A stretch of 64,000 nt of DNA from Escherichia phage iGC_PHA_EC001: the sequence record OR437326.1; one strand, 5' to 3'. Shown one piece after another: positions 1-64,000 of the stretch; positions within the stretch are counted from its first letter, which is position 1; every line of letters begins with the position of its first letter. The notes below the pieces were generated by a model. The model did no database searches. It was not told where the DNA came from and saw only the letters and a list, made by a program, of their open reading frames with translations. A program made the position numbers and the translations under genes.

Positions 1-37
1 AATGTGCAAGGTAGTAATCACGGATTTCTTCAGTCAT
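1..37 (-). CDS. partial CDS, 5' end only (gene continues beyond window start)
   Basis: ATG at 35-37 on minus strand preceded by AGGAGA RBS (plus 39-50); only about 12 codons inside window. Confidence 0.3.
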   Translation of the reverse strand, partial: MTEEIRDYYLAH

Positions 38-57
38 TTTATTCTCCTAATAAGAAA

Positions 58-71
58 GGGGCCGAAGCCCC
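58..71 (-). terminator. GC-rich hairpin GGGGCCGAAGCCCC flanked by A/T runs; putative intrinsic terminator downstream of Sir2-like gene
   Basis: perfect palindromic stem with 4-nt loop followed on minus strand by T-rich tract; same hairpin recurs at 12143 and 16428. Confidence 0.5.
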
Positions 72-80
72 TTGAGTGGT

Positions 81-881
81 TTATTTGTTTAAGTGGTCTT
101 CGACCATTTTAATAAAACCTTCATTGCTGAAGGCTGTTGCAGCTTTTTCTCGGTAAACAAAAACTCCACGATCTTCATAGAGAAGTGTTTCTTCGTAATT
201 AACTCCAGGGTTAACTACAACCATTTTTGTCCCGATGTTAAGAGCAGGAAAAAGCTCCCAGTTAAAATTGATAACTTGATTAGAGCAACCCACTACAATC
301 ACCATATCTTGAGCCGTCAAGCCGTCTAAGATGTGGTACATATCGTTATACAATGGGGCAGTTTCCCCAAAGAACACTACATTAGGCTTCACATACTTGT
401 AATCATCTACATCGATAGCAGCATAGCCAACATCTTTGATGATTCTATTGTCTACGATCACTTCAGGCAGGAAGCCGTGAACATGTAGAACATCTTCATG
501 AACAACACCCGCTTGTTCCAGAAGATCATCTACGTTTGTCGTGATGTTGATAACACGATCACAGCCGTACTCTTGAAACCATTCCGCGATCTGGTAATGC
601 GCAGCGTTAGGAGTTACACTATCCATCTCTACGCGACGTTTATTGTAGAAGTCATGAGTTTTACGGTAGAGGTTGTATCCCTCTGCATCTAATCCGCCAA
701 CAGCCCCAGGAACACACTGTTCTTGTTGGTATCCAGCACGGAAGTTGAAAATGTCACACACTTCAGAAAGGTCGTATTCATCCCACAAAGCTTTGCCACT
801 TTCTGTGTCAGTGCGGAAAGTACGAACACCGCTATCGGCGCTTAAGCCAGCGCCGCTGATCACTATTAATCGTCTTGGCAT
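81..881 (-). CDS. Sir2-family NAD-dependent deacetylase/ADP-ribosyltransferase-like protein
   Basis: N-terminal GAGLSADSGVRTFR resembles Sir2 NAD-binding motif (GAGIS..SGIP.FR); RBS GAGGAGG before ATG. Confidence 0.65.
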   Translation of the reverse strand: MPRRLIVISGAGLSADSGVRTFRTDTESGKALWDEYDLSEVCDIFNFRAGYQQEQCVPGAVGGLDAEGYNLYRKTHDFYNKRRVEMDSVTPNAAHYQIAEWFQEYGCDRVINITTNVDDLLEQAGVVHEDVLHVHGFLPEVIVDNRIIKDVGYAAIDVDDYKYVKPNVVFFGETAPLYNDMYHILDGLTAQDMVIVVGCSNQVINFNWELFPALNIGTKMVVVNPGVNYEETLLYEDRGVFVYREKAATAFSNEGFIKMVEDHLNK

Positions 882-1357
882 TCTTCCTCCTCATAATCTT
901 CATCATCCAAATCGTACACTTCGTCTTGAGAATAACTCACTTCAAAGTAAATATCAAACTCTGCAAACAAACGTAGAATGTTGGACATGCTGTAATAGTT
1001 ATCATAAGCTTCCTCTGCTTCATAGTAGAGGCGTAGCAAACGTTCAGCTTCTTCGTCTTCTACCCATTTATGATCAACATAAACAGAAGCGGCATAAATA
1101 TTGTAGGCTTGTTCTCGACTATCAGCAAGATTTCGGCTTAACAGTTCAGGGAAGTCTTTACCATTTACATTTAGTCTTCCGCATAACCACAAAGCAATAT
1201 CATGCCAATCTGCATCCTCTCCGCTGAAGCAGCTTGCGACTTCGCCAAACTTGGCATCGCCTAAGTCTCCGCTAATAGTGATCATGGTTGAACTATTGTA
1301 ACCACAAGTTTCGCAATTTGAACAACTGTTGTGCACATGAATTTCTACTTGAAACAT
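866..1357 (-). CDS. hypothetical acidic Cys-containing protein
   Basis: ORF track 866-1369; start moved to internal ATG (MFQVEIHV) because first ATG lies inside the GGGAGGAAAT RBS; very acidic C-terminus (DLDDEDYEEEECQDD), CxxC pair. Confidence 0.5.
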   Translation of the reverse strand: MFQVEIHVHNSCSNCETCGYNSSTMITISGDLGDAKFGEVASCFSGEDADWHDIALWLCGRLNVNGKDFPELLSRNLADSREQAYNIYAASVYVDHKWVEDEEAERLLRLYYEAEEAYDNYYSMSNILRLFAEFDIYFEVSYSQDEVYDLDDEDYEEEECQDD

Positions 1358-1377
1358 ATTTCCTCCCATAAAAGAAA

Positions 1378-1400
1378 AGCCCCCTGAAACAGGAGGCTTT
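1378..1400 (-). terminator. putative intrinsic terminator
   Basis: minus strand GCCTCCTGTTTCAGGGGGC hairpin followed by TTTTCTTTTAT, located between convergent-ordered genes 1416-2069 and 866-1357. Confidence 0.5.
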
Positions 1401-1415
1401 GTTCAGATTCTGGCA

Positions 1416-2069
1416 CTATACCAGACTTTGTAGGTATTTGTCAAGGGCTTCTTGATCACCTTGACAAACATAGCAACGGAAGTCTTGAGCCGAAGGTTGT
1501 TTATTTTCATCCCAGTCCCAATAAACATTACCCTTATAACGTGAACCAGGAAACTCAAAAGAGGCTATATGTGTAATGTATCCTGGGCCACCAGTGAAAT
1601 CACAGAATGAGAATTGGGGGTATGCCGCCTTTACTGCCTCAATAAACCAAGCTTTACGATCTAAGGCTTCATTGATGCTATACGCATGTCTCTCCATTTC
1701 TTCCCAAGTCTTCCAGACACTTCTCTCATCAGGAGAAAAGACAAGCCATTCTGGAAGGTAGAGAGTGTCATAGTAATCATCATATTCGATCTCGGAGGCG
1801 CACGAAGCTGACTCCTCCAGTTTTGAGTAATCAAAAGCAGAATATACCCACCAACCATCTTCCAGTAAGGCTTTGATAGGGACGAAGCCTTTATCAGCAT
1901 ATTGATCGAATTGTTTGACACGGTGGCTTGTGCAGTCTTCAAACTCACATTCTAAACGATATGCACCTTTTCGACGAGCCTCAAGACCGTGTGTACTGAA
2001 AATAACAACACTTCCTTCACCATCATTACGATCTACTTGATAAGCAACTACTGGTTTTGAATTTGACAT
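1416..2069 (-). CDS. hypothetical protein
   Basis: 217-aa ORF with AAGGAGAAATA RBS. Confidence 0.55.
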   Translation of the reverse strand: MSNSKPVVAYQVDRNDGEGSVVIFSTHGLEARRKGAYRLECEFEDCTSHRVKQFDQYADKGFVPIKALLEDGWWVYSAFDYSKLEESASCASEIEYDDYYDTLYLPEWLVFSPDERSVWKTWEEMERHAYSINEALDRKAWFIEAVKAAYPQFSFCDFTGGPGYITHIASFEFPGSRYKGNVYWDWDENKQPSAQDFRCYVCQGDQEALDKYLQSLV

Positions 2070-2752
2070 TATTTCTCCTTATCTAGAAGATTGTTAGACA
2101 AAAACACGGCACGAGCAAAACCACGTGCGGTTAGGGATCTAAGTTGTTTTGTTTTTGCACTAGCTCCACCTAAGCTTTTCCAACCCCAGAAGCAGCCTAT
2201 ATGATCTACTGGTTTCTTCACTGGTTGAACAAAACCATTGCCGTGCCAAATACAAGTTTTCTTTGTATACCCATCACGGGTAGGCATTTTAGGATGAAAG
2301 CTTCCTTCCTCTTCAAACAAATACCCACCATACTCATAAGGATCAAAGTAAAAATCGGGTTTACGCCATAAGGTTGAAAGTTTACCTACTGGGTTCTCAA
2401 TCATCCAAGGAACATTATATTTGTTACCCAAAGCTTCCACTACACGAATATTAGCTAAAGCTTCATCTAATTCCTCTGTGCTACGTTCGTGTTTGCTACC
2501 ACTACCCGCTAACATAGTGCAAGGTGGAAATCCAAAAATAATATCGGGTTTAGGTATCCCATGATCTTCAGGGTTGAATGTAGAATCTATCCAGGCATTC
2601 ACATAGGTTATGTTTGGGTGCTCCATCCTAACCTCGTATTTACCGTGATCCCCTTCATCAGCGTTTACACAAAAACACTTGTGACCTGCTTCGGCATAAC
2701 GTAACACCATGATCCCAGATCCGTCAAACATAGACAAAACTGTTTTACTCAT
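2069..2752 (-). CDS. C5-cytosine methyltransferase-like protein (short, no obvious target-recognition domain)
   Basis: motif I-like FDGSG, motif IV-like GFPPC (Pro-Cys catalytic dipeptide), motif VI-like ENPVGKL; start set at MSKTVLS after GGAGGGGTA RBS (track ORF starts earlier). Confidence 0.5.
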   Translation of the reverse strand: MSKTVLSMFDGSGIMVLRYAEAGHKCFCVNADEGDHGKYEVRMEHPNITYVNAWIDSTFNPEDHGIPKPDIIFGFPPCTMLAGSGSKHERSTEELDEALANIRVVEALGNKYNVPWMIENPVGKLSTLWRKPDFYFDPYEYGGYLFEEEGSFHPKMPTRDGYTKKTCIWHGNGFVQPVKKPVDHIGCFWGWKSLGGASAKTKQLRSLTARGFARAVFLSNNLLDKEK

Positions 2753-3140
2753 TACCCCTCCATTCAAGACAAGCCATAACTTTACGCCAATCACTTTCTG
2801 TAAGAAAAATCTCGTTTGCTTTCTTCCACAAATCTAAATCGTGAAGGGTTGGAATACGATATGTTAGTTCACAGAATCTATGCTCTTCTTCTGTAATATA
2901 ACCAAAATGCAGAGCCACATCGTGAAACCAACACCAACCATGCATCTCTCGAACAACATGGTCATGCTGAGACATTGTTTTATGCCGTAAACCTAACCAA
3001 CAAGGAACAGATACTTTAGTAGTCTTTAATCTGTGATCAACAGTATTAGAGTATTCAATAATAGCTGTCAGTTTCAATCGTGCTTTTTCTAAATCCTCAT
3101 GGGTCACTTTGAAATAACTTTCTGAAAGATATCCACACAT
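2745..3140 (-). CDS. hypothetical protein
   Basis: ORF with GAAGGAGG RBS before ATG (MCGYLSES); track ORF begins at upstream TTG. Confidence 0.5.
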   Translation of the reverse strand: MCGYLSESYFKVTHEDLEKARLKLTAIIEYSNTVDHRLKTTKVSVPCWLGLRHKTMSQHDHVVREMHGWCWFHDVALHFGYITEEEHRFCELTYRIPTLHDLDLWKKANEIFLTESDWRKVMACLEWRGNE

Positions 3141-3141
3141 A

Positions 3142-4083
3142 TTAATAACCTCCTTCAAAAGGCTTAACTACATGTTGATTAGCTTTAAAACGTTCAACAT
3201 AGTCGTTTTCGCCCATGTTTTCATATAGCTTAGTAACAACATAAAAGTTTTCCCAAGCATATTCCCTAAACCAACCACTAGTGATGGATGTGCAGACTTT
3301 AGATAAAGCCATTATAAAACTTTGCTTAGGGGTTGGACCTCCGATCTCTTCACCGAAAGGAATTTGTGAACGTTCCAAAGCCAAAACACACGCTTCTTCA
3401 TAAACACCTAACAGGCGCACATGTTTTGGTTGAGCAAAAAACTTTTCTTTGCTGGTCATAACTTCACTTCCATCTTTCATATAAGATTTATATGCTGGAG
3501 CATCCATTACCGCGATTGCTTCATGGATAGAATCATGATCATAAACATACGGAACCTCATCCCCTTTAAAGAAGTCTTTACTTTTTACGTTTAAGTTCGG
3601 ATGAGAGTAAGTGTATGTTTCTTTCTCACGCAACTCATAAATACTCTTAAGATTTTCTGGGATCTTTGCACCCAGTGACCGCATGAAATGAATATCTTTC
3701 ATAGTTTTAAAGAAGTGAGGACTATCCTTTTTAAAACGATGACTCATTTTAAGAAGGTAGAGCACATCTAAAGGAGCAACAACATGTCCAGCGTAAGTTC
3801 GACGAACATCATCAGAATCTTCACAATAGCTAATCAAAGCTTCTGTGCTATCTCCTTGAGAAGCAATATCGTATTCCAAATGTGCACCAGCTATCATTTT
3901 GACATGGCCTTTGTTTCCTTTACGTTCTACAAGTTCAACAAACTCCTCTTGAGAGAACATTTTTGATAATTCTTCCCACTCTTGTTCTGTACACAGGTAA
4001 TCTAAATCTACACAAGGGCGATACAAGTCTTTTCCCATGTCCATAGCATGAATTTGCAATGCACGGCTACCAATTAACACCAT
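3142..4083 (-). CDS. hypothetical protein with possible Pol-beta-type nucleotidyltransferase fold
   Basis: N-terminal LIGSRALQIH...CVDLDYL fits hG[GS]...DxD minimal nucleotidyltransferase signature; 313 aa; GAGGAG RBS. Confidence 0.45.
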   Translation of the reverse strand: MVLIGSRALQIHAMDMGKDLYRPCVDLDYLCTEQEWEELSKMFSQEEFVELVERKGNKGHVKMIAGAHLEYDIASQGDSTEALISYCEDSDDVRRTYAGHVVAPLDVLYLLKMSHRFKKDSPHFFKTMKDIHFMRSLGAKIPENLKSIYELREKETYTYSHPNLNVKSKDFFKGDEVPYVYDHDSIHEAIAVMDAPAYKSYMKDGSEVMTSKEKFFAQPKHVRLLGVYEEACVLALERSQIPFGEEIGGPTPKQSFIMALSKVCTSITSGWFREYAWENFYVVTKLYENMGENDYVERFKANQHVVKPFEGGY

Positions 4084-4107
4084 AATATTTCTCCTCTATT
4101 GGTTGAT

Positions 4108-4142
4108 AGGTTAAGTTTATCAAGCTTCCAGATTCCTGTCAA
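4108..4142 (-). promoter_or_regulatory. putative sigma70-like promoter for leftward transcription
   Basis: minus strand TTGACA - 17 nt - TAAACT upstream of RBS of gene 3142-4083. Confidence 0.4.
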
Positions 4143-4149
4143 TAAAAAA

Positions 4150-4163
4150 CCCGCCGAAGCGGG
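4150..4163 (-). terminator. GC hairpin CCCGCCGAAGCGGG with flanking A/T runs, putative (possibly bidirectional) terminator
   Basis: palindromic stem, T-run on minus strand, A-run on plus strand. Confidence 0.5.
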
Positions 4164-4173
4164 TTATTATTTA

Positions 4174-4446
4174 CTAACACATTGAGGAAGAAGAGATCCA
4201 AACACCTCTTGTGGTTAAACCATTTTCATCCAACTCTACACCATAATCTTCACAAATGAAATCAATATAGTGATCTGCGGCTGGCGTTCCTGTAGGGTAA
4301 TAAGTTTCTCCGTTACCGTAGTCACCTATCCAAGCTTGTTCCTGAAACTGTTCACAAAGTTCTTCAATTTCCTTACGAAACTTTCTTTGTGCTTGTTCCA
4401 TCTCTTTAACTTTCTTTTTTATCAGCAGTTCGCCTTCAGACTCCAC
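4174..4446 (-). CDS. small acidic protein, paralog family member A (C-terminal W-I-SSSS-M-C)
   Basis: GTG start with AAGGAGAG RBS; C-terminus GVWISSSSMC shared with two neighbouring ORFs. Confidence 0.5.
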   Translation of the reverse strand: MESEGELLIKKKVKEMEQAQRKFRKEIEELCEQFQEQAWIGDYGNGETYYPTGTPAADHYIDFICEDYGVELDENGLTTRGVWISSSSMC

Positions 4447-4455
4447 AATCTCTCC

Positions 4456-4674
4456 TTAACAGCTACTACTGTGCCAAACGCCTTGAGAATTAACGACGAA
4501 ACCATCATCACCTTCACCATAACAAGAAGAGGATTGCCAATCTTCAAAACAGATTGCGTCATCTTCTAAACTAAGACCAAAACCAGCATCTTCAGCTTCT
4601 TTTGTAAGTTCGTCCACTAAAGCCATAATAGCTTGGGCTTTTTCAGTTAATTCTTCAACATTACGATAACTCAT
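4456..4674 (-). CDS. small acidic protein, paralog family member B (two W-x-SSS-C motifs)
   Basis: start at MSYRNVEEL after GAGGAGAAATACTA RBS; internal WQSSSC and C-terminal WHSSSC. Confidence 0.5.
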   Translation of the reverse strand: MSYRNVEELTEKAQAIMALVDELTKEAEDAGFGLSLEDDAICFEDWQSSSCYGEGDDGFVVNSQGVWHSSSC

Positions 4675-4943
4675 TAGTATTTCTCCTCTGGTTGGAAAAC
4701 GGAACGACAGGCCCACATAGAAGCTTCTTTCAACTTAGTCTTTGCTATTGAAATTTGGTCAAGGCGGGTGGATATATTGGTAGACTCTTCCAAATCTTCA
4801 CAATCATCCAGTTCAGTCCACAATTCAGACATTAGAGCATCAAAGATTAAGCCTAATCGAACTTCAGCATCTTTAATAGCATTCACTTTACCAATTTTGT
4901 CATCGGTATGCGGTTTATAACCTTTGATATCTTCGATTCCCAC
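4674..4943 (-). CDS. hypothetical protein
   Basis: ORF track 4674-4982; preferred start GTG after AGGAGGTAAA RBS, which avoids overlap with upstream gene. Confidence 0.4.
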   Translation of the reverse strand: MGIEDIKGYKPHTDDKIGKVNAIKDAEVRLGLIFDALMSELWTELDDCEDLEESTNISTRLDQISIAKTKLKEASMWACRSVFQPEEKY

Positions 4944-4954
4944 TTTACCTCCTA

Positions 4955-5152
4955 TTAACAACTTAAAGAAGATGGATGCCAATTTGTTCCAGTATTCTCA
5001 TTTTCATCTTCTGGATCATAATAACCACCCATCCCATATTCAGGGGAGAAACTGAAACCTTCACCAGTCTCGTCTGCTAACTGCTCTGCTTCCGCTAAAG
5101 CCTCATAAGCTGCTTTTACGGCTTCTTCTACTGTTTTAAACTTGGTCGTCAT
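4955..5152 (-). CDS. small acidic protein, paralog family member C (C-terminal W-H-PSSLS-C)
   Basis: RBS GGAGAGGAGAAATTTT before ATG; C-terminus NWHPSSLSC. Confidence 0.5.
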   Translation of the reverse strand: MTTKFKTVEEAVKAAYEALAEAEQLADETGEGFSFSPEYGMGGYYDPEDENENTGTNWHPSSLSC

Positions 5153-5426
5153 AAAATTTCTCCTCTCCTAAAGACATGTTGACATGAAATGCGCGGTATG
5201 TAAATTCGTTGTCCGTTGTGTTAGAATAAAACTCAAATTGAACAACACCATCTTGAGAAGACAGATACATGCCAATTTGAACTGTTCCTTCTGGTACCAG
5301 GTAAGCATACTCTGGGCGTAGTGTTACATTGTAAAAATAAAGTTCCCCAACACCCATTTCATCCCAAGCTTCCCAAGCGGTAACGAAGTTACTTTCAAAA
5401 CTTGTTACTGATCCGAACTCTGCCAT
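5136..5426 (-). CDS. hypothetical protein
   Basis: RBS GAGGAGG; 96 aa. Confidence 0.5.
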   Translation of the reverse strand: MAEFGSVTSFESNFVTAWEAWDEMGVGELYFYNVTLRPEYAYLVPEGTVQIGMYLSSQDGVVQFEFYSNTTDNEFTYRAFHVNMSLGEEKFYDDQV

Positions 5427-5917
5427 AAAACCTCCTCAATCTTGTAGTTTGACTCCATCTCCAACACATTTCCACGAACGTCTCTCCGAAGAAAGGCATA
5501 AGCTTTATTAGGTATTGTAGACTCATATTTAACCATATCTGGCACAGCAAAAGATACTACTACTCCTGCTGGGCTTCTGTCAAGAGCCTTATTAATATTT
5601 CTAAGGATATCGTTAGCCAAGATTTCTGCCAATTCTCCAAGAACGGTTTCGGTTATATCTTTATATCCCATTAAGTATTTGTTGATATCTTTCATCTCTG
5701 TATTGTTCAGAGTATAATCCAAAGGATAGAAATTCAAAGCGGAGTCACTTTTATGTGTCCACATGAAATGCACCCGATCCGAGCAGAATCGTAACCCTCT
5801 TTGAAGAATATCTTCTACAACAGGCAGAATTTCTTTTGTCACATCATTAACCATGTTGTAATCTAAGATTTCTGCCAAGTTTGTTCTTTGTTCACCACGT
5901 TTACGTTTAGGAATCAC
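5405..5917 (-). CDS. hypothetical protein
   Basis: GTG start with GAGGG RBS; 170 aa. Confidence 0.45.
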   Translation of the reverse strand: MIPKRKRGEQRTNLAEILDYNMVNDVTKEILPVVEDILQRGLRFCSDRVHFMWTHKSDSALNFYPLDYTLNNTEMKDINKYLMGYKDITETVLGELAEILANDILRNINKALDRSPAGVVVSFAVPDMVKYESTIPNKAYAFLRRDVRGNVLEMESNYKIEEVLWQSSDQ

Positions 5918-6488
5918 TTGTTATTGCCCTCATTACCAAAGGTCGTAGAAAATCGTAAATCTCTTGTTTTGTTTTCCCACGAATGTTTAAACAAGGAACA
6001 TTATTGGCTTTAGCTATCTTCCAAGCCGTAGCTGTTCCACCTTTTGCATCTCCATGTTTATCAGTATTAGCACAAGCCAACAAGAAACATGATGGAGCAG
6101 GATTCTCCAAATCTCTACCTAACACTTGATGCACATTACGTTGGTGCAATTTTCTAGCACCCTGCTTAAGCTTTTCATAGGCTGGGTGAACATCTTTGAT
6201 CCATTGCACAGAGATAGCATAGTTCATTGTATCTGGTTTTGCAAGAACAATAACATCCCCTGGAATCTGATTACCTTTGAAATTTTCCCAAGGAACATAA
6301 ATCTCCTTGTTAGTAGGATTTTCAGACTCTTGGACACCTGTTTCAAAAGCAGAATCACTACCCTCTGCCTTCCCAGACCTTAATTTAAACCCAAGGTTTG
6401 AAAGCCATTTCCCTATGCCTACCATCAAAGCCCACTCTTCTTCGGATATGTCTCTACTTCCAACTCCCGTATAGAACAGTTCTGCCAT
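5907..6488 (-). CDS. DprA/SLOG-like Rossmann-fold protein (putative nucleotide-binding)
   Basis: TGVGSRD ... SGKAEGSDSA resembles DprA/Smf motif (GSR ... SGxAxGID); start at MAELFY after GAGGTG RBS. Confidence 0.4.
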   Translation of the reverse strand: MAELFYTGVGSRDISEEEWALMVGIGKWLSNLGFKLRSGKAEGSDSAFETGVQESENPTNKEIYVPWENFKGNQIPGDVIVLAKPDTMNYAISVQWIKDVHPAYEKLKQGARKLHQRNVHQVLGRDLENPAPSCFLLACANTDKHGDAKGGTATAWKIAKANNVPCLNIRGKTKQEIYDFLRPLVMRAITSDS

Positions 6489-6495
6489 AATCACC

Positions 6496-6804
6496 TCAAC
6501 AAGTAATTTCAAAAGGTGTATACGGTTCCGTATTTCTCATGATCCAAGGACTGCTAGGATTGCTCGGATCATAAGGACCAAAAGGTTTTATGGTCGGTTG
6601 TGTTTCTTTCTTCTGAATCTCTTCAAAAATACGACGAAGTTCAGAATATTCTTGATCCACCATAAGATTCGGTGCATCTGATTCTACAGCTTGCAGGTTA
6701 TCTTCCTTAAGAACAATCTCACGAACAAGATTAACATCTTCTGTTTCTAAGATAACTTCTTTACGGATATTACCTACACTTTGAATAATTGTAATCTTAT
6801 ACAT
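6496..6804 (-). CDS. hypothetical protein
   Basis: RBS GAGGAGG; 102 aa. Confidence 0.5.
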   Translation of the reverse strand: MYKITIIQSVGNIRKEVILETEDVNLVREIVLKEDNLQAVESDAPNLMVDQEYSELRRIFEEIQKKETQPTIKPFGPYDPSNPSSPWIMRNTEPYTPFEITC

Positions 6805-7547
6805 TAATCCTCCTCAAGAGTTGAATAAAATTGAAGACCACCGTCCATATCGAAATAAGCAAATGTTAAGTTATTGTTGAACACAGATCCAGTATCCATA
6901 TAAACACGATTCGCATTGATAATAGGTGTTTTTACATAAGAGTGTCCATGAAACACATAATCCACACCCATCACAACAGGAAGTTTCATTCCCTCTTTAG
7001 CACAGTCTACCATATCTCTGTCCCACATAAGTGCTTCAGCAAAACGGTTTTCCTGTGTTTTTGTCATCTTCGAAATGTATTCTGGAATATCTGTTACAGG
7101 GAGATATTCCAAAGAAGATGGATACCCACCATGAATAAACGCAAGTTTCATGCCTCTGTAGTTAACAATGAGAACAACAGGTAAATCTTCTGTCATCATT
7201 GCTAAGGCTGTAGCTCCTTCTTCACCACATTCTTCAAAGACCGTATATCCTCCATTTTGATACCAACACTCGTAGTAGCTACGATCTCCTTCCAGCATAC
7301 CTTTAATCATCATGTCTTCATGATTACCACGAATAGCGTAGCGATTGTGTTTACGAGTAAATTCTAAAACACAACGAAAGTTTTGCTTTCCACGGTCAGT
7401 AAGATCTCCTAGAGATACAACCACATCTGTATCTCGGATACCTAACTTTGCCTTTCCTTTTTCATACAAATTATAACAACCGTGTAGATCTCCAATTATA
7501 AAAAGATCTTGATCGCTTTTAACAGTAATTTCTCTGTGTATGATCAC
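6804..7547 (-). CDS. Ser/Thr protein phosphatase (calcineurin-like metallophosphoesterase, PP-lambda type)
   Basis: motifs GDLHG, GDLTDRG, GNHE in canonical order; GTG start after GAGGAGG RBS. Confidence 0.75.
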   Translation of the reverse strand: MIIHREITVKSDQDLFIIGDLHGCYNLYEKGKAKLGIRDTDVVVSLGDLTDRGKQNFRCVLEFTRKHNRYAIRGNHEDMMIKGMLEGDRSYYECWYQNGGYTVFEECGEEGATALAMMTEDLPVVLIVNYRGMKLAFIHGGYPSSLEYLPVTDIPEYISKMTKTQENRFAEALMWDRDMVDCAKEGMKLPVVMGVDYVFHGHSYVKTPIINANRVYMDTGSVFNNNLTFAYFDMDGGLQFYSTLEED

Positions 7548-7873
7548 TTATCCTCCTCAAAATCTAAGAAAATAAAAATATTCACCTTTCCTTCAATCTC
7601 TTGTTCTAAAACAAGATCGGCAAATTCTGCATAAGCTTTCTCTTCAACTTTTTCAATATGTTCTGCGGCATCTTTAAAAGGCGTATCCCCATCCACCTTT
7701 ACTAATAAGAAAAGAGATCGCATTTCGACGTTTTTACTGTTACGAGGAAGGAAATCTACAGCTTCAACAATTCTCCAACCCAAATAGCCAGGGGTTTTAT
7801 GAATCTCCCCTAAATACTTTTCTAAGATTTTACGACCCTCGTCGATAAGGGCTTGTTCTGTAGTAATTTCCAT
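7544..7873 (-). CDS. hypothetical protein
   Basis: RBS GAGGAGGAAGGA; 109 aa. Confidence 0.5.
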   Translation of the reverse strand: MEITTEQALIDEGRKILEKYLGEIHKTPGYLGWRIVEAVDFLPRNSKNVEMRSLFLLVKVDGDTPFKDAAEHIEKVEEKAYAEFADLVLEQEIEGKVNIFIFLDFEEDK

Positions 7874-7883
7874 TCCTTCCTCC

Positions 7884-8456
7884 TCAAATTATTAACGAAA
7901 CCGCATGACTAAATCTTGGTTCAGATATAACCTCTGCTACAGTCACATATGTATCGTGCAGCCAAAAAGATTCTACTCTACAAACACAAATACCGTTGAT
8001 AATGAAATCTACACAGGCTTTATTATTTTCGCACACTTGTTGACTATAAACAACCCCTAAAGAGTCATAAAGTGATCTCACTGTTGCTACCATTTCATCT
8101 GTTTCGTCTTCCTGTGAAACAAAGAAAACGAATACAGACAAGTTATTAGCGAAAGTATTGCTATTCTCTACTTCAACCGACTTACAAGGTAAAAAGGAGT
8201 AATATTTACCGTTAGGTATCAATTTCGCCTCAACCTGGTTAAGTATGCTTTGAGATGGTTTTGTTACATAAAAAAGATTTTCTGTTGGGTTTTCAACATT
8301 GCTCCTTACTATGCAACGAGTGGGGTTCGAAGGATCAAAAACATGATCGAAATCGACACACACAGGTAAGTTAACAACTTTAAACTTTTTGCTAAGAATG
8401 CTTACTGCTGTAAAAATCAAACCAGCATTTATTTTGCCAGTGAAAGTTGAACGCAT
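7884..8456 (-). CDS. hypothetical protein
   Basis: start set at MRSTFTGK after CGAGGAG RBS; track ORF 7884-8474. Confidence 0.5.
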   Translation of the reverse strand: MRSTFTGKINAGLIFTAVSILSKKFKVVNLPVCVDFDHVFDPSNPTRCIVRSNVENPTENLFYVTKPSQSILNQVEAKLIPNGKYYSFLPCKSVEVENSNTFANNLSVFVFFVSQEDETDEMVATVRSLYDSLGVVYSQQVCENNKACVDFIINGICVCRVESFWLHDTYVTVAEVISEPRFSHAVSLII

Positions 8457-8470
8457 AACTACTCCTCGGA

Positions 8471-8665
8471 TCATTCTACCAAAGAGAATTCCGCCTCTTC
8501 CAGGTAGATTACAGACCTTGTTGCATGATATTTAACGCTCCAGAAATTACCTTCGCGCCGTAAAAGTATCTCATTCACATCAAGATTGCTTAGAAAAACC
8601 ATATAACTTAAAGCTTGTTGACGCGTTGAGAATTGTTTCTCTAAAAGTTCTTCTCCGCTCTGCAT
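8471..8665 (-). CDS. hypothetical small protein
   Basis: RBS AAGGAGGG; 64 aa. Confidence 0.4.
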   Translation of the reverse strand: MQSGEELLEKQFSTRQQALSYMVFLSNLDVNEILLRREGNFWSVKYHATRSVIYLEEAEFSLVE

Positions 8666-8682
8666 AATCCCTCCTTAAAATA

Positions 8683-8704
8683 CTCCCTCCGAAAAGGGAG
8701 TATA
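8683..8704 (-). terminator. putative intrinsic terminator/stem-loop
   Basis: inverted repeat TACTCCC ... GGGAGTA with T-run on minus strand immediately before RBS of next gene. Confidence 0.45.
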
Positions 8705-8710
8705 AGTATA

Positions 8711-8890
8711 TCACGTAGTTGTTATGTTGTCTTCTTGGATACTAGAATCCACTTCTGCAAACATATCTTCTGCACTGTAATTATTTCCAGTCCAGCGTGA
8801 TAAAAGGATAGCACCAATCTCTTTTGCATGAGATTCGGACTCCGCATAAACGTTAGTCCCAGTGTCACCTTTTTTTCTTTTCATGTGCAT
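8711..8890 (-). CDS. hypothetical small protein (59 aa, below ORF-track cutoff)
   Basis: open frame MHMKRKKGDTGTNVYAESE... found by manual translation of minus strand; no clear RBS. Confidence 0.3.
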   Translation of the reverse strand: MHMKRKKGDTGTNVYAESESHAKEIGAILLSRWTGNNYSAEDMFAEVDSSIQEDNITTT

Positions 8891-8914
8891 AAATGCAGTA
8901 ATAATTGTAAGCCA

Positions 8915-9151
8915 TTAATCTTCCCAGTCATTGCCCTCGGTAGAGTGAACTAAAGCTCGCACGATACCACCGTAATCTACTGCCTGATTTGCAGCATGTT
9001 CGGCATAAACTTCAATGGCTTTTTTGAAGAAAAGAGCAGTAGCTGCTTCAATATTATCCATTTCGCCATCTACGTCAGTAGAAAGTGAAAGGTTGAGGCT
9101 TTCATCTACTTCATCAAAATCAATAGCCACCGTCATAATTAGTTTACCCAT
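8915..9151 (-). CDS. hypothetical protein
   Basis: RBS AAGGAG; 78 aa, acidic. Confidence 0.45.
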   Translation of the reverse strand: MGKLIMTVAIDFDEVDESLNLSLSTDVDGEMDNIEAATALFFKKAIEVYAEHAANQAVDYGGIVRALVHSTEGNDWED

Positions 9152-9163
9152 AGTTCACACTCC

Positions 9164-9673
9164 TTAAACAAAATAAAATGGTTGAGAGAGGCCCAAACGA
9201 TTCTTTGGGTCGTATACATACCAAGCGTATGCTGTCTTATCTGTTCCACCTGCAACAAACGAAGGCCGTTCTGAAAGGACTATAAGGTTTGTTGGTGGAC
9301 TCTTTTGATGGAACTCTCGTCGTTTCTTTGACTCCAAGAAGCCCAACCTAAGAAGATAAATACAAACATCCGCCTCTTTTAAGCTCTTTTCCAAGAACTC
9401 CATTGCCAACTTAAATGGAGGATTTGTGATTATAATGTCGGGACGATTTTCCCATTCATGACTAAAATAATCTTTACCTTCTTCAAGTTCGCAATATTCT
9501 GAACCTTCAGGAAAATGGCGATAAATCGCTTCAGCTTCACCTCTGCAAGGTTCTGCAAAAACCCAACCTTCTTCCTTTAAATTTTTGAAATCTATAACAC
9601 TAAACAAACTATTGATTGCTTTTTGCGGTGTCGGATAATAATCGCTCGTTGGGCGATCATAATCTAATGCCAT
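9164..9673 (-). CDS. small DNA N6-adenine methyltransferase-like protein
   Basis: DYYPTP motif plus IIITNPPF (motif IV NPPF); GAGGAG RBS. Confidence 0.5.
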   Translation of the reverse strand: MALDYDRPTSDYYPTPQKAINSLFSVIDFKNLKEEGWVFAEPCRGEAEAIYRHFPEGSEYCELEEGKDYFSHEWENRPDIIITNPPFKLAMEFLEKSLKEADVCIYLLRLGFLESKKRREFHQKSPPTNLIVLSERPSFVAGGTDKTAYAWYVYDPKNRLGLSQPFYFV

Positions 9674-10091
9674 CTAAAATCTCCTCTTTTGTAATATTAT
9701 CCAACTCTTTAAAGGATGAAATCTCGTTTAATAATCCTATTTGATCAGCTTCTAGAGGATAAGTGTTTTTATCTGTTTTTCTAGACAGAATATCTTCAAC
9801 AAACTTATCAATAGCCAAAGAAGAATCATAAAATTTTAAAAGTTGGTAATCCATAGGAGATATTTTGTCATCTCTTAGAAATATTTCTAACATGTTTTCA
9901 GGAGTATCGTGGTTTAGTTTATGTTCACCAAAAATATTAACTTCGTAAACATCTTTGCCAAACCAACGTTTCTTCTTTTCAACAGTATAGGTTTTTGCCA
10001 CCAGACCATCTAAACAGTTTCTTGCCCTCTTACATGTTTGACGGTAAGAGTGGATAGCGCCTTCAACAAACTTAGCAGGAACTTGTAACAT
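9657..10091 (-). CDS. hypothetical protein
   Basis: RBS TAGGAG; 144 aa. Confidence 0.5.
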   Translation of the reverse strand: MLQVPAKFVEGAIHSYRQTCKRARNCLDGLVAKTYTVEKKKRWFGKDVYEVNIFGEHKLNHDTPENMLEIFLRDDKISPMDYQLLKFYDSSLAIDKFVEDILSRKTDKNTYPLEADQIGLLNEISSFKELDNITKEEILDGIRL

Positions 10092-10136
10092 TATTAATCT
10101 CCTATGTTTAAGAAATGCCCCCGAAGGGGCAGTTTG

Positions 10137-10829
10137 TTAAATAGCGGTTCCTTCGAAATCCGCCACATTTACGAGATTAATATTTTCAGATTTAGAAGTC
10201 AAGTTGTTTTCTGCAACAGATTTTTCTTCAGTATCCGCCTCGTTACCTGCCACGTTACGAGGTTCTTCTTCACCGTAGGGATTACCGAATTTCAAAAGAT
10301 TGATCAATTCTTCTTTGGAGAAGTTTTCTAAATCATCATCTGTTAATTCAATAATCTCGTCTTGTTCTTCAATAAATGTTTCACCACCAGAAAAAGCATC
10401 TCGCTTTTTAGCTACTTCCATAGCTTGTTCTGGTGTTGCCCCTGCATCAAGAGCAGCTAAAGCAAAATCTGACCCACTCCCTACTGCATAATATTCTTCA
10501 TCAATCGGATATGCACGTGTTGGGTTGTTACCCTCGTGCAGGAAAATACGTCCGTCTGGATGAACAACAAGTGCAATAAACTCTTCATCTTCTTTGTCTG
10601 GATCAGAGTGAATCATCAAACCAGGGACAGCATCACGTGCTGCTTCGCACTGTAGATTTTGTTCAAACCATTGAAAGAAAGAAAGCACGGAGGTCAGACG
10701 ACCAGCACCACCTACAAGGTAATCTCCAATTTTTCGGACCTTTTTGAAATTAATAGAATCTACACGTCCACCAAAAGTTACCTTACCGTCACTCAAAATC
10801 TTATTTTTGGTTGCAATAATTGTCGTCAC
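10137..10829 (-). CDS. HslV-like Ntn-hydrolase peptidase with long acidic C-terminal extension
   Basis: GTG start giving N-terminal TTIIATKNK (catalytic Thr after Met removal); FKKVRKIGDYLVGGAGRLTSVLSFFQWFEQ aligns by eye with E. coli HslV [38 protein letters not shown] RBS. Confidence 0.6.
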   Translation of the reverse strand: MTTIIATKNKILSDGKVTFGGRVDSINFKKVRKIGDYLVGGAGRLTSVLSFFQWFEQNLQCEAARDAVPGLMIHSDPDKEDEEFIALVVHPDGRIFLHEGNNPTRAYPIDEEYYAVGSGSDFALAALDAGATPEQAMEVAKKRDAFSGGETFIEEQDEIIELTDDDLENFSKEELINLLKFGNPYGEEEPRNVAGNEADTEEKSVAENNLTSKSENINLVNVADFEGTAI

Positions 10830-11329
10830 TATTCTTCCTCCTCTGTTAATGTTTTAAGAACCGCTTTCCCGCCATTCACATATTTGCAGATGTATTCTAT
10901 CGCACGTAGTGTTTCTTTGTCAACAAAAATTTGATCAGACGTTGCGAGCGGGTTATTAAGAAGATCACTGCAATCACGAACAAGCAGTGCTTTCTTATTA
11001 AACAAATTACTTAAGAACAGTAACTTCGCCTCTTCTTCTGTTATGTGCAGAAGGCTAGGATCGGAGCCAGCTATTCCTATTATACAATCAAACAAGCTTT
11101 CTTTACTATCAGAAAGTTCTTGAAAATGGTTTAAAAGCCAATCTTCTCCTAGACACCAACATTTAAACATTTCCAGTTTATCTCGGAGGGTCATATTCTC
11201 TAAAGTAAGAGCAATCTCTTTTTCAATATGGTTTACACAAATTTGACGAAATTCGTTAGGTTTTACGAGTCCCGTTTGATAGCACTCATCTATACCGCTT
11301 CTTCCGATAGCTATTGTTGCTACACCCAT
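10829..11329 (-). CDS. hypothetical protein
   Basis: RBS AAGGAGG; 166 aa. Confidence 0.5.
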   Translation of the reverse strand: MGVATIAIGRSGIDECYQTGLVKPNEFRQICVNHIEKEIALTLENMTLRDKLEMFKCWCLGEDWLLNHFQELSDSKESLFDCIIGIAGSDPSLLHITEEEAKLLFLSNLFNKKALLVRDCSDLLNNPLATSDQIFVDKETLRAIEYICKYVNGGKAVLKTLTEEEE

Positions 11330-11364
11330 CAATCCTCCTTATAAATGGCTTCCCTGCCACATTA

Positions 11365-12123
11365 TTAAATAAACACTTCAGTAATCAGTTTAGACAAACG
11401 TCCACGTTTATTATCGTCCGTTGTCAGTTCAACATATCCAATAAAATCTACAATTGGCTCACGAACACCTTCTTCATTTTCTGGATATAAAAGTTCCAGA
11501 ATTTGATGCAGACCATTGCTACGTTTTTTAATTGCATATGTCTGGCGAACATCGCCTAATACAATAACATGCGTATTAATACCTGCACGTTCAATAAGAA
11601 GTTTAAGTGTTTCTGTTGACATAAGTTGTGCTTCGTCAATAATGACGATTGTATTATCCAGGGTAGCCCCCAACAAATAGTTAGGAATATTCAATTCGAT
11701 CTTACCTGATCCAATATCGTTTTCCAATTTGTTGGCTGTCATGAATTGCTGGAAAATACGTTTTGTAGATTCATAGTGTGCTGCTAGTTTATCTGTTTTA
11801 TCCCCAGACAAGAAACCAATCTGGTCATCTCCGACTTCAGTAGGGTTCTTGATAAAAAGTAGTTTACGGAAGTCTCCTGAACGAAGCATCTGCAAAGCTT
11901 TCCATAAAGCAACAGAGGTTTTACCAGTCCCTGCCGGAGCATTTACAACAGTTAGATCATTCCAGATCATGCTTTGAACAATCTTATTTTGGTCCCCTTC
12001 AGGCATAAATTCATCTAAACGGTAATCGTCATTACCTACCGCTTTTGCTGCATAACGGCTTTCAATCTTTGCTGAATTAGCCAGTTTCTGCCGTTGTGTT
12101 TTAGCTGCGGTTTTATTTCCCAT
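11365..12123 (-). CDS. phoH: PhoH-like ATPase
   Basis: Walker A APAGTGKTSVAL and PhoH-like downstream motifs; start at MGNKTAAKT after AAAAGGAG RBS, which follows the terminator hairpin (track ORF begins earlier). Confidence 0.8.
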   Translation of the reverse strand: MGNKTAAKTQRQKLANSAKIESRYAAKAVGNDDYRLDEFMPEGDQNKIVQSMIWNDLTVVNAPAGTGKTSVALWKALQMLRSGDFRKLLFIKNPTEVGDDQIGFLSGDKTDKLAAHYESTKRIFQQFMTANKLENDIGSGKIELNIPNYLLGATLDNTIVIIDEAQLMSTETLKLLIERAGINTHVIVLGDVRQTYAIKKRSNGLHQILELLYPENEEGVREPIVDFIGYVELTTDDNKRGRLSKLITEVFI

Positions 12124-12142
12124 AGTAGCACTCCTTTTAGAA

Positions 12143-12156
12143 GGGGCCGAAGCCCC
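12143..12156 (-). terminator. GGGGCCGAAGCCCC hairpin terminator (second copy)
   Basis: identical to hairpins at 58-71 and 16428-16442; flanked by A/T runs; sits between lysozyme stop and phoH RBS. Confidence 0.5.
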
Positions 12157-12160
12157 TTTA

Positions 12161-12661
12161 TTATTTGTAAGCATCTAAAGTTCCAGAAGTCAGAACTTTA
12201 ATTACTCGTTCAGCACGGTTTGGCGTCTGGCTATACCATCGGCTTTTACGCATGTTTTTACCTGCTTGAGTATAATATGCATTGCTGATTAAAGTCAAGC
12301 TATTTTGAAACCCTTCAGCACCTTTTAACCCCAACTGGAAAACCATGTTAATTATTCCCAATTTACGAGTATCACTAACCTTATCATAGATTGGTGATAA
12401 GATAGTACTGTTTTTTATGTCTCTCTTCACTTTTGCAACATCGTCAGCAAAGATTTGACGGGCTTCTTTTTCTGTGATAACTCCATTAGTCTTACGACCA
12501 AGAAGATTATCTAAGATTTGAATAGCCTTTGCTTTATCTTTTATTTTAGTCAGAAGGTGTCCTATGCCGACTGTCCAATAACCAAGATGGTCTTGATAAA
12601 CAGTAAGCTTCAGTCCTTCATCGACTCGTAGCATATCAAACTCATCTACTACTTTAGCCAT
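12161..12661 (-). CDS. T4-type lysozyme (endolysin, glycoside hydrolase family 24)
   Basis: near-colinear similarity to T4 lysozyme: MLRVDEGLKLTVYQDHLGYWTVGIGHLLTK and C-terminal KSRWYSQTPNRAERVIKVLTSGTLDAYK. Confidence 0.85.
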   Translation of the reverse strand: MAKVVDEFDMLRVDEGLKLTVYQDHLGYWTVGIGHLLTKIKDKAKAIQILDNLLGRKTNGVITEKEARQIFADDVAKVKRDIKNSTILSPIYDKVSDTRKLGIINMVFQLGLKGAEGFQNSLTLISNAYYTQAGKNMRKSRWYSQTPNRAERVIKVLTSGTLDAYK

Positions 12662-12668
12662 TTACTTC

Positions 12669-12818
12669 CTATTCGTCGTCTCCTACTCCGTGATCCAACT
12701 CGTTAAACAACAGATGTTCTGGAGAAGTTTCACGTTTTGGTTTCGTTTTCTTTATGTTGGACTTCAGCTCATTTGCCAAAGCACGAGAAAAGATCTTACG
12801 TTTCTGTTTACTTTTCAT
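12669..12818 (-). CDS. hypothetical small basic protein (49 aa, below ORF-track cutoff)
   Basis: manual translation MKSKQKRKIFSRALANELKS...; RBS GGAGTAACAATT. Confidence 0.35.
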   Translation of the reverse strand: MKSKQKRKIFSRALANELKSNIKKTKPKRETSPEHLLFNELDHGVGDDE

Positions 12819-12823
12819 AATTG

Positions 12824-13084
12824 TTACTCCGCAATTTGAGCCATGAGATCACGCAGTTCGGTAAAACCGCCTACGTATGTTACCTCCCCGTTCACTTCAG
12901 ACAGAATTTGTGGAAATGTGCGTGGAGGAACTCCGGTAAGATCAACAACTGTTTTAGTCATTGATTCTAAATCATAGTCTTGATCAAGACTTAAATATTC
13001 AAACTGTTTATTGCGCATGGTTAATAGTTGTTTTGACATTTCGCAAAATTGACAGTTAGGTTTACCAAAAATTACAAATTCCAT
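12824..13084 (-). CDS. glutaredoxin/NrdH-like thiol-disulfide oxidoreductase
   Basis: N-terminal FGKPNCQFC CxxC active-site motif in an 86-aa protein; RBS AAGGAGAGG; start overlaps rmlD stop. Confidence 0.6.
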   Translation of the reverse strand: MEFVIFGKPNCQFCEMSKQLLTMRNKQFEYLSLDQDYDLESMTKTVVDLTGVPPRTFPQILSEVNGEVTYVGGFTELRDLMAQIAE

Positions 13085-13926
13085 TACCTCTCCTTATTAA
13101 GTAATACTGCTAAAGACTGTTCAATACCTTTATTTAAATCTGATTTTGTAAGATAGTGACTGGTTACTAGTTGTGACTTCACCGGACGTGCTGCTGGAGC
13201 ATTATAGGTTGAAGCTGATACCGCCGATATCTTAACAGGTTCTGGCATCTGTGTCAAGATCTTTTCCGCAAACTCCGCCCAAGAAATAAGATGGCTTCCT
13301 GCAAAATGGTAAGTCTTAACAGACCTTGACCAACCTGTTTTTAATACTTCAAAAATAGCTTCTGCTAAATCTGGAGCATATGTTGGACAAGAGAACTGAT
13401 CAGCAACAATAATAAAATCACGTTGTCCATCATTATAGCGAGACAACATGGTTTTTAGAAAGTTATTTCCAAATTCGCTATATACCGAGGCTGTTCGAAT
13501 AATATATGTATTTGGGTTAACTCCTCGCACCATTTTTTCACCAAGTTCTTTCGTATACCCATAATTGTTTATTGGGTTAGGTGTAGTATCTTCAAAAATA
13601 GGATGAGAATAATTAAAAATATAATCTGTAGAAATATGCACAAAATCAATTTTAAGTTTGCTGCACACTGCCGCAATATTTGCAGGTCCATACGCATTAA
13701 CAGCCAAAGCAGTAGCAAAATCATGTTCTGCTTTATCTACAGCCGTATAAGCGGCGCAATTAATAACCCCATCTACATAATCTTCAAGAATAGCGTTTCG
13801 CACAGCTTCAAAATTTGTAATATCTACACGTTCTTTAGGATAAGTTAAAGATACATTTGAAGGAGCCACTTTACGTAAAGCTTGTCCCAGTTGTCCATTA
13901 CCGCCCAATACCAGATATGTTAGCAT
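13084..13926 (-). CDS. rmlD: dTDP-4-dehydrorhamnose reductase (RmlD-like)
   Basis: Rossmann LGGNGQLG; INCAAYTAVDKAE and HISTDYIF match RmlD signature blocks; 280 aa. Confidence 0.8.
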   Translation of the reverse strand: MLTYLVLGGNGQLGQALRKVAPSNVSLTYPKERVDITNFEAVRNAILEDYVDGVINCAAYTAVDKAEHDFATALAVNAYGPANIAAVCSKLKIDFVHISTDYIFNYSHPIFEDTTPNPINNYGYTKELGEKMVRGVNPNTYIIRTASVYSEFGNNFLKTMLSRYNDGQRDFIIVADQFSCPTYAPDLAEAIFEVLKTGWSRSVKTYHFAGSHLISWAEFAEKILTQMPEPVKISAVSASTYNAPAARPVKSQLVTSHYLTKSDLNKGIEQSLAVLLNKER

Positions 13927-14486
13927 ACACCCTCGCTACGTAACTGTTGAAAAGATTTAGCCATTGCATCTTTTGTTGATAAGATAGGTTTAAAACCTTC
14001 GTCAAAAATCATATCGAAGCCCCAATCGATCCCTATGTCAGGATCATCCCAACGTAAACTTTGTTCACTAGAAGGGTCGTATGGAGTTGTGCATTTGTAT
14101 TCAAAGATCGCATCCATACTCAAAACTATAAAACCATGTGCCAAACCAGGAGGAAGCCAAAACTGCGTATGGTGTCGTGCACGAAGAACAACACCGTCCC
14201 AAGCACCGTAAGTTGGACTATCTTTACGTAAATCTACAGCGAAATCCAATACTTCCCCACTTACACAACGAACAAGCTTACCTTGCGGATTATTTGTTTG
14301 AAAGTGCATTCCTCGCAAAACACCGAAGTTTGATTTAGACATATTATCTTGAACGAAAGTTTGTTTACCAATGATATCTTCGTATTTTTGTTCATTGTAT
14401 GTTTCTAAAAAGAAACCACGATCATCTTTATAAACGTCTGGTTTGATAATTACCGCACCTTCAATTTTTGTTTTTTCTACTTTCAT
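13920..14486 (-). CDS. rmlC: dTDP-4-dehydrorhamnose 3,5-epimerase (RmlC-like)
   Basis: DDRGFFLETYN, GVLRGMHFQ, KLVRCVSGEVLDFAVDLRKDSPTYG, PPGLAHGFIVLS align by eye with RmlC/RfbC along whole length. Confidence 0.85.
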   Translation of the reverse strand: MKVEKTKIEGAVIIKPDVYKDDRGFFLETYNEQKYEDIIGKQTFVQDNMSKSNFGVLRGMHFQTNNPQGKLVRCVSGEVLDFAVDLRKDSPTYGAWDGVVLRARHHTQFWLPPGLAHGFIVLSMDAIFEYKCTTPYDPSSEQSLRWDDPDIGIDWGFDMIFDEGFKPILSTKDAMAKSFQQLRSEGVC

Positions 14487-14495
14487 TTTCTCTCC

Positions 14496-14822
14496 TTACC
14501 AGACATGTTGAGAAATAATAGTTTCCGTTTTAATGTTATATTTTTCAAGTAGCTCTGCATAGGCTTCTTTTGCATTCTCATTTACTTGCTCAAGATCTAC
14601 AGCTACGCTTCCTTCTCCGCCTTCTAAATAAATACCATATATGCAATAAGACTCATCAGCATCGTAGAAAGGAGAGATGCGACTTAAGTCAAGACCTTCT
14701 TGTAAGAACCAGTTAAAATCTCCGTCAAATTCTTCTTCAATTCTAGGGTCTTCTCCTACAGCCTCTTCCCATTTATTAAAAGGTGCACCCTGTAACATAC
14801 GCCATTCGATATCAATACCCAT
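14496..14822 (-). CDS. hypothetical protein
   Basis: 108-aa ORF in operon-like arrangement. Confidence 0.5.
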   Translation of the reverse strand: MGIDIEWRMLQGAPFNKWEEAVGEDPRIEEEFDGDFNWFLQEGLDLSRISPFYDADESYCIYGIYLEGGEGSVAVDLEQVNENAKEAYAELLEKYNIKTETIISQHVW

Positions 14823-14976
14823 TTTTCATCTCCTCCTCTTCTTGAACAGCTTTAATAATTGCTTCATAAATATCGTAAGCAATGCCTCCACAGCATCTAG
14901 CTTCGAAAGCTATTGCTTCTGCAATGTGATCTGTTAATTCTCGTGGAATACGGACATACTCTTTTTCATTCTCCAT
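14812..14976 (-). CDS. hypothetical small protein
   Basis: start at ATG (MENEKEY) after GAGGTGG RBS; track ORF uses upstream TTG. Confidence 0.35.
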   Translation of the reverse strand: MENEKEYVRIPRELTDHIAEAIAFEARCCGGIAYDIYEAIIKAVQEEEEMKNGY

Positions 14977-15112
14977 CTTCCACCTCTTCTTTTTCAAAGA
15001 CTACTACTCGTCCCTCACCATGACAATTCAGGCAAGGAAATGTTACCATAATTTCCACTTCCATCTGTCCAGTCCCACCGCACACAGGACAAAAAATAAG
15101 TTTTTCAGCCAT
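14966..15112 (-). CDS. small zinc-ribbon protein (48 aa)
   Basis: manual translation MAEKLIFCPVCGGTGQ...CLNCHGEG with two CxxC pairs; RBS GGAGGAATAAT. Confidence 0.35.
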   Translation of the reverse strand: MAEKLIFCPVCGGTGQMEVEIMVTFPCLNCHGEGRVVVFEKEEVEDGE

Positions 15113-15321
15113 TATTCCTCCTTAATTATTTCAAACTTGGCAACACCATTTACAATAATATGACCACAAGACATAACTCCTAGCCAAGGATCGCCGTTTT
15201 TCTTCAGGCGTTTACCGAATACATCACAAAAACCATTCTTCATTTCGGAGGCTTCATAAGAAGCCCCTTTGTCAAAAACGTCTTTGAATGTGTCGATTAT
15301 ACCAACACATCTCAAAATCAT
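15112..15321 (-). CDS. hypothetical protein
   Basis: 69-aa ORF immediately downstream of nrdB. Confidence 0.4.
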   Translation of the reverse strand: MILRCVGIIDTFKDVFDKGASYEASEMKNGFCDVFGKRLKKNGDPWLGVMSCGHIIVNGVAKFEIIKEE

Positions 15322-16406
15322 TAGAAGTCAAGCTCCTCATCATCAGAGAGATCTTTGTTAGCTGAATTCAATTTGTAATTAGTTAACTGAATCTCTTGGG
15401 CTGCTGACTGAATCAAATCAGGATTCAACCATTTTTCCATCCAAGCTAAAGGACTATGTTTAGGTGCTTTAAACTTGGCTTTCATTTTCAATCGACGATA
15501 AATAGGAGCAGCATTGAAATAAACCCACTGTTTAGACAATTCGGCGTTAAGACCTACAATAAAACGACCTTCACTAAACAGGTAGTCACACCACTGTTCC
15601 TCTTGTTCAACAACAGTGTCGAGGATCAAAGTCAACTCTTCAATATTATCTTCGTAAATTTTACGCCAAATTGGGTCATGCATCAATGCATCAATTACAG
15701 CATAATCCATCTTAACATGCAAGATTTCATCTAGCATAATTTTCTGGATCAGTTTACAAGCCCCAACAAACAGTTGTTGTTCTGCCATAGCAAAAGTAGC
15801 AGAGAAGGAAGATATAAACTGAATACCTTCTAATCCAATCAGGGCTACCATCCCTTTAAGAATCAGCAATCGAAGTTCATCGTTAGCTTCAATCAATCCT
15901 AGAGCATACTTATGACCAGCTTCTTCCAACTGACCCATGATATCAGCAATGATACCCATACGATTGAAAATTTTATCATTAATCATAATCTGATTGATGA
16001 CTTCAATTGGATCTGGAGTACATTGACGGATTATTTCAGAATACGTTAACGCATGGAGAACTTCCATTTCACTCTGCTTCATCATCATAGCACAGGCTTC
16101 ATTGTTACTCAAGAATGGAGAGAACAAAGTGATGATTGATTTTGCAAGAGAATCATTTTCCCATTGGAACGATAAGTTTTTAATCATAACATCATAGTTG
16201 TTTTTAGAACAAGCTACGAAATCTTTACGTGTCTGATCCAGATTAACTTCGTTTTCATCCCAATCTTGTGCTTTTTGAAGTTTGTAGAGTTTGTGCATTT
16301 CTGGATAAGTTACGTTAACAGAATCAAAGATCCCTAATTGCTCCCCCAAAAATACTGGATATTTTCCTGTTTTGTAAACTTCATTGTGTAAATTAATTGC
16401 TGCCAT
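15321..16406 (-). CDS. nrdB: ribonucleotide reductase class Ia small (beta) subunit
   Basis: 361 aa with ferritin-like RNR small-subunit architecture; adjacent to nrdA; RBS GAGGAGAA. Confidence 0.8.
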   Translation of the reverse strand: MAAINLHNEVYKTGKYPVFLGEQLGIFDSVNVTYPEMHKLYKLQKAQDWDENEVNLDQTRKDFVACSKNNYDVMIKNLSFQWENDSLAKSIITLFSPFLSNNEACAMMMKQSEMEVLHALTYSEIIRQCTPDPIEVINQIMINDKIFNRMGIIADIMGQLEEAGHKYALGLIEANDELRLLILKGMVALIGLEGIQFISSFSATFAMAEQQLFVGACKLIQKIMLDEILHVKMDYAVIDALMHDPIWRKIYEDNIEELTLILDTVVEQEEQWCDYLFSEGRFIVGLNAELSKQWVYFNAAPIYRRLKMKAKFKAPKHSPLAWMEKWLNPDLIQSAAQEIQLTNYKLNSANKDLSDDEELDF

Positions 16407-16427
16407 TTAAAATTCTCCTCAATAAAA

Positions 16428-16442
16428 GGGGGCCGAAGCCCC
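16428..16442 (-). terminator. GGGGGCCGAAGCCCC hairpin terminator (third copy)
   Basis: same palindrome as at 58 and 12143, followed on minus strand by TTTTATT and the nrdB RBS. Confidence 0.5.
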
Positions 16443-16449
16443 TTTATAT

Positions 16450-17106
16450 TTAGCCTCGAAATACTGTTTTTGTTTCCGCCAGGTGCCAATAGAAATCAGC
16501 TTTGTTTACAAGAGTGTTGTACACCTCTGGATAAAAATGTTCTTCCTCTTTGTAACGATCTGCTGTTTCCCTGATTGACTTAGCTTTATCCTTTAGCCAA
16601 GCGAAGTGTGCCTCTTCCTCTGTAGAGAAGTAGCCTAAATGCTTTCCTTTACTCCCAGAAGCTTTGGCATAAATCTTACCATCTTTCCTAACATGTGCTC
16701 CTAGTAAGTATTTTCTTTCATACCTCTTAGCATAACTTAAGAGTGTATTTATATAAGGAGGAACAAACCTACAATATTCAGGACAATAAACAGTATTTCC
16801 TTCAAGAACAAGATCTTTATCTAAAACAAAGCCTTCCACATTGTGTTCTTGATACCAGTTATCAAAGTTTGAAAAGGTGAACCAAGCATCACACACAGTA
16901 ACATCTTTATAACCTGGTCTAATGTTTTCCATACGATATGCACGATTAAACATGCCTTTCCAAGCTGCATAGGAAGGGTCTATGAATGTATTAACCCTTT
17001 TCCCATTGATAACACCACCTTCCCACAATCTACGTTCAACATCCACAATCAAGGGGATTTCTCCCCTCTCTGTGAGAACGGTAACTTTACGTTTACCCTT
17101 CTTCAT
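16450..17106 (-). CDS. putative free-standing homing endonuclease (AP2-like DNA-binding domain)
   Basis: sits between nrdA and nrdB, a classic homing-endonuclease site in phages; C-terminal GKHLGYFSTEEEAHFAW resembles AP2 domains of phage HNH/AP2 endonucleases; catalytic motif not confidently seen. Confidence 0.45.
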   Translation of the reverse strand: MKKGKRKVTVLTERGEIPLIVDVERRLWEGGVINGKRVNTFIDPSYAAWKGMFNRAYRMENIRPGYKDVTVCDAWFTFSNFDNWYQEHNVEGFVLDKDLVLEGNTVYCPEYCRFVPPYINTLLSYAKRYERKYLLGAHVRKDGKIYAKASGSKGKHLGYFSTEEEAHFAWLKDKAKSIRETADRYKEEEHFYPEVYNTLVNKADFYWHLAETKTVFRG

Positions 17107-17117
17107 CTGTTCTCCTA

Positions 17118-19361
17118 CTACATTTTACAGGCACTACACCCTTCGTCTTCAGAATCTTCTTGTGCTAAAGAATCTGCTGATTTTGTTCTACTGTTAAGGT
17201 AATACAATGACTTACCACCCAGTCTAGCAAAGTTCAAAATAAATTTCATCTCTTCTTTAACTGATAAACGTCCCCCTACCAATTTAGAATAATCTAGCCA
17301 AGAATCACAAGAAATTCCTTGGTCCGTAAACTTGGTAAAGATACCATACATTTCTGCAAGATCTTTAGCCGGAGTATCCCAGGCAGACTGGTAAAACATT
17401 TTCAGTTTTTCGTAGTCTGGAACAATAAATAATACACTACCTTTCTGACTTTGTTTATACATAATAGTATCACGAACAGGATACAGAGAGTTAGTAGTAT
17501 TGCTTACCAAACTGCTGGACTCATTAGGTGCAATAGCAGCCAAGACACTGTTACGGATACCACCTTGTTCAATGATTTCAGCACGTAAGCCTTCCCAGTC
17601 CATTTTAAGATCAAAATTACCGATACTATCTACTGTTTTAGCATAAGTGTCAATTGGTAGCCAACCTTGAGGCCATTTGGTCTTATCGATCCATTCTGCA
17701 TTACCTTTTTCCTTAGCCAGACGCAGAGAGGCTTTTGCCAACCAAAAGTAATGACGTTCTGCAAGTTCATGCATTAATTTTTTAGCATAAGCATCTGAAT
17801 AATTTACAAAATTACTTGCCAAGTAATGCGCTAAGTTTGTAATGCCTACACCAATAGATCTACGTGCTTTAGCAGTTATTTCGTTATGTTTAAATGGATA
17901 ATCCATTGTTTCAATAACGTTGTCAATTGTCAATACAGTGTAATATGCAACATCCTCATATTCTTCAGGTAAGACACGACCAGCAACAATAGAAGATAAG
18001 AAGCATAAAGCCAATTCTTGATCTTCTGTATTCTCACCAGTAAAGAGATCCGGCATACTGTGGAAAGCTTTAGTTGGTAAGAAGATCTCTTGACACAGGT
18101 TTGATTGATACACCGTATCCAGGAAAGGTGTATGGTTGTTAACGTTGTCAGCAAAGAACATGTAAATACGTCCTGTTTCTGCACGTTGAACAATAATCTC
18201 TGTCAGAAGATCACGAGCCTTAACAAATTTTTTCTTAATGCGACGACGGCTTACTTTGTCATAAACTGCATCAAACTCTTCTTCACTTTTATACAAAGCT
18301 TCATAAAGTTCAGGAGCATCATCACAACTAACTAACATCCAATCTTCGTTTTTTGCTGCTCGACGCAAGAACGAACGGTTAACAACAATAGAATAATCTA
18401 GTTTGTCTACTCGTTTATCTATAGGTGTTGTTGGATTCTTCAGTCGAATTAGATCGTCGAAGTCTGGTTCAAGTATGGTAAAGGTAACTGTAGCACTACC
18501 TCCACGACTTGCTTGCTTCGAAGCTCCAACACTATCTTCCATCCATTTCAGATACGGAAGAAGACCACCATGAATAATACGATTATTCTTAACACCTTGA
18601 CCTGTGGCACGAGTTTGAAGATTAACACCAATACCTGCGTTATTCAACGTATACTCATGAGCTAAGTAATTAGCAATGGCTAAAGATTCTGCCGTATCGT
18701 CTGCACGGAATAAGCAACAAGACGCACTTCCTTTGATTGGAGTTCGTAGAGTTGTCAGATACGGCGATGGCAGATTAATCTTAAGATCGCTAACATAAGT
18801 ATAAAGTTTTTTAATATCTTCTATACGGCGTTCTTTTGGTTGGATCTCCATAACCTTCATTGCGATACCAATGAAAAGAAACTGTGGAGACTCATGCACC
18901 ACATCGTTTACTGCATCTCGAATAAGATATTTATCTACCATCTGACGTAAAACAGAATAACCATAAGTTAGATTTTTATTATGCTTTACAATCTTACCGA
19001 TTTCTTTGATCTCTTCATCAGTATAATCCATTTTATCCCAATGTCCACGTTCTACCATATCATGATAAAAGGTATTCAGTGAAGGGATACTGTGGTATCC
19101 CCCATGAGCCTGTTTGTAAATCATACCCAGAAGAAGTCTTCCTGCCATATCACTGTAAGCTTGTGTTTTCTTGTCAATACACGCTGCAATCATTGCTTTA
19201 TGCAGATCACGTGTAGACACACCGTCATAACACCGCTTCACAGCTTCTAATTCAATTTCAGACCAGTTTAGTTTACCTGCTGCAAATTCAGACCACTTGC
19301 GAAGTTTTTCTGGATTAAACTCCTCTGTCTTACCGTTAGATTTAGTTACAAAACGAATCAA
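17118..19361 (-). CDS. nrdA: ribonucleotide reductase class Ia large (alpha) subunit
   Basis: 747 aa; N-terminal ATP-cone-like region, conserved Cys-containing blocks and C-terminal Cys pair (CSACKM); TTG start after GGGAGGAG RBS. Confidence 0.9.
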   Translation of the reverse strand: MIRFVTKSNGKTEEFNPEKLRKWSEFAAGKLNWSEIELEAVKRCYDGVSTRDLHKAMIAACIDKKTQAYSDMAGRLLLGMIYKQAHGGYHSIPSLNTFYHDMVERGHWDKMDYTDEEIKEIGKIVKHNKNLTYGYSVLRQMVDKYLIRDAVNDVVHESPQFLFIGIAMKVMEIQPKERRIEDIKKLYTYVSDLKINLPSPYLTTLRTPIKGSASCCLFRADDTAESLAIANYLAHEYTLNNAGIGVNLQTRATGQGVKNNRIIHGGLLPYLKWMEDSVGASKQASRGGSATVTFTILEPDFDDLIRLKNPTTPIDKRVDKLDYSIVVNRSFLRRAAKNEDWMLVSCDDAPELYEALYKSEEEFDAVYDKVSRRRIKKKFVKARDLLTEIIVQRAETGRIYMFFADNVNNHTPFLDTVYQSNLCQEIFLPTKAFHSMPDLFTGENTEDQELALCFLSSIVAGRVLPEEYEDVAYYTVLTIDNVIETMDYPFKHNEITAKARRSIGVGITNLAHYLASNFVNYSDAYAKKLMHELAERHYFWLAKASLRLAKEKGNAEWIDKTKWPQGWLPIDTYAKTVDSIGNFDLKMDWEGLRAEIIEQGGIRNSVLAAIAPNESSSLVSNTTNSLYPVRDTIMYKQSQKGSVLFIVPDYEKLKMFYQSAWDTPAKDLAEMYGIFTKFTDQGISCDSWLDYSKLVGGRLSVKEEMKFILNFARLGGKSLYYLNSRTKSADSLAQEDSEDEGCSACKM

Positions 19362-19377
19362 CTTCTCCTCCCTATTA

Positions 19378-19632
19378 TTAATGCATATTCAAAACATCTA
19401 CATCATAACCGAACTTCATTTCATTAAAAAGTCCATTAGCATATAGAAAACCTTCAAAATGAGTTATGTCATCAAACCCTTTTGCTTTTGCTCGACGGTC
19501 TGCTTCTTGTCTTTTAGGAGATAAACGTTTTGAAGTGTCTAGAATTACAGTTACATTACAACCAACAGTTTCATCAAAATAGACTTCGATTTCACAGCCT
19601 TCATATTTATTATCAGTCATTGTCCCTCTCAT
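19378..19632 (-). CDS. hypothetical protein
   Basis: 84-aa ORF. Confidence 0.45.
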   Translation of the reverse strand: MRGTMTDNKYEGCEIEVYFDETVGCNVTVILDTSKRLSPKRQEADRRAKAKGFDDITHFEGFLYANGLFNEMKFGYDVDVLNMH

Positions 19633-20040
19633 TGATTAGTATCATCTGCTTTCGCAGGATCATAAGAGTTACCGAAATCATCCATCTTAATATGTGACGC
19701 ACCCCAACCTGTAAATTCTTCATCACCAAAATGAAAAATATCATTTTCTTGATAGATTCGTTTAAAACCACAATTAGGTGAAACAGGGAAAGTGAAAAGC
19801 GTTGTATTTGCAAACACTACCCGCTTATCGTTATTGCTTCGGATATTCACATTACGCTCAACAGAATAATGTGAATCTTCAGCCATACCCAGCATTACAA
19901 GCGACGCTCTAATAACAGCATTTTGTTTCTCGTGTGGGATATTGCCATTGTGTTTATTTGATTCTAGTTTCCAGATAGGGGTAGACATTACAGTAGACAT
20001 GCTTACGGTAGCCCAAGTTGTAGTATTTACTAATGACATA
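19629..20040 (-). CDS. hypothetical protein
   Basis: start set at MSLVN after GAAGGAGAAAAT RBS; the track's upstream ATG would translate through a GC hairpin. Confidence 0.45.
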
Positions 20041-20056
20041 TTTTCTCCTTCGTTTT

Positions 20057-20080
20057 GAATGGGAGGACTCACCTCCTCCC
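20057..20080 (-). other. perfect inverted repeat GGGAGGA(GG/..)TCCTCCC, stem-loop between ThyX-like gene and next gene
   Basis: plus 20057-20080 gggaggactcacctcctccc; no strong T-run, so regulatory or processing hairpin rather than canonical terminator. Confidence 0.4.
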
Positions 20081-20137
20081 AGTATTGTGCTATATTATAC
20101 TAAAACTAATACTAAAGTCAATAACTATTTAAACAGA

Positions 20138-21136
20138 TCACCATTTAGTATGATTTGTTAAAAGTTGACGATGTTGAATCCAGCCTTTGAAATTGCCAGA
20201 CCAAAACTTACCATTACGATCTACATGGGTAATACCTGGTTCCCAAGAGTTAAAATCCCAAGGAGCATTGATAAACAAATCTTCAAAACAGTTCTCTCCA
20301 TATTGTTCGCATGTTTCTTGCATTGGAGTGGCTTGATGTTCAAACGGAGAAGCATGAACCTTGCGCCCAGTCAGCAAGCGACCATAGATATCTAAAGCTT
20401 TATCTTTAGTTGCATTTAAACGACGATAGCTAACCTGTGCACAACACGAAGCTGAAATAGCTTTGGCTTCTTCCAAAGTAAGCACAACGACTTCTCCAGA
20501 TTCATCTTGAACGTAGTATCCACCAAAAACAAAATGATCGTCACCTTCTGTGCCAATAGTATCATAGAAATGGTCTACATAAGGTGTGTGCCATTGCCCT
20601 GGTTTCAGCACTTCTGGTGTAGATCCTTCATACTCTTTGTGCATCTCTTTAGCCAAAGCTTCGATAGTAGGATCGGCTTCTTTGTCATCACGTAGCCACC
20701 AGAAATTTTCATATTCTGTTGCTGTCAGAACTGTTTTAATTCGTTGGAAAGGTTCCAGAAGACGGTTTGCAACTTGTTTATGGTACCCTGCCAAAGAGAA
20801 TTCTTCTGCAAAACGTGCTGCACTAAGCGCGGCAAGATCCCACCACTCTTGAGCAGTATAACCTGCATCAATAAGAGCGTCATGATCAACACCTTTATCC
20901 TGCATACCAGGCTGGTTAGCCCCAAAACGATAAGGACGAGCAGGTTGATTTCGCACCATTTCAATCAGTGTTTTAACAGGTATAGCACGGCTAGAAGCAG
21001 CATTACGACTGAACAGGCGGTGAGTCATCAATTCTGAATGAATAATACGTGGATATTCTAGTTCAAAAGTTACAATCTCTTTTCCGTCTTCAGTGATGGA
21101 ATGCGCAATAATACTAGCCGAAATCTGTTTTGTCAT
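20138..21136 (-). CDS. thyX: flavin-dependent thymidylate synthase-like protein (ThyX family, variant motif)
   Basis: THRLFSRNAASSR resembles ThyX RHR-x7-S-x-R motif (first Arg replaced by Thr); HASPFEHQ resembles HAQWE block; 332 aa, longer than typical ThyX. Confidence 0.6.
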   Translation of the reverse strand: MTKQISASIIAHSITEDGKEIVTFELEYPRIIHSELMTHRLFSRNAASSRAIPVKTLIEMVRNQPARPYRFGANQPGMQDKGVDHDALIDAGYTAQEWWDLAALSAARFAEEFSLAGYHKQVANRLLEPFQRIKTVLTATEYENFWWLRDDKEADPTIEALAKEMHKEYEGSTPEVLKPGQWHTPYVDHFYDTIGTEGDDHFVFGGYYVQDESGEVVVLTLEEAKAISASCCAQVSYRRLNATKDKALDIYGRLLTGRKVHASPFEHQATPMQETCEQYGENCFEDLFINAPWDFNSWEPGITHVDRNGKFWSGNFKGWIQHRQLLTNHTKW

Positions 21137-21145
21137 TTTTTATCC

Positions 21146-21754
21146 TTAGTTTTTAAAATTGTTCAAAGTGTTAAAAACATCCAAACATGTTAGCCACTGA
21201 TCTTCTAAACCTGTGATCACAACATTTGGTTTTTTCTTTAGTTCTTCTAGATGGTTATCTTTATAAGGCGTATTAAAATATATTTTAACCACTTCATCTG
21301 GAAAATATAGTAGGTTATCAGCCCTGTCATCTATTGCTATATCACAAGGCAATAAGTATTTTTCTTTCGTAGCAAAAAAGCCGTTACCAGATCCTTTGCT
21401 AAAATCAATCGTATCTAATGTTCTTAAAACATGCTTATGTTTAGAACTTAAGTGACCACCTTTTGTCACACTTGCGATCAAAAGATTGCTACCTTTCCTT
21501 GAAACATACTTTAAGAAATCTGGCATACCTGGAACAAAACCCATTGTATCATAGAGATGAGGATTATCCAGAAATCCGTAAGGATCTATATTGAACTCCT
21601 CCCTGAAACCAGGAAAGTAGTTGGTAAGATCATAGTCTGCATTTTTTGTGAATGTGTCTATCTTAACACCAAGTCCACTAATCTTATTCAACCATTCTAA
21701 CCAAGCAACATCTAATGGAGCCACAACTAAATCCCAATCACATACTATCTGCAT
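21146..21754 (-). CDS. HAD-superfamily 5'(3')-deoxyribonucleotidase-like protein
   Basis: N-terminal MQIVCDWDLVV fits HAD motif I DxDxV; size and context with nucleotide metabolism genes. Confidence 0.55.
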   Translation of the reverse strand: MQIVCDWDLVVAPLDVAWLEWLNKISGLGVKIDTFTKNADYDLTNYFPGFREEFNIDPYGFLDNPHLYDTMGFVPGMPDFLKYVSRKGSNLLIASVTKGGHLSSKHKHVLRTLDTIDFSKGSGNGFFATKEKYLLPCDIAIDDRADNLLYFPDEVVKIYFNTPYKDNHLEELKKKPNVVITGLEDQWLTCLDVFNTLNNFKN

Positions 21755-21790
21755 AAAACCTCCTCTCTCTTTTAGTATAGTTATCTTATA

Positions 21791-22366
21791 CTAACTTTCA
21801 ATTTCCTGCAATAGGATTTTGACTATTTGTTTACGGCGTTTTGCTACTGTGCTTTCAGGTTCTATTTTACGCTTCTTCAGCCACGCTTTATCTTTCTTAG
21901 CTCTACACAAAGCTATCGCTTCTTTTTCAGCTTTTGCTTCTTCAAAAGATATGCCTTGCTTGTCTGCATAAGCAAGAATAGAGTTGCACAATTTACAAAC
22001 CATTCGCAAATCTTCTTCTTTCACATAGATCAAACGGAAAACAAAAAGGGGAATATCCTCAAAACATTGAAGTTGTTTTGCTGCGTGAATATGATCCACT
22101 TGGAAGTCTTTCATTCCTCCTCTGTGTCCACATATTTCGCACTCACAATTCCAAACTTGTTTTGGTTTTCCAGTTTTCTTGTCTATCATCACATTGCCGT
22201 CTTTATCTACACGATCAACTTTAAAACGCCTTGCATTGATAACCTTAATTTTATTAGGGTGTCTCATCCATGCTTTTCTAAAACATCCCCTAAGATAAGT
22301 ATAAAATTCAGCTTGTGTTTTCCAGGGTGTTCCTTCACCCCACATTATTTTTGGTTCACCTGCCAA
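21791..22366 (-). CDS. HNH homing endonuclease
   Basis: CECEICGHRG ... FQVDHIH ... CKLCNS HNH/zinc motif; probable TTG start after GGTGAG RBS. Confidence 0.7.
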   Translation of the reverse strand: MAGEPKIMWGEGTPWKTQAEFYTYLRGCFRKAWMRHPNKIKVINARRFKVDRVDKDGNVMIDKKTGKPKQVWNCECEICGHRGGMKDFQVDHIHAAKQLQCFEDIPLFVFRLIYVKEEDLRMVCKLCNSILAYADKQGISFEEAKAEKEAIALCRAKKDKAWLKKRKIEPESTVAKRRKQIVKILLQEIES

Positions 22367-22410
22367 TATTGCTCACCTTTTTAGCTGTATATTCCCCTGG
22401 TGGGATATTG

Positions 22411-22443
22411 TGTTTAAAAAACAAAAGGCGGTCTAACCCCGCC
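22411..22443 (-). terminator. intrinsic terminator
   Basis: minus strand GGCGGGGTTAGACCGCC hairpin followed by TTTTGTTTTTT. Confidence 0.6.
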
Positions 22444-22533
22444 TTGCACATTGTTTCTGGAATAGTCAAAGTTAGTAAAAGTTTATCACCTTTTCGGTTG
22501 AATATTTTATAAACTTCTCCTGCTCCATATTGT

Positions 22534-22935
22534 TTAGTATTGCTCGCCACTAATACGTTCCTTAAGTTGTTTAATAGCTTCGATTGCATCTACATAAGAA
22601 GAGTTATACATGTGTTTCAGTGCTACTCGTATTAAAGGATCTTTTGTGAAGAAATCAATAAGAAGCATAGCTTGATCATGTTTAGCTGCATTTGTCATAG
22701 ATGGATAATTTTCACGAACCATATACGTGTTATTTTGCATAAGGGTTCTTTCTAGTTCAATACAATGAATAGCTTTATCTAGGTTAATCTGACGTTCACC
22801 TTTAATACGTGTTGCATATTTTGCCAATTTGCAAAAACAAGGTGTGCCACCAACCAAATAAGCTAGTTCAATAGGTTGCATTGCCATTTTTGTGTAGTGA
22901 TCACCGTCAACCTGATTATCAAAAGCATTAGACAT
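22534..22935 (-). CDS. hypothetical protein
   Basis: 133-aa ORF containing GDHYTKMAMQPIELAYL; family assignment not attempted. Confidence 0.45.
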   Translation of the reverse strand: MSNAFDNQVDGDHYTKMAMQPIELAYLVGGTPCFCKLAKYATRIKGERQINLDKAIHCIELERTLMQNNTYMVRENYPSMTNAAKHDQAMLLIDFFTKDPLIRVALKHMYNSSYVDAIEAIKQLKERISGEQY

Positions 22936-23191
22936 AATTTTCCTCCTGAATTCCTACTGCGCCTTCTTCTGGGTAGTCTGTATAATAAGCTACCCTACCT
23001 TGATAGATAACATCACCATCATCATTGTAGATTGCTGTATCTTCTTGAATTGTTATTTCAACATCAAGTAAATCTGGGTCTTTCTCGATGGTATAGTTCA
23101 AACCTAACATTTCAAACAGTTCGAAAATTTCGTTACCTGTTAATGTAATGCTCATATTTCCTCCTTTTATTGTGGTTAGCAGAGTATACAC
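22928..23191 (-). CDS. hypothetical protein
   Basis: 87-aa ORF, acidic. Confidence 0.45.
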   Translation of the reverse strand: MYTLLTTIKGGNMSITLTGNEIFELFEMLGLNYTIEKDPDLLDVEITIQEDTAIYNDDGDVIYQGRVAYYTDYPEEGAVGIQEENYV

Positions 23192-23241
23192 TAATATAAA
23201 ATTTTTGTCAATAAAAAAGGGAGCAATAAGCTCCCTGATTA

Positions 23242-24201
23242 TTAGATTCCAATAATAGTTGCTGCTCGTTTATCTTTGGATCTGGTGTTTGCTCTACTAC
23301 GTGACAAACCTCCACAAGATTCACAACGAATGATATCGAAAGAACTTACCGCAGTGTGGTATTGCTTACCAGTAACAACGTGAACATGATCACTGCCGCA
23401 ACGAGAACAACGGACTTTCTCATCTGGGTAATAAGCGGATAAGTTAGGATGCTGTGGAATCCACGGAAGGATTTTCATATACAAATCACGGAGTGAAACA
23501 ACATCGCCATCATTGTAAATCTGCATACGTTCAAAAGCATCACGATCACCTTCACAACATGCTTTCCATAAAGGGAACCCCTCGTTATCCAGTTTTTCAC
23601 TTTCTGTTTCGAAATATGCTCCCATTTCTTTAAGGGAGTTGGAAGGAAGTGCAAATTGTTTCTTAGCTGCCTTCAATGTATCAACAACTACATAATTAGA
23701 AGGAGGAGCCATATCGTGATATGCAAATCGTTGGTTAATGTATGCACGGTCAAACTTATACCCGTTGTGTGCCACAACTACATCTGCCTCGTTCAGAAGG
23801 TTCCAAAGATCTTGGCAAAGCTCCCAATCATCTGTATGATCAATATCAAAAAGAGGATAAGAAGACAAGTTCTTACCTTCTACTTCACCTGTATACAAAT
23901 CAGCAGAAGAGTAAGATAACAAATAACCCCTACGAATTACCTGGTCTGGAGAAATGAAGGCTTTGAATCGACGGAAAGTATATGCAATCTCTGGTGCAGT
24001 TTCAACATCAATAATTTTAATAACTGGTTGTTTCTTTTTAACTGGCTCTTGTTTACTTGCACCGAAACGTGCAAGGAAATCATTTACTGTGCTTTTTCTT
24101 GTTGGACTACCTAAAACAATTGCTGCAATATTACGAGAAGACATACCCTCTGCACTCATACTAAGGATATCTGCTTTCTGCTCTTCTGTTAATCTGCTCA
24201 C
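23242..24201 (-). CDS. DnaQ-like (DEDD) 3'-5' exonuclease with N-terminal HTH and C-terminal Cys-rich zinc-binding region
   Basis: Exo I IIDVETAP, Exo II HNGYKFD, Exo III YNDGD; C-terminal CSRCGS...CESCGG; GTG start after AGGAGG RBS. Confidence 0.55.
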   Translation of the reverse strand: MSRLTEEQKADILSMSAEGMSSRNIAAIVLGSPTRKSTVNDFLARFGASKQEPVKKKQPVIKIIDVETAPEIAYTFRRFKAFISPDQVIRRGYLLSYSSADLYTGEVEGKNLSSYPLFDIDHTDDWELCQDLWNLLNEADVVVAHNGYKFDRAYINQRFAYHDMAPPSNYVVVDTLKAAKKQFALPSNSLKEMGAYFETESEKLDNEGFPLWKACCEGDRDAFERMQIYNDGDVVSLRDLYMKILPWIPQHPNLSAYYPDEKVRCSRCGSDHVHVVTGKQYHTAVSSFDIIRCESCGGLSRSRANTRSKDKRAATIIGI

Positions 24202-25316
24202 TCTGCCTCCTGTTGTGAGATGTATGACTGAAGCATACTCTCAAATGTTGTATCGTCATTATCCCAGCGTTTCATGTATACCAACTGGAAAATTGTTTCT
24301 ATCCATTCATCTGTTGTCATATGGACTTCTTCTCCATCCCAAGAAGTAAAATTAACACCATCTGGGAACCATGAGTAGTAAGTATCTTTAACTGTTTGGA
24401 AAAGTTCTGCTTGAGTTTTACAAGCTGAAAGAAGATTAAAACAAGTAATATCTCCGAACTTAATATCAAAATCTTGATAAGGTCGGATACTATCTGTTTT
24501 ATCCCCCATTAGCATCTGATATGCTAACCAGTAACTGCCCCAACCTTTAACTTCTTTCTTTTTACCTTTATCTACGATCCATATATCGCCAATAGACTCG
24601 TCAATAAGAATTATATCTGGATTTTTAAATACTCCATCCTCTTTGTAGAAATTAAAAAGGATACTAGGAGTATGTAAACTATCTTTATCTATAGACACTA
24701 CGATATAAGAAAATTTACCCGTCCTTTTATAATCTTTATAACCTTGGAAACCATACTTCTCTAACTCATCATCAGCTTCTATTACAGTAACAACATCACC
24801 ATTGTGGAACTCCACAAGATAATCTTTGGTTTCTGAAAGCTGAAGTGGTTTGATATCTAATCGTTCAGATTTATATTCTACAGGCATTTTGAAGGCGTGT
24901 CTGAAAGTTTTTCCTACGCCAATAACTCCGCAATATTTTTCTAAACGTAGATGTTTTAGAATACCTAAGACTTTTGTTTTAGCTGCTTGGAAGGTGTGTC
25001 CGATATCTTCTGGCGGGTATTGCTTATCAATGATTTCGAACTCTTCCTTTGTGAAGGGACGTTTGTTTTTGGAGGCTCTTTCTGCATTTGTATCTCCTAG
25101 CCAACCTCCAATTTTAGTCTTGCTTTTACCCCAAAACTCTGTCTTATTTTTAAATTCCTTTTGAGCACCTGAAGGGATGTGCTTCGCAATGATTGTTCTT
25201 TTCTCTAACGCAGATGCTGCTTGGAAAGCGATCTGATCATAATCAATTGCAGCTATTGTTTCTTCGTTGACATATAAATGAAGATCTTCAGGTTTAATTA
25301 AAATATAACCGCTAAT
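24198..25316 (-). CDS. FEN-family 5'-3' exonuclease / flap endonuclease (T4 RNase H, T5 D15-like); start codon unresolved
   Basis: EADD, DESIGD and LMGDKTDSIRPY blocks match FEN signature; reading frame is open for 147 codons upstream of first ATG (24887) with no ATG/GTG/TTG; candidate ATT start at 25314-25316 after GGGGGA. Confidence 0.5.
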   Translation of the reverse strand: MSGYILIKPEDLHLYVNEETIAAIDYDQIAFQAASALEKRTIIAKHIPSGAQKEFKNKTEFWGKSKTKIGGWLGDTNAERASKNKRPFTKEEFEIIDKQYPPEDIGHTFQAAKTKVLGILKHLRLEKYCGVIGVGKTFRHAFKMPVEYKSERLDIKPLQLSETKDYLVEFHNGDVVTVIEADDELEKYGFQGYKDYKRTGKFSYIVVSIDKDSLHTPSILFNFYKEDGVFKNPDIILIDESIGDIWIVDKGKKKEVKGWGSYWLAYQMLMGDKTDSIRPYQDFDIKFGDITCFNLLSACKTQAELFQTVKDTYYSWFPDGVNFTSWDGEEVHMTTDEWIETIFQLVYMKRWDNDDTTFESMLQSYISQQEAE

Positions 25317-25328
25317 ATTTCCCCCTAA

Positions 25329-25538
25329 TTATTCATCGTCATCCTCTGTTGAGAATGTTTTAGTATACGGACATTGACGACTTTTCGGGATTGCTATAAC
25401 TTCATCTTGGTTAGCGTTAGAATAGTAGCAATATTTTGTGTTGCCATTAACTTCAGAATCAGACAAGATTAAAGTAATTTGACCTGCTGCTACTGTGAAA
25501 CTAAAAGCTAAAAGAACGACTGTCAGAATCTTTTTCAT
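25329..25538 (-). CDS. small secreted/periplasmic protein with N-terminal signal peptide
   Basis: MKKILTVVLLAFSFTVAAGQ signal-like N-terminus, acidic C-terminus; RBS AGGAGGCG. Confidence 0.5.
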   Translation of the reverse strand: MKKILTVVLLAFSFTVAAGQITLILSDSEVNGNTKYCYYSNANQDEVIAIPKSRQCPYTKTFSTEDDDE

Positions 25539-25548
25539 AACGCCTCCT

Positions 25549-25577
25549 AAAAAGCCTACCTCATTAAGTAGGTAGGC
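25549..25577 (-). terminator. intrinsic terminator
   Basis: inverted repeat GCCTACC ... GGTAGGC followed on minus strand by TTTTT directly before RBS of 25329-25538. Confidence 0.55.
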
Positions 25578-25610
25578 ATAATATCATAACTAATCCCGCA
25601 AGTCAAGAAC

Positions 25611-26489
25611 TTATTTAAGGATTGTTGCTTTGGTTAAATCTTCCATCAGACCTCGAATCTCATTGAAGCACAGAAGGACCGAAGCTTCAATACTACCTTC
25701 TTCGTCTGCAAAATATTTCGGAAAACGTAGTTTAGAAAGTTTAAACTCTTTATCCACTACAAAATCTACAACACCGTCATATTCAAGACCGATTGCAACA
25801 ACATCTTTACCATCTTCTTTTAGTTCGACAGCTTTAGACTCGTATAGGGATTCTTTACTCCAAACAACAACGCCCTCGCTATCCTCCATTTTGATATAAT
25901 TTCCGAGAGTAATACGATCTGCTTCGTGATTCTCCAGCAATTCACCAAAACCTTTTACAATAGCTTCTTCATGCACACTAAAACCTACCGAAGGGAAAGT
26001 CCCCAGAACGGAACGGAGGAAAGAAGTAATCTCTTCTGCAACCTTTTTACTTCCATTAAGAACATAAAGAAGATTCGTAGTTTTATCCAAGACAACATAG
26101 TTAAAGAAATCTTCAGGTTCTGTTTCAGGCAATAGTGCAAATTCAATATCTTCCTTCATTGCTTTGACTACTTCTTTATCGACATAAAACTCTTTACCTT
26201 CGCTCTCCATGTCCTGACGCATTTCTTCTAGCCGTTCATTCAGAATACGTTTAACTTTCTTTTTATCTACCTTCTTCACAGATTGACCTACATTAAGCAG
26301 TTCAAGATCTGAGAACTCTTTTACAAATTTAGAGTCATCTTCGAAACGAACAAGACCGATAGTGTGTGACTGGGAGCCTTCTGCTGTTACAAATTCCAGA
26401 GGAATATCTGTAATGCTGTTAAGGGATGCTACAGAAGCATTGTCACCAACAACCATAGGCAGAGCGGATTTAAAAGATTTTACAAACAT
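25611..26489 (-). CDS. RdgC-like recombination-associated protein
   Basis: YVLNGSKKVAEEITSFLRSVLGTFPSVGFSV resembles RdgC block [37 protein letters not shown]; about 290 aa as RdgC. Confidence 0.5.
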   Translation of the reverse strand: MFVKSFKSALPMVVGDNASVASLNSITDIPLEFVTAEGSQSHTIGLVRFEDDSKFVKEFSDLELLNVGQSVKKVDKKKVKRILNERLEEMRQDMESEGKEFYVDKEVVKAMKEDIEFALLPETEPEDFFNYVVLDKTTNLLYVLNGSKKVAEEITSFLRSVLGTFPSVGFSVHEEAIVKGFGELLENHEADRITLGNYIKMEDSEGVVVWSKESLYESKAVELKEDGKDVVAIGLEYDGVVDFVVDKEFKLSKLRFPKYFADEEGSIEASVLLCFNEIRGLMEDLTKATILK

Positions 26490-26545
26490 GTTTCCTCCTA
26501 TTTAATACATCTCACATTACCGCCCGTAAAGGGCGGCTTACAACA

Positions 26546-27271
26546 TTACTTGTTAATAATACCTGCAATATTAGGTTTGACAAAGGTCGATGGTTTCATG
26601 ATCTTACCTTTATCATCAAAGAACACATACACTTTCTGTTTTTCATTATAAACAGCATGAACACCAGTGTATGCCCCTTCTGGACGATTGGCATTTCGTT
26701 CTTCAATTGCAGCGCATTCTTGTGCAATGGCTGAATCGATATCAGAAGTTTTCCAAGTTTTCAGCAACTGTTGTTTAGTTGGATACTTAGAATCATTACT
26801 TTTCAATACCTCTTTAATAACTTTCTTTTCTGGATATTTTGAACGGATTAGAGTGTCACGAGACATACGCATAATACCAGCAGCCATTAGTGCCATTTGA
26901 ACTGGCTCTGTAAATGTTTGTTCCAAAGCATCAAAATCAGTATACACAGTTGGAGTAAAAACATCGCCTACAGCATAGTCCAAGAAATTCATCGTATGTT
27001 CTTCACCAAAGAACATGTAAGTCAGATAACTGGATACTACAAAAATATCCGCCGCTGCATCCAAGAGTTCTACATGATCGTTTACTTTCGCGGCTGTTTC
27101 ATACTCTTTAAGCTCTTCACGAACGAACCCGATTTGGGACATAAATAACTCTTGAGTGAATTCAGGTTGTTCACCACCTCGTGCTTTGGCATTCCAATCA
27201 ATTACGTGCTTTGCTGCATTTTTGAAAAATTCAGTATCGAATTTAATATCTTTAAAAAAATTCTCGATCAT
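26546..27271 (-). CDS. hypothetical protein, possible MazG-like all-alpha NTP pyrophosphohydrolase domain
   Basis: REELKEYETAAKVNDHVELLDAAADIFVV has MazG-like E..E...E/D spacing; weak. Confidence 0.4.
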   Translation of the reverse strand: MIENFFKDIKFDTEFFKNAAKHVIDWNAKARGGEQPEFTQELFMSQIGFVREELKEYETAAKVNDHVELLDAAADIFVVSSYLTYMFFGEEHTMNFLDYAVGDVFTPTVYTDFDALEQTFTEPVQMALMAAGIMRMSRDTLIRSKYPEKKVIKEVLKSNDSKYPTKQQLLKTWKTSDIDSAIAQECAAIEERNANRPEGAYTGVHAVYNEKQKVYVFFDDKGKIMKPSTFVKPNIAGIINK

Positions 27272-27280
27272 TATAACTCC

Positions 27281-27463
27281 TTATTTAAAATAGCTTTCTA
27301 GAAAGTTGCTAATATTTACTACAGTCTCACCCATGTAAATTCCTGCGAAACCGAAAACAAGCATACGTGGAATATTGAAATACCATTTATCTGCCGGAAA
27401 AGATGCCAGAATTACAATAGCAATTGCTATCAACATCATAAGAATTGTTGCTAAAATTATCAT
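27281..27463 (-). CDS. small membrane protein
   Basis: start at MIILATILMMLIAIAIVILASF (hydrophobic helix) after CTGGAGG RBS. Confidence 0.4.
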   Translation of the reverse strand: MIILATILMMLIAIAIVILASFPADKWYFNIPRMLVFGFAGIYMGETVVNISNFLESYFK

Positions 27464-27516
27464 AAAAATGCCTCCAGGTATTTTGCACAATGATAAGCTA
27501 AGAACATTTTTCCTCC

Positions 27517-28632
27517 TTATTCTGCTGGTTCCCAAGTGTCTGGGATCATTTCTCGAATACGAACACCAACAGGTTTTGTTGGAATACCTTCATCTGAAAA
27601 TTCTTCATACTCTATTTCAACGAACTGATTAATCAAGGTAGAAGCATTCTCTGCTTTACGATAATTGATAGTCTCATGAGCATCTTTACGCATTAAGAAT
27701 TCGACTACTTTACCATTTTCCATCTCACCTGTCAACACTCCATCGCCATTTTTATCACTTTTTGAATTTGTTACTTTAACTTCAAGGGTGTGGCGAGGCT
27801 TACGTTTAATAACGTCATAAGAACGTTTATCAAATTCGTAAACTCCGTGAGCATTACGATATACTACACCTTCAGCTTTCTCAAGTAAAGCTTTTTCATA
27901 GAAAGCATCAAACTGTTCTTGGTTTTCAATATACTCTGTATGAACTACGCAAATAAGCTCGTCAAGACCATAATCTTCAACTACTGCCTTAAGAGCAGCA
28001 AGAACATCAACACGTTTTTCAAACGGTAGATCTGGAACTGGAATATCATATACGTAATAATTCAGCAAAGGTGTATTTGCATTATGCTTCTTCCAGGCAC
28101 TGTTAATTTGTTGCAGACTAAGGACACCTAACCCAGCAAACACTTCACCATCAAGAGGATGACCAACAACTTCACTAATAAAGTTTGGAATACCTTTCCA
28201 ATGAGGTGGCAGGTTATACACTTCCCCAGCTTTTGATAAACACTCCCCTTTCATATTAATCATAGAACGTAACCCGTTCAGTTTGTATTGTGCATAACCA
28301 GGGAACACAACCCTTTCAGGATAATCTTTATAATCCTGGCATTTCATTGGTGTAGAAGGAACATGGTTTTCAGCTTCTTCTTTTGTTTTATAATAGCCAT
28401 TCTTTAACTGTTTTGTCCATTTTGCAAAAGCTTCAAGTTCAGCTTGCTCTTCCGGTGTTGTTTCATTGGAACGACCAATGTTTTTTGCTTCTGCTGTATA
28501 AGATTTTTCTGTGATTTTTCCACCTACCCTTCCATGAGCTACAGTAACAACTGCACCATCTGTATACACTGTCCACTGTTTAAGTTTTCCTTTTGAATCT
28601 TTACCATACAGCGTTTGATTTGTTTGTTGCAT
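27517..28632 (-). CDS. ATP-dependent polynucleotide ligase (DNA ligase-like, nucleotidyltransferase superfamily)
   Basis: motif I variant YKLNGLR (KxDG with Asn), motif V-like EGVVYRN and KRKP; start at MQQTNQ after GGGAGGA RBS. Confidence 0.6.
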   Translation of the reverse strand: MQQTNQTLYGKDSKGKLKQWTVYTDGAVVTVAHGRVGGKITEKSYTAEAKNIGRSNETTPEEQAELEAFAKWTKQLKNGYYKTKEEAENHVPSTPMKCQDYKDYPERVVFPGYAQYKLNGLRSMINMKGECLSKAGEVYNLPPHWKGIPNFISEVVGHPLDGEVFAGLGVLSLQQINSAWKKHNANTPLLNYYVYDIPVPDLPFEKRVDVLAALKAVVEDYGLDELICVVHTEYIENQEQFDAFYEKALLEKAEGVVYRNAHGVYEFDKRSYDVIKRKPRHTLEVKVTNSKSDKNGDGVLTGEMENGKVVEFLMRKDAHETINYRKAENASTLINQFVEIEYEEFSDEGIPTKPVGVRIREMIPDTWEPAE

Positions 28633-28853
28633 TAGTCCTCCCATTTAAAAACTGAAATTTTCAATCTGTTACACACTTCATCCAAATCTGCGTCGAGTAA
28701 CGTTGTAGATGTTGCCAACATATAATCAATGCTTGTGAAACCTTGCCCTTTGGCATAGTCAAGCATATCTTCATACATATCTTCAAGATCACCGTCATCA
28801 AAAGTAGCTAGAAAATCCTCGTCCCCGCTACGAACATAAAATGCAGTACTCAT
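28632..28853 (-). CDS. hypothetical protein
   Basis: 73-aa acidic ORF; stop overlaps ligase start (TAATG). Confidence 0.4.
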   Translation of the reverse strand: MSTAFYVRSGDEDFLATFDDGDLEDMYEDMLDYAKGQGFTSIDYMLATSTTLLDADLDEVCNRLKISVFKWED

Positions 28854-29041
28854 TCATCTTCATCCCAAGATTCAAAAGCACAACAATCATCGGTTTCTAT
28901 AATACCGACACGTCCACAGGTATTGCAAGTGATTTTATCCCCGTAGAATAAATAATTTTTATCACCCTCTGTGTTTACAGTTATGTCATTACTACCACAA
29001 GGGCAAGTCAGCCAACCAACAACAACGATATCTTTTTTCAT
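28850..29041 (-). CDS. small Cys-rich zinc-ribbon-like protein
   Basis: CPCGS...CNTCGR...CC; RBS AAGGAGGG. Confidence 0.4.
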   Translation of the reverse strand: MKKDIVVVGWLTCPCGSNDITVNTEGDKNYLFYGDKITCNTCGRVGIIETDDCCAFESWDEDE

Positions 29042-29050
29042 AATCCCTCC

Positions 29051-29377
29051 TTAAGCATTCAGTTCGTTGTTGAGTTCGTAAATCTCTTCTTGAAGAGAAT
29101 CGATCTCTTCCTCCAAACGGGAGATCTCTTCTTTTAGATATACCATTTCAGATTCTTTCTCTTCTAACTCATTTTCAAATTTTACTTTATTCGCCTCATT
29201 TTCATAATGGAGTTCAGCATAATCATCGCGCATTTGTTCAATAAGATGAATCAGAGACAAGATGTAATTATCTCCCGTTTCATCACGCCACTCTTCACCG
29301 TGGCGGAGAATGGTAATTCGTCCAGTATCTTCATCTAAAATTGTCTCATATTTACGATCATCTGTATAAATCTGCAT
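29051..29377 (-). CDS. hypothetical coiled-coil protein
   Basis: heptad-like EISRLEEEIDSLQEEIYELNNEL; RBS AAGGAGAAATA. Confidence 0.45.
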   Translation of the reverse strand: MQIYTDDRKYETILDEDTGRITILRHGEEWRDETGDNYILSLIHLIEQMRDDYAELHYENEANKVKFENELEEKESEMVYLKEEISRLEEEIDSLQEEIYELNNELNA

Positions 29378-29386
29378 TATTTCTCC

Positions 29387-29791
29387 TTATTGAAGTTTAA
29401 GTGAACCACGAAGACGCTTCTCTTGCTGATCACGAATATATTGTGGAACCTCGTGAATTGAATCATTACAGTGCCTATTTTCAACAACTAAAGAGATAAC
29501 TTGATAACCAAACTCTTCAGCAAGAGCTAGATAAGGTTTAAGTTCTTTCTCTGTGGTTGAAGTGTTAGAAACAATAATCTTGTTAAGATTAGATGCCATA
29601 GCATCACGAACAATACTCTGACACCATGCGTGTGCTTTACCTACATTTTCTGGCTTCCAATCGTAAACACCACTTTCTGTGTAATGATATTGATCTGCCT
29701 CACAGATAGGCCAATAACCTTCAGAAATAATTTCTGCTACCGTAGATTTACCAGCACCTGAAACGCCACGTAAAATGATAAGTTGTTTCAT
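29387..29791 (-). CDS. P-loop polynucleotide 5'-kinase-like protein (T4 Pnk kinase-domain-like)
   Basis: Walker A LRGVSGAGKST; overall resemblance to N-terminal kinase domain of T4 Pnk; directly downstream of RNA ligase gene. Confidence 0.55.
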   Translation of the reverse strand: MKQLIILRGVSGAGKSTVAEIISEGYWPICEADQYHYTESGVYDWKPENVGKAHAWCQSIVRDAMASNLNKIIVSNTSTTEKELKPYLALAEEFGYQVISLVVENRHCNDSIHEVPQYIRDQQEKRLRGSLKLQ

Positions 29792-30724
29792 TTATCCTCC
29801 AAAGAAGTTTTCGATTTTTTCACGTCGCTCTTGCTGATTTAAAGCAGCCCATTGAGTCTTCGTAAAATTATTTCGAATCCATTCTAACAAAGCGTAATAT
29901 TCTTCGTCAACAATTTGTTTGGCATTTTTTGGATTATCCCAAATCAGATCCCACTTTTTATCTCCACCGCGCATAAGAAACTTCTTAGTAAGATAGTATG
30001 GTGACTTAATCTTTAAGAGTAAGTTAAACGGATAGTTTGTTTCACGAACTACAAACCCTTCGTGTTTACAATGTTTAGACATTTCAACAACATCTGAAAA
30101 CTTAACCATTGGATGAACTTCAGGACGCTTAAATTTGGTGACAGAAGCAATTCCATCAAGAGCACCTTCAGGTAACATAAAACTTGTCCCATCAGGGTTT
30201 TGAATTCTGGCACCAATTAAGTATGCACCTGGTTCTTCTTCGACAATATGCGGATCAGAAGGATCACAGATTTCAAAAAGGAAAGTTGCTTTTGCACTCT
30301 CTGTCCATTTGATGAAGTGTTCTATGTCATCACACTCTGAAACAATACGATTCTTTGCAATACTTGCAAAATCTGATTCAAGGCTTCCTGTTGTCGATAC
30401 AATAAGTTGACCTTTATATACACCTACAGAGGCCATAAAACCATTTACTTTACGAACCACATCTACAAATTCATCCGCTGGTAGATCTGTGCCATTCTCA
30501 AAACGATTAAAAATCTTAGTGAAAGGCCAAATAACAACATTGTCATCAGCATCAACAACGATTCCGCGACATTCTAGAAGACGAGAATCAATGTTCCATA
30601 GGTTATCCCAGAAAACTTTGTTCTTATACTTAAGAACAGATAGACCAGAATATTCTCCTTCTTTATATGTTTTCTTATGAACTAAACCTTTTTCAACCAA
30701 ATCGTCGCAATTAAATTTAGTCAC
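29792..30724 (-). CDS. RNA ligase (T4 Rnl1/RnlA-like)
   Basis: LLECRGIVVD (T4 Rnl1 LPDALECRGIMFE), nucleotidyl-lysine motif RKVNGFM (T4 KEDGSL), STTGS (T4 SKGS); GTG start after AAAGGAGAG RBS. Confidence 0.65.
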   Translation of the reverse strand: MTKFNCDDLVEKGLVHKKTYKEGEYSGLSVLKYKNKVFWDNLWNIDSRLLECRGIVVDADDNVVIWPFTKIFNRFENGTDLPADEFVDVVRKVNGFMASVGVYKGQLIVSTTGSLESDFASIAKNRIVSECDDIEHFIKWTESAKATFLFEICDPSDPHIVEEEPGAYLIGARIQNPDGTSFMLPEGALDGIASVTKFKRPEVHPMVKFSDVVEMSKHCKHEGFVVRETNYPFNLLLKIKSPYYLTKKFLMRGGDKKWDLIWDNPKNAKQIVDEEYYALLEWIRNNFTKTQWAALNQQERREKIENFFGG

Positions 30725-30725
30725 A

Positions 30726-31277
30726 TTACTCTCCTTTGATTATTTTGTGATGGTCTACAGTTACGATATCTCGTTTACTCATCATAGAAATTATCTCATC
30801 AAAATGTAAGATTTTTCCGTGTGCATCCCAACCCACATCTAACATTTTACCATAAGCTTCATCAGGGAAAGATCCGTGGGAATGCCCGTGTAGCATGATT
30901 GATCCACGACCTTGTTTATTCCAGGAGGCTATAGGGTAATGGCTTAAGACGAAGAACAGCTTCTGATATTTCACTTCGTCATAATACACCACTTCTCCAT
31001 ACTCTGCAAGCACTTCTCGGTGTTTGCTGTAATCATGGTTCCCAACACAATAAGTGATATCCCCTTGGAGGCGGGAAGCAATCTTACGGGTATCTTCTTC
31101 AGTCCCGAAACAGAAGTCACCCAAATGCCACATCTTGACACCTGGACTCGTAGCGCATTTATTCCATGCTTCGATCAGTGCTTCTGTCATGTGGTCCATA
31201 TCTTCCCACGGTCGATATTCAGGAGCAAACTCTCGTATACGTTTGTGCATAAAATGCAAATCACTTGTAATAAACAT
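30726..31277 (-). CDS. calcineurin-like metallophosphoesterase (putative RNA-end phosphatase/phosphodiesterase)
   Basis: motifs SDLHF, GDF, GNHD, HGHSH in order; operon-like with RNA ligase and kinase. Confidence 0.65.
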   Translation of the reverse strand: MFITSDLHFMHKRIREFAPEYRPWEDMDHMTEALIEAWNKCATSPGVKMWHLGDFCFGTEEDTRKIASRLQGDITYCVGNHDYSKHREVLAEYGEVVYYDEVKYQKLFFVLSHYPIASWNKQGRGSIMLHGHSHGSFPDEAYGKMLDVGWDAHGKILHFDEIISMMSKRDIVTVDHHKIIKGE

Positions 31278-31633
31278 TAGTATAATCCCTCGCTAAATAG
31301 GTCACGATCATGACCATTACGTTCGTAGTCAATCTGGTCTGCGTGTTTTGCAATAATGTATGCATCTTCACGACTCCACCAATTGTAGTATTGATCAATA
31401 AAACCTTGATTGTTTGGAAGACAATGCACTTTATCAAGCACACCTGCTTCTTTCAATACATTCAATTGTGCAGATAATACAGGATTTGCATGTCGAACAC
31501 AAGGAATAATTAACTCTTCACCATTATTCAAAATATACTTATTTGCAGCACAGACGATAACACGTTGCGCATAATGACCCTCACCCATCCAGGTAAGAGG
31601 TTGGTAACAAATGTTGTTTTCAATACCACTCAT
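31277..31633 (-). CDS. hypothetical protein
   Basis: 118-aa ORF, RBS GAGAGGAGG. Confidence 0.5.
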   Translation of the reverse strand: MSGIENNICYQPLTWMGEGHYAQRVIVCAANKYILNNGEELIIPCVRHANPVLSAQLNVLKEAGVLDKVHCLPNNQGFIDQYYNWWSREDAYIIAKHADQIDYERNGHDRDLFSEGLY

Positions 31634-31639
31634 TGTTTC

Positions 31640-31783
31640 CTAATCCTCCTCTCTTAAGTTATCCTCGAAAAAACTAGTATCTGGAAGTAAAAGATCATTA
31701 CTTGTGTCGGGCCAATCCTCTTCTTCTCGGTAGATAAAGTAACCTTCGTCCTCTTCTTGTTCCGACCAAACCGAATGATGCAT
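31640..31783 (-). CDS. hypothetical small acidic protein (47 aa, below ORF-track cutoff)
   Basis: manual translation MHHSVWSEQEEDEGYFIYREEEDWPD...; RBS TAAGGAGAGAAC. Confidence 0.35.
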   Translation of the reverse strand: MHHSVWSEQEEDEGYFIYREEEDWPDTSNDLLLPDTSFFEDNLREED

Positions 31784-31792
31784 GTTCTCTCC

Positions 31793-32149
31793 TTAATAGT
31801 GCACACGAATCATTTTAATACCATAACGCAGCATGGATTCTTTTGCAAGCATGAATTTATCCCCAGCAGCGGGATTAGAAGTATGCACGAAAATGGTAGG
31901 TGAACCAAAGCAAGGTTTACCAAACGCCAGAAGTTCTTCCAGGCACAGGAAAACATCATACCCATCTTGGTCAGAATCTTCACCCAAATCGTTGTCAAAA
32001 TGCCACTCGTCTACAAAACGATAACCCTTCTGCACATCATTCATGTAGCGAGAGGCAAGAAGTTCCTGTGATGTTTTAAACCAGATTGCATCTGGACAAC
32101 CATAATCTTTTGGATCACGTAAATCATCAAGCCAAATAATAGTACCCAT
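31793..32149 (-). CDS. hypothetical protein
   Basis: 118-aa ORF. Confidence 0.5.
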   Translation of the reverse strand: MGTIIWLDDLRDPKDYGCPDAIWFKTSQELLASRYMNDVQKGYRFVDEWHFDNDLGEDSDQDGYDVFLCLEELLAFGKPCFGSPTIFVHTSNPAAGDKFMLAKESMLRYGIKMIRVHY

Positions 32150-32159
32150 ATAACCTCCT

Positions 32160-32630
32160 CTAAGCTGGCATGATTAAAAAAGAACTCTCCACTTCAAAAT
32201 GCCAATCATCTACAAGCCCTGATTCCCAATCCTTCTCTTCATGGAAAGAGCAAATCCAACGGTACATACCTGGCGGTGTATTCTCAACATCTTCTGGCAA
32301 CCCGTAATCTAAAGCTGTCAAACCGTTCTCTGTAAAACTAGGATGGAGATTAGGAGCTTTCAATACAGAAACCCTGCCTCCAACATCTACAGCCACAATC
32401 CACTCTGTCATGTATGGGCTGTCATATTGAGGTTCATCAGAACCTACCTCAACAGCCTCTGTGCGTAAGATGATAATAGCCTGCTCTGTGATTGGGGCTT
32501 TGACAATATACCCGTGATCCTCAAAAAGATCGATAACCTCGAACTCATCGCCGTTTTCGACACCATAACTCTTATTCAAAGAGATAAACTTCGGGTTATC
32601 ATCGTAAGCTTTAGTTACTTTAATTCTCAT
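32160..32630 (-). CDS. hypothetical protein
   Basis: 156-aa ORF. Confidence 0.5.
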   Translation of the reverse strand: MRIKVTKAYDDNPKFISLNKSYGVENGDEFEVIDLFEDHGYIVKAPITEQAIIILRTEAVEVGSDEPQYDSPYMTEWIVAVDVGGRVSVLKAPNLHPSFTENGLTALDYGLPEDVENTPPGMYRWICSFHEEKDWESGLVDDWHFEVESSFLIMPA

Positions 32631-32851
32631 TTTTCCTCCTTCACTTTAACCTCAAATTCTACAGGCTTACCCTCAATGTAAAAACACTGATACTCTGCCT
32701 TATCATCCTCATCACGAGGCCAAGTTACCAAGGAGTTATAGCAATCTTCTGGTGCTTTGAAGATGGTTTTAGTCTCCACAGTAACATTCCCATTAAGTGT
32801 TGCCAATACCACCCACCCAGCTACAGGGATCATAGTGCCTCCACTTTCCAC
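32627..32851 (-). CDS. hypothetical protein
   Basis: 74-aa ORF with overlapping start/stop. Confidence 0.4.
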   Translation of the reverse strand: MESGGTMIPVAGWVVLATLNGNVTVETKTIFKAPEDCYNSLVTWPRDEDDKAEYQCFYIEGKPVEFEVKVKEEK

Positions 32852-33012
32852 GTTTTACCCTTATCAACCAAGGTCTTTGCTACAGCATACTCCTTCCCAT
32901 TAACAAGGAAATAATAAACGATAAAAGATTTCCCGATTGTTACTGTCTTAGTAACCTCTACACGTTTAACACCTTGCATGTATTTTGCCTTACCGGAATA
33001 GAGTAAAATCAT
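32830..33012 (-). CDS. hypothetical protein
   Basis: 60-aa ORF. Confidence 0.35.
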   Translation of the reverse strand: MILLYSGKAKYMQGVKRVEVTKTVTIGKSFIVYYFLVNGKEYAVAKTLVDKGKTWKVEAL

Positions 33013-33290
33013 TTTGCATTCCTCTTGTTGTTGATAACATCCATAGCAGTATATGGTTTATTAGTGCCATGATACTCCAGAATCATTGGAGAGCCTTCTT
33101 GCACTACTTCAAAGATACCATAAACAGAACTTTCAGCAAATACCATTTGCTTCGTGCCTTCATCGTTTACAACGAGAGAAAACTTCTTGCCTGTCCCGTT
33201 GAGGATCTCGTATTTCTTGCCAGCAGTGAATAATCCAGAGTACCACTCATTATCTGTTGCTTTTACACACTTCAGGAAAGTCTTGATCAT
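33009..33290 (-). CDS. hypothetical protein
   Basis: 93-aa ORF. Confidence 0.45.
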   Translation of the reverse strand: MIKTFLKCVKATDNEWYSGLFTAGKKYEILNGTGKKFSLVVNDEGTKQMVFAESSVYGIFEVVQEGSPMILEYHGTNKPYTAMDVINNKRNAK

Positions 33291-33640
33291 TTCTTTTTGC
33301 TCCTCTTTTTAGATTTCTCATACAAACCTAACACAGCCGCTTCTTTTGCACAAGTAGGAACTGAAGTCATCCCTCTTCTTTTTGCTTCTGGTAGTTGCAA
33401 AGTCCATATTCCCCACCAATAAATTTGGTCTGCCGTGAGTGGTTCAGCCATTGGATCTGCCTCCTGCTCCTCAAGACGTTGCAACGCTTCTTCAATCTTC
33501 TCGATTGGTGTGTCAAAGACGAATGCCTCCGTATCAAATTTATCTTTCTTAGGAACTGATTTGGCTACTTTGAGAACCTCGTTTTTCGGTTTCTTAGTAA
33601 CGTTCTTTGGCTTTGATAACTTCTTCGGTGTTTTCGCCAC
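33287..33640 (-). CDS. lysine-rich basic protein (possible nucleic-acid-binding)
   Basis: N-terminal AKTPKKLSKPKNVTKKPKNEVLKVAKSVPKK and C-terminal KSKKRSKKK. Confidence 0.45.
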   Translation of the reverse strand: MAKTPKKLSKPKNVTKKPKNEVLKVAKSVPKKDKFDTEAFVFDTPIEKIEEALQRLEEQEADPMAEPLTADQIYWWGIWTLQLPEAKRRGMTSVPTCAKEAAVLGLYEKSKKRSKKK

Positions 33641-33833
33641 TTACTACCTCCATACGATCTAAAAAGTCATTCACAAATCTCCAGTAACGTTGACCTGTTC
33701 TAAGATCTTCATAGATAACCACAGGATCAAACACTTTAGATATTCCGGCAGGTTTTGGAAATTCCACTACCGTATATAAACCACCTTTTGCTACACAAGA
33801 ATAGGTTACGCCTGTAATTGGATAGTTGCTCAT
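33594..33833 (-). CDS. hypothetical protein
   Basis: 79-aa ORF. Confidence 0.4.
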   Translation of the reverse strand: MSNYPITGVTYSCVAKGGLYTVVEFPKPAGISKVFDPVVIYEDLRTGQRYWRFVNDFLDRMEVVSGENTEEVIKAKERY

Positions 33834-34024
33834 TTCTTTACGTACTCCATGATTGGGGTATGGTCGCCAGTAAGCGTAACACGGCTGTAGGACACATCTT
33901 GTGTCCTCAGTGTATCAATCCACTCTAAGAAGTGTTCTTTCGCTTCTGTGTAGTTCTGTGTGCCTTTAACAACGTGTATACCATCTAGAGTTACACGGAA
34001 TACCATTTGAATAACGTCTTTCAT
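33830..34024 (-). CDS. hypothetical protein
   Basis: 64-aa ORF. Confidence 0.4.
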   Translation of the reverse strand: MKDVIQMVFRVTLDGIHVVKGTQNYTEAKEHFLEWIDTLRTQDVSYSRVTLTGDHTPIMEYVKK

Positions 34025-34137
34025 TTCTTACCTCCTTTGTTGTCAAAATAACTTACCAGAACATCGTGAACCACACACATGGCAAAAATCAGAACAATTG
34101 TTGTCAGGACCGGATTCTCACTAATTAGTGCTATCAT
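34021..34137 (-). CDS. small hydrophobic (membrane) protein
   Basis: start at MIALISENPVLTTIVLIFAMCVV after GGAGGTGG RBS; track ORF begins earlier. Confidence 0.35.
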   Translation of the reverse strand: MIALISENPVLTTIVLIFAMCVVHDVLVSYFDNKGGKK

Positions 34138-34444
34138 CTTTAACCACCTCCAATTGCCTTTCGAGTTTGACTTTGTTTGAGAACTGATAATGACACAACT
34201 TACATTGCATGTCAACAATCTGATCGTGATTTAACCCTACAATTTTAACTTCCTTTGCACCATCCCATTCCAAATACTCAAAGCCATCCAAATGAGTACT
34301 CTTGTCCAACAAAAATGCTATCTGCTGCCATTCGATCTGAATGTCATTTAAATGATATGCTGCACAGAAGATATCCTCGTAGTAAAAGACGATCATTGTC
34401 ATTGCTTCGTCCAGCACAACTACCTCTTGTCTTGTAAATCTCAT
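34121..34444 (-). CDS. hypothetical protein (first gene of leftward block)
   Basis: RBS TAGGAGG; 107 aa. Confidence 0.5.
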   Translation of the reverse strand: MRFTRQEVVVLDEAMTMIVFYYEDIFCAAYHLNDIQIEWQQIAFLLDKSTHLDGFEYLEWDGAKEVKIVGLNHDQIVDMQCKLCHYQFSNKVKLERQLEVVKDDSTN

Positions 34445-34687
34445 TCTAGCCTCCTAAACGCGTCTCTGACGCACTTTTTATATATAAGATGATAAATCAC
34501 CTTACCTAGTAAGTGAACTTGCTCTACGAGCCTCTTATGAAGCTTATGTTATAGGCTATACTATTGCTACCTGTTTAAGCAAGGTTTTTGCACACAGAAA
34601 ATAATTTTAATAAAACTCTTGACTTTTGTGTTCGAAGTATGCTACCCTAGAAATCTATTAACGAGCGCAGCGAGTTAAGGTTTTAGG

Positions 34688-34905
34688 TTGTTGATGTAGT
34701 ACTCTGTACTCAAGTACTGTACTCCGTACTAGATTAATAATTATTAAATATTAATAATAAATAATTATTAGATCTAACAAACAGGTACAGTGTATCAGAA
34801 CTGGTACGTACAGATCAACTTCTATCAATTAAAAATAAAATAATAAATTATTATAAATAATACTTGATCTATAGATCAGTATGAAGTACAGTACGGAACA
34901 TCTTA
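34688..34905. repeat. strand-switch region with clustered GTAC(T) repeats, AT-rich palindromes (TAATAATTATTA x2) and GATCTATAGATC palindrome
   Basis: five GTACT within 34697-34730 (gtagtactctgtactcaagtactgtactccgtact), further GTAC copies at about 34784-34815 and 34884-34895; no ORFs; lies between divergent gene blocks. Confidence 0.6.
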
Positions 34906-34923
34906 ACAAGATGGAGGTGTGCA

Positions 34924-35109
34924 ATGATTAGCGAGAATCCGTGCAAATGGCATCATGTACCTATTAAAGATTGTATGTCTTGTAATCCACGTTCTATTTA
35001 TAACATTGCATCTTATGACGATGACATTGTGTTAGACGATGATGAAGGCTGGGAGGATTTAGATTGGACTGGTTATGAAACCAAAAAGGATAAAATTATT
35101 CCTAGTTGA
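34924..35109 (+). CDS. hypothetical small Cys-containing protein
   Basis: RBS GGAGGTGTGCA; 61 aa. Confidence 0.4.
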   Translation: MISENPCKWHHVPIKDCMSCNPRSIYNIASYDDDIVLDDDEGWEDLDWTGYETKKDKIIPS

Positions 35110-35146
35110 CTTAAGATATCCTTCGTGCTAAACTAGAAGTGAGGAG

Positions 35147-35398
35147 ATGCCGATCACTCCCCATTTGGGGTTCGAAGGATATATGCAAAATAGTTTTTAT
35201 TTTAGGTGCCGTGCTTGTAATAGGCATTTGACAAACCACTCCAGACGTGATAAAAATGGAGTCATCAAGGAATCAGACCTCTGTTCTATTTGCACAGGTT
35301 TGGCTTTTGATGATAGTCTCGAAAGGGTTTATCAGCATCAATGTATAACAGACGTTCTCGTGTCAAACTTGGTAGAGGACGAACAACTAACAGATTAG
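35147..35398 (+). CDS. hypothetical small zinc-finger-like protein
   Basis: CRACNRH ... CSICTG Cys pairs; RBS GAGGAG. Confidence 0.4.
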   Translation: MPITPHLGFEGYMQNSFYFRCRACNRHLTNHSRRDKNGVIKESDLCSICTGLAFDDSLERVYQHQCITDVLVSNLVEDEQLTD

Positions 35399-35406
35399 GA
35401 GGAACA

Positions 35407-35655
35407 ATGTCTCTATTAGAAAAACACGTGTTTGAAGATGGTAACGGCAATGCAGTTTTTCTTTTCCATCCAGAAAAATACACATCTGAAAACAATGGTA
35501 CAACTTCTATTGTAATCACTAAAGATGTTAAAGTTATTGATTTCTTGGCTCTGATGCGAGAGATGGATCTTGAAATTAACACTTTTAACGCAGAAGCTTT
35601 GGTTGTTGCTCTTCTGGAAAAGAAAGATAGTGAAGAAGTAGCAGAATATGCTTAA
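35407..35655 (+). CDS. hypothetical protein
   Basis: start at MSLLEKHVF after AGGAGGAACA RBS (track ORF 35341-35655). Confidence 0.4.
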   Translation: MSLLEKHVFEDGNGNAVFLFHPEKYTSENNGTTSIVITKDVKVIDFLALMREMDLEINTFNAEALVVALLEKKDSEEVAEYA

Positions 35656-35662
35656 ATAACTA

Positions 35663-35693
35663 TTGACAAACGTATCCTTCATATGTTAGGATA
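35663..35693 (+). promoter_or_regulatory. sigma70-like promoter (AACTATTGACAA family, copy 1)
   Basis: TTGACA at 35663-35668, TAGGAT 18 nt downstream; same -35 context repeated at 36250 and 37212. Confidence 0.45.
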
Positions 35694-35901
35694 CGTTCAT
35701 CAAGTGTGGTAACAGGGTCGTTGACTTTTGTTAAGAGGGGCTTGCACTGCGGTAGTGTTAGAGACTACTTCTTCAGAGGTTAGCTACCAAAGAGGAAAAG
35801 GAATAGTCTCGGCTCAAGAACTTTTACGCTGAAAGTTGGGCTTGGTCTTAGAGAATGTAGCGGTTCTCTACAATCGTCAGCGTCTCTGTTACCACATTTA
35901 T

Positions 35902-35976
35902 GGCCCTGTAGCTCAATGGGAGAGCTGTCGGCTCATAACCGATAGGTAGCTGGATCGAAACCAGCCAGGGCCACCA
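35902..35976 (+). tRNA. tRNA-Met (anticodon CAT; could alternatively be Ile2/lysidine)
   Basis: acceptor GGCCCTG/CAGGGCC, D-arm TAGCTCAATGGGAGAGC, anticodon loop CTCATAA, T-arm GCTGGATCGAAACCAGC, encoded CCA. Confidence 0.7.
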
Positions 35977-35978
35977 AA

Positions 35979-36053
35979 GTCTTTATGGTGTAATGGATAG
36001 CACAGGAGTCTTCTAAACTCTTAGTCAAGGTTCGATTCCTTGTAAAGACACCA
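35979..36053 (+). tRNA. tRNA-Arg (anticodon TCT)
   Basis: acceptor GTCTTTA/TAAAGAC, anticodon loop CTTCTAA, T-arm CAAGGTTCGATTCCTTG, CCA encoded. Confidence 0.7.
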
Positions 36054-36249
36054 GAACATTTTAACATGAATTAGCTCAAGTGATTTGAACCCACTACTGA
36101 TCATGGTGGCAGAGAATGAGGCAAGTATGTCAGACATTATAAACAAAGGCCACGGTTATATTAGAAGACATAAATGCTCGAAGAGCACCGTTCGTGGAGA
36201 ACGGGGGTTGGTGGAGTCACCATTCATGGTAAAATGTTTTAAAAAACTA

Positions 36250-36280
36250 TTGACAACAAACATTATTTTATGTTAGATTA
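36250..36280 (+). promoter_or_regulatory. sigma70-like promoter (AACTATTGACAA family, copy 2)
   Basis: TTGACA at 36250-36255, TAGATT 18 nt downstream, immediately upstream of tRNA-Ser. Confidence 0.45.
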
Positions 36281-36287
36281 TAAGTAT

Positions 36288-36378
36288 GGAAGGGCAAATC
36301 GATGTGGCGACGAAAACGGTCTTGAAAACCGCCGAGCTTGAAAGAGCCTTGGGAGTTCGACTCTCCCTCCTTCCGCCA
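36288..36378 (+). tRNA. tRNA-Ser (anticodon TGA), type II with long variable arm
   Basis: acceptor GGAAGGG/TCCTTCC, anticodon arm CGGTCTTGAAAACCG, T-arm GGGAGTTCGACTCTCCC, CCA. Confidence 0.65.
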
Positions 36379-36383
36379 GATTA

Positions 36384-36469
36384 GGTAGATTGGTGAAATG
36401 GTAGCCACGACAGTTTGCTAAACTGTAGTCGGAAACGGCGTGTAGGTTCGAGTCCTACATCTACCGCCA
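36384..36469 (+). tRNA. tRNA-Ser (anticodon GCT), type II
   Basis: acceptor GGTAGAT/ATCTACC, anticodon arm ACAGTTTGCTAAACTGT, T-arm GTAGGTTCGAGTCCTAC, CCA. Confidence 0.65.
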
Positions 36470-36599
36470 AGTTCTTTTTAATGTAGCTTACTTTAGCAGA
36501 GTAAATCTTCGGCAAGTGGCGGTAACCACTTTACCGATACCTCATAGTTAGTGGTCTGAACACTGGCTATTTTAAAAAGAATTTAAATATTAGTATTTA

Positions 36600-36687
36600 G
36601 GTGAGTTAATTCCGTAGGGGTAGCGGGGCAGACTGTAAATCTGTTATCATTGCGATTCGGGTGGTTCGACTCCATCACTCACCACCA
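36600..36687 (+). tRNA. tRNA-Tyr (anticodon GTA), type II
   Basis: acceptor GGTGAGT/ACTCACC, anticodon arm GCAGACTGTAAATCTGT (near identical to E. coli tRNA-Tyr), T-arm GGTGGTTCGACTCCATC, CCA. Confidence 0.65.
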
Positions 36688-36693
36688 AATTAA

Positions 36694-36779
36694 GATGAGT
36701 TGGCTGAATGGTTTAAGCGGCGGACTGTTAATCCGTGTTCGAAAGAACAATATAGGTTCGAATCCTATACTCATCGCCA
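36694..36779 (+). tRNA. tRNA with anticodon GTT (Asn by anticodon) but atypical long variable arm
   Basis: acceptor GATGAGT/ACTCATC, anticodon stem-loop GCGGA-CTGTTAA-TCCGT at positions 27-43, extra hairpin GTTCGAAAGAAC, T-arm ATAGGTTCGAATCCTAT, CCA. Confidence 0.45.
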
Positions 36780-36786
36780 GAATTAT

Positions 36787-36862
36787 GGACTTGTAGAGTT
36801 AAGGTAAACCCCAGTAGCCAAGAGGCTTCTGGAATTGCAGGTATCGAATCCTGCCGAGTCCC
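36787..36862 (+). ncRNA. tRNA-like element without canonical anticodon arm (possible pseudo-tRNA or small RNA)
   Basis: acceptor pairing GGACTTG/CGAGTCC and T-arm-like GCAGGTATCGAATCCTGC, but central region folds as CCAG-T-AGCC-AAGA-GGCT-T-CTGG hairpin. Confidence 0.3.
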
Positions 36863-36868
36863 AGCTTT

Positions 36869-36943
36869 GCTCCTATAGTATAATGGCTATTACAACGGTT
36901 TTGTAATCCGTGGATCTCTGTTCGATTCAGAGTGGGAGCACCA
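36869..36943 (+). tRNA. tRNA-Thr (anticodon TGT)
   Basis: acceptor GCTCCTA/TGGGAGC, anticodon loop TTTGTAA, T-arm CTCTGTTCGATTCAGAG, CCA. Confidence 0.7.
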
Positions 36944-37211
36944 ACACAACATTAAGGGCACTGTGATTGATCGTCGTATCCTGTGCACAAGGTCTGTTCG
37001 AAAGACAGTGTTCTTAGTATTGTGTTGATCACAAAAAGAGTCACCTGAAACTTGACCGGAGTAGGGTTGGATGGGGTAAAGAAGAAGCGGATTCTCCCAT
37101 CGACGTGATAGTTTTCCAGTGTTGCAAGCGACACCCAGGAGGTTAATCACAACCGAACGTAGGGCTAGTCACCCAAAGGGATACTCGTCACTGTCCCACT
37201 CAATAAAACTA

Positions 37212-37242
37212 TTGACAACCAATAGTAAAATGTAGTATAGTA
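37212..37242 (+). promoter_or_regulatory. sigma70-like promoter (AACTATTGACAA family, copy 3)
   Basis: TTGACA at 37212-37217, TATAGT 18 nt downstream, upstream of tRNA-Gly. Confidence 0.45.
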
Positions 37243-37252
37243 AATATGTAGG

Positions 37253-37326
37253 GCGTTCTTGGTGTAGCGGTAGCATTCCGTCCTTCCAAGTCGGCGGCAC
37301 GAGTTCGATCCTCGTAGAACGCTCCA
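37253..37326 (+). tRNA. tRNA-Gly (anticodon TCC)
   Basis: acceptor GCGTTCT/AGAACGC, anticodon loop CTTCCAA, T-arm ACGAGTTCGATCCTCGT, CCA. Confidence 0.65.
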
Positions 37327-37424
37327 AATTATTTAATAAAGGGTTGCCAGAAAACTTTCTCTTTTACTCATGGTTTTCTCCTTCTCTCACACTTCTTCTG
37401 GTTGCCCTTCATTAAATGATTTAT

Positions 37425-37500
37425 TGGTTTGTAGTGTAGTCAGGTAGCACACGACACTTTGACTGTCGTAGGTTTGGTTCAAATCCAGACAGACCAGCCA
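37425..37500 (+). tRNA. tRNA-Gln (anticodon TTG)
   Basis: acceptor TGGTTTG/CAGACCA, anticodon arm CGACACTTTGACTGTCG, T-arm TTTGGTTCAAATCCAGA, CCA. Confidence 0.7.
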
Positions 37501-37505
37501 TATAA

Positions 37506-37582
37506 CGGAATTTAGCTCAGTTTGGTAGAGCATACGCTTTGGGAGCGTAGGGTCGCAGGTTCGAATCCTGCAATTCCGACCA
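37506..37582 (+). tRNA. tRNA-Pro (anticodon TGG)
   Basis: acceptor CGGAATT/AATTCCG, D-arm GCTCAGTTTGGTAGAGC, anticodon arm TACGCTTTGGGAGCGTA, T-arm GCAGGTTCGAATCCTGC, CCA. Confidence 0.75.
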
Positions 37583-37588
37583 ATTTAA

Positions 37589-37662
37589 TGTTTCGTAGTT
37601 CAATGGTAGAACCCACGACTGATAATCGTGAGATACAAGTTCGATTCTTGTCGAAACAACCA
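37589..37662 (+). tRNA. tRNA-Ile (anticodon GAT)
   Basis: acceptor TGTTTCG/CGAAACA, anticodon arm CACGACTGATAATCGTG, T-arm ACAAGTTCGATTCTTGT, CCA. Confidence 0.75.
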
Positions 37663-37664
37663 GT

Positions 37665-37734
37665 TTCCCGTTAGACTTACAGGATAAGAGTTCCACAACT
37701 TATTGTGATGCTGGTTCGAATCCAGCACGGGATA
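37665..37734 (+). ncRNA. tRNA-like element, anticodon not assignable
   Basis: acceptor TTCCCGT/ACGGGAT (1:72 mismatch) and canonical T-arm GCTGGTTCGAATCCAGC, but no 5-bp/7-nt anticodon stem-loop could be folded (CACAA-CTTA-TTGTG tetraloop hairpin instead); no encoded CCA. Confidence 0.3.
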
Positions 37735-37740
37735 CCTAAT

Positions 37741-37819
37741 AGCGGGATAGAGGAGTCTGGTCGTCCTCGCCAGTTTCATATGCTGGAGATCATCGGTTCA
37801 AATCCGATTCCCGCCTCCA
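37741..37819 (+). tRNA. tRNA-Met-like (anticodon CAT) with unpaired 1:72 and TTCAAAT T-loop (possible initiator-type)
   Basis: acceptor AGCGGGA/TCCCGCC (A1 x C72), anticodon arm CCAGT-TTCATAT-GCTGG, T-arm ATCGGTTCAAATCCGAT, CCA. Confidence 0.5.
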
Positions 37820-37934
37820 AATATCGCTTGCCAGCGGTATCTTTGAAGACCTTGCCTGGTTCCTTCTAAGATGGAGGGGTGCGACTCCTTAACGCACAAT
37901 TATAATAAAGCATTTCAAATTAACAGTGTTTATT

Positions 37935-37957
37935 AGCCTCCTTATTGGAGGCTTTTT
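37935..37957 (+). terminator. rho-independent terminator at end of tRNA cluster
   Basis: AGCCTCC TTATT GGAGGCT hairpin followed by TTTTT. Confidence 0.7.
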
Positions 37958-37976
37958 GCTATCTATTGAATAAAAC

Positions 37977-38005
37977 TTGACTTATTATTTTTTATATGTT
38001 AAGAT
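37977..38005 (+). promoter_or_regulatory. sigma70-like promoter
   Basis: TTGACT - 17 nt - TAAGAT, upstream of RBS AGGAGG of gene 38027. Confidence 0.45.
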
Positions 38006-38026
38006 AAAGTTTAGGAGGATTTTATT

Positions 38027-38323
38027 ATGCCTAAACTAAAACGTGGTCGTGGAAGACCAACAGCCGAAATGCAACAGATTTACGCAATGGATGCGGCGCA
38101 AGCAAGTGTAAAAGAATTATTTGCAGAGCATTATTTAGAAGCTATGCGGTATATTGTTGAACTTGTTAATGATAAGGATGCAGCAAAACCTCTCCGCTTC
38201 CAAGCAGCTAAAGCTATTAAAGAGCAAGTAGAAGAATGGTTAGAAGAACATTATGAAGCTATGGAAGAAGAAACCCCTGCCGTGCAGAATACAGATGACG
38301 TTCCTAAAAAGATCGTAATCTAA
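38027..38323 (+). CDS. hypothetical protein (possible DNA-binding protein / small terminase subunit candidate)
   Basis: 98 aa, basic N-terminus MPKLKRGRGRPT, acidic C-terminus; first gene of rightward module; function is inference. Confidence 0.45.
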   Translation: MPKLKRGRGRPTAEMQQIYAMDAAQASVKELFAEHYLEAMRYIVELVNDKDAAKPLRFQAAKAIKEQVEEWLEEHYEAMEEETPAVQNTDDVPKKIVI

Positions 38324-38338
38324 TCCCTCTCCTCTCTT

Positions 38339-38405
38339 GGGGCTTTGCCCCTCCTCCTTGTTATTTTTAACACCCCTCTCCGAAAGGTTAGGGGCTTTTT
38401 TATTT
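38339..38405 (+). terminator. tandem GC hairpins with T-runs (terminator region)
   Basis: GGGGCTTTGCCCC at 38339-38351 and CCCCTCTCCGAAAGGTTAGGGG followed by CTTTTTTATTTTT. Confidence 0.6.
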
Positions 38406-38412
38406 TTAATGC

Positions 38413-38442
38413 TTGCAATTATATATCATTTTGTGATAAGAT
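38413..38442 (+). promoter_or_regulatory. sigma70-like promoter
   Basis: TTGCAA - 18 nt - TAAGAT. Confidence 0.4.
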
Positions 38443-38463
38443 CAGATATGAGGAGGATAAAAT

Positions 38464-38619
38464 ATGCGCAATTTTGTAGTTAAAAATGATTTTAACCGTT
38501 CTTCTTATCATAAAGATAAAAAGAATGATTACACACGGGCTTGGAACTTGGAGGAAGAACTTTATGATGACAGAGAAGACTTGGGAAGAGATCCTAGCGG
38601 AGGCTCAACCAATGGAAGT
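38464..38619 (+). CDS. hypothetical small protein (51 aa)
   Basis: strong RBS GAGGAGGATAAAAT before ATG; overlapping alternative small ORFs (38486-38701 in track; 38564-38701 with RBS GGAGGAAG) make this region ambiguous. Confidence 0.35.
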
Positions 38620-38684
38620 GAAGAAGATAGTTAACAACACCCCTTCTCTTCCTAAAATAAAATTTTATGAGGAAGTAGAAGATA

Positions 38685-39077
38685 ATGAATCTAAAGACTA
38701 AAACTGTATTGAGTTTTGTTTTAATTGTTGTTCTTATTCTTGCCGGAATGTTTGCTTATAACAAGATACGTGAGTCTGGCTACAAAGATGGTGTTGCCTA
38801 TCAAACGCAAGTATATCAAACAGCCCAAGCAAAAGCAAAACAAGATTTTGATGTTCTTCAAAAAAGAGCAGATGAAGAAAGAGCATTATTAAATACTCAA
38901 ATAAACAACTTGTCTAAAAACAATGCACAATTAAAAGCAGATTTAGAGAAGAAGAAACAAACGATCAATGAGGATACAACGAATTATGCAAAAACTAATT
39001 CTGGCAGTATGTCTTGCTTTGCCCCTAATGATGACGGGTTGTTCATCATCAACAAAAGTTTCCCCAGTTCTTATTGA
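38685..39077 (+). CDS. i-spanin (Rz-like inner-membrane spanin)
   Basis: N-terminal TM helix VLSFVLIVVLILAGMFAY, then coiled-coil-rich periplasmic domain; o-spanin gene is embedded in its 3' end in another frame. Confidence 0.55.
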   Translation: MNLKTKTVLSFVLIVVLILAGMFAYNKIRESGYKDGVAYQTQVYQTAQAKAKQDFDVLQKRADEERALLNTQINNLSKNNAQLKADLEKKKQTINEDTTNYAKTNSGSMSCFAPNDDGLFIINKSFPSSY

Positions 39078-39312
39078 TGAGTGTAAGGCTGTAGCCATAG
39101 AAAAGGTTAAAGGTCCAGATTCGGACTTGATGGATAAAGTATCGACACCTGTGCCATACACTAAAAATCAAATTGCAAAAGGGGTTAGTAGATCTGAAGT
39201 TGTTAACAACCAAACTCAAAACAATGCTCTTTGGGAGCAAGATAGACGAAAGGTTCTAGGTTTACAAACATATATTAAAACACTGCAAGAAAAAGGTATT
39301 ATTGCTGAATAA
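38986..39312 (+). CDS. o-spanin (Rz1-like outer-membrane lipoprotein), overlapping i-spanin
   Basis: start set at MQKLILAVCLALPLMMTGCSSS (signal peptide plus lipobox-like MTGC); track ORF 38968-39312; classic overlapping spanin architecture. Confidence 0.55.
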   Translation: MQKLILAVCLALPLMMTGCSSSTKVSPVLIDECKAVAIEKVKGPDSDLMDKVSTPVPYTKNQIAKGVSRSEVVNNQTQNNALWEQDRRKVLGLQTYIKTLQEKGIIAE

Positions 39313-39321
39313 GGAGGGAAT

Positions 39322-41397
39322 GTGGCAAAGAAAAAGGCAGCAGGTAGTTTAGCTGGAGTAGATATTGAAGTAAAGGCTCAACCAGGTAAACAGACTCTTG
39401 CAATGGATTTAATGCCAGAAGTTATGATTTATGGTGGTGCCGCTGGATGTGTTTCTGCTGAAACGGAATATCTTACAAAAGATGGTTGGAGGCAGATTAG
39501 TGAATATTCGGGAGAGGATATTTACCAATACAATCCTAAGAATAAGCGTTTAGAATTGGTAACACCTTATTTTGTAGAATACGATTTAAATGGAGATAAC
39601 CTATACAGAATAACAAATGGTGTAGGATTATTCCAAGAACTTAGTATGGAACACCGTTTTGTATTCTATAAGAAAAAGAAATCAAAGAAACATTTCGAGA
39701 TTCTTGTAGGAGATCTTATTGCATTACAGCAAATAGGAAAACCCCTGCAAGGTTATGTAGAAAATCCATTCGGTAAACGTGTTCCTTTTAACATACCTGG
39801 TAAAAAGAGCACTTACTTAAAAATACACGAGGTTATTTCAACAGATGATAAGAAATATTGTTTTGAGACTCCAAGCAGCTATATTGTCTTTAGACGTGGC
39901 GATCACTGCTTCGTTACTGGGAATAGCGGCAAGTCTCGTCTGCTATTGCTGAAAGCTTTAAAATACGCCTACAAAGACCCTTTGTTTGGTGGAATACTTT
40001 TCCGTAAGAACACCACTGCTCACCGTAAACCAGGTGGTCTGTTTACAGAAGCAAAACGTTTGTATCTTCCTTTACAACCACACGTAAAAGAAAGTACAAT
40101 GGATATCATTTTTGAAGCCACTGGTGGTGGAACCCTCAAATTTGACCATTTGGAAAATGATAACGTAACAGCAGAAACAAACCATCAGGGTACACAGTAT
40201 TCAATGGTAGGTTTTGACGAGTTAACCCACTTCACACAATATGAAATGCTCTATCTTCTGGGACGTATGCGTTCAGAGTCAGAAACAAGTTTCATGTTGT
40301 GCACATGTAACCCTGACGCAGATAGTTGGGTTTTGAATTGGGTGTTACCTTATCTTGATGAGGGTGGTTATCCTAGAGAAGATATGTGTGGTAAACAAAA
40401 ATATTTCATCATTGTTAACGATGAACCTGTTTTTGCTGACACACCTGAAGAACTGAAAGAAAAATATCCAGAAAACTGTTTCATGGAAAACCCTAATACA
40501 GGGGAGACAGTTGTTATTGAACCACAAACTTTCGTATTTATTGGTGGGACAATATTTGATAACCCAGAACTCATTAGGCTTAACCCTAATTACTTAGCAC
40601 AGCTTAAATCACAAACAGCTATCAAAAGAGCACAGCTTCTGGACGGTTGTTGGTTTGCACGTATCCAGAAAGAATCTTTCTTTCAACGTGAATGGTTACA
40701 TAAAATATCTTATAAAGATGTTCCTAACAATCTTAAACTAATGCGAGCATGGGATAAAGCTGTTTCAGTTCCTACAGAAACTTACCGTTATCCAGACTAT
40801 ACAACATCTGTCAAAATGGGTAAAGATCAAGATGGTAATATCTACATCTTTGGCGACTATGATTATGATGCTGTGGATGAGAAAAGTAAAATTTTCGGAA
40901 GGTTTCGAAGACTACCTGGGGAAAGGGATAACCTGATTCTAAATCAATGTAAGATTGATGGACCAGAAGTTACAGTAGTGCTTCCTAAAGACCCATCTGG
41001 TGCTGGGACAATAGAATACACAGAGTCTGCAAAGAAACTTATTCTAGAAGGTTTTGTTGTTAAACCAGATGCTATGCCAGGTAACAAGAAAAAGCTTCAG
41101 CGTTTTATGCCTTTTAGTAGTGCGTGTCAAAACGGTTTTGTTTATATTGTTGAAGATTCTTTCCCTAATGTGGAAACTTTAACCCACTTTTATAAAGAAT
41201 TGGAATCTTTCAATGGTGAAAGATCTACAGCCACTATTAAAGATGACATTCCCGATGCTGCTGCCTCTTGTTTTAATACTCTGTCAAAAGAGAATACTTT
41301 CAAAGCAGTAGCTATCCCTACAACAACAAATGCTCCTACAGGATACAGTAGAATGAACAGCGGATTTCACCAACCGTATAGTGTCCGTAAAAGATAA
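39322..41397 (+). CDS. terL: terminase large subunit, interrupted by a mini-intein in the Walker A motif
   Basis: Walker A GGAAG/SGKS split by the insertion; Walker B MVGFDELTHF; C-terminal nuclease-type acidic motifs LPKDPSGAG and IKDDIPDAAA; 691 aa. Confidence 0.8.
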   Translation: MAKKKAAGSLAGVDIEVKAQPGKQTLAMDLMPEVMIYGGAAGCVSAETEYLTKDGWRQISEYSGEDIYQYNPKNKRLELVTPYFVEYDLNGDNLYRITNGVGLFQELSMEHRFVFYKKKKSKKHFEILVGDLIALQQIGKPLQGYVENPFGKRVPFNIPGKKSTYLKIHEVISTDDKKYCFETPSSYIVFRRGDHCFVTGNSGKSRLLLLKALKYAYKDPLFGGILFRKNTTAHRKPGGLFTEAKRLYLPLQPHVKESTMDIIFEATGGGTLKFDHLENDNVTAETNHQGTQYSMVGFDELTHFTQYEMLYLLGRMRSESETSFMLCTCNPDADSWVLNWVLPYLDEGGYPREDMCGKQKYFIIVNDEPVFADTPEELKEKYPENCFMENPNTGETVVIEPQTFVFIGGTIFDNPELIRLNPNYLAQLKSQTAIKRAQLLDGCWFARIQKESFFQREWLHKISYKDVPNNLKLMRAWDKAVSVPTETYRYPDYTTSVKMGKDQDGNIYIFGDYDYDAVDEKSKIFGRFRRLPGERDNLILNQCKIDGPEVTVVLPKDPSGAGTIEYTESAKKLILEGFVVKPDAMPGNKKKLQRFMPFSSACQNGFVYIVEDSFPNVETLTHFYKELESFNGERSTATIKDDIPDAAASCFNTLSKENTFKAVAIPTTTNAPTGYSRMNSGFHQPYSVRKR
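39448..39924 (+). mobile_element. mini-intein (about 159 aa, Hint domain only) inserted in terL P-loop
   Basis: begins with Cys (CVSAETEY) right after GGAAG; ends ...HCFVTGN followed by +1 Ser (SGKS); excision reconstitutes GGAAGSGKS; TxxH-like block SMEHRF; no endonuclease-sized insert. Confidence 0.65.
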
Positions 41398-41400
41398 TTG

Positions 41401-41429
41401 TTGACAAAAGTCACTTTAAAGTGTATTAT
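41401..41429 (+). promoter_or_regulatory. sigma70-like promoter
   Basis: TTGACA - 17 nt - TATTAT upstream of portal gene. Confidence 0.5.
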
Positions 41430-41498
41430 AACTAGATAGGTGAGGTTGTATATAATACAGCCTTGCCTTAACGATTTTATACCTGACTGGAGGAACAA

Positions 41499-43064
41499 GT
41501 GTCAACAGGAAAAAGAACGTACACTAAAAAGTCAGAATACTGGGACAAAGGTGCTGCAAATAAAGCTGCTCTCTCTCCAACAAAAGAGGCAGAGAAAGAG
41601 AAAACGTTACTCCTGTCACCTGAAATAGGAACGATCGGATTAAACTCAATCAAAGCATTTACGAATTTCATGCAACCTTATGAGACTCGTTTCCCAGAAT
41701 GTATTCGCACTTTTAAAGAGATGGGTGAAGACCCTGATGTAGCTACTGCTCTTGACGCTACATATATCTTTGTAGATAGAGCATTCTTTGATTTCAAGAT
41801 AAAATACAATGTAAACTCGGCAAAGTCAAGAAAAGCTGCTAAGTTTATTGATTACATGTTACGCAATATGCAAGCCCCTCTACGTCAATATGTTAGATCA
41901 CTTTTGACATATAAGCAATATGGTTTTGCATTTGCAGAGAAAGTTTATGAGTTGGATGAAGATCCTAAAAGTCCTTACTTTGGGTATTGGCGATTAACCA
42001 AACTGGCTTTTAGACCACAAGACACTCTTCACATGGCTCAACCTTTTACATATTCGGCAGACGGACGTTCTATTCTATCTGTTAACCAGAATATCACCAA
42101 TACGATGTTAGCTCCAGGCAATACAACTTTAGAAACTGGTATTAAAGAAATTCCTTTCAGTAAAGTTTTATTTGTTGGTAGCAACATTACAGAGAATAAC
42201 CCACTAGGAGTTAGTCCGCTTTTAGCTGTATATCGTAGCTGGCGTGAAAAATCTCTTATTCAGGAATTTGAGGTTATTGGGGTATCTAAAGATTTAGGTG
42301 GTATGCCAGTTCTTAAGGTTCCAAGTGACATTCTAAACAGGGCATCTTTAGATCCTGCTGGGGATGAAGCACAATCTCTTCGAGTTCTCCAAGCCAACAT
42401 CGCTAACCTGCACTCTGGTGAGCAAGCCTACATGGTATTGCCTTCAGACGTTTATGAAGGCACAGTGATGCGTCAATACGATCTTGTATTCCAAGGTGTT
42501 GATGGCACGGGTAAACAGTTTGACACTCAAGCACTAATCAAACAACGCAAGCTAGATATTTATAACCGCTTTGGTGCGGGTGTGTTGATTATGGGTGATG
42601 GTGATGCAGGAAGTTTTGCGCTTTCTGACAACAAACAAACACTATTGTCTCATTTTATTGAGCGAGATGTAGATATTGTTGTAGAAGCTATAAACTCTCA
42701 ACTGATCCCTCAAACACTACGACTAAACAATATCTTCCTTTCTGATGAAGATATGCCTAAGTTTGTCAGTGGTGAAATGGGTGATCCTGATATTGAAGTA
42801 AATGCTAAAGCTATTCAGCAGTTGGTAGCCTCTGGTGCAATACCTTTAACCCCAGAAGTTATTAACGAGTTCCTTGAAAAAATTGGTTTTGAATATCGCA
42901 TCCCTGACGATATTGTTGCCAATAAAGAGAAATTCTTTGAATTCATGGATAACTATATGCCTGACAAAACTTCACGATCAGGAGATGGTTTAGCTACAGC
43001 GGGAACTGGAACATCTGATACTGTTTCTGCTTTAGATCCTTCAGCACAAAACCTGTCGAATTAA
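41499..43064 (+). CDS. portal protein
   Basis: 521 aa directly downstream of terL; GTG start after GGAGGAACAA RBS; size and position typical of portal. Confidence 0.7.
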   Translation: MSTGKRTYTKKSEYWDKGAANKAALSPTKEAEKEKTLLLSPEIGTIGLNSIKAFTNFMQPYETRFPECIRTFKEMGEDPDVATALDATYIFVDRAFFDFKIKYNVNSAKSRKAAKFIDYMLRNMQAPLRQYVRSLLTYKQYGFAFAEKVYELDEDPKSPYFGYWRLTKLAFRPQDTLHMAQPFTYSADGRSILSVNQNITNTMLAPGNTTLETGIKEIPFSKVLFVGSNITENNPLGVSPLLAVYRSWREKSLIQEFEVIGVSKDLGGMPVLKVPSDILNRASLDPAGDEAQSLRVLQANIANLHSGEQAYMVLPSDVYEGTVMRQYDLVFQGVDGTGKQFDTQALIKQRKLDIYNRFGAGVLIMGDGDAGSFALSDNKQTLLSHFIERDVDIVVEAINSQLIPQTLRLNNIFLSDEDMPKFVSGEMGDPDIEVNAKAIQQLVASGAIPLTPEVINEFLEKIGFEYRIPDDIVANKEKFFEFMDNYMPDKTSRSGDGLATAGTGTSDTVSALDPSAQNLSN

Positions 43065-43091
43065 AAATATTTAATATTTTTTAATTTTTCT

Positions 43092-43120
43092 ATTGACAAA
43101 ACAACAAATATCCTGTAGAC
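43092..43120 (+). promoter_or_regulatory. sigma70-like promoter
   Basis: TTGACA - 17 nt - TAGACT. Confidence 0.5.
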
Positions 43121-43157
43121 TAAGATTTATGGGATATCTGTTTTTAAGAGGTTTCAA

Positions 43158-43637
43158 ATGGAACTCAATAAAGATACACTGTGGGAACTCTTCAAAACCT
43201 TCGCTGGTTTTAAAGAGAATTCTGAATCCCAACAAGATTCTATACCATCTCAAAAACCTGAAACTCTAGTCAAACAAAATAAATTTGATGAAGAAAAGAT
43301 GCAGGTTATTGAGGTCTTGTATTGTCCACCTGAAGAAGACGATCTCCACGGAGAGCGCATGTCTGATTTGGAAATCAGGAAGATGGTTGACAACTTCAAT
43401 GAGAATATTACCAACATTAGTGGTAATCTTGGTCACATGAAGAACACCGATAAGTTTTCTCCAATTAAAGCTTGGGTAAATGAAGTCGATTGTTACATTG
43501 GTGACGAACTCGTTGTGGAAGGAACTCCCCTCGTTAAAATCCAATTCAACGACCCTGAATTATATCAAGCTCGTAAAGACGGCGTTCTTAAAGGTTTGAG
43601 TATAGGCGCAATGGGCGTTAAAGTCAAGAAGGACTAA
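43158..43637 (+). CDS. head morphogenesis protein (function uncertain; possible prohead protease/processing factor)
   Basis: 159 aa between portal and scaffold genes; RBS AAGAGG. Confidence 0.4.
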   Translation: MELNKDTLWELFKTFAGFKENSESQQDSIPSQKPETLVKQNKFDEEKMQVIEVLYCPPEEDDLHGERMSDLEIRKMVDNFNENITNISGNLGHMKNTDKFSPIKAWVNEVDCYIGDELVVEGTPLVKIQFNDPELYQARKDGVLKGLSIGAMGVKVKKD

Positions 43638-43639
43638 TC

Positions 43640-44755
43640 GTGGCAAATACATATTTAACTAATGTAGACTTTTCTGGAAAAGCTACGGAAGAGTCACTAG
43701 GTGCTCATATTGCTTACACTTTTGATTTTCAAGGTGGAGCGGCATCTGGTTATAATACCCCCCTTTTATTTAAGTCAGACGGATCTCCAGACATAACTTT
43801 TGAAAAGTTAGAAGCTCTCACTAAAATGGGAGAAGATGTTACAGAGTTACGTAAAAGCTATATTCAACAAGTGATGGATCGCATTTCTGAAAAAGTGCGT
43901 GAAAAATTTGAAGCTGGTTGGGATTGGGTTTACGTTATTGATGCTGACTTCGATGCGAACGTTGCAATTTTCTGTTCAGATAACGGTATGTTCTCTGTTG
44001 GCTTTAAAGTTGACGGACTGAATGTTGAAGTTGAAGAGGTTGCTAAACCTGTTGTTCGTGTTACTGATTATCAAGTTGTTGATGGTGATGTAATGATCTC
44101 CATTGATTTCTTTGAGGACGTTTTAGACGATGCTTTGAGTAATCTCGTTAAGAGTTCCTTGAAACAAAGTCAAGTTAAAGATTATTTAGTGAAAGCTCAC
44201 GCTAAAGCTAATACAAACTCTGTGGATGCAGAGGCTAACCCCGCAGGTGATAAATCTGCAAACACAACTGGAATCAATAAAGGAGAAACCCCTTTGGAAA
44301 ATATCAACAAAGAAGAATTCCTGAAATCTGCTGAATTCCAAGAACTGATGAAAGCACAGATCGCTGAAGCTGTAGAAAAAGCAGCCGCAGATGCACGTGC
44401 AGCCGCAGAACTTGAAGCACAGGAAAAAATCGCTAAGGCAGAACAGGAAGCAGAAGAACTTCGTAAAGCTGAACAAGCTCGTATCGAAGAAGAATATACA
44501 ACTGTTGTTAAATCCTATTCTTTCGTAGAAGAAGACAAAGTTGAAGCTCTCGTTAAATATCTGGTAGACAATAAAGATATCGCTGAAACTATCGTCAAAG
44601 CATTCGAAAAAGCACGTGCAGAAGTGGACGCAGTTAAGAAAGAATTTGGAACAGAACGTGGTGTTGACGTGATCAATACTCAACCTGTAGCTAAATCTTC
44701 TTCTGAACTGATTAGTCAGAAAGCTGCTGAACTTAAAAAAGCCCAGAAACAATAA
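43640..44755 (+). CDS. scaffolding protein
   Basis: position before decoration and capsid genes; C-terminal Ala/Glu/Lys-rich coiled coil (AAELEAQEKIAKAEQEAEELRKAEQ); GTG start. Confidence 0.55.
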   Translation: MANTYLTNVDFSGKATEESLGAHIAYTFDFQGGAASGYNTPLLFKSDGSPDITFEKLEALTKMGEDVTELRKSYIQQVMDRISEKVREKFEAGWDWVYVIDADFDANVAIFCSDNGMFSVGFKVDGLNVEVEEVAKPVVRVTDYQVVDGDVMISIDFFEDVLDDALSNLVKSSLKQSQVKDYLVKAHAKANTNSVDAEANPAGDKSANTTGINKGETPLENINKEEFLKSAEFQELMKAQIAEAVEKAAADARAAAELEAQEKIAKAEQEAEELRKAEQARIEEEYTTVVKSYSFVEEDKVEALVKYLVDNKDIAETIVKAFEKARAEVDAVKKEFGTERGVDVINTQPVAKSSSELISQKAAELKKAQKQ

Positions 44756-44774
44756 TCTTAGGAGATTAAATTAA

Positions 44775-45173
44775 ATGGCTAAAGGAATTACTTTATCTAA
44801 CTCTCGCCAGGAATTCGGACACCTGGTTCTGGGTGGAGTGTTTAGCTCTGACCTTGGACACTGTGTACGTGAAGTTAACCTGGTTAAAACAGCAACCATG
44901 AAAATTGGTTCTATCCTGAAAGCTGACAACACTGAAGCTGCTAAAGCTGAAGCTGCCGATGCTGCTAAAGTTCTGATTTGGACTGATGCTCTGTTCGGTA
45001 TTGACGATGTAGCAGTAGGTGATACTTTCACCGCAGTTGTTGGCGTACGTGATCTTACTCTGAACCGCTTTGCAGTATACTACAAAGATGGCTCCCTGGT
45101 AGATGACGCTGGCGTAGCAGCACTGGAAACACATGATCTGAAACTGACCGAAAAAGTCGTTTTCACTTCTTAA
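44775..45173 (+). CDS. head decoration protein (lambda gpD-like position)
   Basis: 132 aa immediately upstream of major capsid gene; strong RBS TAGGAGATTAAA. Confidence 0.5.
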   Translation: MAKGITLSNSRQEFGHLVLGGVFSSDLGHCVREVNLVKTATMKIGSILKADNTEAAKAEAADAAKVLIWTDALFGIDDVAVGDTFTAVVGVRDLTLNRFAVYYKDGSLVDDAGVAALETHDLKLTEKVVFTS

Positions 45174-45194
45174 TTTTAATAGGAGATTAATATA

Positions 45195-46196
45195 ATGCCA
45201 GCAGTAATTTTAGATCAGGTTGTAGATTTCAGCCCTATGATCGAACTTCAGGATTCCCCTGATACACTGATTGCCAGCCTGAATCTGTTCAGTGTTGACT
45301 ATCATTCAACTACCGCTATTGAAATCGGTAAAGAAAAAGCTGAAGATGCTCTGATCTCCGCTCGTGAGCGTGGTGGTGAGCGTAACTTCCTGACCATGAA
45401 AAATACAGAACTGAAAGCGTTCCGCATTCCGTTCTTCCCTCTGGATAAAAACATCAAAGCTCAAGATATTCAATCTTTCCGTAGCTTTGCAATGGCAGGA
45501 ATCAATGACTCTCTGCGCACAGACGCTGAAGTTGTTAACCGCTATATGTCCCAGATTCTGCGTGACGTAGCAAAAACCAAAGAGAAAATCTTTGCAGAAG
45601 CAGTTATGGGTCGTGCCTATAACGGCGTAGGTGGTGCAGCTAACTCTGCATACAACTGGTATACCGAATGGGGTGCTACCCAGAAATCTGTTGCTGTAGA
45701 CTTTGCTTCTACCACTGTTTCTCCAGCAGCCACTATCGAACAAGAAGCTCGTGCTTACATCATCGATACTAAACAAGATGGCTCTACCGCTACCCGTATC
45801 GTAGCTCTGTGTTCTCGTGAGTTTTTCGCATCTCTGGTTAACTCTCCATTTGTTCGCCAGGCATATCAGTATTTCCAGGGAACTCCTAACCTTCTGCGTG
45901 ACCGCCTTAGCGGTAACATGGATGTTCAGGTGTTCGAATGGAACGGTGTAACTTACATTGAAGATATCCACGGTAACATCCCTGCTGGTGAAGCATATGT
46001 TCTGCCTATGGGTATCGAAGGTATGTTCCAGGCGCACTACGCTCCTGCGGATACTCCAGAACTGGCTAACACCCAGGCTCGTGAACTGTATACCTTCATG
46101 ATCAGCCAGCACCGCACTATTCAGCTTCAGTCTGAATTCTCGCTGCTCGCAGTTAACACCCGTCCAGAACTGGTAGTTAAACTGACTACGGCTTAA
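45195..46196 (+). CDS. major capsid protein (lambda gpE-like family)
   Basis: 333 aa; LANTQARELYTFMISQH resembles lambda E LGNTQARGLRTYGCIQD; strong RBS; followed by terminator. Confidence 0.75.
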   Translation: MPAVILDQVVDFSPMIELQDSPDTLIASLNLFSVDYHSTTAIEIGKEKAEDALISARERGGERNFLTMKNTELKAFRIPFFPLDKNIKAQDIQSFRSFAMAGINDSLRTDAEVVNRYMSQILRDVAKTKEKIFAEAVMGRAYNGVGGAANSAYNWYTEWGATQKSVAVDFASTTVSPAATIEQEARAYIIDTKQDGSTATRIVALCSREFFASLVNSPFVRQAYQYFQGTPNLLRDRLSGNMDVQVFEWNGVTYIEDIHGNIPAGEAYVLPMGIEGMFQAHYAPADTPELANTQARELYTFMISQHRTIQLQSEFSLLAVNTRPELVVKLTTA

Positions 46197-46216
46197 TAGA
46201 ACTCTGTTAATATTAG

Positions 46217-46248
46217 AGGCTCGTCCGTGATGGGCGAGCCTTTTCTGT
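46217..46248 (+). terminator. rho-independent terminator after capsid gene
   Basis: AGGCTCGTCC GTGATG GGCGAGCC hairpin followed by TTTTCTGTTT. Confidence 0.65.
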
Positions 46249-46280
46249 TTACAATAAGAGTTTACAACGAGGAGATTGAT

Positions 46281-46625
46281 ATGTCAAACCCAGAATTGAA
46301 ACGTTACTTTAGTTATCACGAAATGATTCGTGATTTCGAATCGCTTTCACCACTGATCGATGCTGATAAAACATTAGTATCTGCGCCACCAATGTCTTTC
46401 TATCTGAAAGATGGTCGTATTGCATTAGGTGGAAACTTCATTCACTTCCTCACGCGTTTGAGAGAAGAAACAGGTATTCTTGTGCATCCTTTTGCAAGTG
46501 AAGAACACATGGGTTACTATCTTGTAAGTTACGAAGACTATTCACCTGTAAAAATCAAAGAAGAAGTTTTAAAAGTAGAAGCGGTAGACACTCCAGCTAA
46601 AAAACGTTCCCTTCGTAAAAAATAA
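46281..46625 (+). CDS. hypothetical protein
   Basis: start at MSNPELKRYF after GAGGAG RBS (track ORF starts inside terminator). Confidence 0.45.
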   Translation: MSNPELKRYFSYHEMIRDFESLSPLIDADKTLVSAPPMSFYLKDGRIALGGNFIHFLTRLREETGILVHPFASEEHMGYYLVSYEDYSPVKIKEEVLKVEAVDTPAKKRSLRKK

Positions 46626-46634
46626 GGTGGGCTT

Positions 46635-47183
46635 ATGCTGAATGCGGTAGAGTTGGCACCACTGATCCGAATTCTTGTTTATAACCCTTCTCAAGAAGTA
46701 TTGCCAGATGCAATGCTGATTCAGATCATCCAAACTTGGATTGATATTATAGGGAATGAAGATAAGGATAAGTGTGCAGTATTGTGGAACAGCTTGATTT
46801 CTGTTTTAGAGTATCTATGGAACAACGATGTTCTTAACAACAGTACTCAAACAGGAGGAGCTATGTCCCGCAGAGAAAAGATGGGTGAAGTCGAAGTTGA
46901 AGTTAAATTTAACAACGGTCAAGTAACTTATAAGTCTCCGTGGGAAGATATTTATCATAACTATTTAAATGGTCTTATGGTCATTCCTGGGTGCACGGCA
47001 GGACGAGGAGCAACCAGTAAAGTTCTTATTGGCGGTGTGGATGCTCGTGAGATTGATCGAGTAAACAGCGATCCTAACTCTGTGAATGGTCTTGGTAATG
47101 TTGCAAGTGTTGATCGTAATACACGCAACGTTAATTATTTGCGAAATTACGGACCTGTTTCTTTTTATCGTAGGGACAAATAA
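46635..47183 (+). CDS. putative head-tail joining/completion protein
   Basis: position between capsid and tail genes; 182 aa; function by synteny only. Confidence 0.4.
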   Translation: MLNAVELAPLIRILVYNPSQEVLPDAMLIQIIQTWIDIIGNEDKDKCAVLWNSLISVLEYLWNNDVLNNSTQTGGAMSRREKMGEVEVEVKFNNGQVTYKSPWEDIYHNYLNGLMVIPGCTAGRGATSKVLIGGVDAREIDRVNSDPNSVNGLGNVASVDRNTRNVNYLRNYGPVSFYRRDK

Positions 47184-47671
47184 TGGAAAGTGAGATCTTA
47201 CCAGGTGATGATACAGATTGGGAAACCATTATCAAAAAGATGATGGACCTTGAACAAGTTCAAATCGAAGCTGGTTTTTTAACAAACAAAAGGCATCCTG
47301 AATCAGATCTCACTATTCCTGCAATAGCAGCTATTCAACAATATGGTAATGAAACAAATAACATACCTGCTCGCCCTTTTATAACAGATGGTGCTGTTAT
47401 CTCACAGAACAATATCGCTAAAAAGATGAAGCAGGTGTTTGCAAATTACTTACTGAATAATGTCGGGTTAGCTGTTTTTGAGCCTATAGCGAGAGCCTCT
47501 AGAGAAGGAATAGCTCAAGCGATTGCAATGCAACGTTATCGTCCTTTATCTCCTGTGACAATTAAGATACGACAAGATAAAGGCAACTATTCTAATCATA
47601 TCTTAATAGATACGGCACACATGATAAATGCAATCGAAACAAAAATCACAAAAAGCAAGTCTAAAAAATAA
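47183..47671 (+). CDS. putative head-tail joining/tail completion protein
   Basis: 162 aa; synteny only. Confidence 0.4.
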   Translation: MESEILPGDDTDWETIIKKMMDLEQVQIEAGFLTNKRHPESDLTIPAIAAIQQYGNETNNIPARPFITDGAVISQNNIAKKMKQVFANYLLNNVGLAVFEPIARASREGIAQAIAMQRYRPLSPVTIKIRQDKGNYSNHILIDTAHMINAIETKITKSKSKK

Positions 47672-47672
47672 C

Positions 47673-47701
47673 TTGCATAAACTTTGTTTTTGATGTATAC
47701 T
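47673..47701 (+). promoter_or_regulatory. sigma70-like promoter
   Basis: TTGCAT - 17 nt - TATACT followed by AAGGAG RBS. Confidence 0.45.
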
Positions 47702-47726
47702 AAAAAGGAGATACAAGTGTTACTAG

Positions 47727-48133
47727 ATCAATTTACTCTCCTTGATCTAACTGAATACCAAGGTCGTAGACGAGTCTACAAAGAGGCCGTTGGTTCAGTT
47801 ATTGCTAACTTAGAAAGTAGTGTAGAATATGAACCATTTACTATTGAAGCGGCAAGCTTACAACCGATATCTGGTAAAACACTGAATGCACTACCCGAAG
47901 GTTACAGATCTAAGGCTCAATATAGTTTCTGGACTAAAACAGAAATGAAGGGGTTACAACAAGGAACAGAACAGTTATCAGATCAAATATTGATAGATGG
48001 TAAATGGTATTCTGTTTATTCCCTTAAAGATTGGACCAGAACATCTTTCTTAGTCCATCATCACTGTGTTGCAATATTAGACGATCAAAACAACTCCTGG
48101 TCTTATGGAACAGAAGGAGGAAACTTTGGCTAA
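47727..48133 (+). CDS. hypothetical structural protein
   Basis: GTG start after AAAAGGAGATACAA; track ORF 47684-48133 would begin inside the promoter -10. Confidence 0.45.
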
Positions 48134-48764
48134 TATTTACCAACAAATAGAAGCATACGAAAATGCCATCTACTTAAATATAGGTGGCTTCCTTCAAGAA
48201 TTAGTGGGGTTGCCAGTCTATGTTATGGATAAGCCATTCATTAAACCGGATACTCCTTACCTAGCACTACGTATTATCACTTCCAGCGATTCTGGAGGTT
48301 GGTCTTACCGAAGCTCTATTCAAAATGATATGTATTCCTACGAGATGGATAATACCTACGAGATTGAACTTGTAGCCTATCGTGGAAGACCTACCACTTT
48401 GATGAGCTATGTTCTGGCTGCTCTCCGTGGTGCAGAGGAATTAAAATACAAACATCTCTATTCTAAAGGTCTTGGTTTTTTAGGAGCCTCCAATATAGCT
48501 CAAGCCAATACAATTGTAGACGGAGATAAGACTGAATTAAGAGCGCGTATGGTTATGACGTTCAACACTCGTATGAGTATTGAAGATATTGCTACTACAC
48601 CAATAGAAGCAATCAACATGCACATCCGTTCATTCAGAGATAGTTACAATGATCCTATCCCTTTAGATTTAATTCTAAACAGGGTTTATGCAATTACTTT
48701 GGTTCCAGGCGAATACTCGTCAGTCAATCAAAATGGATCATTATTTAACAACCCTACCGAATAA
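48105..48764 (+). CDS. hypothetical structural protein (start ambiguous: ATG 48105 or TTG 48126 after AAGGAGG)
   Basis: 219-aa ORF overlapping upstream gene. Confidence 0.45.
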   Translation: MEQKEETLANIYQQIEAYENAIYLNIGGFLQELVGLPVYVMDKPFIKPDTPYLALRIITSSDSGGWSYRSSIQNDMYSYEMDNTYEIELVAYRGRPTTLMSYVLAALRGAEELKYKHLYSKGLGFLGASNIAQANTIVDGDKTELRARMVMTFNTRMSIEDIATTPIEAINMHIRSFRDSYNDPIPLDLILNRVYAITLVPGEYSSVNQNGSLFNNPTE

Positions 48765-48798
48765 ACTCATTGGAATTAAGTTTCTAACAGGAGCATAA

Positions 48799-50172
48799 AT
48801 GGCAACTTTTCGTGAAAAGGTAGCAACCGTAACTTTACTGTATGGTGCTACATCAATTCGTGAAACCCAGTTCGATATTCCCCTGATCCTTACAGGTCAG
48901 AACGTAACTGGCGAAGCGATTCAATATTACTCTTCTTCCGATGCACTTTTGGAAGCAGGTTATGGATTAAATGATCCAGCGTATATTATGGCAGTCAAAC
49001 TGTTTAACGGTTTGTTCCCACCAGATCAAGTCATGGTTGGTAAGCGTGAAGTTACAAACTTTACTCTAACTCCAATCGTAGAAGATAGTGCAACTTACAC
49101 AATTACCATCAAAAATGGTACCAAGAAAAAAGAATTTAAATTCATTGCTGATGACACTGCAACTGCACAAGAGATTGTAGTTGGTCTGACTGAAATGATC
49201 AATGCAGATCTTGTTTATGGCCCACTGTTTACAGTAGCTAACAACGGCGCTGCAATGACTTTCACTCCAGTAGAAGGTAAGTTTGGTTCTATTGACAGCA
49301 CAGGTTTCACTCAAGAAACTGTCTATGCTAATGCTATTACGGAAGATATCGCTGCTCTGCATGATATTGATAGTAGCTGGTTCTGGACCCTTTCAGATTC
49401 CCATGAAACAGAAGATGTTCTAGCTTTGGCTGCATGGGTAGAAGAGAATGATAAAGTTTACTTCTTCTCTAGCTCTGAACCTGGAATTAAAACGAAAGCA
49501 GAAGATAACGTTCTGGAACGACTGAATGACCTCGGTTATAATAACACTTGCTTTGCTTTGTGGATGACCGATGCAGATTCTGTATTCCCAGAAGCGGCAG
49601 TTGTTGGTGCAATCTGTTCTCGTCAACCTGGTTTAACTACTCTTCACGGTAAAACACTGGTAGGTGTAGAGATCGAGAAACTGGATCAGACTTCGGAAAA
49701 CAATATTGTTCAACAGAACGGTAACATCTATCGTAAAGAGCATGGAACTCTGTTCTATCGTGATGGATTGATGGTTAGCGGTTTCTTTGTTGACTATGTT
49801 GTTCATGCTTTGTGGTTTAAAGCTCGCACAGAAGAATCACTGTTTACACTGTTTAAACAACAGTCTATGCTGGGTGGCGGTGTTCGTGCTACTTCAAACG
49901 GTCTGGCTTTGATTCGACAAGCTGTTCTGGCTAACCCGATCCAAGTAGGTATCCTCAACGGTTCCATCGCTAATGAAGTTGTTACTTCTGAAGAGACTGG
50001 TTTGCGTGTCGATCTGAAACCTATTGTTTATATTCCTTCTCGTGCCGATATGACTGATGCGCAAATCAATGCTCGTCTGGTAGATGGGATGAAGATTGAA
50101 TATGTTTACGCTGGCTTCTTCCATTACGTTAAAGTTCAGGTCAACGTCCTGACTAACCGTACTGCAAACTAA
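48799..50172 (+). CDS. tail sheath protein
   Basis: 457 aa immediately followed by a 159-aa tube-like gene, each with its own terminator; typical sheath size and order for contractile tails. Confidence 0.7.
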   Translation: MATFREKVATVTLLYGATSIRETQFDIPLILTGQNVTGEAIQYYSSSDALLEAGYGLNDPAYIMAVKLFNGLFPPDQVMVGKREVTNFTLTPIVEDSATYTITIKNGTKKKEFKFIADDTATAQEIVVGLTEMINADLVYGPLFTVANNGAAMTFTPVEGKFGSIDSTGFTQETVYANAITEDIAALHDIDSSWFWTLSDSHETEDVLALAAWVEENDKVYFFSSSEPGIKTKAEDNVLERLNDLGYNNTCFALWMTDADSVFPEAAVVGAICSRQPGLTTLHGKTLVGVEIEKLDQTSENNIVQQNGNIYRKEHGTLFYRDGLMVSGFFVDYVVHALWFKARTEESLFTLFKQQSMLGGGVRATSNGLALIRQAVLANPIQVGILNGSIANEVVTSEETGLRVDLKPIVYIPSRADMTDAQINARLVDGMKIEYVYAGFFHYVKVQVNVLTNRTAN

Positions 50173-50173
50173 T

Positions 50174-50195
50174 ACGGCGGGGGTTAAGCCCCCGT
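50174..50195 (+). terminator. stem-loop/terminator after sheath gene
   Basis: CGGCGGGGG TTAAG CCCCCG hairpin; weak T tract. Confidence 0.45.
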
Positions 50196-50218
50196 TATCA
50201 AAATAAAGAGGATCTATA

Positions 50219-50698
50219 ATGGATAAAATGCTTACTGGCGTAATGGCCTACGACCCATCTCAAGTTATCCTTTCATTAGGTGGTTGGGAACCGTGGGGTT
50301 TTGCGGCTGATACTAAAATCGTTATTGCTAAATCTAACGATATTATCAACCCTTATGCAGGGACTGATGGCGACGTTTCACTAGCTTTGAGTCGTAACCG
50401 TTTGGGAACACTCACAATGTCTTTGCAACGCACATCTCCAGCTAACGAAGTACTTGCAACATATGCACAAACAATGTATTCTACTCGTCAAGTAGCATTC
50501 AGCGTTTACTTGGAAGACCCACGTGGCTATTACATTAGCACGATTGGATGGATTCAAAGTCAGCCTGAAGATACTATTGGCGAAATGATTACAGAGAACC
50601 AATGGGTTATTGGTCTTAAAGATGCAAGCCTTCTGCGTAATGAAGTTGGTGTAGGTTTGAGCACCCTTAACTCAATCTCTGCTCTGACAATTCAATAA
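50219..50698 (+). CDS. tail tube protein
   Basis: 159 aa, follows sheath gene; strong terminator downstream. Confidence 0.65.
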   Translation: MDKMLTGVMAYDPSQVILSLGGWEPWGFAADTKIVIAKSNDIINPYAGTDGDVSLALSRNRLGTLTMSLQRTSPANEVLATYAQTMYSTRQVAFSVYLEDPRGYYISTIGWIQSQPEDTIGEMITENQWVIGLKDASLLRNEVGVGLSTLNSISALTIQ

Positions 50699-50705
50699 TA
50701 AATAA

Positions 50706-50725
50706 AGGGCAGAAATGCCCTTTTT
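50706..50725 (+). terminator. rho-independent terminator after tube gene
   Basis: GGGCA GAAA TGCCC hairpin followed by TTTTT. Confidence 0.7.
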
Positions 50726-50743
50726 ATCATTAGAGAGGAAAAT

Positions 50744-51226
50744 ATGTCACAAGAACAAGATAACACAATTCAAAAATATGCTCGACCAGAAGAAGTAGTT
50801 GAGATTCCGTTAGATGGAAACAGATCTGTTACTTTCCGTATTATGAAGTGGAGTCCATCTAAAGTGTTTGACAGGATTCCAGAATTAGGTAGTGTTCTGG
50901 TTGTTCCTATGACTATGTATAGCACAGCAACAATGTCCGCAGACGAAGACCTTGAGTCGCGTATTGCTATGGCACTGATCCAACTTTTTGCAGGTTTGGA
51001 AGAAAAGAATTTAACTGTCTTTTTGCGTAAAATTTTAGATGAGGTTTATACTCAAGACGGTTATAACGTTGCAGAAAATTTTGATGAATTATTTATGGCT
51101 CACCCAGAACTAGTGTTAGATCTTACTGCTAAAGTTCTGGAGGTAAACTACGGCCCTTTTTTCAAACGAGGTTTCGGAAAACTGTTCACACAGCTTCAGG
51201 CGATGACGAGTTTAGCAGCAAATTAA
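50744..51226 (+). CDS. tail assembly chaperone (gpG-like, unshifted product)
   Basis: 160 aa between tube and tape-measure genes; contains slippery site near 3' end. Confidence 0.55.
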   Translation: MSQEQDNTIQKYARPEEVVEIPLDGNRSVTFRIMKWSPSKVFDRIPELGSVLVVPMTMYSTATMSADEDLESRIAMALIQLFAGLEEKNLTVFLRKILDEVYTQDGYNVAENFDELFMAHPELVLDLTAKVLEVNYGPFFKRGFGKLFTQLQAMTSLAAN

Positions 51227-51492
51227 CACCTGCGATTGAACATGCTATCGACATAGCAACGAAAACCCTTACTTTGAAGTGGTATGAGGTTATTCTTTGC
51301 AAAGTCGTTAAAGATACCTCGGAAACACTGAAAACATTGGATAACTACGGTGTAGATTATCTTTTAAAACTATATGAGTATTTAACATACGAAGAGTATG
51401 TTGAAGCCATGTATGTTAAAGACACTTCAATAAAGAGAAAACATCAAAACCAGACAAATAAAATGTCAGATTTGTTTAAGAAACTTGTTTAA
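50744..51492 (+). CDS. tail assembly chaperone frameshift fusion product (gpGT-like), via -1 shift at 51157-51163
   Basis: inference from frame continuity and conserved G/GT architecture upstream of tape-measure genes. Confidence 0.45.
51157..51163 (+). promoter_or_regulatory. candidate -1 programmed ribosomal frameshift slippery heptamer T TTT TTC
   Basis: heptamer in zero frame of 50744-51226 (cct ttt ttc); -1 frame is open from 51133 to 51492 and contains the track ORF 51274-51492. Confidence 0.5.
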
Positions 51493-51512
51493 TCCAACAC
51501 GAGGAACATACT

Positions 51513-53501
51513 TTGTTAGAAATTAACGCCTCCAGAATTAGTAACGTGGTTACGTTTAAGGTGGACAAGAACAGTCTCAAGGAAGCAAAAGATGCCGTGT
51601 TGAGTGTTCAGAAGTTTGCAAATAAAATGCAACCCACTATGAACATGACCAAGTTTAGACAACAAATGAAAGAGATTGAGCGTGAACTTAAGAAAGCTCA
51701 AACTCAAAGTCAAAAACCTATGCGAGCACCTACTCCCGCTGGAGCGGGTGCTCCTGTAGGCGGATCTGGTAGACCTAGAACTCCTAAAACCCCGCAAGGA
51801 AGAGAAGAAGAAAAAGCTCGTAAAGCTGCTGAACGCGAAGCTAAAGCAGCAGCACGTAGGGAAGATTTAGGTAATCTTCGTTTGCAGAACTTTAACTATC
51901 GAGCAAGAGCATTTAGTAAAGCTAGTCCTGGCGCTATGCAAGAAGCTAGAGACGTTATGGGTAAAGCTGTAGAGCAATACAAAAAGGGTGAAATAACTCT
52001 TCAACGTATGAACCAAGCTCTTGCTCACCAGTTGGATGCTTTACGCAGATCTCATCGTGAAAAGAATGCTGAAATAGAAGACGAGGTTCGCGGTCGTCGC
52101 CGTATTCGTAGAGAGCTAGAAGCAGAAGCTAAAATGCGTATACGTATGCGAAATCGTGAACTTAGAGATATAGAACGCAACCGTAAGCGTGAATTAGCTC
52201 AACAAAAACGTGATCGTGATCGTCGATATGGACAATTAAAAGAAGGTGCAGCAGGTCTTAATCCACGCATGATTGCATCCTCTTTGATCGGTGCTGGACT
52301 GTTTGCAGGTGGTTCTGTAGTTGGTAACACTTTGATGAATACTAACGAAAGAATTAAACTTGTAAGCCGTGGCGCTGAAAACGTTCAGACAAACGCCAAC
52401 TCTATTTTAACGATGACAGCTTGGGGTGAACAGAACGGTGTAGACTCTGCAAATATTATTAAGTCAATAGATAATATTAAAGACGTTCGTGAACGTCTTG
52501 GTAATACAGTTTTAGCCTCAAAATGGAATGAGAAAGAAGGGAAGTGGAAAGGCGGTGATAATGGCATAAATGACATTATGAACTTGTTTGGATGGAATCC
52601 AGAACAGCTTAAACCTTTACAGAACGATCCTTTAGCTTTTATTCAGGCTACTGTTAATGAGGGTGAGCGTCGAGGTATGAACTCTGCTCAAATCGGGCGA
52701 CTTCTTGAAAACCTTGGTGACGACCTTATGCACTACCAACGAATGTTTAGTAAAAACGGCGAAGGATACAATGAAACATTGAAAATGCTTCAAAGAACAG
52801 GTGCAACATTAACTCAAGAACAAATAGACGCTTCTAAAGAGTTTACTCGTTTTGCTGCAACAGTTCAACTTGTAGGTCAAGGTATGCAGAACCATTTCTT
52901 AGAAGGTTTTGTAAAAGCTTTACCTAAAGATGATTCTTGGTTGGATAACGTTAAAGTGCTAGATCAGTTTGCCAAAGATTTAGGTGAAGAACTCGGTAAG
53001 ACAACAGTTCAATTAGGAGGTTTTGCTAAAGAATTGGGAGATGGTTTCGGATCTTTTACCAATTGGCTTAAAGAAACATTCCCAGATACATTCGGAGACA
53101 ACACAGATCCTAATAAATCCCTGGCCCAAAAAGCATACGAGGCAACGCAAAGTGGAGACAGCAATCCTGTAGCAGATTGGTTGTACAATTTAACAGGTAT
53201 TGATACACAAGATATTGGTCGTATGTGGAGAGGAGAACAAACAAGGACACGTGCTTTTGGATTTGGTAATCCTCTTGAAGATTTACGTGAATCAGCCTAT
53301 ACACCTAACGTAAGTTTGGCTCGTAATCAACCTGTTGTTGAGAATACGGTAGCAATACCAAGTGATCTTATCAAAGTTACGATCAGCCCTTCTTCAGAGT
53401 TTGGAAATATTCTTGATGCAAGAATTCAAAATAGCGGAAATAGCATTTTCCAACGTTTATCTCTTTCAACTCTAAGTGGACAATCTAACACTGGTGGTTA
53501 A
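51513..53501 (+). CDS. tail tape measure protein
   Basis: 662 aa; long Arg/Glu/Lys-rich coiled-coil segment, Gly-rich hydrophobic segment (LIGAGLFAGGSVVG); position after chaperones; probable TTG start. Confidence 0.7.
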   Translation: MLEINASRISNVVTFKVDKNSLKEAKDAVLSVQKFANKMQPTMNMTKFRQQMKEIERELKKAQTQSQKPMRAPTPAGAGAPVGGSGRPRTPKTPQGREEEKARKAAEREAKAAARREDLGNLRLQNFNYRARAFSKASPGAMQEARDVMGKAVEQYKKGEITLQRMNQALAHQLDALRRSHREKNAEIEDEVRGRRRIRRELEAEAKMRIRMRNRELRDIERNRKRELAQQKRDRDRRYGQLKEGAAGLNPRMIASSLIGAGLFAGGSVVGNTLMNTNERIKLVSRGAENVQTNANSILTMTAWGEQNGVDSANIIKSIDNIKDVRERLGNTVLASKWNEKEGKWKGGDNGINDIMNLFGWNPEQLKPLQNDPLAFIQATVNEGERRGMNSAQIGRLLENLGDDLMHYQRMFSKNGEGYNETLKMLQRTGATLTQEQIDASKEFTRFAATVQLVGQGMQNHFLEGFVKALPKDDSWLDNVKVLDQFAKDLGEELGKTTVQLGGFAKELGDGFGSFTNWLKETFPDTFGDNTDPNKSLAQKAYEATQSGDSNPVADWLYNLTGIDTQDIGRMWRGEQTRTRAFGFGNPLEDLRESAYTPNVSLARNQPVVENTVAIPSDLIKVTISPSSEFGNILDARIQNSGNSIFQRLSLSTLSGQSNTGG

Positions 53502-53509
53502 TAAAATAC

Positions 53510-53530
53510 CTCGCTTCGGCGGGGTTTTTT
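53510..53530 (+). terminator. rho-independent terminator after tape-measure gene
   Basis: CTCGC TTCG GCGGG hairpin followed by GTTTTTT. Confidence 0.6.
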
Positions 53531-53558
53531 CGTTTCCCTTGACACGAAGTTTCTATAT
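53529..53558 (+). promoter_or_regulatory. sigma70-like promoter for baseplate operon
   Basis: TTGACA - 18 nt - TACAAT. Confidence 0.5.
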
Positions 53559-53568
53559 GTGTTACAAT

Positions 53569-53593
53569 AATCAATATGGGAAGATCTTGCATC
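53569..53593 (+). other. leader stem-loop between promoter and first baseplate gene
   Basis: GGAAGAT CTTGC ATCTTCC inverted repeat followed by TTTT, located in 5' UTR. Confidence 0.4.
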
Positions 53594-53627
53594 TTCCTTT
53601 TGGCATTATCATTACTACGAGGTTATC

Positions 53628-54329
53628 ATGGCAGCAATGACTCCACAACAGTCGGTGAGAGCCGTCTATAAGGCAGAACAGGAAATCAACTCTACCGAGA
53701 ATAAAAATACCTCGGCATCTACTGTAAAGGGTGATAATGGTTTCTGCATTTTAGCAAGTGTTTATAATAGTTCAAGTGATCAATACATTCAAAACTTTAA
53801 AGCAATTACTTTCGATTCAGTCCCTGAAATAGGTGTAACTCGTGAGGCAGATGTTACAAGTTTTCCAGTAGAATCAGGATCGGATGTAAGTGACCACGTT
53901 CAAATAAAAAACAACAGATTTAAACTTTCAGGTATAATTACCGAAACACCAATTCGGCTTATGCGAGATCAATTATACAGTGCAGGTGTAAATGGTGCAA
54001 GGATTTCTCAAGCAATAGAATATCTAGATCAAATATTTGAGTCAAGACAACCAATAGTTCTTTTGACAGAACACAGAACTTTTGAAAATGTTATCCTCAA
54101 AGGTTATTCGTATGATTATAAATCTGAATTTGCTATGCAATTTGATTTAGAGTTTGAACAAATCCGCCTCGTTTCTAAGGCCACTACTAACGCTATTGCT
54201 GTAAAAACAGCACCAAATAAGTCAACTGGTGGTGATGTGAAAGGTCAAGTTTCTTCGGATGGTCCTAAGTCAGATATTACAGTAAGAACTGGCAAAGCTA
54301 CTAATACCCCAACAAACAACGGAGGTTAA
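53628..54329 (+). CDS. putative baseplate/tail protein
   Basis: 233 aa, first gene after tape measure; synteny only. Confidence 0.45.
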   Translation: MAAMTPQQSVRAVYKAEQEINSTENKNTSASTVKGDNGFCILASVYNSSSDQYIQNFKAITFDSVPEIGVTREADVTSFPVESGSDVSDHVQIKNNRFKLSGIITETPIRLMRDQLYSAGVNGARISQAIEYLDQIFESRQPIVLLTEHRTFENVILKGYSYDYKSEFAMQFDLEFEQIRLVSKATTNAIAVKTAPNKSTGGDVKGQVSSDGPKSDITVRTGKATNTPTNNGG

Positions 54330-54331
54330 TA

Positions 54332-54745
54332 GTGACAACTTATTCTAAAACAACAAGGTCTACAAGTAACACTGGCTACAGTGCAGTTTATCTGGAGGAC
54401 CATTCTACTTATTTTGCATGGTACCTGAAAACTGAAGAGTATCCTGATCAAACATATACAGTTACATTGGATGGAGTTGATTATGACATTCGTTTAAGGT
54501 GGAACACTAGGGACGAGTCTTGGCAATGTCAGATTGGATTATCTGGAGATGATCCAAGTATAAGTTTCAAAGTTACAAATGGTTTAGATCTTCTTAAACC
54601 TTATAAATATCTTGAAAGTGTGCCAGATGGTCAATTGTATATAGTAGATACAGTCAAGATTAATGGTCGTCCTGGGTATACAACTACAGGTCGAGATAAA
54701 CGTTTTGTATTGGTTTATATTGATAACAAACCTAATCAGGCGTAA
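54332..54745 (+). CDS. putative baseplate/tail protein
   Basis: GTG start after GGAGGTTAATA; 137 aa. Confidence 0.45.
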   Translation: MTTYSKTTRSTSNTGYSAVYLEDHSTYFAWYLKTEEYPDQTYTVTLDGVDYDIRLRWNTRDESWQCQIGLSGDDPSISFKVTNGLDLLKPYKYLESVPDGQLYIVDTVKINGRPGYTTTGRDKRFVLVYIDNKPNQA

Positions 54746-54754
54746 GGAGATAAT

Positions 54755-55765
54755 ATGGCAGAAAGAGAGTATACAAAAGCTCCTGCCCCTAATTTAAACA
54801 GGGCATACAAATTATTAATTGGTTCTGCCACAAACACAATACAGAAGAGAACTAAGAACTCGGCATTTAAATCTACAGTAGATTTGGATACCAAGTTAGG
54901 GACAACAGAAAAATCCTCTTCTAATTTGTATTTGTTGCAAGACCATCAAATAACCTTCAGTATTAAGAAAGATAATAACAAAGATCCTAACCAAGCAGAG
55001 ATTGTAGTTTATAACCTTTCGGATGATACTGTTAACTATATAAACCGTGGTATCCGAAATAACTTGGCTGTTGCTTTAGCGGTAGGATACGAAGGTGAAG
55101 AGTTGGTTATGATCTTCAAAGGAACTATCCAGTGGGTTAGTGATACTTTTGACTCGGTAGACAGGAAAACCACTTTACACTGTTTGGATGGCGGTATTAA
55201 CATTGCAGAAGCAAGAACAAGCCGCAGTTATCCAAAAGGAACTAAAATCAAACGTGTTGTGACAGATTTGGTAAAGGATTTAGGAACTACAGAAGGTAAT
55301 ATACACGTAGATAATGATCAAACCTTATCTTCAGCAACAGCTATGTGTGGAAACACTTCACATTACCTAGAACATATTTGTAAAAGTATTGATCACAATG
55401 TGTCAATACAAGATGGGTCTGTTTATGTCACTCCTCGTTCACAAATGTCTAGTGCACGTAGCGCCTATATTAGCCCTGAAACTGGTCTGATAGGAAGTCC
55501 AGAACCATTCCACAACGATATAAAACCTACTAAAAAAGTTACCAAATCCTCTAAGAAGGCAAAGAAACCTACAGATGGTGTTAAATTCAAATGCCAAATG
55601 AATGGTGCAATATTACCAGAAAAAACAATCTGGTTAAAAAGCCGAGATTATGATGGTCCATTTAAAGTAGTTTCTGTTTCTCACAACGGAGATAAAGAAG
55701 GTAAAGAGTGGGTTACTGAAGTGGAATGTGTATCCGTGTCTGAAATAATGACTAAGGAGAAATAA
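54755..55765 (+). CDS. putative baseplate hub protein
   Basis: 336 aa upstream of spike-like gene; synteny only. Confidence 0.45.
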   Translation: MAEREYTKAPAPNLNRAYKLLIGSATNTIQKRTKNSAFKSTVDLDTKLGTTEKSSSNLYLLQDHQITFSIKKDNNKDPNQAEIVVYNLSDDTVNYINRGIRNNLAVALAVGYEGEELVMIFKGTIQWVSDTFDSVDRKTTLHCLDGGINIAEARTSRSYPKGTKIKRVVTDLVKDLGTTEGNIHVDNDQTLSSATAMCGNTSHYLEHICKSIDHNVSIQDGSVYVTPRSQMSSARSAYISPETGLIGSPEPFHNDIKPTKKVTKSSKKAKKPTDGVKFKCQMNGAILPEKTIWLKSRDYDGPFKVVSVSHNGDKEGKEWVTEVECVSVSEIMTKEK

Positions 55766-56499
55766 TGGATGCATTGAATTTTGTCACAGCAATGCGTGGC
55801 TTAATGACAGAACAATTAGCAGAAGTCCATACAGCCTTGCCAGTCCGTGTGACTGGCGTTAATTATGGTGCTAAAACTGTCACCTTAGAATCTATTGTTA
55901 AAAACACACGATCTAGTGAAGATGAAATAGATTATCCTACTTTTGAAGATGTTCCTTTTATGGTTAATGGTGGTGGGACAGGAAGAATCTCATTCCCTAT
56001 TAAAGCTGGCGATTTAGGAACTGTTATATTTTCTGAAAGAGATCCTTCTAATGCACTGCAAACTAGTGGAGAAACCTCTTCATCATCCACTTTTATGCAG
56101 CCTTGTGGATTATACCCTATTTGTTTTATTCCCAAAATAGCTACAGGAACAGATTCAACAGAAGCTGTAGATTCTGAAAAGGTAGTTATTTCTAATAACA
56201 AAAACACGTACGCTTCTTTCGACCCTACAGGTAATATTTCAATATGGAATAGTCAAGGGATGAAAATAGATATTACTACCTCTGGTATTACTATTACAGA
56301 TGGCACAGGGACTTTGGATCTAAAAGGTGGTAATTTAACTTTCAAAGGCGGCGTGGCAGATATCAATGGTCTTAAAATAGATCAGAACGGTTTGATGACA
56401 GATGGTAATGGCATCGGATTCCATACTCACACGCACACGGTTCGTAACATTCAGAGCGGTAGCTCAAGTGCCGAGTCCTTAAAACCAACAGGAGCCTAA
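55765..56499 (+). CDS. putative baseplate spike (gpV/gp5-like) with C-terminal HTHTHT motif
   Basis: C-terminal GIGFHTHTHTV resembles metal-binding HxH repeats at spike tips; precedes gpW/gp25-like gene. Confidence 0.5.
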   Translation: MDALNFVTAMRGLMTEQLAEVHTALPVRVTGVNYGAKTVTLESIVKNTRSSEDEIDYPTFEDVPFMVNGGGTGRISFPIKAGDLGTVIFSERDPSNALQTSGETSSSSTFMQPCGLYPICFIPKIATGTDSTEAVDSEKVVISNNKNTYASFDPTGNISIWNSQGMKIDITTSGITITDGTGTLDLKGGNLTFKGGVADINGLKIDQNGLMTDGNGIGFHTHTHTVRNIQSGSSSAESLKPTGA

Positions 56500-56500
56500 C

Positions 56501-57127
56501 ATGGGAATCCCTTTTGACTTAAAACTTGGACCAAACAACGACCTCATCATGGATGATGGGGATTTGGTCCTCACTACAACCAGAACAGAAATTGCAGCAC
56601 AAACTCTTGGGATAACTCTGAACACGTATCGTGGGGAGTGGTTTTTAAATACTAACTTCGGTGTTCCTTACTTACAAGAGATTATTGGTGTTGCCAGAAA
56701 GAAAGATATTGTAGACAGAATATTTTTAGCAGAGATTGCCAAAAACGTTTACATAGATACAATAAACAGTTATAAATCTGCTTATGACATGGACCAACGT
56801 TATTATTCAATGACAGTTATGGTCACAGTTGGAGCAGATACAGTAACATCTATATTCAATACTCAACCTTCTGAAGAGTTTATTTACCCTGAAGCTGGTG
56901 AAGACAATGCAGCGATCATTTGTGAAGCTTACAGTATTGTTGAGAATTCGAATAGACTTTATCGCTTTATCAACTTTGTTGGTTTGCCACGTGATACCTA
57001 CTCTACTTGGTGGAATGAATGGTCTACAGAGTCAGCAGTGGAAAGAATCATGGTTAACGAAAAAGGTGATGCATTAGCTACAAACAATGACTTCGGTATA
57101 ACAGCTATGACAGGAGTAGAAGAGTAA
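56501..57127 (+). CDS. baseplate wedge protein (GPW/gp25-like)
   Basis: N-terminal MGIPFDLKLGPNNDLIMDDGDLVLTTTRTEIAAQTLGITLNTYRGEWFLNTNFGVPY matches GPW/gp25 pattern. Confidence 0.55.
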   Translation: MGIPFDLKLGPNNDLIMDDGDLVLTTTRTEIAAQTLGITLNTYRGEWFLNTNFGVPYLQEIIGVARKKDIVDRIFLAEIAKNVYIDTINSYKSAYDMDQRYYSMTVMVTVGADTVTSIFNTQPSEEFIYPEAGEDNAAIICEAYSIVENSNRLYRFINFVGLPRDTYSTWWNEWSTESAVERIMVNEKGDALATNNDFGITAMTGVEE

Positions 57128-57600
57128 TGGCAGATTTAACTACGATCAAAATTTCTGATCTTACACAAACAACCTCTGTGTCTGATACAGATTTCTTTGT
57201 AACAGATCAGGCTGGAATAACAAAGAAAACTTCTTTGAAAGTGCTGTTGAGTGGTGCAGGGGTAACTAGAAACCGTCTGAATGCACGGGGAACAGTAACT
57301 AGCACCTTGGCATTAGATATTAGTTCAGCAGAATATTTTTCTGCAACTTTATCTTCTGCAACGTGCACAATTAGTTTTACTAATATTCCAGTAGCAACAA
57401 ATGCAGTTTTAAACTTTACTTTAGCTTTGCGTCAAGGAAGTGGTGCAAATAAAGTCGTATGGCCTTCTTCTGTAAAATGGAGTTTTGGTCGTTCCCCAGT
57501 TTTGAGTTATCGTCAAGGTGCAACAGACACTTTTGAGTTTATCAGTTATGATAATGGAGCAACTTGGACAGGTAGCTTAGTTTTAGCAGGAGTTATTTAA
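57127..57600 (+). CDS. putative baseplate/tail protein
   Basis: 157 aa, ATGA start/stop overlaps with neighbours. Confidence 0.45.
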   Translation: MADLTTIKISDLTQTTSVSDTDFFVTDQAGITKKTSLKVLLSGAGVTRNRLNARGTVTSTLALDISSAEYFSATLSSATCTISFTNIPVATNAVLNFTLALRQGSGANKVVWPSSVKWSFGRSPVLSYRQGATDTFEFISYDNGATWTGSLVLAGVI

Positions 57601-60476
57601 TGTCAAGAGTTAAGCACAATATTGACAACACGTTTCAGTTGATTGAAGGGTTGGTTCAGTTTTTGGAAAGAAATACTGGGCTTACCATAGATCCTACGGT
57701 TCAGCATTACATTATCAACCCACAAAACGTATTGGCGAACAACAGACACTTTATTAACTGGACAGCGCAGGAAGGGCAACCAAACGGTGACGCTACTACC
57801 GAAGGTCAATCTGTGCTTATCACTGGTTTTGCTTATGCATATTTGGCTACAGGGGATAAAAAATATCTTGAATCTGCCGAGAAGTATTGGCAAGCCTATA
57901 TAGATCACTTCTTCGGGGGCCAACCTATTCCTGATCCTCCAGCTAAATATCGTCCCAACTGGATCATCAATGGTAAAGAACCACGTTTAGCACATTACCC
58001 TCTCACAGATGATGGGTATCCTACGCACGGCGGGTTCAAAGGTAGCATGATGACTTGGATTAACGGAAGGACTGTTATTCCTAAAGGTGCGCCACATTGG
58101 GGAGAATACTTAGATAAAGCTTGGTTTGCTTTCAATGGTAATCTTGGTTGGAACTCTGTTAACGCAACAGTGTATGCAACTAACCCAGATGGTTCAACCA
58201 ACTGGAAAGAATATGGAGATCAGTGGGACGTTGAATGGATTATAGATCGTCTAGGACGTAAAGTTGATTGGGATGGTAATATTTTATCCACTGGGCATAG
58301 CTTTGCAGAATATGGAACAGTGCAACTTAAAAACGCTTCTGTGAACGGTGACTATAAATTCAACTACGCTACATGCAACCCTGTAGAACACGGTGGATAT
58401 CTGCTTAAGCGTAATGAGATGTGGCATAACCGTCCTGTAAACGTTCCGGTAGAGTTAGGTTATCAAGACAATGCTTCCGATGCTGAAACGTGGTGGTGTG
58501 ATGCAAACTACTTGATGTATCAGATCACAGGAGAGAGAAAATACTGGCTTTGCTGGCAATCTTCTTTATTGTTGTGTCAAGACTACTCAAACATCGATAT
58601 GTTTGATAAATTCTTCCGTAGATCTACGACAGCAATAATTCCTTTTACAGATGGTATCTCGTATGATTACTCATACCCATCTACAGCAATACCTAAATAT
58701 TCTCGTGACGAATTAGGATACACAGTAATTCGCCAAGATGTTTCAGCACAAACAACTCTAGAACAACAGGCAGTTTGGTTCAGAGTAGATCAGAATTCAA
58801 AACTGCGTATTGAGTTTCAAGGTGTAGATGATGCAGGGGAAGGTGTTCTTTTCCGTCCAGAGCTAGAATTAAGCAAAACTAAGAGTGAAACAGACACAGT
58901 GACATATCGTTGTGGCTTACCTCTTGGTGCAGCTAATATGACTAAGATGGATATACCTTTATCTAGTTTTATGCGCACCGAACCTCCTGGAGGTGGTGTA
59001 TATATTATTGCTGAACCCAGAATTATTGTTGACTGGGGAAGCAATACTGTGATACAATATAAATATGCAACTGGTATTGCTGGGACAAATAGTGATCAGA
59101 TAGTTTCTGCTAATATGGATTCAGATGGTGGTTTTACTGTTGGGTTTTGGTTAACACCAACTAAAACAGCCAATTTAAAATCTATTACGTATCGTTCATA
59201 CGCAGATGATTTTAACATCACTATTACGGATTCCGCAGGTTGGAGATGGTGGGCCATGTTAGAAAAAACAAATTCTGCATGGGTTACTAAAGCTTTAAGT
59301 CCTGCCGATTTCAAATTAAGTACTTGGCAACCTAATCACGAAGACACAGAGGCAAAACCTTCGTCAATAAACCTGACTGCTGTTGATCAGATCAATATTG
59401 CATTGGATTCTGAACCTGCAAATGGCTTGACAGGGGCAATCGACTTTTATTGCGTTAACGATATCCCATCTTTGTATTCTTCAGCCGCTGGCGATGATTA
59501 CACAATGTATTTCAGGGTTACAGTTTCATCTGAAAATCCTTATACAGCAAAACTTGGAGATTGTACAATACTGGACTACAAACTTGACAGTTTGAATTAT
59601 ACTCCAGGAATCATTCCATTTTCCAATATTAGTGATCCTAACACAGCATTATATGACGGTTGGCGTGGTATTCCTTACCCAGGTTATCAATACCCATCCT
59701 TATATTGTTTTAAAGGGAGAGATATTGACTGGGTTCGTATGAACAACAGTATAGACTTTTTATATGATTCACAAATGTGGTTTTATAATAAGTTTGCCCC
59801 TGTAATGCCTGGGCCAATGGCACAAGCTTATGTTTGGGATCGTTGGGATGCTCATAAATATGGAAACAAAAATGAGTTCACAATGTATCATTGGAACGAT
59901 AAAGCTTGGGATGGTTATGAAGCACGAGCATTCTTCTGTGCGTGTCATACGGTATACGAACTAAAGCGACGAGGAGCCGAAGTTCCTGAAAAACTTTTAA
60001 CAGTTTGTAAAAACTGGATCAACTACCTGAAGTGGTTCCAAGATAACAACGAAGGAAGAACACCAACAATATTTTATCCCAACGGAGAAGTGGCTGCGCC
60101 TGTAGATGACTTTACAAGTCACATGTCTGCGCTCTTTATGGCGGGATGTGCTATAATGGGGATGGCTGGATATGATTCAGAAATTCCTAACATTAAAATA
60201 GTAGCAGACCGCTGTTTTGAACTTATTCAGGAAAACTATATTGTTCTTGGTCCTAATCACGTTATGAATGGTTGTTGGAGTGCTGCTCCTAGACCAGACA
60301 GTGATAACGGAGTCTTCTTTGGCTTCCACGCTGGAGAGTTGTTACGTGGTTTTGGGTTGTATGCTTTATACAAAAAACTTAATCCCCAAAATGCATTACC
60401 TGTTTTGGATTCGAGCAATATTCCTGCACTTACTGTTTTGACAATGGCAAACATTAGTGTGGACGTTACCGAGTAA
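57600..60476 (+). CDS. large tail/baseplate structural protein (958 aa)
   Basis: long ORF in baseplate-fibre region; Trp/Tyr-rich, no motif assigned. Confidence 0.5.
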   Translation: MSRVKHNIDNTFQLIEGLVQFLERNTGLTIDPTVQHYIINPQNVLANNRHFINWTAQEGQPNGDATTEGQSVLITGFAYAYLATGDKKYLESAEKYWQAYIDHFFGGQPIPDPPAKYRPNWIINGKEPRLAHYPLTDDGYPTHGGFKGSMMTWINGRTVIPKGAPHWGEYLDKAWFAFNGNLGWNSVNATVYATNPDGSTNWKEYGDQWDVEWIIDRLGRKVDWDGNILSTGHSFAEYGTVQLKNASVNGDYKFNYATCNPVEHGGYLLKRNEMWHNRPVNVPVELGYQDNASDAETWWCDANYLMYQITGERKYWLCWQSSLLLCQDYSNIDMFDKFFRRSTTAIIPFTDGISYDYSYPSTAIPKYSRDELGYTVIRQDVSAQTTLEQQAVWFRVDQNSKLRIEFQGVDDAGEGVLFRPELELSKTKSETDTVTYRCGLPLGAANMTKMDIPLSSFMRTEPPGGGVYIIAEPRIIVDWGSNTVIQYKYATGIAGTNSDQIVSANMDSDGGFTVGFWLTPTKTANLKSITYRSYADDFNITITDSAGWRWWAMLEKTNSAWVTKALSPADFKLSTWQPNHEDTEAKPSSINLTAVDQINIALDSEPANGLTGAIDFYCVNDIPSLYSSAAGDDYTMYFRVTVSSENPYTAKLGDCTILDYKLDSLNYTPGIIPFSNISDPNTALYDGWRGIPYPGYQYPSLYCFKGRDIDWVRMNNSIDFLYDSQMWFYNKFAPVMPGPMAQAYVWDRWDAHKYGNKNEFTMYHWNDKAWDGYEARAFFCACHTVYELKRRGAEVPEKLLTVCKNWINYLKWFQDNNEGRTPTIFYPNGEVAAPVDDFTSHMSALFMAGCAIMGMAGYDSEIPNIKIVADRCFELIQENYIVLGPNHVMNGCWSAAPRPDSDNGVFFGFHAGELLRGFGLYALYKKLNPQNALPVLDSSNIPALTVLTMANISVDVTE

Positions 60477-60484
60477 GGGGTAAA

Positions 60485-62638
60485 ATGAAACAAGCTATAT
60501 TTACTGTCACGCGAGACAAGAGAGTAAATGCGAGTTCATTTAACTACACGACTGTTGACGGAACAGCAGTCGCTGGTAGAGATTATATTGCAAAATCGGG
60601 AACACTTGTGTTCCCTGATGATGCTGATTCTGCTACTATTGTGGTTGAAGTATTTGAACGACCAAAGAACTCAATAGATCTTAACTTCTCCCTCCAAGTT
60701 TCAGGGATTAGTCAAAATAACATGATGGTTGAAACAACCATCAATTGTATTATAACTACTATCCAAGAAAATACTACTCCAATAACTTGGACTACAAAAG
60801 ACGTTAAAATGTTCTCTCCTATGTATTGGACAATAGATTCTCAAGCAACGGAAAGTTGTTCTATTGTATCTCATGGAGGCTCTTTTACTGCAAGATTTGT
60901 AAACAGAACAACAGCAGGTTTGGCAGGGGTTATCTGGAGCACAGTTGACAAATATGACCATAAAGGTGTTGGGTATTTACCCCACACAGATTTAAGTTCA
61001 GAGAAACTTTGGTTTAAAATGGAAATTAGTCAAAACATGCCAGGTTTTAAAGAAGAACCTTTGGTGCCGACTTTGACTGTAACTCTCCTGGATAAAAGTG
61101 TTCATTATGTCAGTTTAGGATTCTATGCTTCAGATATTTCAGAAGATGGTAAAACAGCCACAATCAAGCTAGATTTTGGTAATATCTTTTCTGGCCCTAA
61201 TAATGATATTCCTTTGGATATGAGTGCCGTAGACAATATTTTCTTCTCTTTGATTACAGCAAGGTATGAAGAAATAGAGGAGATTGTACCTATTGATAGT
61301 CAAGAGGCTTGGTTTACTTTCACTCTTCTTGAACCTACTTCTGGTTACAGTATGATGAAAGTCAGCAACCTTGTCCAGCCTGAACATGATATTCGCATGT
61401 GCACATCTTATGATGATATGTATAACCTGACTCCAGAGAGAGTTATTTATAATACATATGCACTAGGTTATCGTGGGATGATTAACCATTATAACGGAAT
61501 GTCTCACTATTATGAGTTCTCATGGAATGGAACATCTTGGGCTTTAAATAAATCTGTTTTCCTGAATCCGGCTACAGAAGCTTGGCTTAACAGCTTCCAT
61601 TCTATAGCAAACGAGAAGGGCTACACAATAATGAACTCTTTAAGTTTTGAATTGATGAGCACAGTTTGTCCTGTAGAATGGGTCCAGCATGATTGGAACG
61701 ATGCTCTTGCAGCAACAGGGTATAAACCTCCTAGTTATGTGTTGTCTCCAACTATTGACGAAGGTATGGAATATTTGCAAAATGTTATTAATAAAATAGC
61801 ATCTATTTCGCAAGCTAATAATATTCCAGTTGTCATTCAAATTGGTGAGCCTTGGTGGTGGTATAATACAGCAAGTAAAATGCCTTGCATATATGATTAC
61901 ACTACCAAACTGGCATTCAACACAGAAACAGGTTTATTTGCACAAGATGCAGGAACAATAGATAATTATAAAACAGGAACGCCGTTTGACGAATACTATG
62001 CATTTTTGTCTCGTAAACTAGGATTAAGAGTTACAAAGTTTGCAACAGACACTAGAGCAACCTATCCAGGAGCTAAAGTAACATTGCTTCCGTTCTTACC
62101 GTCAATTATTGGCAACGGTTTGATGGAGAAAGTTAACTTTCCGTCTGATTACTACATTCCTGAAACTTTTGATTTTTACTGTTCAGAGTGTTACGACTGG
62201 CTTCTGGAAGGTAAAATGATGAAAGCATTCGATGCAATTACCATACCACATGAAAAATTAGGTTTTGAATATTCTGATATTCACTATCTTTCGGGTTTTG
62301 TTCCAGATGCTACTCTTGCACCTTTGTATGGCTTCGATCCTGAATCAAACTACCGCACGTATCTTTGGAAAATGATTATAGGTAATATAGTGTTGAACGC
62401 CAATAAGTTCAATGGGCTTACACAATATATATGGGCCTATCCTCAAATAATGCATGATTCCATCACGGTAGTTAATTCTCAATCCCAAGTTTTCTATATG
62501 GGTAATGTGCCTTTGAATTGTTATTTGCAAGATATCACTCTTAAACAAGCAAATGTTGAGATTGCTACCATAAGTGGAATTACATTAGCTACTAAATCTG
62601 GAGAAGATTTAGTAACAACACAAAAATTTTATATATAG
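60485..62638 (+). CDS. tail protein with N-terminal Calx-beta-like domain
   Basis: FNYTTVDGTAVAGRDYIAKSGTLVFPDDADSATIVVEVFE resembles Calx-beta consensus. Confidence 0.5.
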   Translation: MKQAIFTVTRDKRVNASSFNYTTVDGTAVAGRDYIAKSGTLVFPDDADSATIVVEVFERPKNSIDLNFSLQVSGISQNNMMVETTINCIITTIQENTTPITWTTKDVKMFSPMYWTIDSQATESCSIVSHGGSFTARFVNRTTAGLAGVIWSTVDKYDHKGVGYLPHTDLSSEKLWFKMEISQNMPGFKEEPLVPTLTVTLLDKSVHYVSLGFYASDISEDGKTATIKLDFGNIFSGPNNDIPLDMSAVDNIFFSLITARYEEIEEIVPIDSQEAWFTFTLLEPTSGYSMMKVSNLVQPEHDIRMCTSYDDMYNLTPERVIYNTYALGYRGMINHYNGMSHYYEFSWNGTSWALNKSVFLNPATEAWLNSFHSIANEKGYTIMNSLSFELMSTVCPVEWVQHDWNDALAATGYKPPSYVLSPTIDEGMEYLQNVINKIASISQANNIPVVIQIGEPWWWYNTASKMPCIYDYTTKLAFNTETGLFAQDAGTIDNYKTGTPFDEYYAFLSRKLGLRVTKFATDTRATYPGAKVTLLPFLPSIIGNGLMEKVNFPSDYYIPETFDFYCSECYDWLLEGKMMKAFDAITIPHEKLGFEYSDIHYLSGFVPDATLAPLYGFDPESNYRTYLWKMIIGNIVLNANKFNGLTQYIWAYPQIMHDSITVVNSQSQVFYMGNVPLNCYLQDITLKQANVEIATISGITLATKSGEDLVTTQKFYI

Positions 62639-62646
62639 GAGTAAAA

Positions 62647-64000
62647 ATGTCAACTACAATTACTAATTTACCCGAAACATCAAAAGTTAATGATTCTGAT
62701 TACCTGGTTTTAGACCAACCTGATAAGACTGTTAAAAGCACAGTTTCCAACTTTCTTACTGACACTGGGGTGGTTTTAGCCACCCAGTTGAAAGATACAG
62801 ATGGAGCAGATTTAATACAATCCTCAAATGGTAATACTGTTCAGGAAGAGTTGAATAACAATCTTCTTAATGATCGTGAACAGTGGCGTCGTAGTCTTGC
62901 CGAGGCTGGGTTAACTCTTGTTGATGGTAGTTTTGAAGAAGGGGCTACAGTGGGCAGTGTAACTGATGCTGTCTGGTACATAGCGGGTGCTCAGTGCTAC
63001 ACATGGGGGTCTGGTTTCCCTAAAGATGTACCACCTAAATCAACCCCGACATCAACCGGTGGAGTAGGTGTAGGGGCGTGGATATCAGTTGGGGATGCAT
63101 CGCTGCGCAGCCAGCTACACAGCCCATCGCTACCAGGAACATCGCTAATCAAACACTCTGACGGCAAGACTGTTCAGCAGGAACTCAACAGCATTCTTTC
63201 CGTCCATTCGCGCGTTTTCAGCGTTGATGACCCGCAGTTTGCTGGCGGTGCAAAAGGTGACAGCAACGGCACGGCAGGTAATGGTACAGACGATACGGCA
63301 GCTATTTATGCTTGCTTCCAGGCTGCAATTGCTGCTGGTGGTGGGAAGATTGTCTTCTCCCCTGGTAAGATATATCGGACGACATACACCGTCTTATACG
63401 GCAGCAACATGGTTATCGATATGCAGGGAGCGTCAATTTTCTTTGATGTCAAGCCGAATGACGGCTCTGTGTTCATGCCAGACTCCTTCCAGTCTTACAC
63501 CAAATTCACGACCGATGTGATTTTTATGAACGGCCAGATTAACGGCAGAACCGGTGCCGGTAACGGTATCGGTGCTAACCGTGCTCGCCGCCTCACATTG
63601 TTTAACATTGGTAGTAAATATCTACATTGGCACCTGTTTGACGGTGCTGGCGCACAGCAGGTTAAAATCATTAATTGCTGGTGTGAGGGGACTAACTCTA
63701 CTCCTTTCCAGGTTGATAACGCCACTTATGATAAGGCATCGTGGGGTATAGACGCATCGGGAAATGTACTTCCCATATCATTCGACGCAACAGGGGTCGG
63801 AGGATGGTCTAACTGTCGTGACGTGCTGATTATGGGATGCACTGTAAGGAATGCCCTTTATTCATGTGTGCATATTCATAATACCAATAACCAAAATATT
63901 CAGGTTATTAACTGTCATTTTGAAAATTCTAAGGCAGGTGTCTTTGCAGATAACAACGCAACATTTATAACCACTAATACATTAATTCAGGGGTGTACCT
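62647..64000 (+). CDS. tailspike/tail fibre protein with pectate-lyase-like beta-helix (partial, runs off window end)
   Basis: RBS ATAGGAGTAAAA; frame open from 62647 to window end; NGTAGNGTDDTAAIYACFQAAIAAGGGKIVF resembles pectin-lyase-fold tailspike motif. Confidence 0.6.
   Translation, partial: MSTTITNLPETSKVNDSDYLVLDQPDKTVKSTVSNFLTDTGVVLATQLKDTDGADLIQSSNGNTVQEELNNNLLNDREQWRRSLAEAGLTLVDGSFEEGATVGSVTDAVWYIAGAQCYTWGSGFPKDVPPKSTPTSTGGVGVGAWISVGDASLRSQLHSPSLPGTSLIKHSDGKTVQQELNSILSVHSRVFSVDDPQFAGGAKGDSNGTAGNGTDDTAAIYACFQAAIAAGGGKIVFSPGKIYRTTYTVLYGSNMVIDMQGASIFFDVKPNDGSVFMPDSFQSYTKFTTDVIFMNGQINGRTGAGNGIGANRARRLTLFNIGSKYLHWHLFDGAGAQQVKIINCWCEGTNSTPFQVDNATYDKASWGIDASGNVLPISFDATGVGGWSNCRDVLIMGCTVRNALYSCVHIHNTNNQNIQVINCHFENSKAGVFADNNATFITTNTLIQGCT

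Follow-up and report, generated by a model that had tools for sequence, protein, structure and literature searches.

A rearranged, phage-specific ThyX-like protein with a variant active-site motif, probably a flavin-dependent thymidylate synthase, in a Phapecoctavirus coliphage

The window analysed here, 64,000 nucleotides of Escherichia phage iGC_PHA_EC001 (sequence record OR437326.1), belongs to a Phapecoctavirus (phAPEC8-like) coliphage. It houses a set of genes for deoxynucleotide supply, whose features are collected in Table 1. A sequence-only reading had singled out a 332-residue ThyX-like protein, encoded next to a DxDxV-type HAD deoxyribonucleotidase in a setting of dNTP-pool remodelling. 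Each of these assignments was borne out: the first by the open reading frame and its match to the Pfam family Thy1, the second by an NT5C match together with the D6/D8 motif, and the third by the nearby nrdA and nrdB, between which a 218-residue ORF is inserted, and by the dNTP-supply genes around them.

Table 1. Features of the ThyX-like gene and its neighbours, in order of position in the window
Feature	Position	Strand	Description
nrdB	15321..16406	(-)	Ribonucleotide reductase small subunit; Pfam Ribonuc_red_sm, E 6.3e-33
nrdA	17118..19361	(-)	Class I ribonucleotide reductase large subunit; Pfam Ribonuc_red_lgC, E 1.8e-97; annotation of phage ukendt
Two small conserved ORFs	19378..20072	(-)	84 and 147 residues; intervene between nrdA and the ThyX-like gene; PHROGs 15807 and 15711
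ThyX-like CDS	20138..21136	(-)	332 aa and stop codon; probably a flavin-dependent thymidylate synthase, from a rearranged subfamily specific to phages
C-terminal beta-rich module	20141..20332	(-)	aa 269-332; family-specific; model strands 269-321; GWIQHRQ
Relocated segment	20333..20473	(-)	aa 222-268; equivalent to canonical alpha1-alpha2 and the H-x-S/T-P-F-E-H loop, T. maritima residues about 19-62
Family-specific beta-rich insertion	20474..20596	(-)	aa 181-221; W-H183-x-P185-Y motif; model strands E188-194, E201-210, E216-219
Collinear ThyX core	20597..21079	(-)	aa 20-180; beta2 to the canonical C-terminal helix; Thy1 and HMMER alignments
T140 codon	20717..20719	(-)	Position of the FAD-phosphate-binding arginine (T. 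maritima Arg165, M. tuberculosis Arg190); Thr in 122/124
A51 codon	20984..20986	(-)	Position of the canonical 'lid' tyrosine (T. maritima Tyr91, M. tuberculosis Tyr108); Ala in 124/124
Variant ThyX motif THRLFSRNAASSR	20987..21025	(-)	T38-H39-R40...S48-S49-R50; canonical form RHR-x7-S-x-R; from the translation
First beta strand	21080..21136	(-)	aa 1-19; hairpin straight to the second strand; canonical helix pair absent here
HAD 5'(3')-deoxyribonucleotidase-like gene	21146..21754	(-)	202 aa; starts MQIVCDWDLV; Pfam NT5C (PF06941)
HAD motif I	21725..21739	(-)	D6-W-D8-L-V10 (DxDxV); D6 and D8 invariant

The neighbour upstream of the ThyX-like gene scores 26.1 bits against NT5C, for which the cut-off is 24.8. 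Among 12 homologues S95, K132 and D143 are invariant along with the two aspartates of motif I, and D142 is nearly so; motifs I (D6, D8), II (S95), III (K132) and IV (D142-D143) are all kept. A search with the single sequence found no solved structure, but the family profile matches the human mitochondrial deoxyribonucleotidase 1mh9 (E 3.3e-5) and 3bwv, and over residues 5-175 it matches a bacterial putative 5'(3')-deoxyribonucleotidase. The four motifs (DxDxV, Ser, Lys and DD, respectively) are those of human mdN and cdN, although the match to these enzymes is very distant. The protein is best described from its sequence as an NT5C-type, HAD nucleotidase-like protein and a putative phosphatase. 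A gap of 9 nt separates the stop codon of this upstream gene from the start of the ThyX-like gene, and because of this spacing the two genes are probably co-transcribed. Promoter-like sites between 16300 and 23300 were not enriched (25, against 22.2 +/- 5.5 in shuffled sequences), so they carry no operon claim.

Of 80 diverse viral loci compared, 16 have a HAD homologue upstream of the ThyX-like gene, mainly those of closer relatives, while the 84- and 147-residue ORFs are conserved in the closest loci only (6/80). The recurrent neighbours are ribonucleotide reductase subunits, NT5C, MazG, thymidine kinase, thioredoxin or glutaredoxin, and GMP reductase; the 25 Pfam families most frequent in the flanking ORFs include no DNA-modification genes. 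In N4-like roseophages a dCMP deaminase is paired with the ThyX-like gene (PMC2784036, PMC11981692). Neither in the window nor in the approximately 143 kb of the close relative phage ukendt was a ThyA, canonical ThyX, DHFR, Dut or Dcd detected.

The 332-residue protein is assigned to PHROG 85 and matches Thy1 (PF02511) with 33.4 bits (gathering score 24.8, E 5e-8). In the native order this match covers profile positions 59-190 only, aligned to residues 22-174, and both the Pfam and the TIGRFAM matches begin only at residue 22. Against the thyX equivalog TIGR02170 (NCBIfam) the score is about 31 bits (31.1), far below the curated cut-off of 87.9. No ThyX was found in the PDB with the single sequence or with a profile of close relatives, and tblastn with Thermotoga maritima ThyX left the phage gene undetected at E <= 1; a profile of 124 diverse family members was the only query to reach ThyX in the PDB. 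In BFVD the only matches were to other phage 'thymidylate synthases', which gave no functional information. The AF2 model has a pLDDT of 95.6 and a pTM of 0.92, and represents a monomer without ligands, the active site of ThyX being made up by three subunits. The ThyX fold is present.

Canonical ThyX is exemplified by T. maritima TM0449, M. tuberculosis Rv2754c, and the H. pylori and PBCV-1 (A674R) enzymes (PF02511, TIGR02170). The phage protein was reported in the sequence-only reading to carry threonine in place of the first arginine of the RHR motif, and translation of the minus strand at the motif gives exactly THRLFSRNAASSR. The alignment proposed there also proved right, since in HMMER the motif aligns ungapped to FRHRIASYNELSGR of T. 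maritima ThyX, placing T38 opposite Arg78. In published structures that arginine forms hydrogen bonds to dUMP as well as to the isoalloxazine ring (PMC6514825, PMC3498832), in agreement with the dUMP contact that had been ascribed to it, and with a flavin contact besides. No RHR tripeptide occurs elsewhere in the phage protein, the nearest string being Q321-H322-R323. Across the 124 diverse relatives, with a mean column identity of only 27%, T38 is kept in 120, H39 in all, R40 in 101, S48 in 123 and R50 in all; such retention of Thr38 at so low an overall identity is far beyond chance. Thr38 is, on the evidence of this alignment, a family hallmark and no private mutation of the present phage.

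Two further canonical residues are replaced throughout the family. The ungapped HMMER alignment of 'vvtaTewdNffwLR' to 'TVNARSLMNFLNLR' of T. maritima ThyX puts T140 at the position of Arg165, the FAD-phosphate ligand (PMC6514825), and A51 follows directly on R50, which aligns with T. maritima Arg90, and so occupies the place of the lid tyrosine that shields the C5/N5 reaction centre in canonical ThyX (PMC6514825). The family-wide replacements are thus, in T. maritima numbering first, Arg78 to Thr38, Arg165 to Thr140 and Tyr91 to Ala51, as mapped by HMMER sequence alignment and not by structure superposition. The remaining residues that bind or activate dUMP (Ser88, Arg90, Arg147 and Arg174 of T. 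maritima; Arg87 of M. tuberculosis) are kept in the alignment, the uracil-recognising and -activating Arg147 and Arg174 corresponding to R125 and R149, each present in 124/124, and R30 is found in 119/124. At the flavin/folate site, where the Arg165 and Tyr91 counterparts are lost, N144 is retained together with H261 (124/124), S263 (122/124), E266 (118/124) and H267 (123/124). The counterparts of T. maritima His79, Ser88, Arg90, Arg147, Asn169 and Arg174 and of the His53/Thr55/Glu58/His59 loop are invariant or nearly so. Fourteen columns are invariant over the 124 sequences, among them H39, R50, R125, N144, R149 and H261; the core's K120 is invariant too.

The other departure from canonical ThyX lies in the order of the chain. 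In the model a strand at residues 6-14 is followed by one at 20-29, and the core that begins with this second strand carries R30, T38-H39-R40, S48, R50, A51, R125, T140, N144 and R149. The conserved HxSPxEH loop follows the THR motif in all 220 relatives that have both motifs. Out-of-order HMMER domains align family-profile positions 213-258 to T. maritima chain residues 31-74. When residues 222-268 were moved in silico to between residues 19 and 20, the Thy1 score rose from 30-33 to 46.3 bits (a gain of 13-16) and coverage of the profile widened to 14-190. The rearranged construct scored 14.1 bits against T. maritima ThyX, beating all of 100 constructs with a shuffled insert (4.7 +/- 1.4). 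Judged from these comparisons, the phage chain does not run collinearly with canonical ThyX: its alpha1-alpha2-HxSPFEH segment comes after the core, where canonically it stands between beta1 and beta2.

The sequence-only reading had also put the protein at about 100 residues longer than typical ThyX. This holds against solved ThyX chains of 216-270 residues (the Thy1 profile has 191 positions), but the excess is mostly a canonical segment in a new place plus two family-specific modules, the relocated segment explaining about half of the extra length and the two modules together comprising about 105 additional residues. H183 and P185 of the first module are each found in 124/124; in the second, R323 is found in 124/124, Q321 in 120/124 and N315 in 118/124. 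A Pfam search with the C-terminal half alone (residues 181-332) gave no match. The possibility that GWIQHRQ is the remnant of a second RHR motif left by internal duplication was rejected, since hhalign comparison of residues 1-60 or 1-180 with residues 181-332, 269-332 or 185-222 gave probabilities below 1%.

Phage nieznany encodes an identical ThyX-like protein, and identity across the genus is 99-100%. The family marked by the Thr comprises 4,986 clusters at 50% identity and is encoded in 1,034 genomes of cultured phages of many lineages, including N4 gp30-like, ICP1, rV5-like, Pakpunavirus and phiCbK-like phages. A scan of 185,579 species genomes gave no more than 10 loci, each of them on a MAG contig; the search was confined to close-relative patterns, and within that scope the result fits a viral-only family. 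The family is a very large branch of the ThyX (Thy1) superfamily, almost entirely viral. Relatives of 520-680 residues were considered as tandem duplications, but phmmer domain maps and Pfam show them to be single ThyX-like proteins with inteins. The inteins, which bear HNH or LAGLIDADG endonucleases, interrupt the chain exactly at THR|, ahead of S263 and close to R149, as is typical of the conserved active sites of working enzymes. A literature search found no assay, structure or description of the subfamily, and no account of its motif variant or its reordered chain.

With canonical ThyX the family shares the positions of His79, Arg80 (mostly), Ser83, Asn85, Ser88, Arg90, Arg147, Asn169, Leu173 and Arg174, the His53-x-Thr55-Pro-x-Glu58-His59 loop, and a place beside ribonucleotide reductase; it differs in the Thr/Thr/Ala replacements, the non-collinear order and the two additional modules. 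The same family includes the phage 'putative thymidylate synthases' N4 gp30 and rV5 gp106 and those of phAPEC8, phi92-like phages, Vibrio phage ICP1, PAK_P1/KPP10-like Pseudomonas phages and phiCbK-like Caulobacter phages, which are 32-100% identical along 97-100% of the sequence, share the order of motifs, and have been annotated as thymidylate synthase by similarity (PMC3606486, PMC2784036). The protein of the present phage is an ordinary member of this group, without essential difference from these homologues.

The ThyX-like protein is probably the phage's own variant flavin-dependent thymidylate synthase. By analogy with canonical ThyX, the bound flavin would be reduced with NAD(P)H, take up the methylene of 5,10-methylene-tetrahydrofolate and pass it to C5 of dUMP, where reduction would follow. 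The products would be dTMP and tetrahydrofolate, so that dihydrofolate reductase would not be needed. Invariant basic residues of the family, for which R323, K120 and H183 are candidates, may make the contacts to phosphate and flavin that went with the two arginines and assume the shielding once given by the tyrosine, and such substitution by the family's own residues would preserve the chemistry. Within a dNTP-supply block that runs from the HAD deoxyribonucleotidase through the ThyX-like gene and the two small ORFs to nrdA and nrdB, the enzyme would raise the supply of dTTP for replication of a genome of 38% G+C, without reliance on host ThyA or FolA. Relatives of the phage are highly sensitive to restriction (PMC8594841), which implies ordinary thymine DNA. 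The host has its own ThyA, so genetics does not force a thymidylate synthase function. Counting against the reading are the score far under the TIGR02170 cut-off and the loss of the first RHR arginine, of the FAD-phosphate ligand and of the lid tyrosine; R40 varies as well, as its conservation given above shows.

The sequence-only reading had suggested that the lost arginine might signal an altered substrate or chemistry. One form of this idea is that the methylene passed via flavin to the pyrimidine C5 is hydrated rather than reduced, giving 5-hydroxymethyl-dUMP or -dCMP, or is given to another acceptor, as precursor of a DNA base modification that is possibly glycosylated through dTDP-rhamnose genes and glycosyltransferases. 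It has some appeal, in that the lid tyrosine has become an invariant alanine and two arginines with roles in substrate and flavin binding (PMC6514825) have become threonine; rml genes lie in the Phapecoctavirus region for DNA metabolism, with four glycosyltransferase genes beside primase and polymerase genes; and Olsen et al. speculated that rhamnose glycosylates hydroxymethylated nucleotides (PMC7552041). Yet the family with these substitutions is spread over 1,034 phage genomes, among them lineages without known modified thymine (N4-like, ICP1, Pakpunavirus and rV5-like), and the commonest families of either flank include no base-modification kinases, transferases or glycosyltransferases. 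Relatives with dTDP-sugar genes are still 'exceptionally susceptible' to restriction-modification systems (PMC8594841), the present phage has kept its ThyX-like protein despite the loss of rmlA and rmlB, and the phage pyrimidine hydroxymethylases known so far are of the ThyA type (PMC8989533). With the other catalytic residues invariant, no modification genes nearby and relatives sensitive to restriction, the suggestion gained no positive support, and we regard this chemistry as rather unlikely. It is also unlikely, and a shade more so, that the rearranged Thr38/Thr140/Ala51 clade as such modifies pyrimidines at C5 with flavin and folate in an open reaction centre accessible to solvent, in which case its product would be 5-hydroxymethyl-dUMP or that of another acceptor. 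No nucleoside analysis of phapecoctavirus DNA was found in the literature.

That the residues which differ (the first RHR arginine and the variable R40) belong to the nucleotide phosphate clamp would suit a flavin-dependent methylase with a phosphate site reshaped for another sugar-phosphate, acting on UMP, as does PolB of polyoxin biosynthesis, or on dCMP. R125 and R149 (T. maritima Arg147 and Arg174) are nevertheless invariant, likewise the Ser88 and Arg90 counterparts, and PolB itself (the UMP/dUMP C5-methylase of Streptomyces cacaoi, PDB 4p5a) is canonically collinear and matches the family profile (E 1.9, 10.6 bits) no better than ordinary ThyX structures do, far under the T. maritima ThyX entries. 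PolB works in antibiotic biosynthesis, whereas the phage protein belongs to the deoxynucleotide supply of lytic phages (ribonucleotide reductase, thymidine kinase, dCMP deaminase; PMC2784036) and not to RNA or antibiotic metabolism, and a change of nucleotide substrate accordingly seems very unlikely. The protein might, finally, be a catalytically dead ThyX derivative that regulates through bound nucleotide or flavin, or that works as a decoy, and it could then bind dUMP, inhibit an enzyme of the host or counteract a defence based on nucleotide depletion; it lacks three residues held to be conserved in all ThyX enzymes (PMC3498832) and scores far under the equivalog cut-off. But the invariant columns cover every remaining catalytic position, the homing inteins sit at the catalytic motifs, and the family fills the thymidylate-synthase slot of phage nucleotide modules in a genome where no other thymidylate synthase was detected, all of which make loss of activity the most improbable of these proposals.

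In ThyX enzymology and drug design, RHR, an FAD ligand of the Arg165 type and the lid tyrosine are treated as universal, and this phage family contradicts that view: the model phages N4, ICP1 and rV5, as well as therapeutic Pseudomonas phages, carry members that lack all three residues and have a piece of the active site encoded out of order, in a family that remains under strong selection. The gene is among the commonest auxiliary nucleotide-metabolism genes of virulent phages of Gram-negative hosts, and its annotation is purely by similarity. If the proteins were not plain thymidylate synthases, more than 1,000 genomes would be misannotated and a new nucleotide chemistry would be widespread. 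Were the C5-modifying reading true, N4-like, ICP1, rV5-like, phAPEC8-like and Pakpunavirus phages would use a nucleotide chemistry that has been overlooked, and the phapecoctavirus enzyme might feed the dTDP-rhamnose and glycosyltransferase genes. If active as a thymidylate synthase, as seems probable, the family would represent a second way of building the ThyX active site, and would serve as a natural experiment on the contacts truly required for flavin-mediated methylene transfer.

Codons 20987-21025(-) of the ThyX-like gene translate to THRLFSRNAASSR, a variant ThyX motif with Thr (T38) in place of the first Arg of RHR, as the sequence-only reading had noted, and RHR is absent from the rest of the 332-aa protein. 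The protein scores 33.4 bits against Pfam Thy1 (cut-off 24.8), with only aa 22-174 aligned, to profile positions 59-190; it falls below the TIGR02170 cut-off (31 bits against 87.9) and matches PHROG 85 'thymidylate synthase' with E 1.6e-108. Exhaustive HMMER searching recovered 4,986 clusters (50% identity) at E <= 1e-3 and 1,614 at E <= 1e-30; at 90% identity, at least 6,875 clusters match. The gene was located by tblastn in 1,034 of 50,697 phage genomes, with hosts including Escherichia (284), Pseudomonas (243), Vibrio (89, including ICP1), Klebsiella (51) and Caulobacter (41), and also in N4-like podoviruses, where it is labelled 'N4 gp30-like'. Within this family, which is very common among phages and carries the annotation thymidylate synthase, the window's gene is an ordinary member. 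In an alignment of 124 diverse relatives (mean column identity 27%), position 38 is Thr in 120, Arg in two and Lys in two; judged from these sequences, T38 is a hallmark of the whole family. Pattern scanning of 185,579 species genomes yielded 10 loci, every one on a MAG contig (7-129 kb), and the family therefore looks essentially viral, within the limits of the patterns used. Two MAGs assigned to different phyla, 'Bermanella sp.' (L089) and 'Opitutia bacterium' (L090), carry loci of equal identity, coverage and E-value to the query, on contigs of 62 and 66 kb; the MAG loci appear to sit on phage contigs that were wrongly binned with bacterial genomes.

The family profile aligns to Thermotoga maritima ThyX (Tm) out of order: in the HMMER search, profile positions 213-258 fall on Tm chain residues 31-74, that is, on helices alpha1-alpha2 and the HGHETPFEH loop, and positions 23-52 fall on residues 73-102, so that the segment order, as read from these matches, is inverted. 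Canonical ThyX has alpha1-alpha2-HxSPFEH before RHR, whereas the ThyX-like family has it after the THR motif, and HxSPxEH lies C-terminal of THR in 220/220 single-domain relatives bearing both motifs. When aa 222-268 were shifted in silico to the aa 19/20 junction, the construct scored 46.3 bits against Pfam Thy1 over profile 14-190 (native order, 30.2-33.4 bits over 59-190) and 14.1 bits against the single T. maritima sequence (native protein, 3.5 bits). Control constructs gave 4.7 +/- 1.4 with 100 shuffled inserts (maximum 10.9) and 3.9-4.1 with other segments. The alignment is continuous over the artificial junction, where the construct reads HASPFEHQeIVTFELEYPRIIHSELMTHR; the T. maritima query is consistent with fragments from the profile-search alignment. 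In an AF2 model (pLDDT 95.6, pTM 0.92), beta1 (6-14) runs straight into beta2 (20-29) and the core ends with helix 156-171; after it come an insertion of three strands (188-219), two helices (221-234 and 244-255), the PFEH turn and a tail rich in beta structure. We infer that aa 222-268 are equivalent in three dimensions to the canonical alpha1-alpha2/HxSPFEH segment. On the mapping and the construct test, about 47 of the roughly 100 residues previously counted as extra are thus a relocated canonical segment; truly new are only aa 181-221 and 269-332, in which H183, P185 and R323 are invariant and N315 and Q321 nearly so. Aligning the protein's two parts gave no support for an internal duplication in which QHR would be a second RHR.

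Residues were mapped on Tm, which the 124-sequence profile reaches at E 2.5e-6, by ungapped local alignments with a 12-residue tag subtracted. The motif block gives T38=R78, H39=H79, R40=R80, S43=S83, N45=N85, S48=S88, R50=R90 and A51=Y91; the C-terminal core block T138=N163, T140=R165, N144=N169, L148=L173 and R149=R174; and the HxSPFEH block H261=H53, S263=T55, E266=E58 and H267=H59. R125 corresponds to Tm R147 inside an aligned 'VA(N)R' segment, as it does in the rearranged-construct alignment, and R30 stands 8 residues ahead of the motif, the same spacing as R87 of Mycobacterium tuberculosis (Mtb) and R66 of Helicobacter pylori (Hp) ThyX. Where canonical ThyX has the first RHR Arg, the Arg165-type residue and the lid Tyr, the family has Thr38 (120/124), Thr140 (122/124) and Ala51 (124/124); all other catalytic positions are invariant or nearly so, with H39 and R50, like A51, invariant and R40 present in only 101/124. 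In published structures, hydrogen bonds link the first Arg of RHR to dUMP and to the isoalloxazine ring, the FAD phosphates are bound by Arg190(Mtb)/Arg165(Hp), and Tyr108(Mtb) acts as a lid above C5 of dUMP and N5 of the flavin (PMC6514825); the T. maritima dUMP ligands are Arg78, Arg80, Ser88 and Arg90 (PMC3498832). By structural accounts, the first RHR Arg is one of the conserved residues in contact with dUMP and flavin, and the lid Tyr shields the reaction centre (PMC6514825, PMC3498832). In this family the part of the active site served by the lost Arg and Tyr contacts must have been rebuilt, and the substitutes may be R323, H183 and K120, which are invariant, basic or polar, and located in the added modules and the core. 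In the four sequences with Arg or Lys at position 38, C-terminal module positions 303/304 and 313 deviate as well, a weak hint that this module may pack against position 38. The active site had earlier been called non-canonical from the first Arg, correctly but incompletely, as the T140 and A51 swaps went unnoticed. The combination of rearranged order, three family-wide active-site swaps and two added modules appears to be undescribed in the searchable literature.

The 14 invariant columns of the alignment include every remaining catalytic residue. Relatives of 520-680 aa (P0128, P0144, P0149, P0156, P0171, P0192, P0201, P0215, P0224 and P0248; none in the window) were considered as duplications and rejected as such: they are single ThyX-like proteins split by inteins of ~310 aa, which carry Intein_splicing with HNH, or LAGLIDADG. 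The inteins use at least four sites, directly after T38-H39-R40 (between '...VHN' and 'CFSRN'), in the region of aa 50-55, close to R149/D150, and ahead of S263 in HxSPFEH, and all fall in the most conserved motifs of the protein. Homing inteins characteristically occupy conserved active-site motifs.

Over the 3.1 kb around the gene, the best-matching coliphages show 99.2-99.7% identity; they are phAPEC8-like (WPEC1, ukendt, phAPEC8 and others) and belong to the genus Phapecoctavirus in the subfamily Stephanstirmvirinae. Over ~1-34 kb of the window every gene lies on the minus strand, and G+C is ~38%. The proposed adjacency to a DxDxV HAD gene and nrdAB was confirmed, as set out in the table.

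Features of the ThyX-like locus and its surroundings in the window
Feature	Position	Strand	Remarks
191-aa ORF	21791-22366	(-)	upstream of HAD gene
HAD NT5C-like ORF	21146-21754	(-)	202 aa, starts MQIVCDWDLV (DxDxV); stop 9 nt upstream of ThyX-like ORF
ThyX-like ORF	20138-21136	(-)	332 aa
Sigma-70-like promoter site	20094-20121	(-)	TTGACT, 16 nt, TATAAT; matches 11/12
Two small ORFs	19378-20072	(-)	84 and 147 aa, between ThyX-like gene and nrdA; PHROGs 15807, 15711
nrdA	17118-19361	(-)	downstream of ThyX-like gene
706-bp insertion	16443-17149		between nrdB and nrdA; missing in phage ukendt
Inserted ORF	16450-17106	(-)	218 aa
Terminator-like hairpin	16442-16429		directly downstream of insertion
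nrdB	15321-16406	(-)	downstream of ThyX-like gene
~270-bp segment	14495-14764		in place of ~2.1 kb of ukendt (L001 13984-16129)
rmlC	13920-14486		kept
rmlD	13084-13926		kept
rmlA			glucose-1-phosphate thymidylyltransferase; lost
rmlB			dTDP-glucose 4,6-dehydratase; lost

The HAD product scores 26.1 bits against Pfam NT5C (cut-off 24.8); D6, D8, S95, K132 and D143 are invariant in 12 homologues, D142 nearly so, and the homologue profile matches human mitochondrial 5'(3')-deoxyribonucleotidase (E 3.3e-5), making an NT5C-type deoxyribonucleotidase a credible assignment. The enzyme probably trims dNMP pools; mammalian mdN prefers dUMP and dTMP. In the rV5/phAPEC8/PVP-SE1-like supergroup and a few distant loci (16/80), the ThyX-like gene has the HAD gene immediately upstream, and the pairing is therefore recurrent without being obligatory. 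Across 80 viral loci (42-72% identity; two flanking ORFs per side), flanking genes include those for NT5C (10 by Pfam, 16 by tblastn), RNR (small subunit 9, large subunit 7, class II 3 more), MazG (6), thymidine kinase (4), GMP reductase/IMPDH (4), a dATP/dGTP diphosphohydrolase N-domain (3) and thioredoxin or glutaredoxin (3), which bears out the suggested setting of dNTP-pool remodelling. The 25 commonest Pfam families on either flank include no kinase, transferase or glycosyltransferase for base modification. In N4-like roseophages the gene has a dCMP or dCTP deaminase as its partner (PMC2784036, PMC11981692). In the ~143 kb of phage ukendt covered (record start to ~50.0 kb, and ~56.5 kb to 1 kb short of the end), the annotation holds no second thymidylate synthase, and tblastn there and in the window gave no match at E < 0.1 to T. 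maritima ThyX or to ThyA, FolA, Dut, Dcd and Tdk of E. coli.

A ThyX variant with an open reaction centre might release a hydrated, hydroxymethyl product. The genus has dTDP-rhamnose genes and four glycosyltransferases, which Olsen et al. speculated glycosylate hydroxymethylated nucleotides, giving DNA glycosylation (PMC7552041). We regard a hydroxymethyl product as improbable: the same enzyme family occurs in many lineages without such sugar genes seen nearby, and the window's phage itself lacks rmlA and rmlB; with only rmlC and rmlD kept, its phage-encoded dTDP-rhamnose pathway is therefore incomplete. Vequintavirinae and phi92-like/phAPEC8-like relatives are 'exceptionally susceptible' to restriction-modification systems, BASEL data that run against the glycosylation proposal (PMC8594841), and Druantia III and ARMADA II act on Stephanstirmvirinae, with no effect on hypermodified T-even phages (PMC13463889). 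The suggestion of a different substrate or chemistry finds no positive sign in a context of dNTP-supply genes and restriction-sensitive relatives; of the sequence-only reading, the non-canonical active site and the dNTP-pool setting stand. Conservation, inteins, neighbours, the lack of a second synthase and DNA state jointly favour ordinary dTMP synthesis. By established ThyX biochemistry, such chemistry would regenerate tetrahydrofolate, so that no DHFR would be needed, a likely advantage.

The four successive glycosyltransferase genes of ukendt (45546-48690 of extract L083; record 145.5-148.7 kb, outside the window) adjoin primase/helicase and DNA polymerase genes, and the rml genes also lie in a DNA-metabolism region; the sugar might be meant for DNA, the virion or the host surface. 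The 84-aa and 147-aa ORFs are kept among the closest relatives only (6/80 loci). The near-consensus promoter-like site sits in the 65 nt that separate the ThyX-like stop codon from the following ORF, and the two small ORFs and nrdA may have their own transcription start there; promoter-like sites show no overall enrichment across the region. The 218-aa ORF has no Pfam match, and its C-terminal 'LGYFSTEEEAHFAWLKDKA' resembles the AP2-type DNA-binding motifs known from phage homing endonucleases; this ORF probably represents a mobile gene for a homing endonuclease that sits within the RNR operon. The 191-aa ORF has weak Pfam HNH and Endonuclease VII matches (E ~0.03), and in 22/80 diverse viral loci a homologue lies upstream of the ThyX-like gene within a few kb, a positional conservation unusually good for a supposed homing endonuclease.

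Follow-up and report, generated by a model that had tools for sequence, protein, structure and literature searches.

Gene organization and the missing start codon

Where does translation of a gene begin when the first 147 codons of its open frame contain neither ATG, GTG nor TTG? This question is raised by a gene on the (-) strand of a 64,000-nucleotide stretch (henceforth the window) of Escherichia phage iGC_PHA_EC001 (OR437326.1), whose genome belongs to Phapecoctavirus (phAPEC8-like coliphages). An earlier note, made from the letters of the window alone, had described the gene as a FEN-like exonuclease and left its start among several options, and its account of the locus agrees with our reading of the sequence throughout. 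The frame runs open for 376 sense codons, from 25328 to the TGA at 24200-24198, and carries the motifs EADD, DESIGD and GDKTDSIRPY; its first canonical start is the ATG at 24887-24885; the TAA at 25331-25329 lies in the same frame and closes a 69-codon ORF (25538..25329); and the sequence GGGGGA at 25325-25320 precedes an ATT at 25316-25314. Based on the comparative evidence presented below, we consider it very probable that translation starts at this AUU, decoded as fMet, which would give a FEN nuclease of 372 residues. The features to which we refer, all on the (-) strand, are the following:

24198..25316, (-): exonuclease CDS in its proposed full length, with ATT start, 372 sense codons and TGA; predicted FEN-superfamily 5'-3' exonuclease / flap endonuclease, PHROG 107
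25314..25316, (-): proposed initiation codon ATT (AUU), aligned with near-cognate or canonical codons in relatives
25320..25326, (-): Shine-Dalgarno sequence AGGGGGA, with the G-run at 25325-25321 and the 4-base spacer AAAT before the ATT
25329..25331, (-): TAA that closes the upstream ORF, 12 bases before the ATT
25329..25538, (-): upstream 69-codon ORF (PHROG 4641), the N-terminus of which resembles a signal peptide
24888..25313, (-): codons 2-143 of the exonuclease, the coding 5' part that is unannotated in most public records
24885..24887, (-): internal ATG (Met144), the gene callers' start for a truncated 229-aa product
24198..24201, (-): GTGA overlap, in which the exonuclease TGA (24200-24198) overlaps the GTG start (24201-24199) of a 3'-5' exonuclease gene
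at 24214, (-): Shine-Dalgarno sequence of the downstream 3'-5' exonuclease gene, AACAGGAGGC, from the anti-SD duplex scan
25554..25606, (-): TG-containing promoter-like site TTGACT-17-TATTAT, with a GC hairpin and T-run right behind it; a pattern match only, from a consensus scan

The promoter-like site stands upstream of a block formed by the 69-codon ORF, the exonuclease and the 3'-5' exonuclease genes, and the next terminator-like hairpin on the (-) strand, likewise a pattern match only, is found at 23236-23218. Most close relatives also have the 69-codon ORF, the N-terminus of which (MKKILTVVLLAFSFTVAAGQ) resembles a signal peptide, ahead of the exonuclease gene; the two genes probably share a transcript, and translation of the second may be coupled to that of the first. 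That the TAA of the 69-codon ORF shares the exonuclease frame in this genome is an accident, because the relation differs in Justusliebigvirus and in the Phapecoctavirus variants vB_EcoM_01 and PNJ1809-36, which have six G.

Given the codon usage of the 64-kb window, in which ATG, GTG and TTG together make up 4.9% of codons, the probability that the first 147 codons of an ORF lack all three is about 6e-4 per gene, and by the same calculation roughly 0.04-0.05 such cases would be expected over the approximately 65 genes of the window. Other window genes contain internal runs of up to 123 codons devoid of these triplets; among coding-strand open frames of 120 codons or more in the 64 kb, the exonuclease alone has at least 40 codons ahead of a canonical start. 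The start-less run itself is not conserved, as relatives show sporadic in-frame TTG or GTG codons within it; the conserved feature is that the true N-terminus lacks a canonical codon.

The start-less stretch encodes the N-terminal part of a predicted FEN fold

The earlier note had also held that the conserved N-terminal region of the nuclease must lie within the start-less stretch, and both purifying selection and the pattern of residue conservation bear this out. As synonymous sites are saturated in most comparisons, we used pN versus pS together with codon-position counts rather than dN/dS. Against 17 relatives, codons 2-143 gave pN of 0.09-0.39 versus pS of 0.65-0.90, with the substitutions concentrated at third codon positions; in the comparison with the relative L108, for instance, the differences at codon positions 1, 2 and 3 number 16, 9 and 66, respectively. 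Across 44 homologues, D25 (25244-25242) is the first invariant residue of the protein, the others among the carboxylates being E180, D182, D183, D210, D212, D272 and D275, and D27 (25238-25236) is near-invariant, being conserved in at least 90% of the homologues. The spacing of these carboxylate clusters matches that in T5 FEN, which suggests a residue-by-residue equivalence of the metal-binding carboxylates. We identified no obvious equivalent of T5 D68 in the window protein.

The assignment to the FEN superfamily, whose members combine a PIN-like nuclease domain with H3TH, was likewise upheld at the level of the fold. The predicted model of the 372-residue protein (pLDDT 96, pTM 0.89) retrieved T5 FEN and ExoIX with a Foldseek probability of 1.0, and in this model the core strands beta1 (residues 16-25) and 127-137 both precede Met144. 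FEN membership rests on this predicted fold, because searches of Pfam, NCBIfam and PDB sequences with the protein and two family profiles returned nothing significant: the window protein does not reach the gathering score of Pfam PF02739 (5_3_exonuc_N), and its distant relatives attain only 24-28 bits against that model, for which the cut-off is 34.3. Identity to the T5 D15 flap endonuclease, T4 RNase H, E. coli ExoIX (Xni), M. smegmatis FenA and the Pol I 5'-nuclease domain (PF02739/PF01367) is only 12-20%, and the window protein is about 100 residues longer than the known FEN-family 5' nucleases, one example of the additional sequence being an insertion at residues 39-100 between its first core strand and the next helix. 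Homology to distant phage exonucleases spans all 372 residues. Based on the model, we predict that the gene product is a FEN-superfamily 5'-3' exonuclease / flap endonuclease.

A proposed near-cognate initiation codon conserved across relatives

Scanning for complementarity to the anti-Shine-Dalgarno sequence, we found that the duplex before the ATT (-9.3 kcal/mol) ranks with the four strongest within 1.47 kb; of the remaining three, two lie before the starts of the two neighbouring genes and one is internal, at 25112. The ATG at 24887 has no Shine-Dalgarno sequence, its best upstream duplex being +0.4 kcal/mol. The spacer before the ATT, 3 bases long if counted from GGGGGA and 4 if counted from the G-run, is near the lower limit of functional lengths; the upstream 69-codon ORF has an equal 4-base spacing (GGAGG-CGTT-ATG).

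The earlier note had named an ATT behind GGGGGA as one option for the start and suggested a comparison of start codons among orthologs; this comparison places the start at precisely that ATT, with near-cognate codons in the closer relatives and canonical ones in more distant genera. In 19 distinct relatives, of 48-87% identity, the aligned codon is ATT in seven lineages, ATC in six, ATA in four and CTG in two. The arrangement GGRGGN, 3 nucleotides and the start codon is constant in all of them, and no relative has a canonical start between the in-frame stop and the ATT position. The relative L015 is particularly instructive in that an in-frame TAA lies immediately 5' of its ATC (ggaggagTAA ATC), such that the frame opens exactly at this codon. 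At the same aligned position a TTG is found in Vequintavirus (rV5-like), a GTG in Iguana-like Klebsiella phages and an ATG in Certrevirus (PBES02-like); the orthologs of these phages, of 38-43% identity, share the N-terminal register (the N-terminal peptides M-G-Y-P, M-S-R-E-Y-P and I-S-G-Y-I align) and the same short Shine-Dalgarno spacing, and unlike the window gene they are annotated at full length, because their starts are TTG, ATG or GTG. Automated projection of the start codon was one codon off where one-residue indels occur (L014, L015, L025, L026 and L114-L116), and these cases were read by eye.

As ATT, ATC and ATA all encode isoleucine, their alternation taken by itself also fits a conserved internal isoleucine; the argument therefore rests on the in-frame stops situated 0-11 codons upstream, on the Shine-Dalgarno sequence and on the CTG, TTG, GTG and ATG states seen elsewhere. 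In three more distant lineages (L114-L116), an in-frame ATG 9-10 codons downstream could serve as the start instead.

Taken in this light, we propose that the Shine-Dalgarno sequence AGGGGGA would position the ribosome on AUU 25316-25314, which is presumably the codon actually used, and that the initiator tRNA would decode it as fMet, probably with the assistance of ribosomes that end at the TAA 12 bases upstream, coupling to the upstream ORF thereby contributing to initiation; the ATG at 24887 would then be an ordinary internal methionine. The weak codon may hold synthesis of the nuclease low or render it sensitive to IF3. In reporters near-cognate starts yield only a few per cent of the AUG output, so that very little nuclease may be made without the help of coupling. 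The third base of the start codon has changed repeatedly between U, C and A, ATA and CTG occurring in sister lineages, and has never been fixed as G while synonymous sites became saturated. We raise, as a tentative idea that may well prove wrong, the possibility that the clade of large coliphage-like myoviruses formed by Stephanstirmvirinae and uncultured relatives keeps its replication/recombination FEN nuclease under selection on the weakest start codons still usable, AUU, AUC, AUA or CUG, as a conserved translational throttle or an infC-like IF3-sensitive switch tying nuclease dosage to the translation state of the host.

Alternative readings of the locus

We then weighed this proposal against other explanations of the start-less frame. 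A sequencing or assembly error that deleted a true ATG or GTG near 25310-25320, as contemplated in the earlier note, has virtually no chance of being correct: nothing other than the oddity itself speaks for it, whereas the start-less arrangement is present in all 64 phage records with a region identity of at least 95%, and thus is not an artefact. As many as 54 of these independent records are identical across the 30 bases around the ATT. Five of the ten variants were read, of which four (L001, L003, L118 and L119) depart from the window solely within the spacer that precedes the ATT and one (L120) is identical to the window there, the ATT being intact in every case; moreover, the same architecture recurs in diverged relatives assembled independently from metagenome and SRA data. 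Scarcely more credible is a fusion of the signal-peptide ORF to the exonuclease, via readthrough of the TAA or frameshifting, into a protein of about 445 residues. The two ORFs do share a frame in the window, with a single TAA between them, and a 444-aa "fusion" protein (P0005) exists in a public protein collection. Readthrough and frameshifting are nevertheless excluded by the variation in the frame relation to the upstream ORF, which is shifted in Justusliebigvirus and in Phapecoctavirus with six G instead of five; furthermore, L015 has two in-frame stops, TAG and TAA, the upstream genes in L114 and L117 are unrelated, and a secreted or membrane-anchored replication nuclease would make no biological sense. 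We rejected P0005 as an artefact and a recoded gene call, since the Q of the protein corresponds to a TAG in its DNA. A further alternative takes ATG 24887 as the true start, with the 229-aa protein as the genuine product and the preceding 441 bases as an untranslated leader or the remnant of a decaying gene. This ATG is the first canonical start and is called in nearly all public records, with a 229-aa entry in UniProt/BFVD. Yet the lack of a Shine-Dalgarno sequence at this ATG, the purifying selection on the upstream 143 codons in the face of saturated synonymous sites in relatives, the location there of the invariant D25 and of two core strands in a FEN fold that was modelled with confidence, and the homology of distant phage exonucleases over the whole 372 residues make it very improbable; according to the model, the 229-aa product would lack both of these strands and the first metal-binding aspartate.

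Two readings retain the catalytic core and differ from our proposal in the precise codon or in the route by which ribosomes arrive. Initiation at a downstream near-cognate ATT, namely codon 5 (25304) or codon 7 (25298), would be in frame and upstream of D25, leaving the core complete. We regard it as unlikely, given that Shine-Dalgarno pairing within 20 bases of these codons is weaker (-5.5 and -2.4 kcal/mol), that the strong Shine-Dalgarno sequence would be 16-22 bases away, that relatives do not keep them as near-cognates but have TTA, AAA, GAA or ACA, and that both are out of register with the ATG, TTG and GTG starts of the other genera. Termination-reinitiation, in which ribosomes finishing the 69-codon ORF stay on the mRNA and restart at the AUU, with de novo 30S binding playing a minor part, is a variant of our main explanation, having the same start codon and the same product. 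It would accord with the upstream stop 12 bases before the ATT, and with the observation that the start also follows the preceding stop by 1-12 bases in relatives, including those with another gene in that place, as with the HNH gene of L117, whose TAA lies one base before the CTG, or the methyltransferase gene upstream in L114. Reinitiation in E. coli uses the initiator tRNA and is IF3-sensitive (PMC2268962). As the only route, however, it would leave less need for the full-strength Shine-Dalgarno sequence that is conserved in every lineage, and a start close behind a stop is a frequent feature of densely packed phage operons rather than a peculiarity of this gene. We hence consider reinitiation as the dominant route conceivable but doubtful; coupling or reinitiation after the TAA, which the earlier note had listed as an option, may at most contribute to initiation at this same codon.

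Relation to known AUU-class starts and consequences for annotation

AUU, AUC and AUA are occasional bacterial starts, and homologues of infC alternate between AUU and AUC (PMC5499595). Together with CUG, they have been found to be the best non-canonical starts in E. coli, at 1-2% of AUG, and as of a 2016 preprint the only E. coli genes with confirmed AUU-class starts were infC and pcnB (bioRxiv 10.1101/063800). The codon set observed in the exonuclease family, AUU/AUC/AUA/CUG, is this same class of codons initiating at 1-2% of AUG in E. coli (10.1101/063800). Like infC (IF3) and pcnB, the exonuclease has a near-cognate codon one base removed from AUG, at a proper Shine-Dalgarno distance and conserved at the N-terminus of its orthologs. 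Unlike those confirmed starts, that of the exonuclease is a start predicted from sequence comparison, and its position 12 bases after an upstream stop, which also sets it apart from infC and pcnB, means that coupling may contribute. Further, the product of the gene is a phage nuclease and not a translation factor like that of infC. In the literature we found neither proteomic or ribosome-profiling data for the N-terminus nor a paper that discusses the start codon of the exonuclease. The mechanism is already known; the finding is of use as a correction of the annotation. As few genes with AUU-class initiation have been confirmed, the exonuclease contributes a well-supported natural example from an E. 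coli phage, and the comparative series AUU, AUC, AUA, CUG, UUG, GUG and AUG at one homologous site offers material for studying how start strength is tuned for a potentially toxic nuclease.

A single annotation agrees with our proposal: in ESCO13 (KX552041.2 / NC_047770.1), the CDS AQM50955.1, a "putative exonuclease" identical to the window protein, is annotated from the same, identical ATT with an RBS feature just upstream. This is a database annotation only, for which the ESCO13 paper gives no supporting analysis (PMC5374246), and it has not been carried into the other records examined. ATG 24887 is annotated as the start in phAPEC8, vB_Ec-G1, ASO2A and others, and nearly all public Phapecoctavirus records cut the exonuclease to 229 residues, because its likely start is a rare AUU codon. 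The truncated sequences have spread into UniProt, BFVD and structure and family resources, and any gene caller that accepts only ATG, GTG and TTG will truncate the gene again. A comparable truncation affects Justusliebigvirus, whose records start the exonuclease at an internal GTG and thereby remove the first catalytic aspartate.

Layout of the exonuclease locus

25538 (ATG) to 25331-25329 (TAA), minus strand: upstream ORF of 69 codons with the signal-peptide-like N-terminus MKKILTVVLLAFSFTVAAGQ
24200-24198, minus strand: TGA closing the FEN-type exonuclease frame
24887, minus strand: first ATG, GTG or TTG in that frame, 147 codons past the TAA

The bases directly after the TAA read TTA GGG GGA AAT ATT AGC GGT TAT, and the frame that follows is open as far as the TGA. 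The codon usage of the window itself gives P ~6e-4 for a gene that lacks all three canonical starts in its first 147 codons, and this start-less gap is the sole case of its kind among the coding-strand open frames in the 64 kb. The earlier note had described an exonuclease gene without a canonical start, a single TAA away from a signal-peptide ORF; its coordinates, motifs and the detail of GGGGGA preceding ATT all proved correct on reading the sequence, which confirms the observation as a whole.

Coding status of the 5' part

In tblastn comparisons the homology of other phage exonucleases spans residues 1-376 of the open frame, with identities of 77% in Justusliebigvirus, 37-42% in the rV5-like and PBES02-like phages and ~30% in PAK_P5 and ICP1. 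Comparison with 17 relatives puts pN at 0.09-0.39 and pS at 0.65-0.90 for codons 2-143, with changes clustering at third codon positions just as in the 3' part. An alignment of 44 homologues has D25 invariant and D27 nearly so, and E180, D182, D183, D210, D212, D272 and D275 are likewise invariant. Searches of Pfam, NCBIfam and PDB sequences with the exonuclease gave no match, PHROG 107 being its only sequence-model match, and the PF02739 matches of distant relatives are sub-threshold. The predicted structure of the 372-residue protein has a pLDDT of 96; its core strands 16-25 and 127-137 come before Met144, the residue encoded by ATG 24887, and therefore the 229-aa product as annotated would amount to an incomplete domain. 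The BFVD entry for that product covers just 61% of the model. By these comparisons the start-less 5' part is coding sequence and forms part of the enzyme; the placement of the conserved N-terminal region in this stretch is borne out by pN far below pS, by D25 and by the core strands.

A probable near-cognate start codon across the clade

Relatives were drawn from IMG/VR, Logan, ENA assemblies and GenBank and their 5' ends read in frame, in a clade that extends down to ~48% identity. Each sequence of this clade has an in-frame stop 0-11 codons 5' of the codon aligned with the ATT, no canonical start between the two, and GGRGGN plus three bases immediately 5' of the aligned codon. In one relative, L015, the frame opens right at ATC (ggaggagTAA ATC GGT TAC); the TAA abuts the ATC, and therefore a start further upstream is impossible there.

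Codon aligned with the ATT in 19 distinct lineages (L numbers denote loci of relatives)
ATT, 7 lineages: window group, L109, L012/L004, L110, L112, L113, L114
ATC, 6 lineages: L108, L011/L024, L014, L025, L026, L015
ATA, 4 lineages: L111, L115, L116, L016
CTG, 2 lineages: L017, L117

These four codons are exactly the four best non-canonical initiators reported in E. coli, where AUU, AUC, AUA and CUG act at 1-2% of AUG (10.1101/063800); AUU, AUC and AUA, against which IF3 discriminates, are recognized as occasional bacterial starts (PMC5499595). In more distant genera the aligned position is canonical: rV5-like phages have TTG, Iguana-like Klebsiella phages GTG and PBES02-like phages ATG. The N-terminal peptides align in register (M-G-Y-P-V-V, M-S-R-E-Y-P-L-I and I-S-G-Y-I-L-I). 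Pairing of the 16S 3' end with the Shine-Dalgarno (SD) sequence that precedes the ATT has an energy of -9.3 kcal/mol. This SD is among the four strongest over 1.47 kb; of the remaining three, two precede the two neighbouring genes. No SD precedes ATG 24887. We propose that the ribosome would initiate at AUU 25316-25314, guided by the SD at 25326-25320, and that the gene very probably runs from 25316 to 24198 on the minus strand, encoding 372 aa from this AUU behind this SD. Initiation at the ATT behind GGGGGA, the option that the earlier note listed first, is thus supported by the aligned near-cognate codons and the SD. The ATT codons at positions 5 and 7 were rejected as starts, their SD pairing being weak and the codons not conserved.

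Two closely related uncultured phages, L016 and L017 (contigs from IMG/VR that are ~50% identical to the window), have ATA and CTG, respectively, a two-base difference that single steps can bridge via a usable start codon only through ATG, a hint that the site had a strong start for a time and then reverted to a weak codon. Because the third base has changed several times in the clade without ever settling on G, and because these sisters differ as ATA and CTG, maintenance of the weak codon by selection is suggested, though only suggested.

Alternative explanations

Fusion of the upstream ORF to the exonuclease by readthrough or frameshift is excluded: the two lie in different frames in Justusliebigvirus and in the six-G variants of Phapecoctavirus, two in-frame stops intervene in L015, and the upstream genes of L114 and L117 are unrelated. 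With the frame relation varying in this way among relatives, stop-codon readthrough, raised earlier as an option, is rejected. A 444-aa protein from a public collection (P0005; L107, Logan SRR30397360 contig) seemingly joins the homologue of the signal-peptide ORF to the exonuclease, but this fusion is an artefact of gene calling under a TAG-reassigned code, the Q of the protein being TAG in its DNA. Reinitiation by ribosomes that have terminated at the upstream stop is possible, and would use the same start codon as de novo initiation.

Assembly error, also among the earlier options, falls on comparison with the 64 phage records that match the region at >=95% identity, all of the genus Phapecoctavirus (phAPEC8-like, Stephanstirmvirinae). 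It is excluded because 54 of the 64 share the same 30 bases around the ATT, and the variant records examined differ only in the spacer upstream (TAACTA for TAATTA, or six G for five), never in the ATT. In L118 (PP129558.1) and L119 (MT944117.1), ~99% identical genomes, the SD G-run has six G against the window's five (25321-25325), which shifts the exonuclease relative to the frame of the upstream ORF and leaves the ATT as it is. Over the region, records named as Campylobacter, Acinetobacter and Klebsiella phages and 'Dompiswa phage' have 99% identity to these coliphages, which suggests host mislabelling or contamination of the records concerned.

Annotation and novelty

In phAPEC8, vB_Ec-G1, ASO2A, ESCO5 and others the sole annotated part of the gene is the 229-aa ORF that begins at ATG 24887, and the ~440 bases 5' of it are left blank or given a 40-aa ORF. 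This out-of-frame 'hypothetical protein' (G377_gp266 in phAPEC8 and present in some others; 24965-25087, minus strand), lying inside the 5' part of the exonuclease, is almost certainly spurious. L004 (KU522583.1 ECGD1, 697..1731) and other Justusliebigvirus records place the exonuclease start at an internal GTG that corresponds to codon 33 (motif DYDQ-V-AFQ), removing the invariant D25 and D27, and phiWec179 likewise uses a chance TTG (codon 12).

One GenBank/RefSeq record, that of ESCO13, already has the ATT start: its CDS AQM50955.1 begins at the same ATT with an RBS feature; the ESCO13 paper makes no mention of it, and literature searches found no publication on the ATT start of the exonuclease. 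AUU-class initiation is known from infC and pcnB, and by sequence the exonuclease start is of the same kind. What appears to be new is the clade-wide pattern, in which all lineages of the subfamily have AUU, AUC, AUA or CUG at one homologous site and neighbouring genera have UUG, GUG or AUG there, together with the scale of the resulting mis-annotation. Its value lies in the annotation fix and in a natural series for studies of start-codon strength.

Other features of the locus

A promoter-like site by pattern (TTGACT-17-TATTAT with an extended -10 TG; 25554-25606, minus strand) is directly followed by a GC-rich hairpin and its T-run, after which come the SD and the ATG of the 69-codon ORF; the terminator-like hairpin adjoins the -10 hexamer, approximately where the presumed transcript would begin. 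A strong internal SD-like site, AUUGGAGGUU (-10.0 kcal/mol; 25103-25112, minus strand), lies at the conserved GGW motif of the exonuclease, with no in-frame start codon noted just 3' of it, and is probably incidental. The exonuclease TGA shares GTGA with the GTG start of the downstream gene (24198-24214, minus strand), a 319-aa 3'-5' exonuclease of the RNase_H_2 type whose strong SD, AACAGGAGGC, sits within the 3' end of the exonuclease; judged by its layout, this overlap with an internal SD is the classic arrangement for translational coupling.

Follow-up and report, generated by a model that had tools for sequence, protein, structure and literature searches.

Three adjoining genes of Escherichia phage iGC_PHA_EC001, a Phapecoctavirus (phAPEC8-like E. 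coli myophage), probably supply a split pathway for healing and sealing broken RNA, the likely substrate being tRNA cut by the host; this is the reading that homology and analogy with known repair systems favour, in our opinion. In the window, by which we mean the whole 64,000-nucleotide stretch of OR437326.1 that was analysed, the genes lie on the minus strand and encode a metallophosphoesterase (MPE; 30726-31277, 183 amino acids, ATG start), an Rnl1-family RNA ligase (29792-30724, 310 amino acids, GTG start) and a P-loop kinase (29387-29791, 134 amino acids). The initial annotation had described three consecutive leftward genes at 29387-31277, which is exactly what the ORF listing gives, and all of the motifs that it quoted are present in the three translations. 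A single nucleotide lies between the stop codon of the MPE gene and the start codon of the ligase gene, the kinase gene begins directly after the ligase stop, and the ribosome-binding site of the ligase, AAGGAGAG, lies within the final codons of the MPE gene. That these are real genes and not chance open reading frames follows from their PHROG and Pfam matches and from the annotation of the same coding sequences in over 100 nearly identical genomes of phages.

The module of MPE, ligase and kinase is widespread and was annotated before: GenBank already labels these genes 'RNA ligase / ATPase / phosphoesterase', and a role in tRNA repair has already been inferred in print. The repair concept itself, familiar from phage T4, is not new either; the split version with an Aq_1665-type MPE is a variant of it.

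Around the cassette extends a long run of leftward genes for replication and recombination. A promoter scan of the cassette performed no better than on shuffled sequence, no dedicated terminator was found for it, and the sole strong leftward terminator lies at 25577-25554, which places the cassette inside a long gene array. On these results we rejected a stand-alone operon.

The ligase belongs to the Rnl1 family, and we propose, from its sequence and its predicted fold, that it is an ATP-dependent RNA ligase and the candidate sealing enzyme. It matches Pfam PF09511 (RNA_lig_T4_1) with 59.2 bits (cutoff 28.3) over model positions 1-227, and its PHROG match has E = 5e-70. Family profiles were needed for PDB matches of the ligase and the kinase, single sequences being insufficient: with the ligase sequence by itself a PDB search gave nothing at E <= 1, and with the profile of 23 family members it gave T4 Rnl1 as the only match (2C5U and 9DO4, E about 1e-10). 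The AlphaFold model (pLDDT 89.9) is placed by Foldseek closest to the fungal tRNA ligase Trl1 and to T4 Rnl1 (E = 6e-13 to 5e-11), Trl1-LIG being the best (9QW7, 6e-13); both are tRNA-joining enzymes. Rnl3 (3e-9 or weaker), Rnl2 (3e-6) and Rnl5 (3e-5) follow at a distance, and structures of the CthPnkp ligase domain are absent from the best 50 fold matches. Hence the resemblance to T4 Rnl1 that the initial annotation had noted holds at the level of family cutoff, profile and fold, and the outcome that it had set against its own claim, an alignment with DNA ligases or capping enzymes, was found neither in the profile search nor with Foldseek, where DNA ligases come at 8e-5 or weaker.

Within the motifs LECRGI (49-54) and KVNGFM (92-97) and beyond them, ten residues are invariant in the family: R53, K70, F72, K92, G95, E151, E222, G223, K238 and K240. 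Their counterparts in T4 Rnl1 are, in the same order, R54, K75, F77, K99, G102, E159, E227, G228, K240 and K242, and mutagenesis in the Shuman laboratory has reportedly found these T4 residues to be essential. The ligase thus has nucleotidyl-transferase motifs I (with the KxxG lysine), III, IV and V, together with the Arg, Lys and Phe upstream that are specific to Rnl1. An equivalent of T4 Rnl1 Lys119 was not found in the alignment of 23 homologues, all of which have Thr at this position (Thr112, in VSTTG against FKSKG of T4). The C-terminal region (residues 242-307) consists of about 65 amino acids of short helices modelled with lower confidence (pLDDT 68-90); the corresponding domain of T4 Rnl1, thought to confer tRNA specificity, has about 120 amino acids and is thus roughly twice as large. 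Over their whole lengths the two ligases share only 285-288 alignment columns.

T4 Rnl1, which is gp63, has a second activity in the attachment of tail fibres, and one may ask whether the phage ligase has mainly such a structural or assembly function. PHROG 562 is filed under 'tail' and named 'RNA ligase and tail fiber protein attachment catalyst', a label that many GenBank records repeat. It comes, however, from T4 through homology. The nucleotidyl-transferase catalytic residues are all invariant across the ligase family, a tight linkage or even fusion to a kinase would make no sense for an assembly factor, and the viable isolates phAPEC8 and phiWec188 have no ligase gene. We therefore regard an assembly function as hardly credible.

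The kinase belongs to the clade of polynucleotide 5'-OH kinases, and its sequence leads us to propose it as a minimal, stand-alone member and the candidate healer of RNA 5' ends. Its P-loop is GVSGAGKST (9-17). It matches Pfam AAA_33 with 41.6 bits (cutoff 27) and PHROG 2071 at 3e-56, followed by PHROG 505 'polynucleotide kinase' at 2e-8 and a dNMP kinase family at 2e-4. The single sequence gave marginal P-loop matches only in the PDB; the best solved relatives of the family profile are without exception kinases that act on RNA 5'-OH ends in repair or splicing pathways, namely Pnkp1 (1.2e-7), the Mucorales tRNA-splicing RNA 5'-OH kinase (1e-5), the kinase domain of C. thermocellum Pnkp (4e-5) and T4 Pnk (1.6e-4). 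Adenylate kinase 9 is the first relative of another kind (3.7e-4), and gluconate, thymidylate and other adenylate kinases come at 1e-3 or weaker. The likeness to the kinase domain of T4 Pnk proposed earlier is thus borne out, and an alignment with dNMP kinases, which was to speak against it, did not occur, Pnkp1 ranking first. One GenBank record labels the protein 'dephospho-CoA kinase', for which the match reaches only 18.9 bits against a cutoff of 65.6. NCBIfam gave no useful assignment for the MPE, the ligase or the kinase.

The family alignment of the kinase shows little or no variation at G9-x-x-G12-x-G14-K15-S16 and D33 and none at R106, and D33 aligns with the position of the catalytic Asp in Pnkp1 and CthPnk. 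The acceptor-contacting Arg three residues past this Asp was not found: the kinase has His36 there, and its family has H, F, A or W. We take this position to be that of the polynucleotide-contacting Arg38 of T4 Pnk and Arg41 of CthPnk. An invariant, family-specific Arg8 beside the P-loop might compensate for the missing residue. No HAD acylphosphatase domain (DxDxT) was found in the 134 amino acids, which are a kinase domain alone, so the initial annotation was right that kinase and putative phosphatase are separate here, unlike in T4 Pnkp.

As to the third protein, the initial annotation had called it a calcineurin-like phosphoesterase, and with this we agree. Its motifs are SDLHF (5-9), GDF (53-55), GNHD (79-82) and HGHSH (130-134), and in all of 30 homologues the metal-binding residues D6, H8, G53, D54, G79, N80, H81, H113, G131, H132 and H134 are unchanged. 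The family profile matches 1XM7 (Aq_1665) at 3.6e-23, then GpdQ and YfcE, and the PHROG 547 match is at 1e-55. The protein itself scores 24.2 bits with Pfam Metallophos_2, below the cutoff of 27; with a limit of E <= 0.01, Metallophos_2 is matched by 16 and Metallophos by 13 of the 30 family members. A further claim, that the phosphatase is 'as in bacterial Pnkp-type enzymes', survives for the superfamily and fails for the clade. Motif II of the lambda-phosphatase/Pnkp clade, GDxVDRG, does not occur in the MPE, which has GDFCFG instead, the profile has no PDB match to lambda-phosphatase or CthPnkp at E <= 1, and an hhalign comparison with the GDLVDRG-type domain of cyanobacteria reaches a probability of 16%. 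By its sequence the MPE belongs to the orphan Aq_1665 clade and not to the lambda-phosphatase/Pnkp clade. Its match to PdeM, the ligase-associated DNA-damage endonuclease, was too weak for membership in that family (NCBIfam 16 bits, cutoff 150). We propose the MPE as the candidate healer of RNA 3' ends, acting as 2',3'-cyclic phosphodiesterase and/or 3'-phosphatase, by analogy with CthPnkp and lambda-phosphatase, which passages of two papers describe as metallophosphoesterases with 2',3'-cyclic phosphodiesterase activity (PMC2190708, PMC1920235).

What ties the three proteins together independently of these family assignments is that their neighbourhoods are conserved, permuted and fused. Our sample consisted of 80 diverse viral loci anchored on the ligase, the ligases being 41-88% identical, and all three genes occur together in 60 of them. 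Kinase and ligase form one fused protein in 13 loci; their genes are at most 100 nt apart in another 35 and at most 1 kb apart in a further 22, which makes 70 of 80. The MPE gene is up to 100 nt away from the ligase gene in 31 loci and up to 1 kb away in 24 more, making 55. The order varies, MPE-LIG-KIN and KIN-LIG-MPE both being seen. With the other two genes as anchors, an RNA ligase is nearby in 39 of the 55 full kinase-anchored loci and in 29 of the 48 full MPE-anchored ones. Of the 159 loci anchored on kinase or MPE, 30 have a nearby ligase of a second family (OB fold plus PF09414), so the same kinase and MPE families pair also with a different kind of RNA ligase. Fusions of kinase and ligase include a phage protein of 432 amino acids and one in Cardiobacteriaceae that is followed by a phage-type MPE. 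In cyanobacteria a protein of 712 amino acids joins a kinase, a Metallophos domain and an Rnl1-type ligase, with RtcB 1.6 kb away; its MPE domain, of a different clade from the phage MPE, sits between the other two. The triad is present in hundreds of isolates, among them Stephanstirmvirinae, Vequintavirinae, Pakpunavirus-like Pseudomonas phages, and Vibrio and Acinetobacter phages; ligases of the Pakpunavirus-type Pseudomonas phages are 37-39% identical to that of the window.

The linkage of the MPE is looser than that of the kinase, and here lies the alternative that we take most seriously: the repair unit would be kinase and ligase only, and the MPE would act independently, degrading defence signals derived from cyclic nucleotides or ADP-ribose, or serving as a nuclease or nucleotidase, with adjacency reflecting the clustering of accessory and anti-defence genes. 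It is true that 13 loci with a KIN-LIG fusion have no MPE within 6 kb, that 19 of the 48 full MPE-anchored loci (about 40%) have no RNA ligase nearby, and that phiWec188 retains the MPE while missing exactly kinase and ligase. After Aq_1665, moreover, the nearest characterised relatives of the MPE are GpdQ, a diesterase, and YfcE, and its neighbours of the NUDIX, cRec and DSP-phosphatase kinds are tied by Iyer et al. to nucleotide- and NAD-centred conflicts (PMC7824862). Mere clustering, however, does not account well for an MPE that is at most 100 nt from the ligase in 31 of 80 loci and at most 1 kb from it in 55, in both orders, nor for the same MPE family behind the KIN-LIG fusion of Cardiobacteriaceae and, with the kinase, beside a different RNA ligase family. 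The cyanobacterial proteins, too, place an MPE, even if of another clade, between kinase and ligase domains, and breaks with 2',3'-cyclic phosphate cannot be repaired by kinase and ligase without a 3'-phosphatase. On balance we consider an independent MPE unlikely.

The initial annotation also mentioned a second ligase-like gene with motif I KLNGLR downstream. It is there, 755 bp from the cassette (27517-28632/28644), and it encodes an ordinary ATP-dependent DNA ligase (PF01068, 38 bits; PHROG 114, 1e-74). Its presence raises the question whether the cassette mends DNA instead of RNA, at nicks or ends with 3'-phosphate and 5'-OH, together with this DNA ligase 0.8 kb away; T4 Pnk acts on DNA too, and the cassette does stand among genes for replication, recombination and DNA ligation. 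Of the 80 ligase-anchored loci, 44 have a DNA ligase gene at a distance of up to 6 kb, but it is more than 1 kb away in 40 of these loci and within 100 nt in none of the 80; as it is never adjacent to the RNA ligase, this fits shared synteny and not a functional unit. The cassette ligase, moreover, is in the Rnl1/Trl1 clade, from which DNA ligases are distant, the alternative partner of kinase and MPE is again of an RNA ligase family, RtcB neighbours the cyanobacterial fusion, and phAPEC8 dropped the cassette and retained its DNA ligase. A function in DNA repair is in our view quite improbable.

Upstream, 516 bp from the MPE gene and with two small genes intervening, lies, overlooked in the initial annotation, the gene of a cRec domain protein (31793-32149, minus strand, 118 amino acids; PF20274, 51 bits, cutoff 27). 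A set of 16 unique homologues conserves the acidic residues of LDDxR and HxDND. A cRec gene is present in 12 of the 80 ligase-anchored loci, at most 100 nt from the ligase in 5 of these; it stands between ligase and kinase in loci L005-L009 and L015, and abuts the MPE in L041 and the kinase in L050. Iyer et al. (2021) predicted that cRec proteins process cyclic phosphates and noted their linkage to RNA ligases (PMC7824862). On sequence grounds the protein is a candidate accessory, perhaps for the opening of 2',3'-cyclic phosphate ends; its membership in the module is uncertain, and phAPEC8, which keeps cRec despite the deletion of its cassette, counts against it. Genes for NUDIX, cRec and DSP-phosphatase proteins recur near homologues of the cassette. 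The phrog_839 / T4_Y16D protein (31277-31633, 118 amino acids), the gene of which overlaps the MPE start, was considered as a fourth repair component and rejected: no more than 3 of 80 loci have it together with the ligase, and in phAPEC8 it is retained. Its distant homologues occur in unrelated contexts, and for its confident model no solved structural relative was found.

The cassette is dispensable, as two viable isolates that lack the ligase gene, phAPEC8 and phiWec188, demonstrate. phAPEC8 lost it through a 2306-bp microhomology deletion, keeping the DNA ligase. That this was a deletion and not an insertion follows from gp137 of phAPEC8, in which MPE residues 1-62 are joined in frame to residues 26-73 of a 73-amino-acid protein. 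phiWec188 kept the MPE and lacks exactly kinase and ligase. The cassette is thus an accessory module and not a core function; that its purpose is counter-defence we infer by analogy.

For the heal-and-seal pathway, we infer the enzymatic activities, the action of the MPE on RNA 3' ends and the choice of tRNA as substrate, and imagine the steps as follows. The MPE would take off a cyclic or 3' phosphate to leave a 3'-OH, perhaps helped by the upstream cRec protein; the 134-amino-acid kinase would transfer phosphate from an NTP to the 5'-OH; and the ligase, adenylylated at Lys92, would pass AMP to the 5'-phosphate and join the ends, the rejoined RNA restoring translation for the phage. Several features tell against this pathway: the Thr in place of Lys119 and the short C-terminal region of the ligase, the missing acceptor-contacting Arg of the kinase, the looser linkage of the MPE and its place in a clade with no characterised member, and the lack of a promoter or terminator dedicated to the cassette. 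A broader proposal, to which we give somewhat less than an even chance, is that the triad, with cRec in some lineages, forms a widespread phage counter-defence that reverses the cleavage of tRNA by anticodon nucleases or other tRNA-targeting immune effectors. The Aq_1665-like MPE would then be the 3' healer, cRec might open the cyclic phosphate, and phAPEC8 and phiWec188 should be more sensitive to such defences.

To our knowledge, T4 Pnkp/Rnl1 is the sole phage RNA repair pathway tested experimentally as counter-defence, and tRNA-cleaving defences keep emerging (PrrC, RloC, retron and Toprim/OLD-type effectors, collateral cleavage by Cas13). The compact cassette of three genes is a candidate for another such pathway, found in many coliphages that are therapeutic candidates and in Klebsiella and Pseudomonas phages. 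If our reading is correct, it would provide a function for an orphan clade of Aq_1665-like metallophosphoesterases, offer two possible reagents, a minimal polynucleotide kinase of 134 amino acids and a compact ligase of the Rnl1 type, and help to explain differences in host range among near-identical phages that differ only by the cassette indel.

Among earlier accounts, tRNA repair was inferred for the Pseudomonas phage Adele (Pakpunavirus) from an RNA ligase and an adjacent 5'-kinase that 'lacks 3'-phosphatase domain' (PMC12846349), and Iyer et al. (2021) predicted calcineurin-like phosphatases and cRec in phage RNA repair (PMC7824862). Both are remarks at the level of annotation; an Aq_1665-clade MPE as conserved third partner is not identified there, and linkage counts, fusions and natural deletion variants do not form part of them. 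We found no paper that pairs Phapecoctavirus with an RNA ligase, the survey of Burroughs & Aravind 2016 (NAR) being outside this comparison. A paper on retron Eco2 that names Stephanstirmvirinae is not about RNA repair, and we discarded it as a prior account.

A division of labour among separate polypeptides has a eukaryotic parallel. The cyclic phosphodiesterase domain of Trl1 is of the 2H family, and Tpt1 later strips the 2'-PO4 that it leaves. The stand-alone RNA 5'-OH kinase of Mucorales is the second-best solved relative of the cassette kinase, and passages of one paper describe Mucorales tRNA splicing as running on separate polypeptides, a stand-alone ligase and a stand-alone kinase, and the 3' healer of Trl1 as a cyclic phosphodiesterase domain leaving the 2'-PO4 that the Trl1 ligase requires (PMC11571804). 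The candidate 3' healer of the cassette is an MPE instead, and Pfam and PHROG scans revealed no Tpt1/KptA in the scanned region.

The bacterial Pnkp/Hen1 and Pnkp1-Rnl-Hen1 systems (C. thermocellum, Capnocytophaga gingivalis) likewise combine a P-loop 5'-OH kinase, a binuclear MPE and an ATP-dependent ligase, and Pnkp1 is the best solved relative of the cassette kinase. The bacterial MPE, however, is lambda-phosphatase-like (GDxVDRG), whereas that of the cassette is Aq_1665-like (GDFCFG); the cassette ligase is of the Rnl1 type, its components are separate polypeptides, and no homologue of the Hen1 methyltransferase was seen by Pfam and PHROG scans in the cassette or its immediate neighbours.

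The closest comparison is with phage T4, where Pnkp and Rnl1 repair tRNA and so counter the anticodon nuclease PrrC. There the kinase is fused to a HAD phosphatase, whereas the cassette has a separate kinase and a separate, putative MPE phosphatase; T4 Rnl1 has 374-375 amino acids, whereas the cassette ligase has 310, its C-terminal domain being about half as large, and carries Thr in the position of Lys119; and the cassette genes abut, whereas pseT and rnlA of T4 are presumably arranged otherwise. Yet the two ligases are of the same PF09511 family with conserved catalytic residues, the cassette kinase and the N-terminal domain of T4 Pnk belong to one clade of P-loop polynucleotide kinases, and both systems are accessory functions of phages. 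The order of events known from T4, from 3' dephosphorylation through 5' phosphorylation to ATP-dependent sealing, is the same as the one that we predict here from the genes.

The three minus-strand genes between 29387 and 31277 probably make up, in our opinion, a three-step heal-and-seal cassette for mending tRNA, or other RNA, that metal-independent host ribonucleases have cut. The metallophosphoesterase (MPE), possibly with a cyclic-phosphate processing receiver (cRec) domain protein, would convert 2',3'-cyclic or 3'-phosphate ends to 3'-OH, the kinase would phosphorylate the 5'-OH, and the Rnl1-type ligase would seal the break via Lys92-AMP, leaving the cut tRNA or other RNA repaired. What the sequences establish is which families the proteins belong to, that their active sites are intact, and that the genes are linked, sometimes fused, and dispensable; what the enzymes do, on which substrate and to what biological end, is predicted.

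The phage, a phAPEC8-like myophage of E. coli, is a Phapecoctavirus (Stephanstirmvirinae), and over the 6 kb compared it is 99% identical to DIJ07P2 and PNJ1809-36. Records named 'Campylobacter phage' B15, A150, A110a and C7, and likewise 'Acinetobacter phage vB_AbaM_ABPW7', are 86-96% identical in DNA to E. coli phapecoctaviruses or justusliebigviruses (all found as matches to 27000-33000); their host labels look doubtful. The ORF listing bears out the initial annotation of three abutting leftward genes, and every motif quoted in it is found in the translations: MPE (30726-31277, minus strand, 183 aa), ligase (29792-30724, minus strand, 310 aa, starting at a GTG codon that follows AAGGAGAG) and kinase (29387-29791, minus strand, 134 aa). 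More than 100 near-identical genomes carry annotations for these genes; the usual labels are 'phosphoesterase/metallophosphatase', 'ATPase' and 'putative RNA ligase', the last at times given as 'RNA ligase/RNA repair'.

The ligase belongs to the Pfam family RNA_lig_T4_1 (59 bits, cutoff 28), and its family is represented in 642 records of isolated phages. Searched singly against PDB, the sequence gave no match, while a profile built from 23 homologues with 49-87% identity to it (the family search detected 2669 members) matched T4 Rnl1 and nothing else in PDB, at E about 1e-10. The active site is intact: ten invariant residues align with R54, K75, F77, K99, G102, E159, E227, G228, K240 and K242 of T4 Rnl1, including the counterpart of K99, the AMP-lysine. 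K119 is the exception, its position being an invariant Thr. In the AlphaFold model (pLDDT 89.9) the best fold matches are the fungal tRNA ligase Trl1-LIG and T4 Rnl1 (6e-13 to 5e-11), followed by Rnl3, Rnl2 and Rnl5, with DNA ligases at 8e-5 or weaker. Hence the protein is Rnl1-like, as originally proposed, and aligns with Rnl1 and Trl1 rather than with DNA ligases or capping enzymes. In the model its C-terminal region consists of short helices over about 65 aa, approximately half as large as the C-domain of T4 Rnl1. For sealing, Trl1 needs a 2'-phosphate whereas T4 Rnl1 does not, and the phage ligase may resemble either. The likeness to T4 Rnl1 might also bring to mind a T4 gp63-like tail-fibre role; with the AMP-lysine invariant and a kinase gene abutting, we consider this very improbable.

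The kinase scores 41.6 bits with AAA_33 and matches PHROG 2071 ('ATPase') and, at 2e-8, PHROG 505 'polynucleotide kinase'. When a profile of 24 sequences was run against PDB, the best solved relative was Pnkp1 of the Pnkp1-Rnl-Hen1 repair complex (1.2e-7), followed by the stand-alone tRNA-splicing RNA 5'-OH kinases of Mucorales (9DRZ and 9D8A, at about 1e-5, recognised as such by way of PMC11571804), the Pnkp kinase of C. thermocellum (4e-5) and T4 Pnk (1.6e-4). Matches to dNMP and nucleoside kinases were weaker, and the kinase is therefore nearest to polynucleotide kinases, in agreement with its first assignment. The P-loop, the catalytic Asp D33 and R106 (the Arg of an ENRH motif) are invariant in the family. 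The Arg that follows the catalytic Asp by three positions in T4 Pnk and CthPnk, however, is not conserved, and the window protein has His36 there.

The phosphatase was originally compared to that of bacterial Pnkp. This holds for the superfamily, since the binuclear-metal motifs of a metallophosphoesterase are all invariant across 30 homologues, but not for the clade. The family profile matched Aquifex Aq_1665 (1XM7) at 3.6e-23 and, weakly, GpdQ and YfcE, and found neither lambda-phosphatase nor the CthPnkp phosphatase in PDB; moreover, motif II reads GDFCFG instead of GDxVDRG. The Aq_1665 match and this motif place the likeness at superfamily level. That the MPE acts at RNA 3' ends is suggested by its context, not by homology to any characterised enzyme.

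This context was assessed in 80 viral loci with ligases 41-88% identical to that of the window, whose ORFs were searched with profiles of the window proteins. The kinase is fused with the ligase in one ORF in 13 loci, lies within 100 nt in 35, at 101-1000 nt in 22 and beyond 1 kb in four, and is absent from six. The MPE, never fused, lies at these distances in 31, 24 and 11 loci and is absent from 14, 13 of which belong to the kinase-ligase fusion lineage; one such fusion, a 432-aa AAA_33 and RNA_lig_T4_1 protein (locus L054), was confirmed directly. Such fusions hint that the cassette proteins may associate physically. The full triad occurs in 60 of the 80 loci, and the gene order is permuted, with both MPE-LIG-KIN and KIN-LIG-MPE seen. 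The separate DNA ligase is neither fused with the RNA ligase nor within 100 nt in any locus; it lies at 101-1000 nt in four and beyond 1 kb in 40, and is absent from 36, which fits shared synteny and not a functional unit. A DNA-end repair role for the cassette, which the presence of this neighbour might evoke, thus appears to us unlikely. In the window the DNA ligase gene (27517-28644, minus strand) indeed has, as was first noticed, Asn in motif I (KLNGLR), at a position occupied by Asp in almost every relative (KxDGxR). Three of 41 unique sequences compared, window included, have this Asn, which on these sequences seems lineage-specific. Asn likewise stands at this place in the Rnl1-type ligase (KVNG).

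In the reverse test, 159 loci were anchored on the MPE or the kinase family. An RNA ligase lies within 6 kb of the kinase in 39 of 55 full kinase-anchored loci and of the MPE in 29 of 48 full MPE-anchored ones, and a second RNA ligase family (OB fold plus PF09414) is nearby in 30 of the 159. Kinase and MPE together thus partner two sealing enzymes that are unrelated to each other, which we regard as the strongest argument that kinase and MPE work on RNA ends. At L199 (7048-8178) and some 30 other viral loci that have no Rnl1-type ligase, the two families adjoin this alternative ligase of about 376 aa, with an N-terminal OB fold (PF21189) before the PF09414 domain; NUDIX, DSP-type phosphatase and cRec genes recur around such loci.

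Natural variants bear on how the genes belong together. The genus type phage phAPEC8 (NC_020079; locus L083, 2533-2865) is a deletion derivative: it lacks 2306 bp corresponding to 28785-31090, with TATCTTC microhomology at the junction. Gone with this segment are the kinase and ligase genes, two-thirds of the MPE gene, a Lar-like gene and a coiled-coil gene. The junction lies within gp137, in which the first 62 residues of the MPE are joined in frame to residues 26-73 of the 73-aa protein encoded downstream. phiWec188 (LC739537; locus L084, about 3436-3442) lacks exactly kinase and ligase (29388-30728), as apparently does phiWec181, and retains the coiled-coil gene, the MPE, a T4_Y16D-family gene and cRec. 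These two variants show that the cassette is dispensable on isolation hosts, as expected of a counter-defence module. In Justusliebigvirus phages a DNA block covering about 29382-31825 is 85-88% identical. Kinase and ligase behave as a unit, and the main rival explanation is that they alone form the repair unit, the MPE having an independent function. The natural 'MPE-only' state of phiWec188 is in its favour, and the recurrence of the triad speaks against it; on balance, we find it possible but rather doubtful, and retain the three-gene repair reading.

The cRec protein (31793-32149, minus strand; PF20274, 51 bits) has its acidic residues conserved. Iyer et al. 2021 (PMC7824862) defined this domain as an enzyme predicted to process cyclic phosphates or cADPR, and pointed out its linkage to RNA ligases. 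It occurs in 12 of the 80 loci, between ligase and kinase or abutting MPE or kinase, and is a plausible accessory healer, although its retention in phAPEC8 despite the loss of the cassette counts against membership.

Just downstream of the cassette, and lost with it in phAPEC8, lies a gene for a 63-aa zinc-ribbon protein (28850-29041, minus strand) with weak likeness to Lar restriction-alleviation proteins (TIGR03655, 22.5 bits, cutoff 39.6). In T4, the PrrC anticodon nuclease is triggered by an anti-restriction peptide, so the juxtaposition may, speculatively and by analogy, be meaningful. Directly downstream of the kinase, a 108-aa coiled-coil protein is encoded (29051-29377, minus strand; PHROG 18076, 'hol-like chemotaxis'), whose gene adjoins that of the MPE in phiWec188 and is among those deleted from phAPEC8. 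An eleventh tRNA (36600-36684, plus strand, 85 nt) was detected by Rfam (39 bits) and missed by ARAGORN. It has an unusual D-arm insertion and, from its long variable arm and the anticodon loop CUGUAAA, reads as tRNA-Tyr(GUA). The phage set comprises two Met tRNAs, Arg-UCU, Ser-GCU, Tyr, Asn, Thr, Gly, Gln, Pro and Ile; Rfam and ARAGORN found in it no tRNA-Lys, which is what PrrC classically cleaves.

Related arrangements occur in cellular genomes. Leptolyngbyaceae cyanobacteria (among loci L253-L284) encode a 712-aa AAA_33 kinase-Metallophos-Rnl1-type ligase polypeptide, for example at 4768-6906 of L265 from Leptolyngbya sp. PCC 7375. Its MPE domain is of lambda-phosphatase type (GDLVDRG) and its domain order is that of bacterial Pnkp, but the sealing domain is of the Rnl1 family. 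Downstream of the fusion gene in Leptolyngbya sp. PCC 7375, at a distance of 1.6 kb, is a gene for RtcB; the five flanking ORFs scanned included no Hen1. Four Cardiobacteriaceae MAG contigs (L252, L269, L276 and L281) carry a kinase-ligase fusion of about 493 aa followed immediately by a phage-type MPE; they are binned as bacterial, and prophage and cellular origin are both possible.

As a concept, the cassette follows the same paradigm as T4 Pnkp/Rnl1. Calcineurin-like phosphatases and cRec were predicted to act in phage RNA repair by Iyer et al. (PMC7824862), and a recent Pakpunavirus paper (PMC12846349) explicitly inferred tRNA repair from a homologous kinase-ligase pair, remarking that the kinase has no 3'-phosphatase domain and naming no partner. 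Our analysis adds an MPE of the Aq_1665 clade as the conserved third partner, although the triad may already be in Burroughs & Aravind 2016, together with counts of the linkage, the exchange of the ligase partner for one of a second RNA ligase family, fusions and natural deletion variants.
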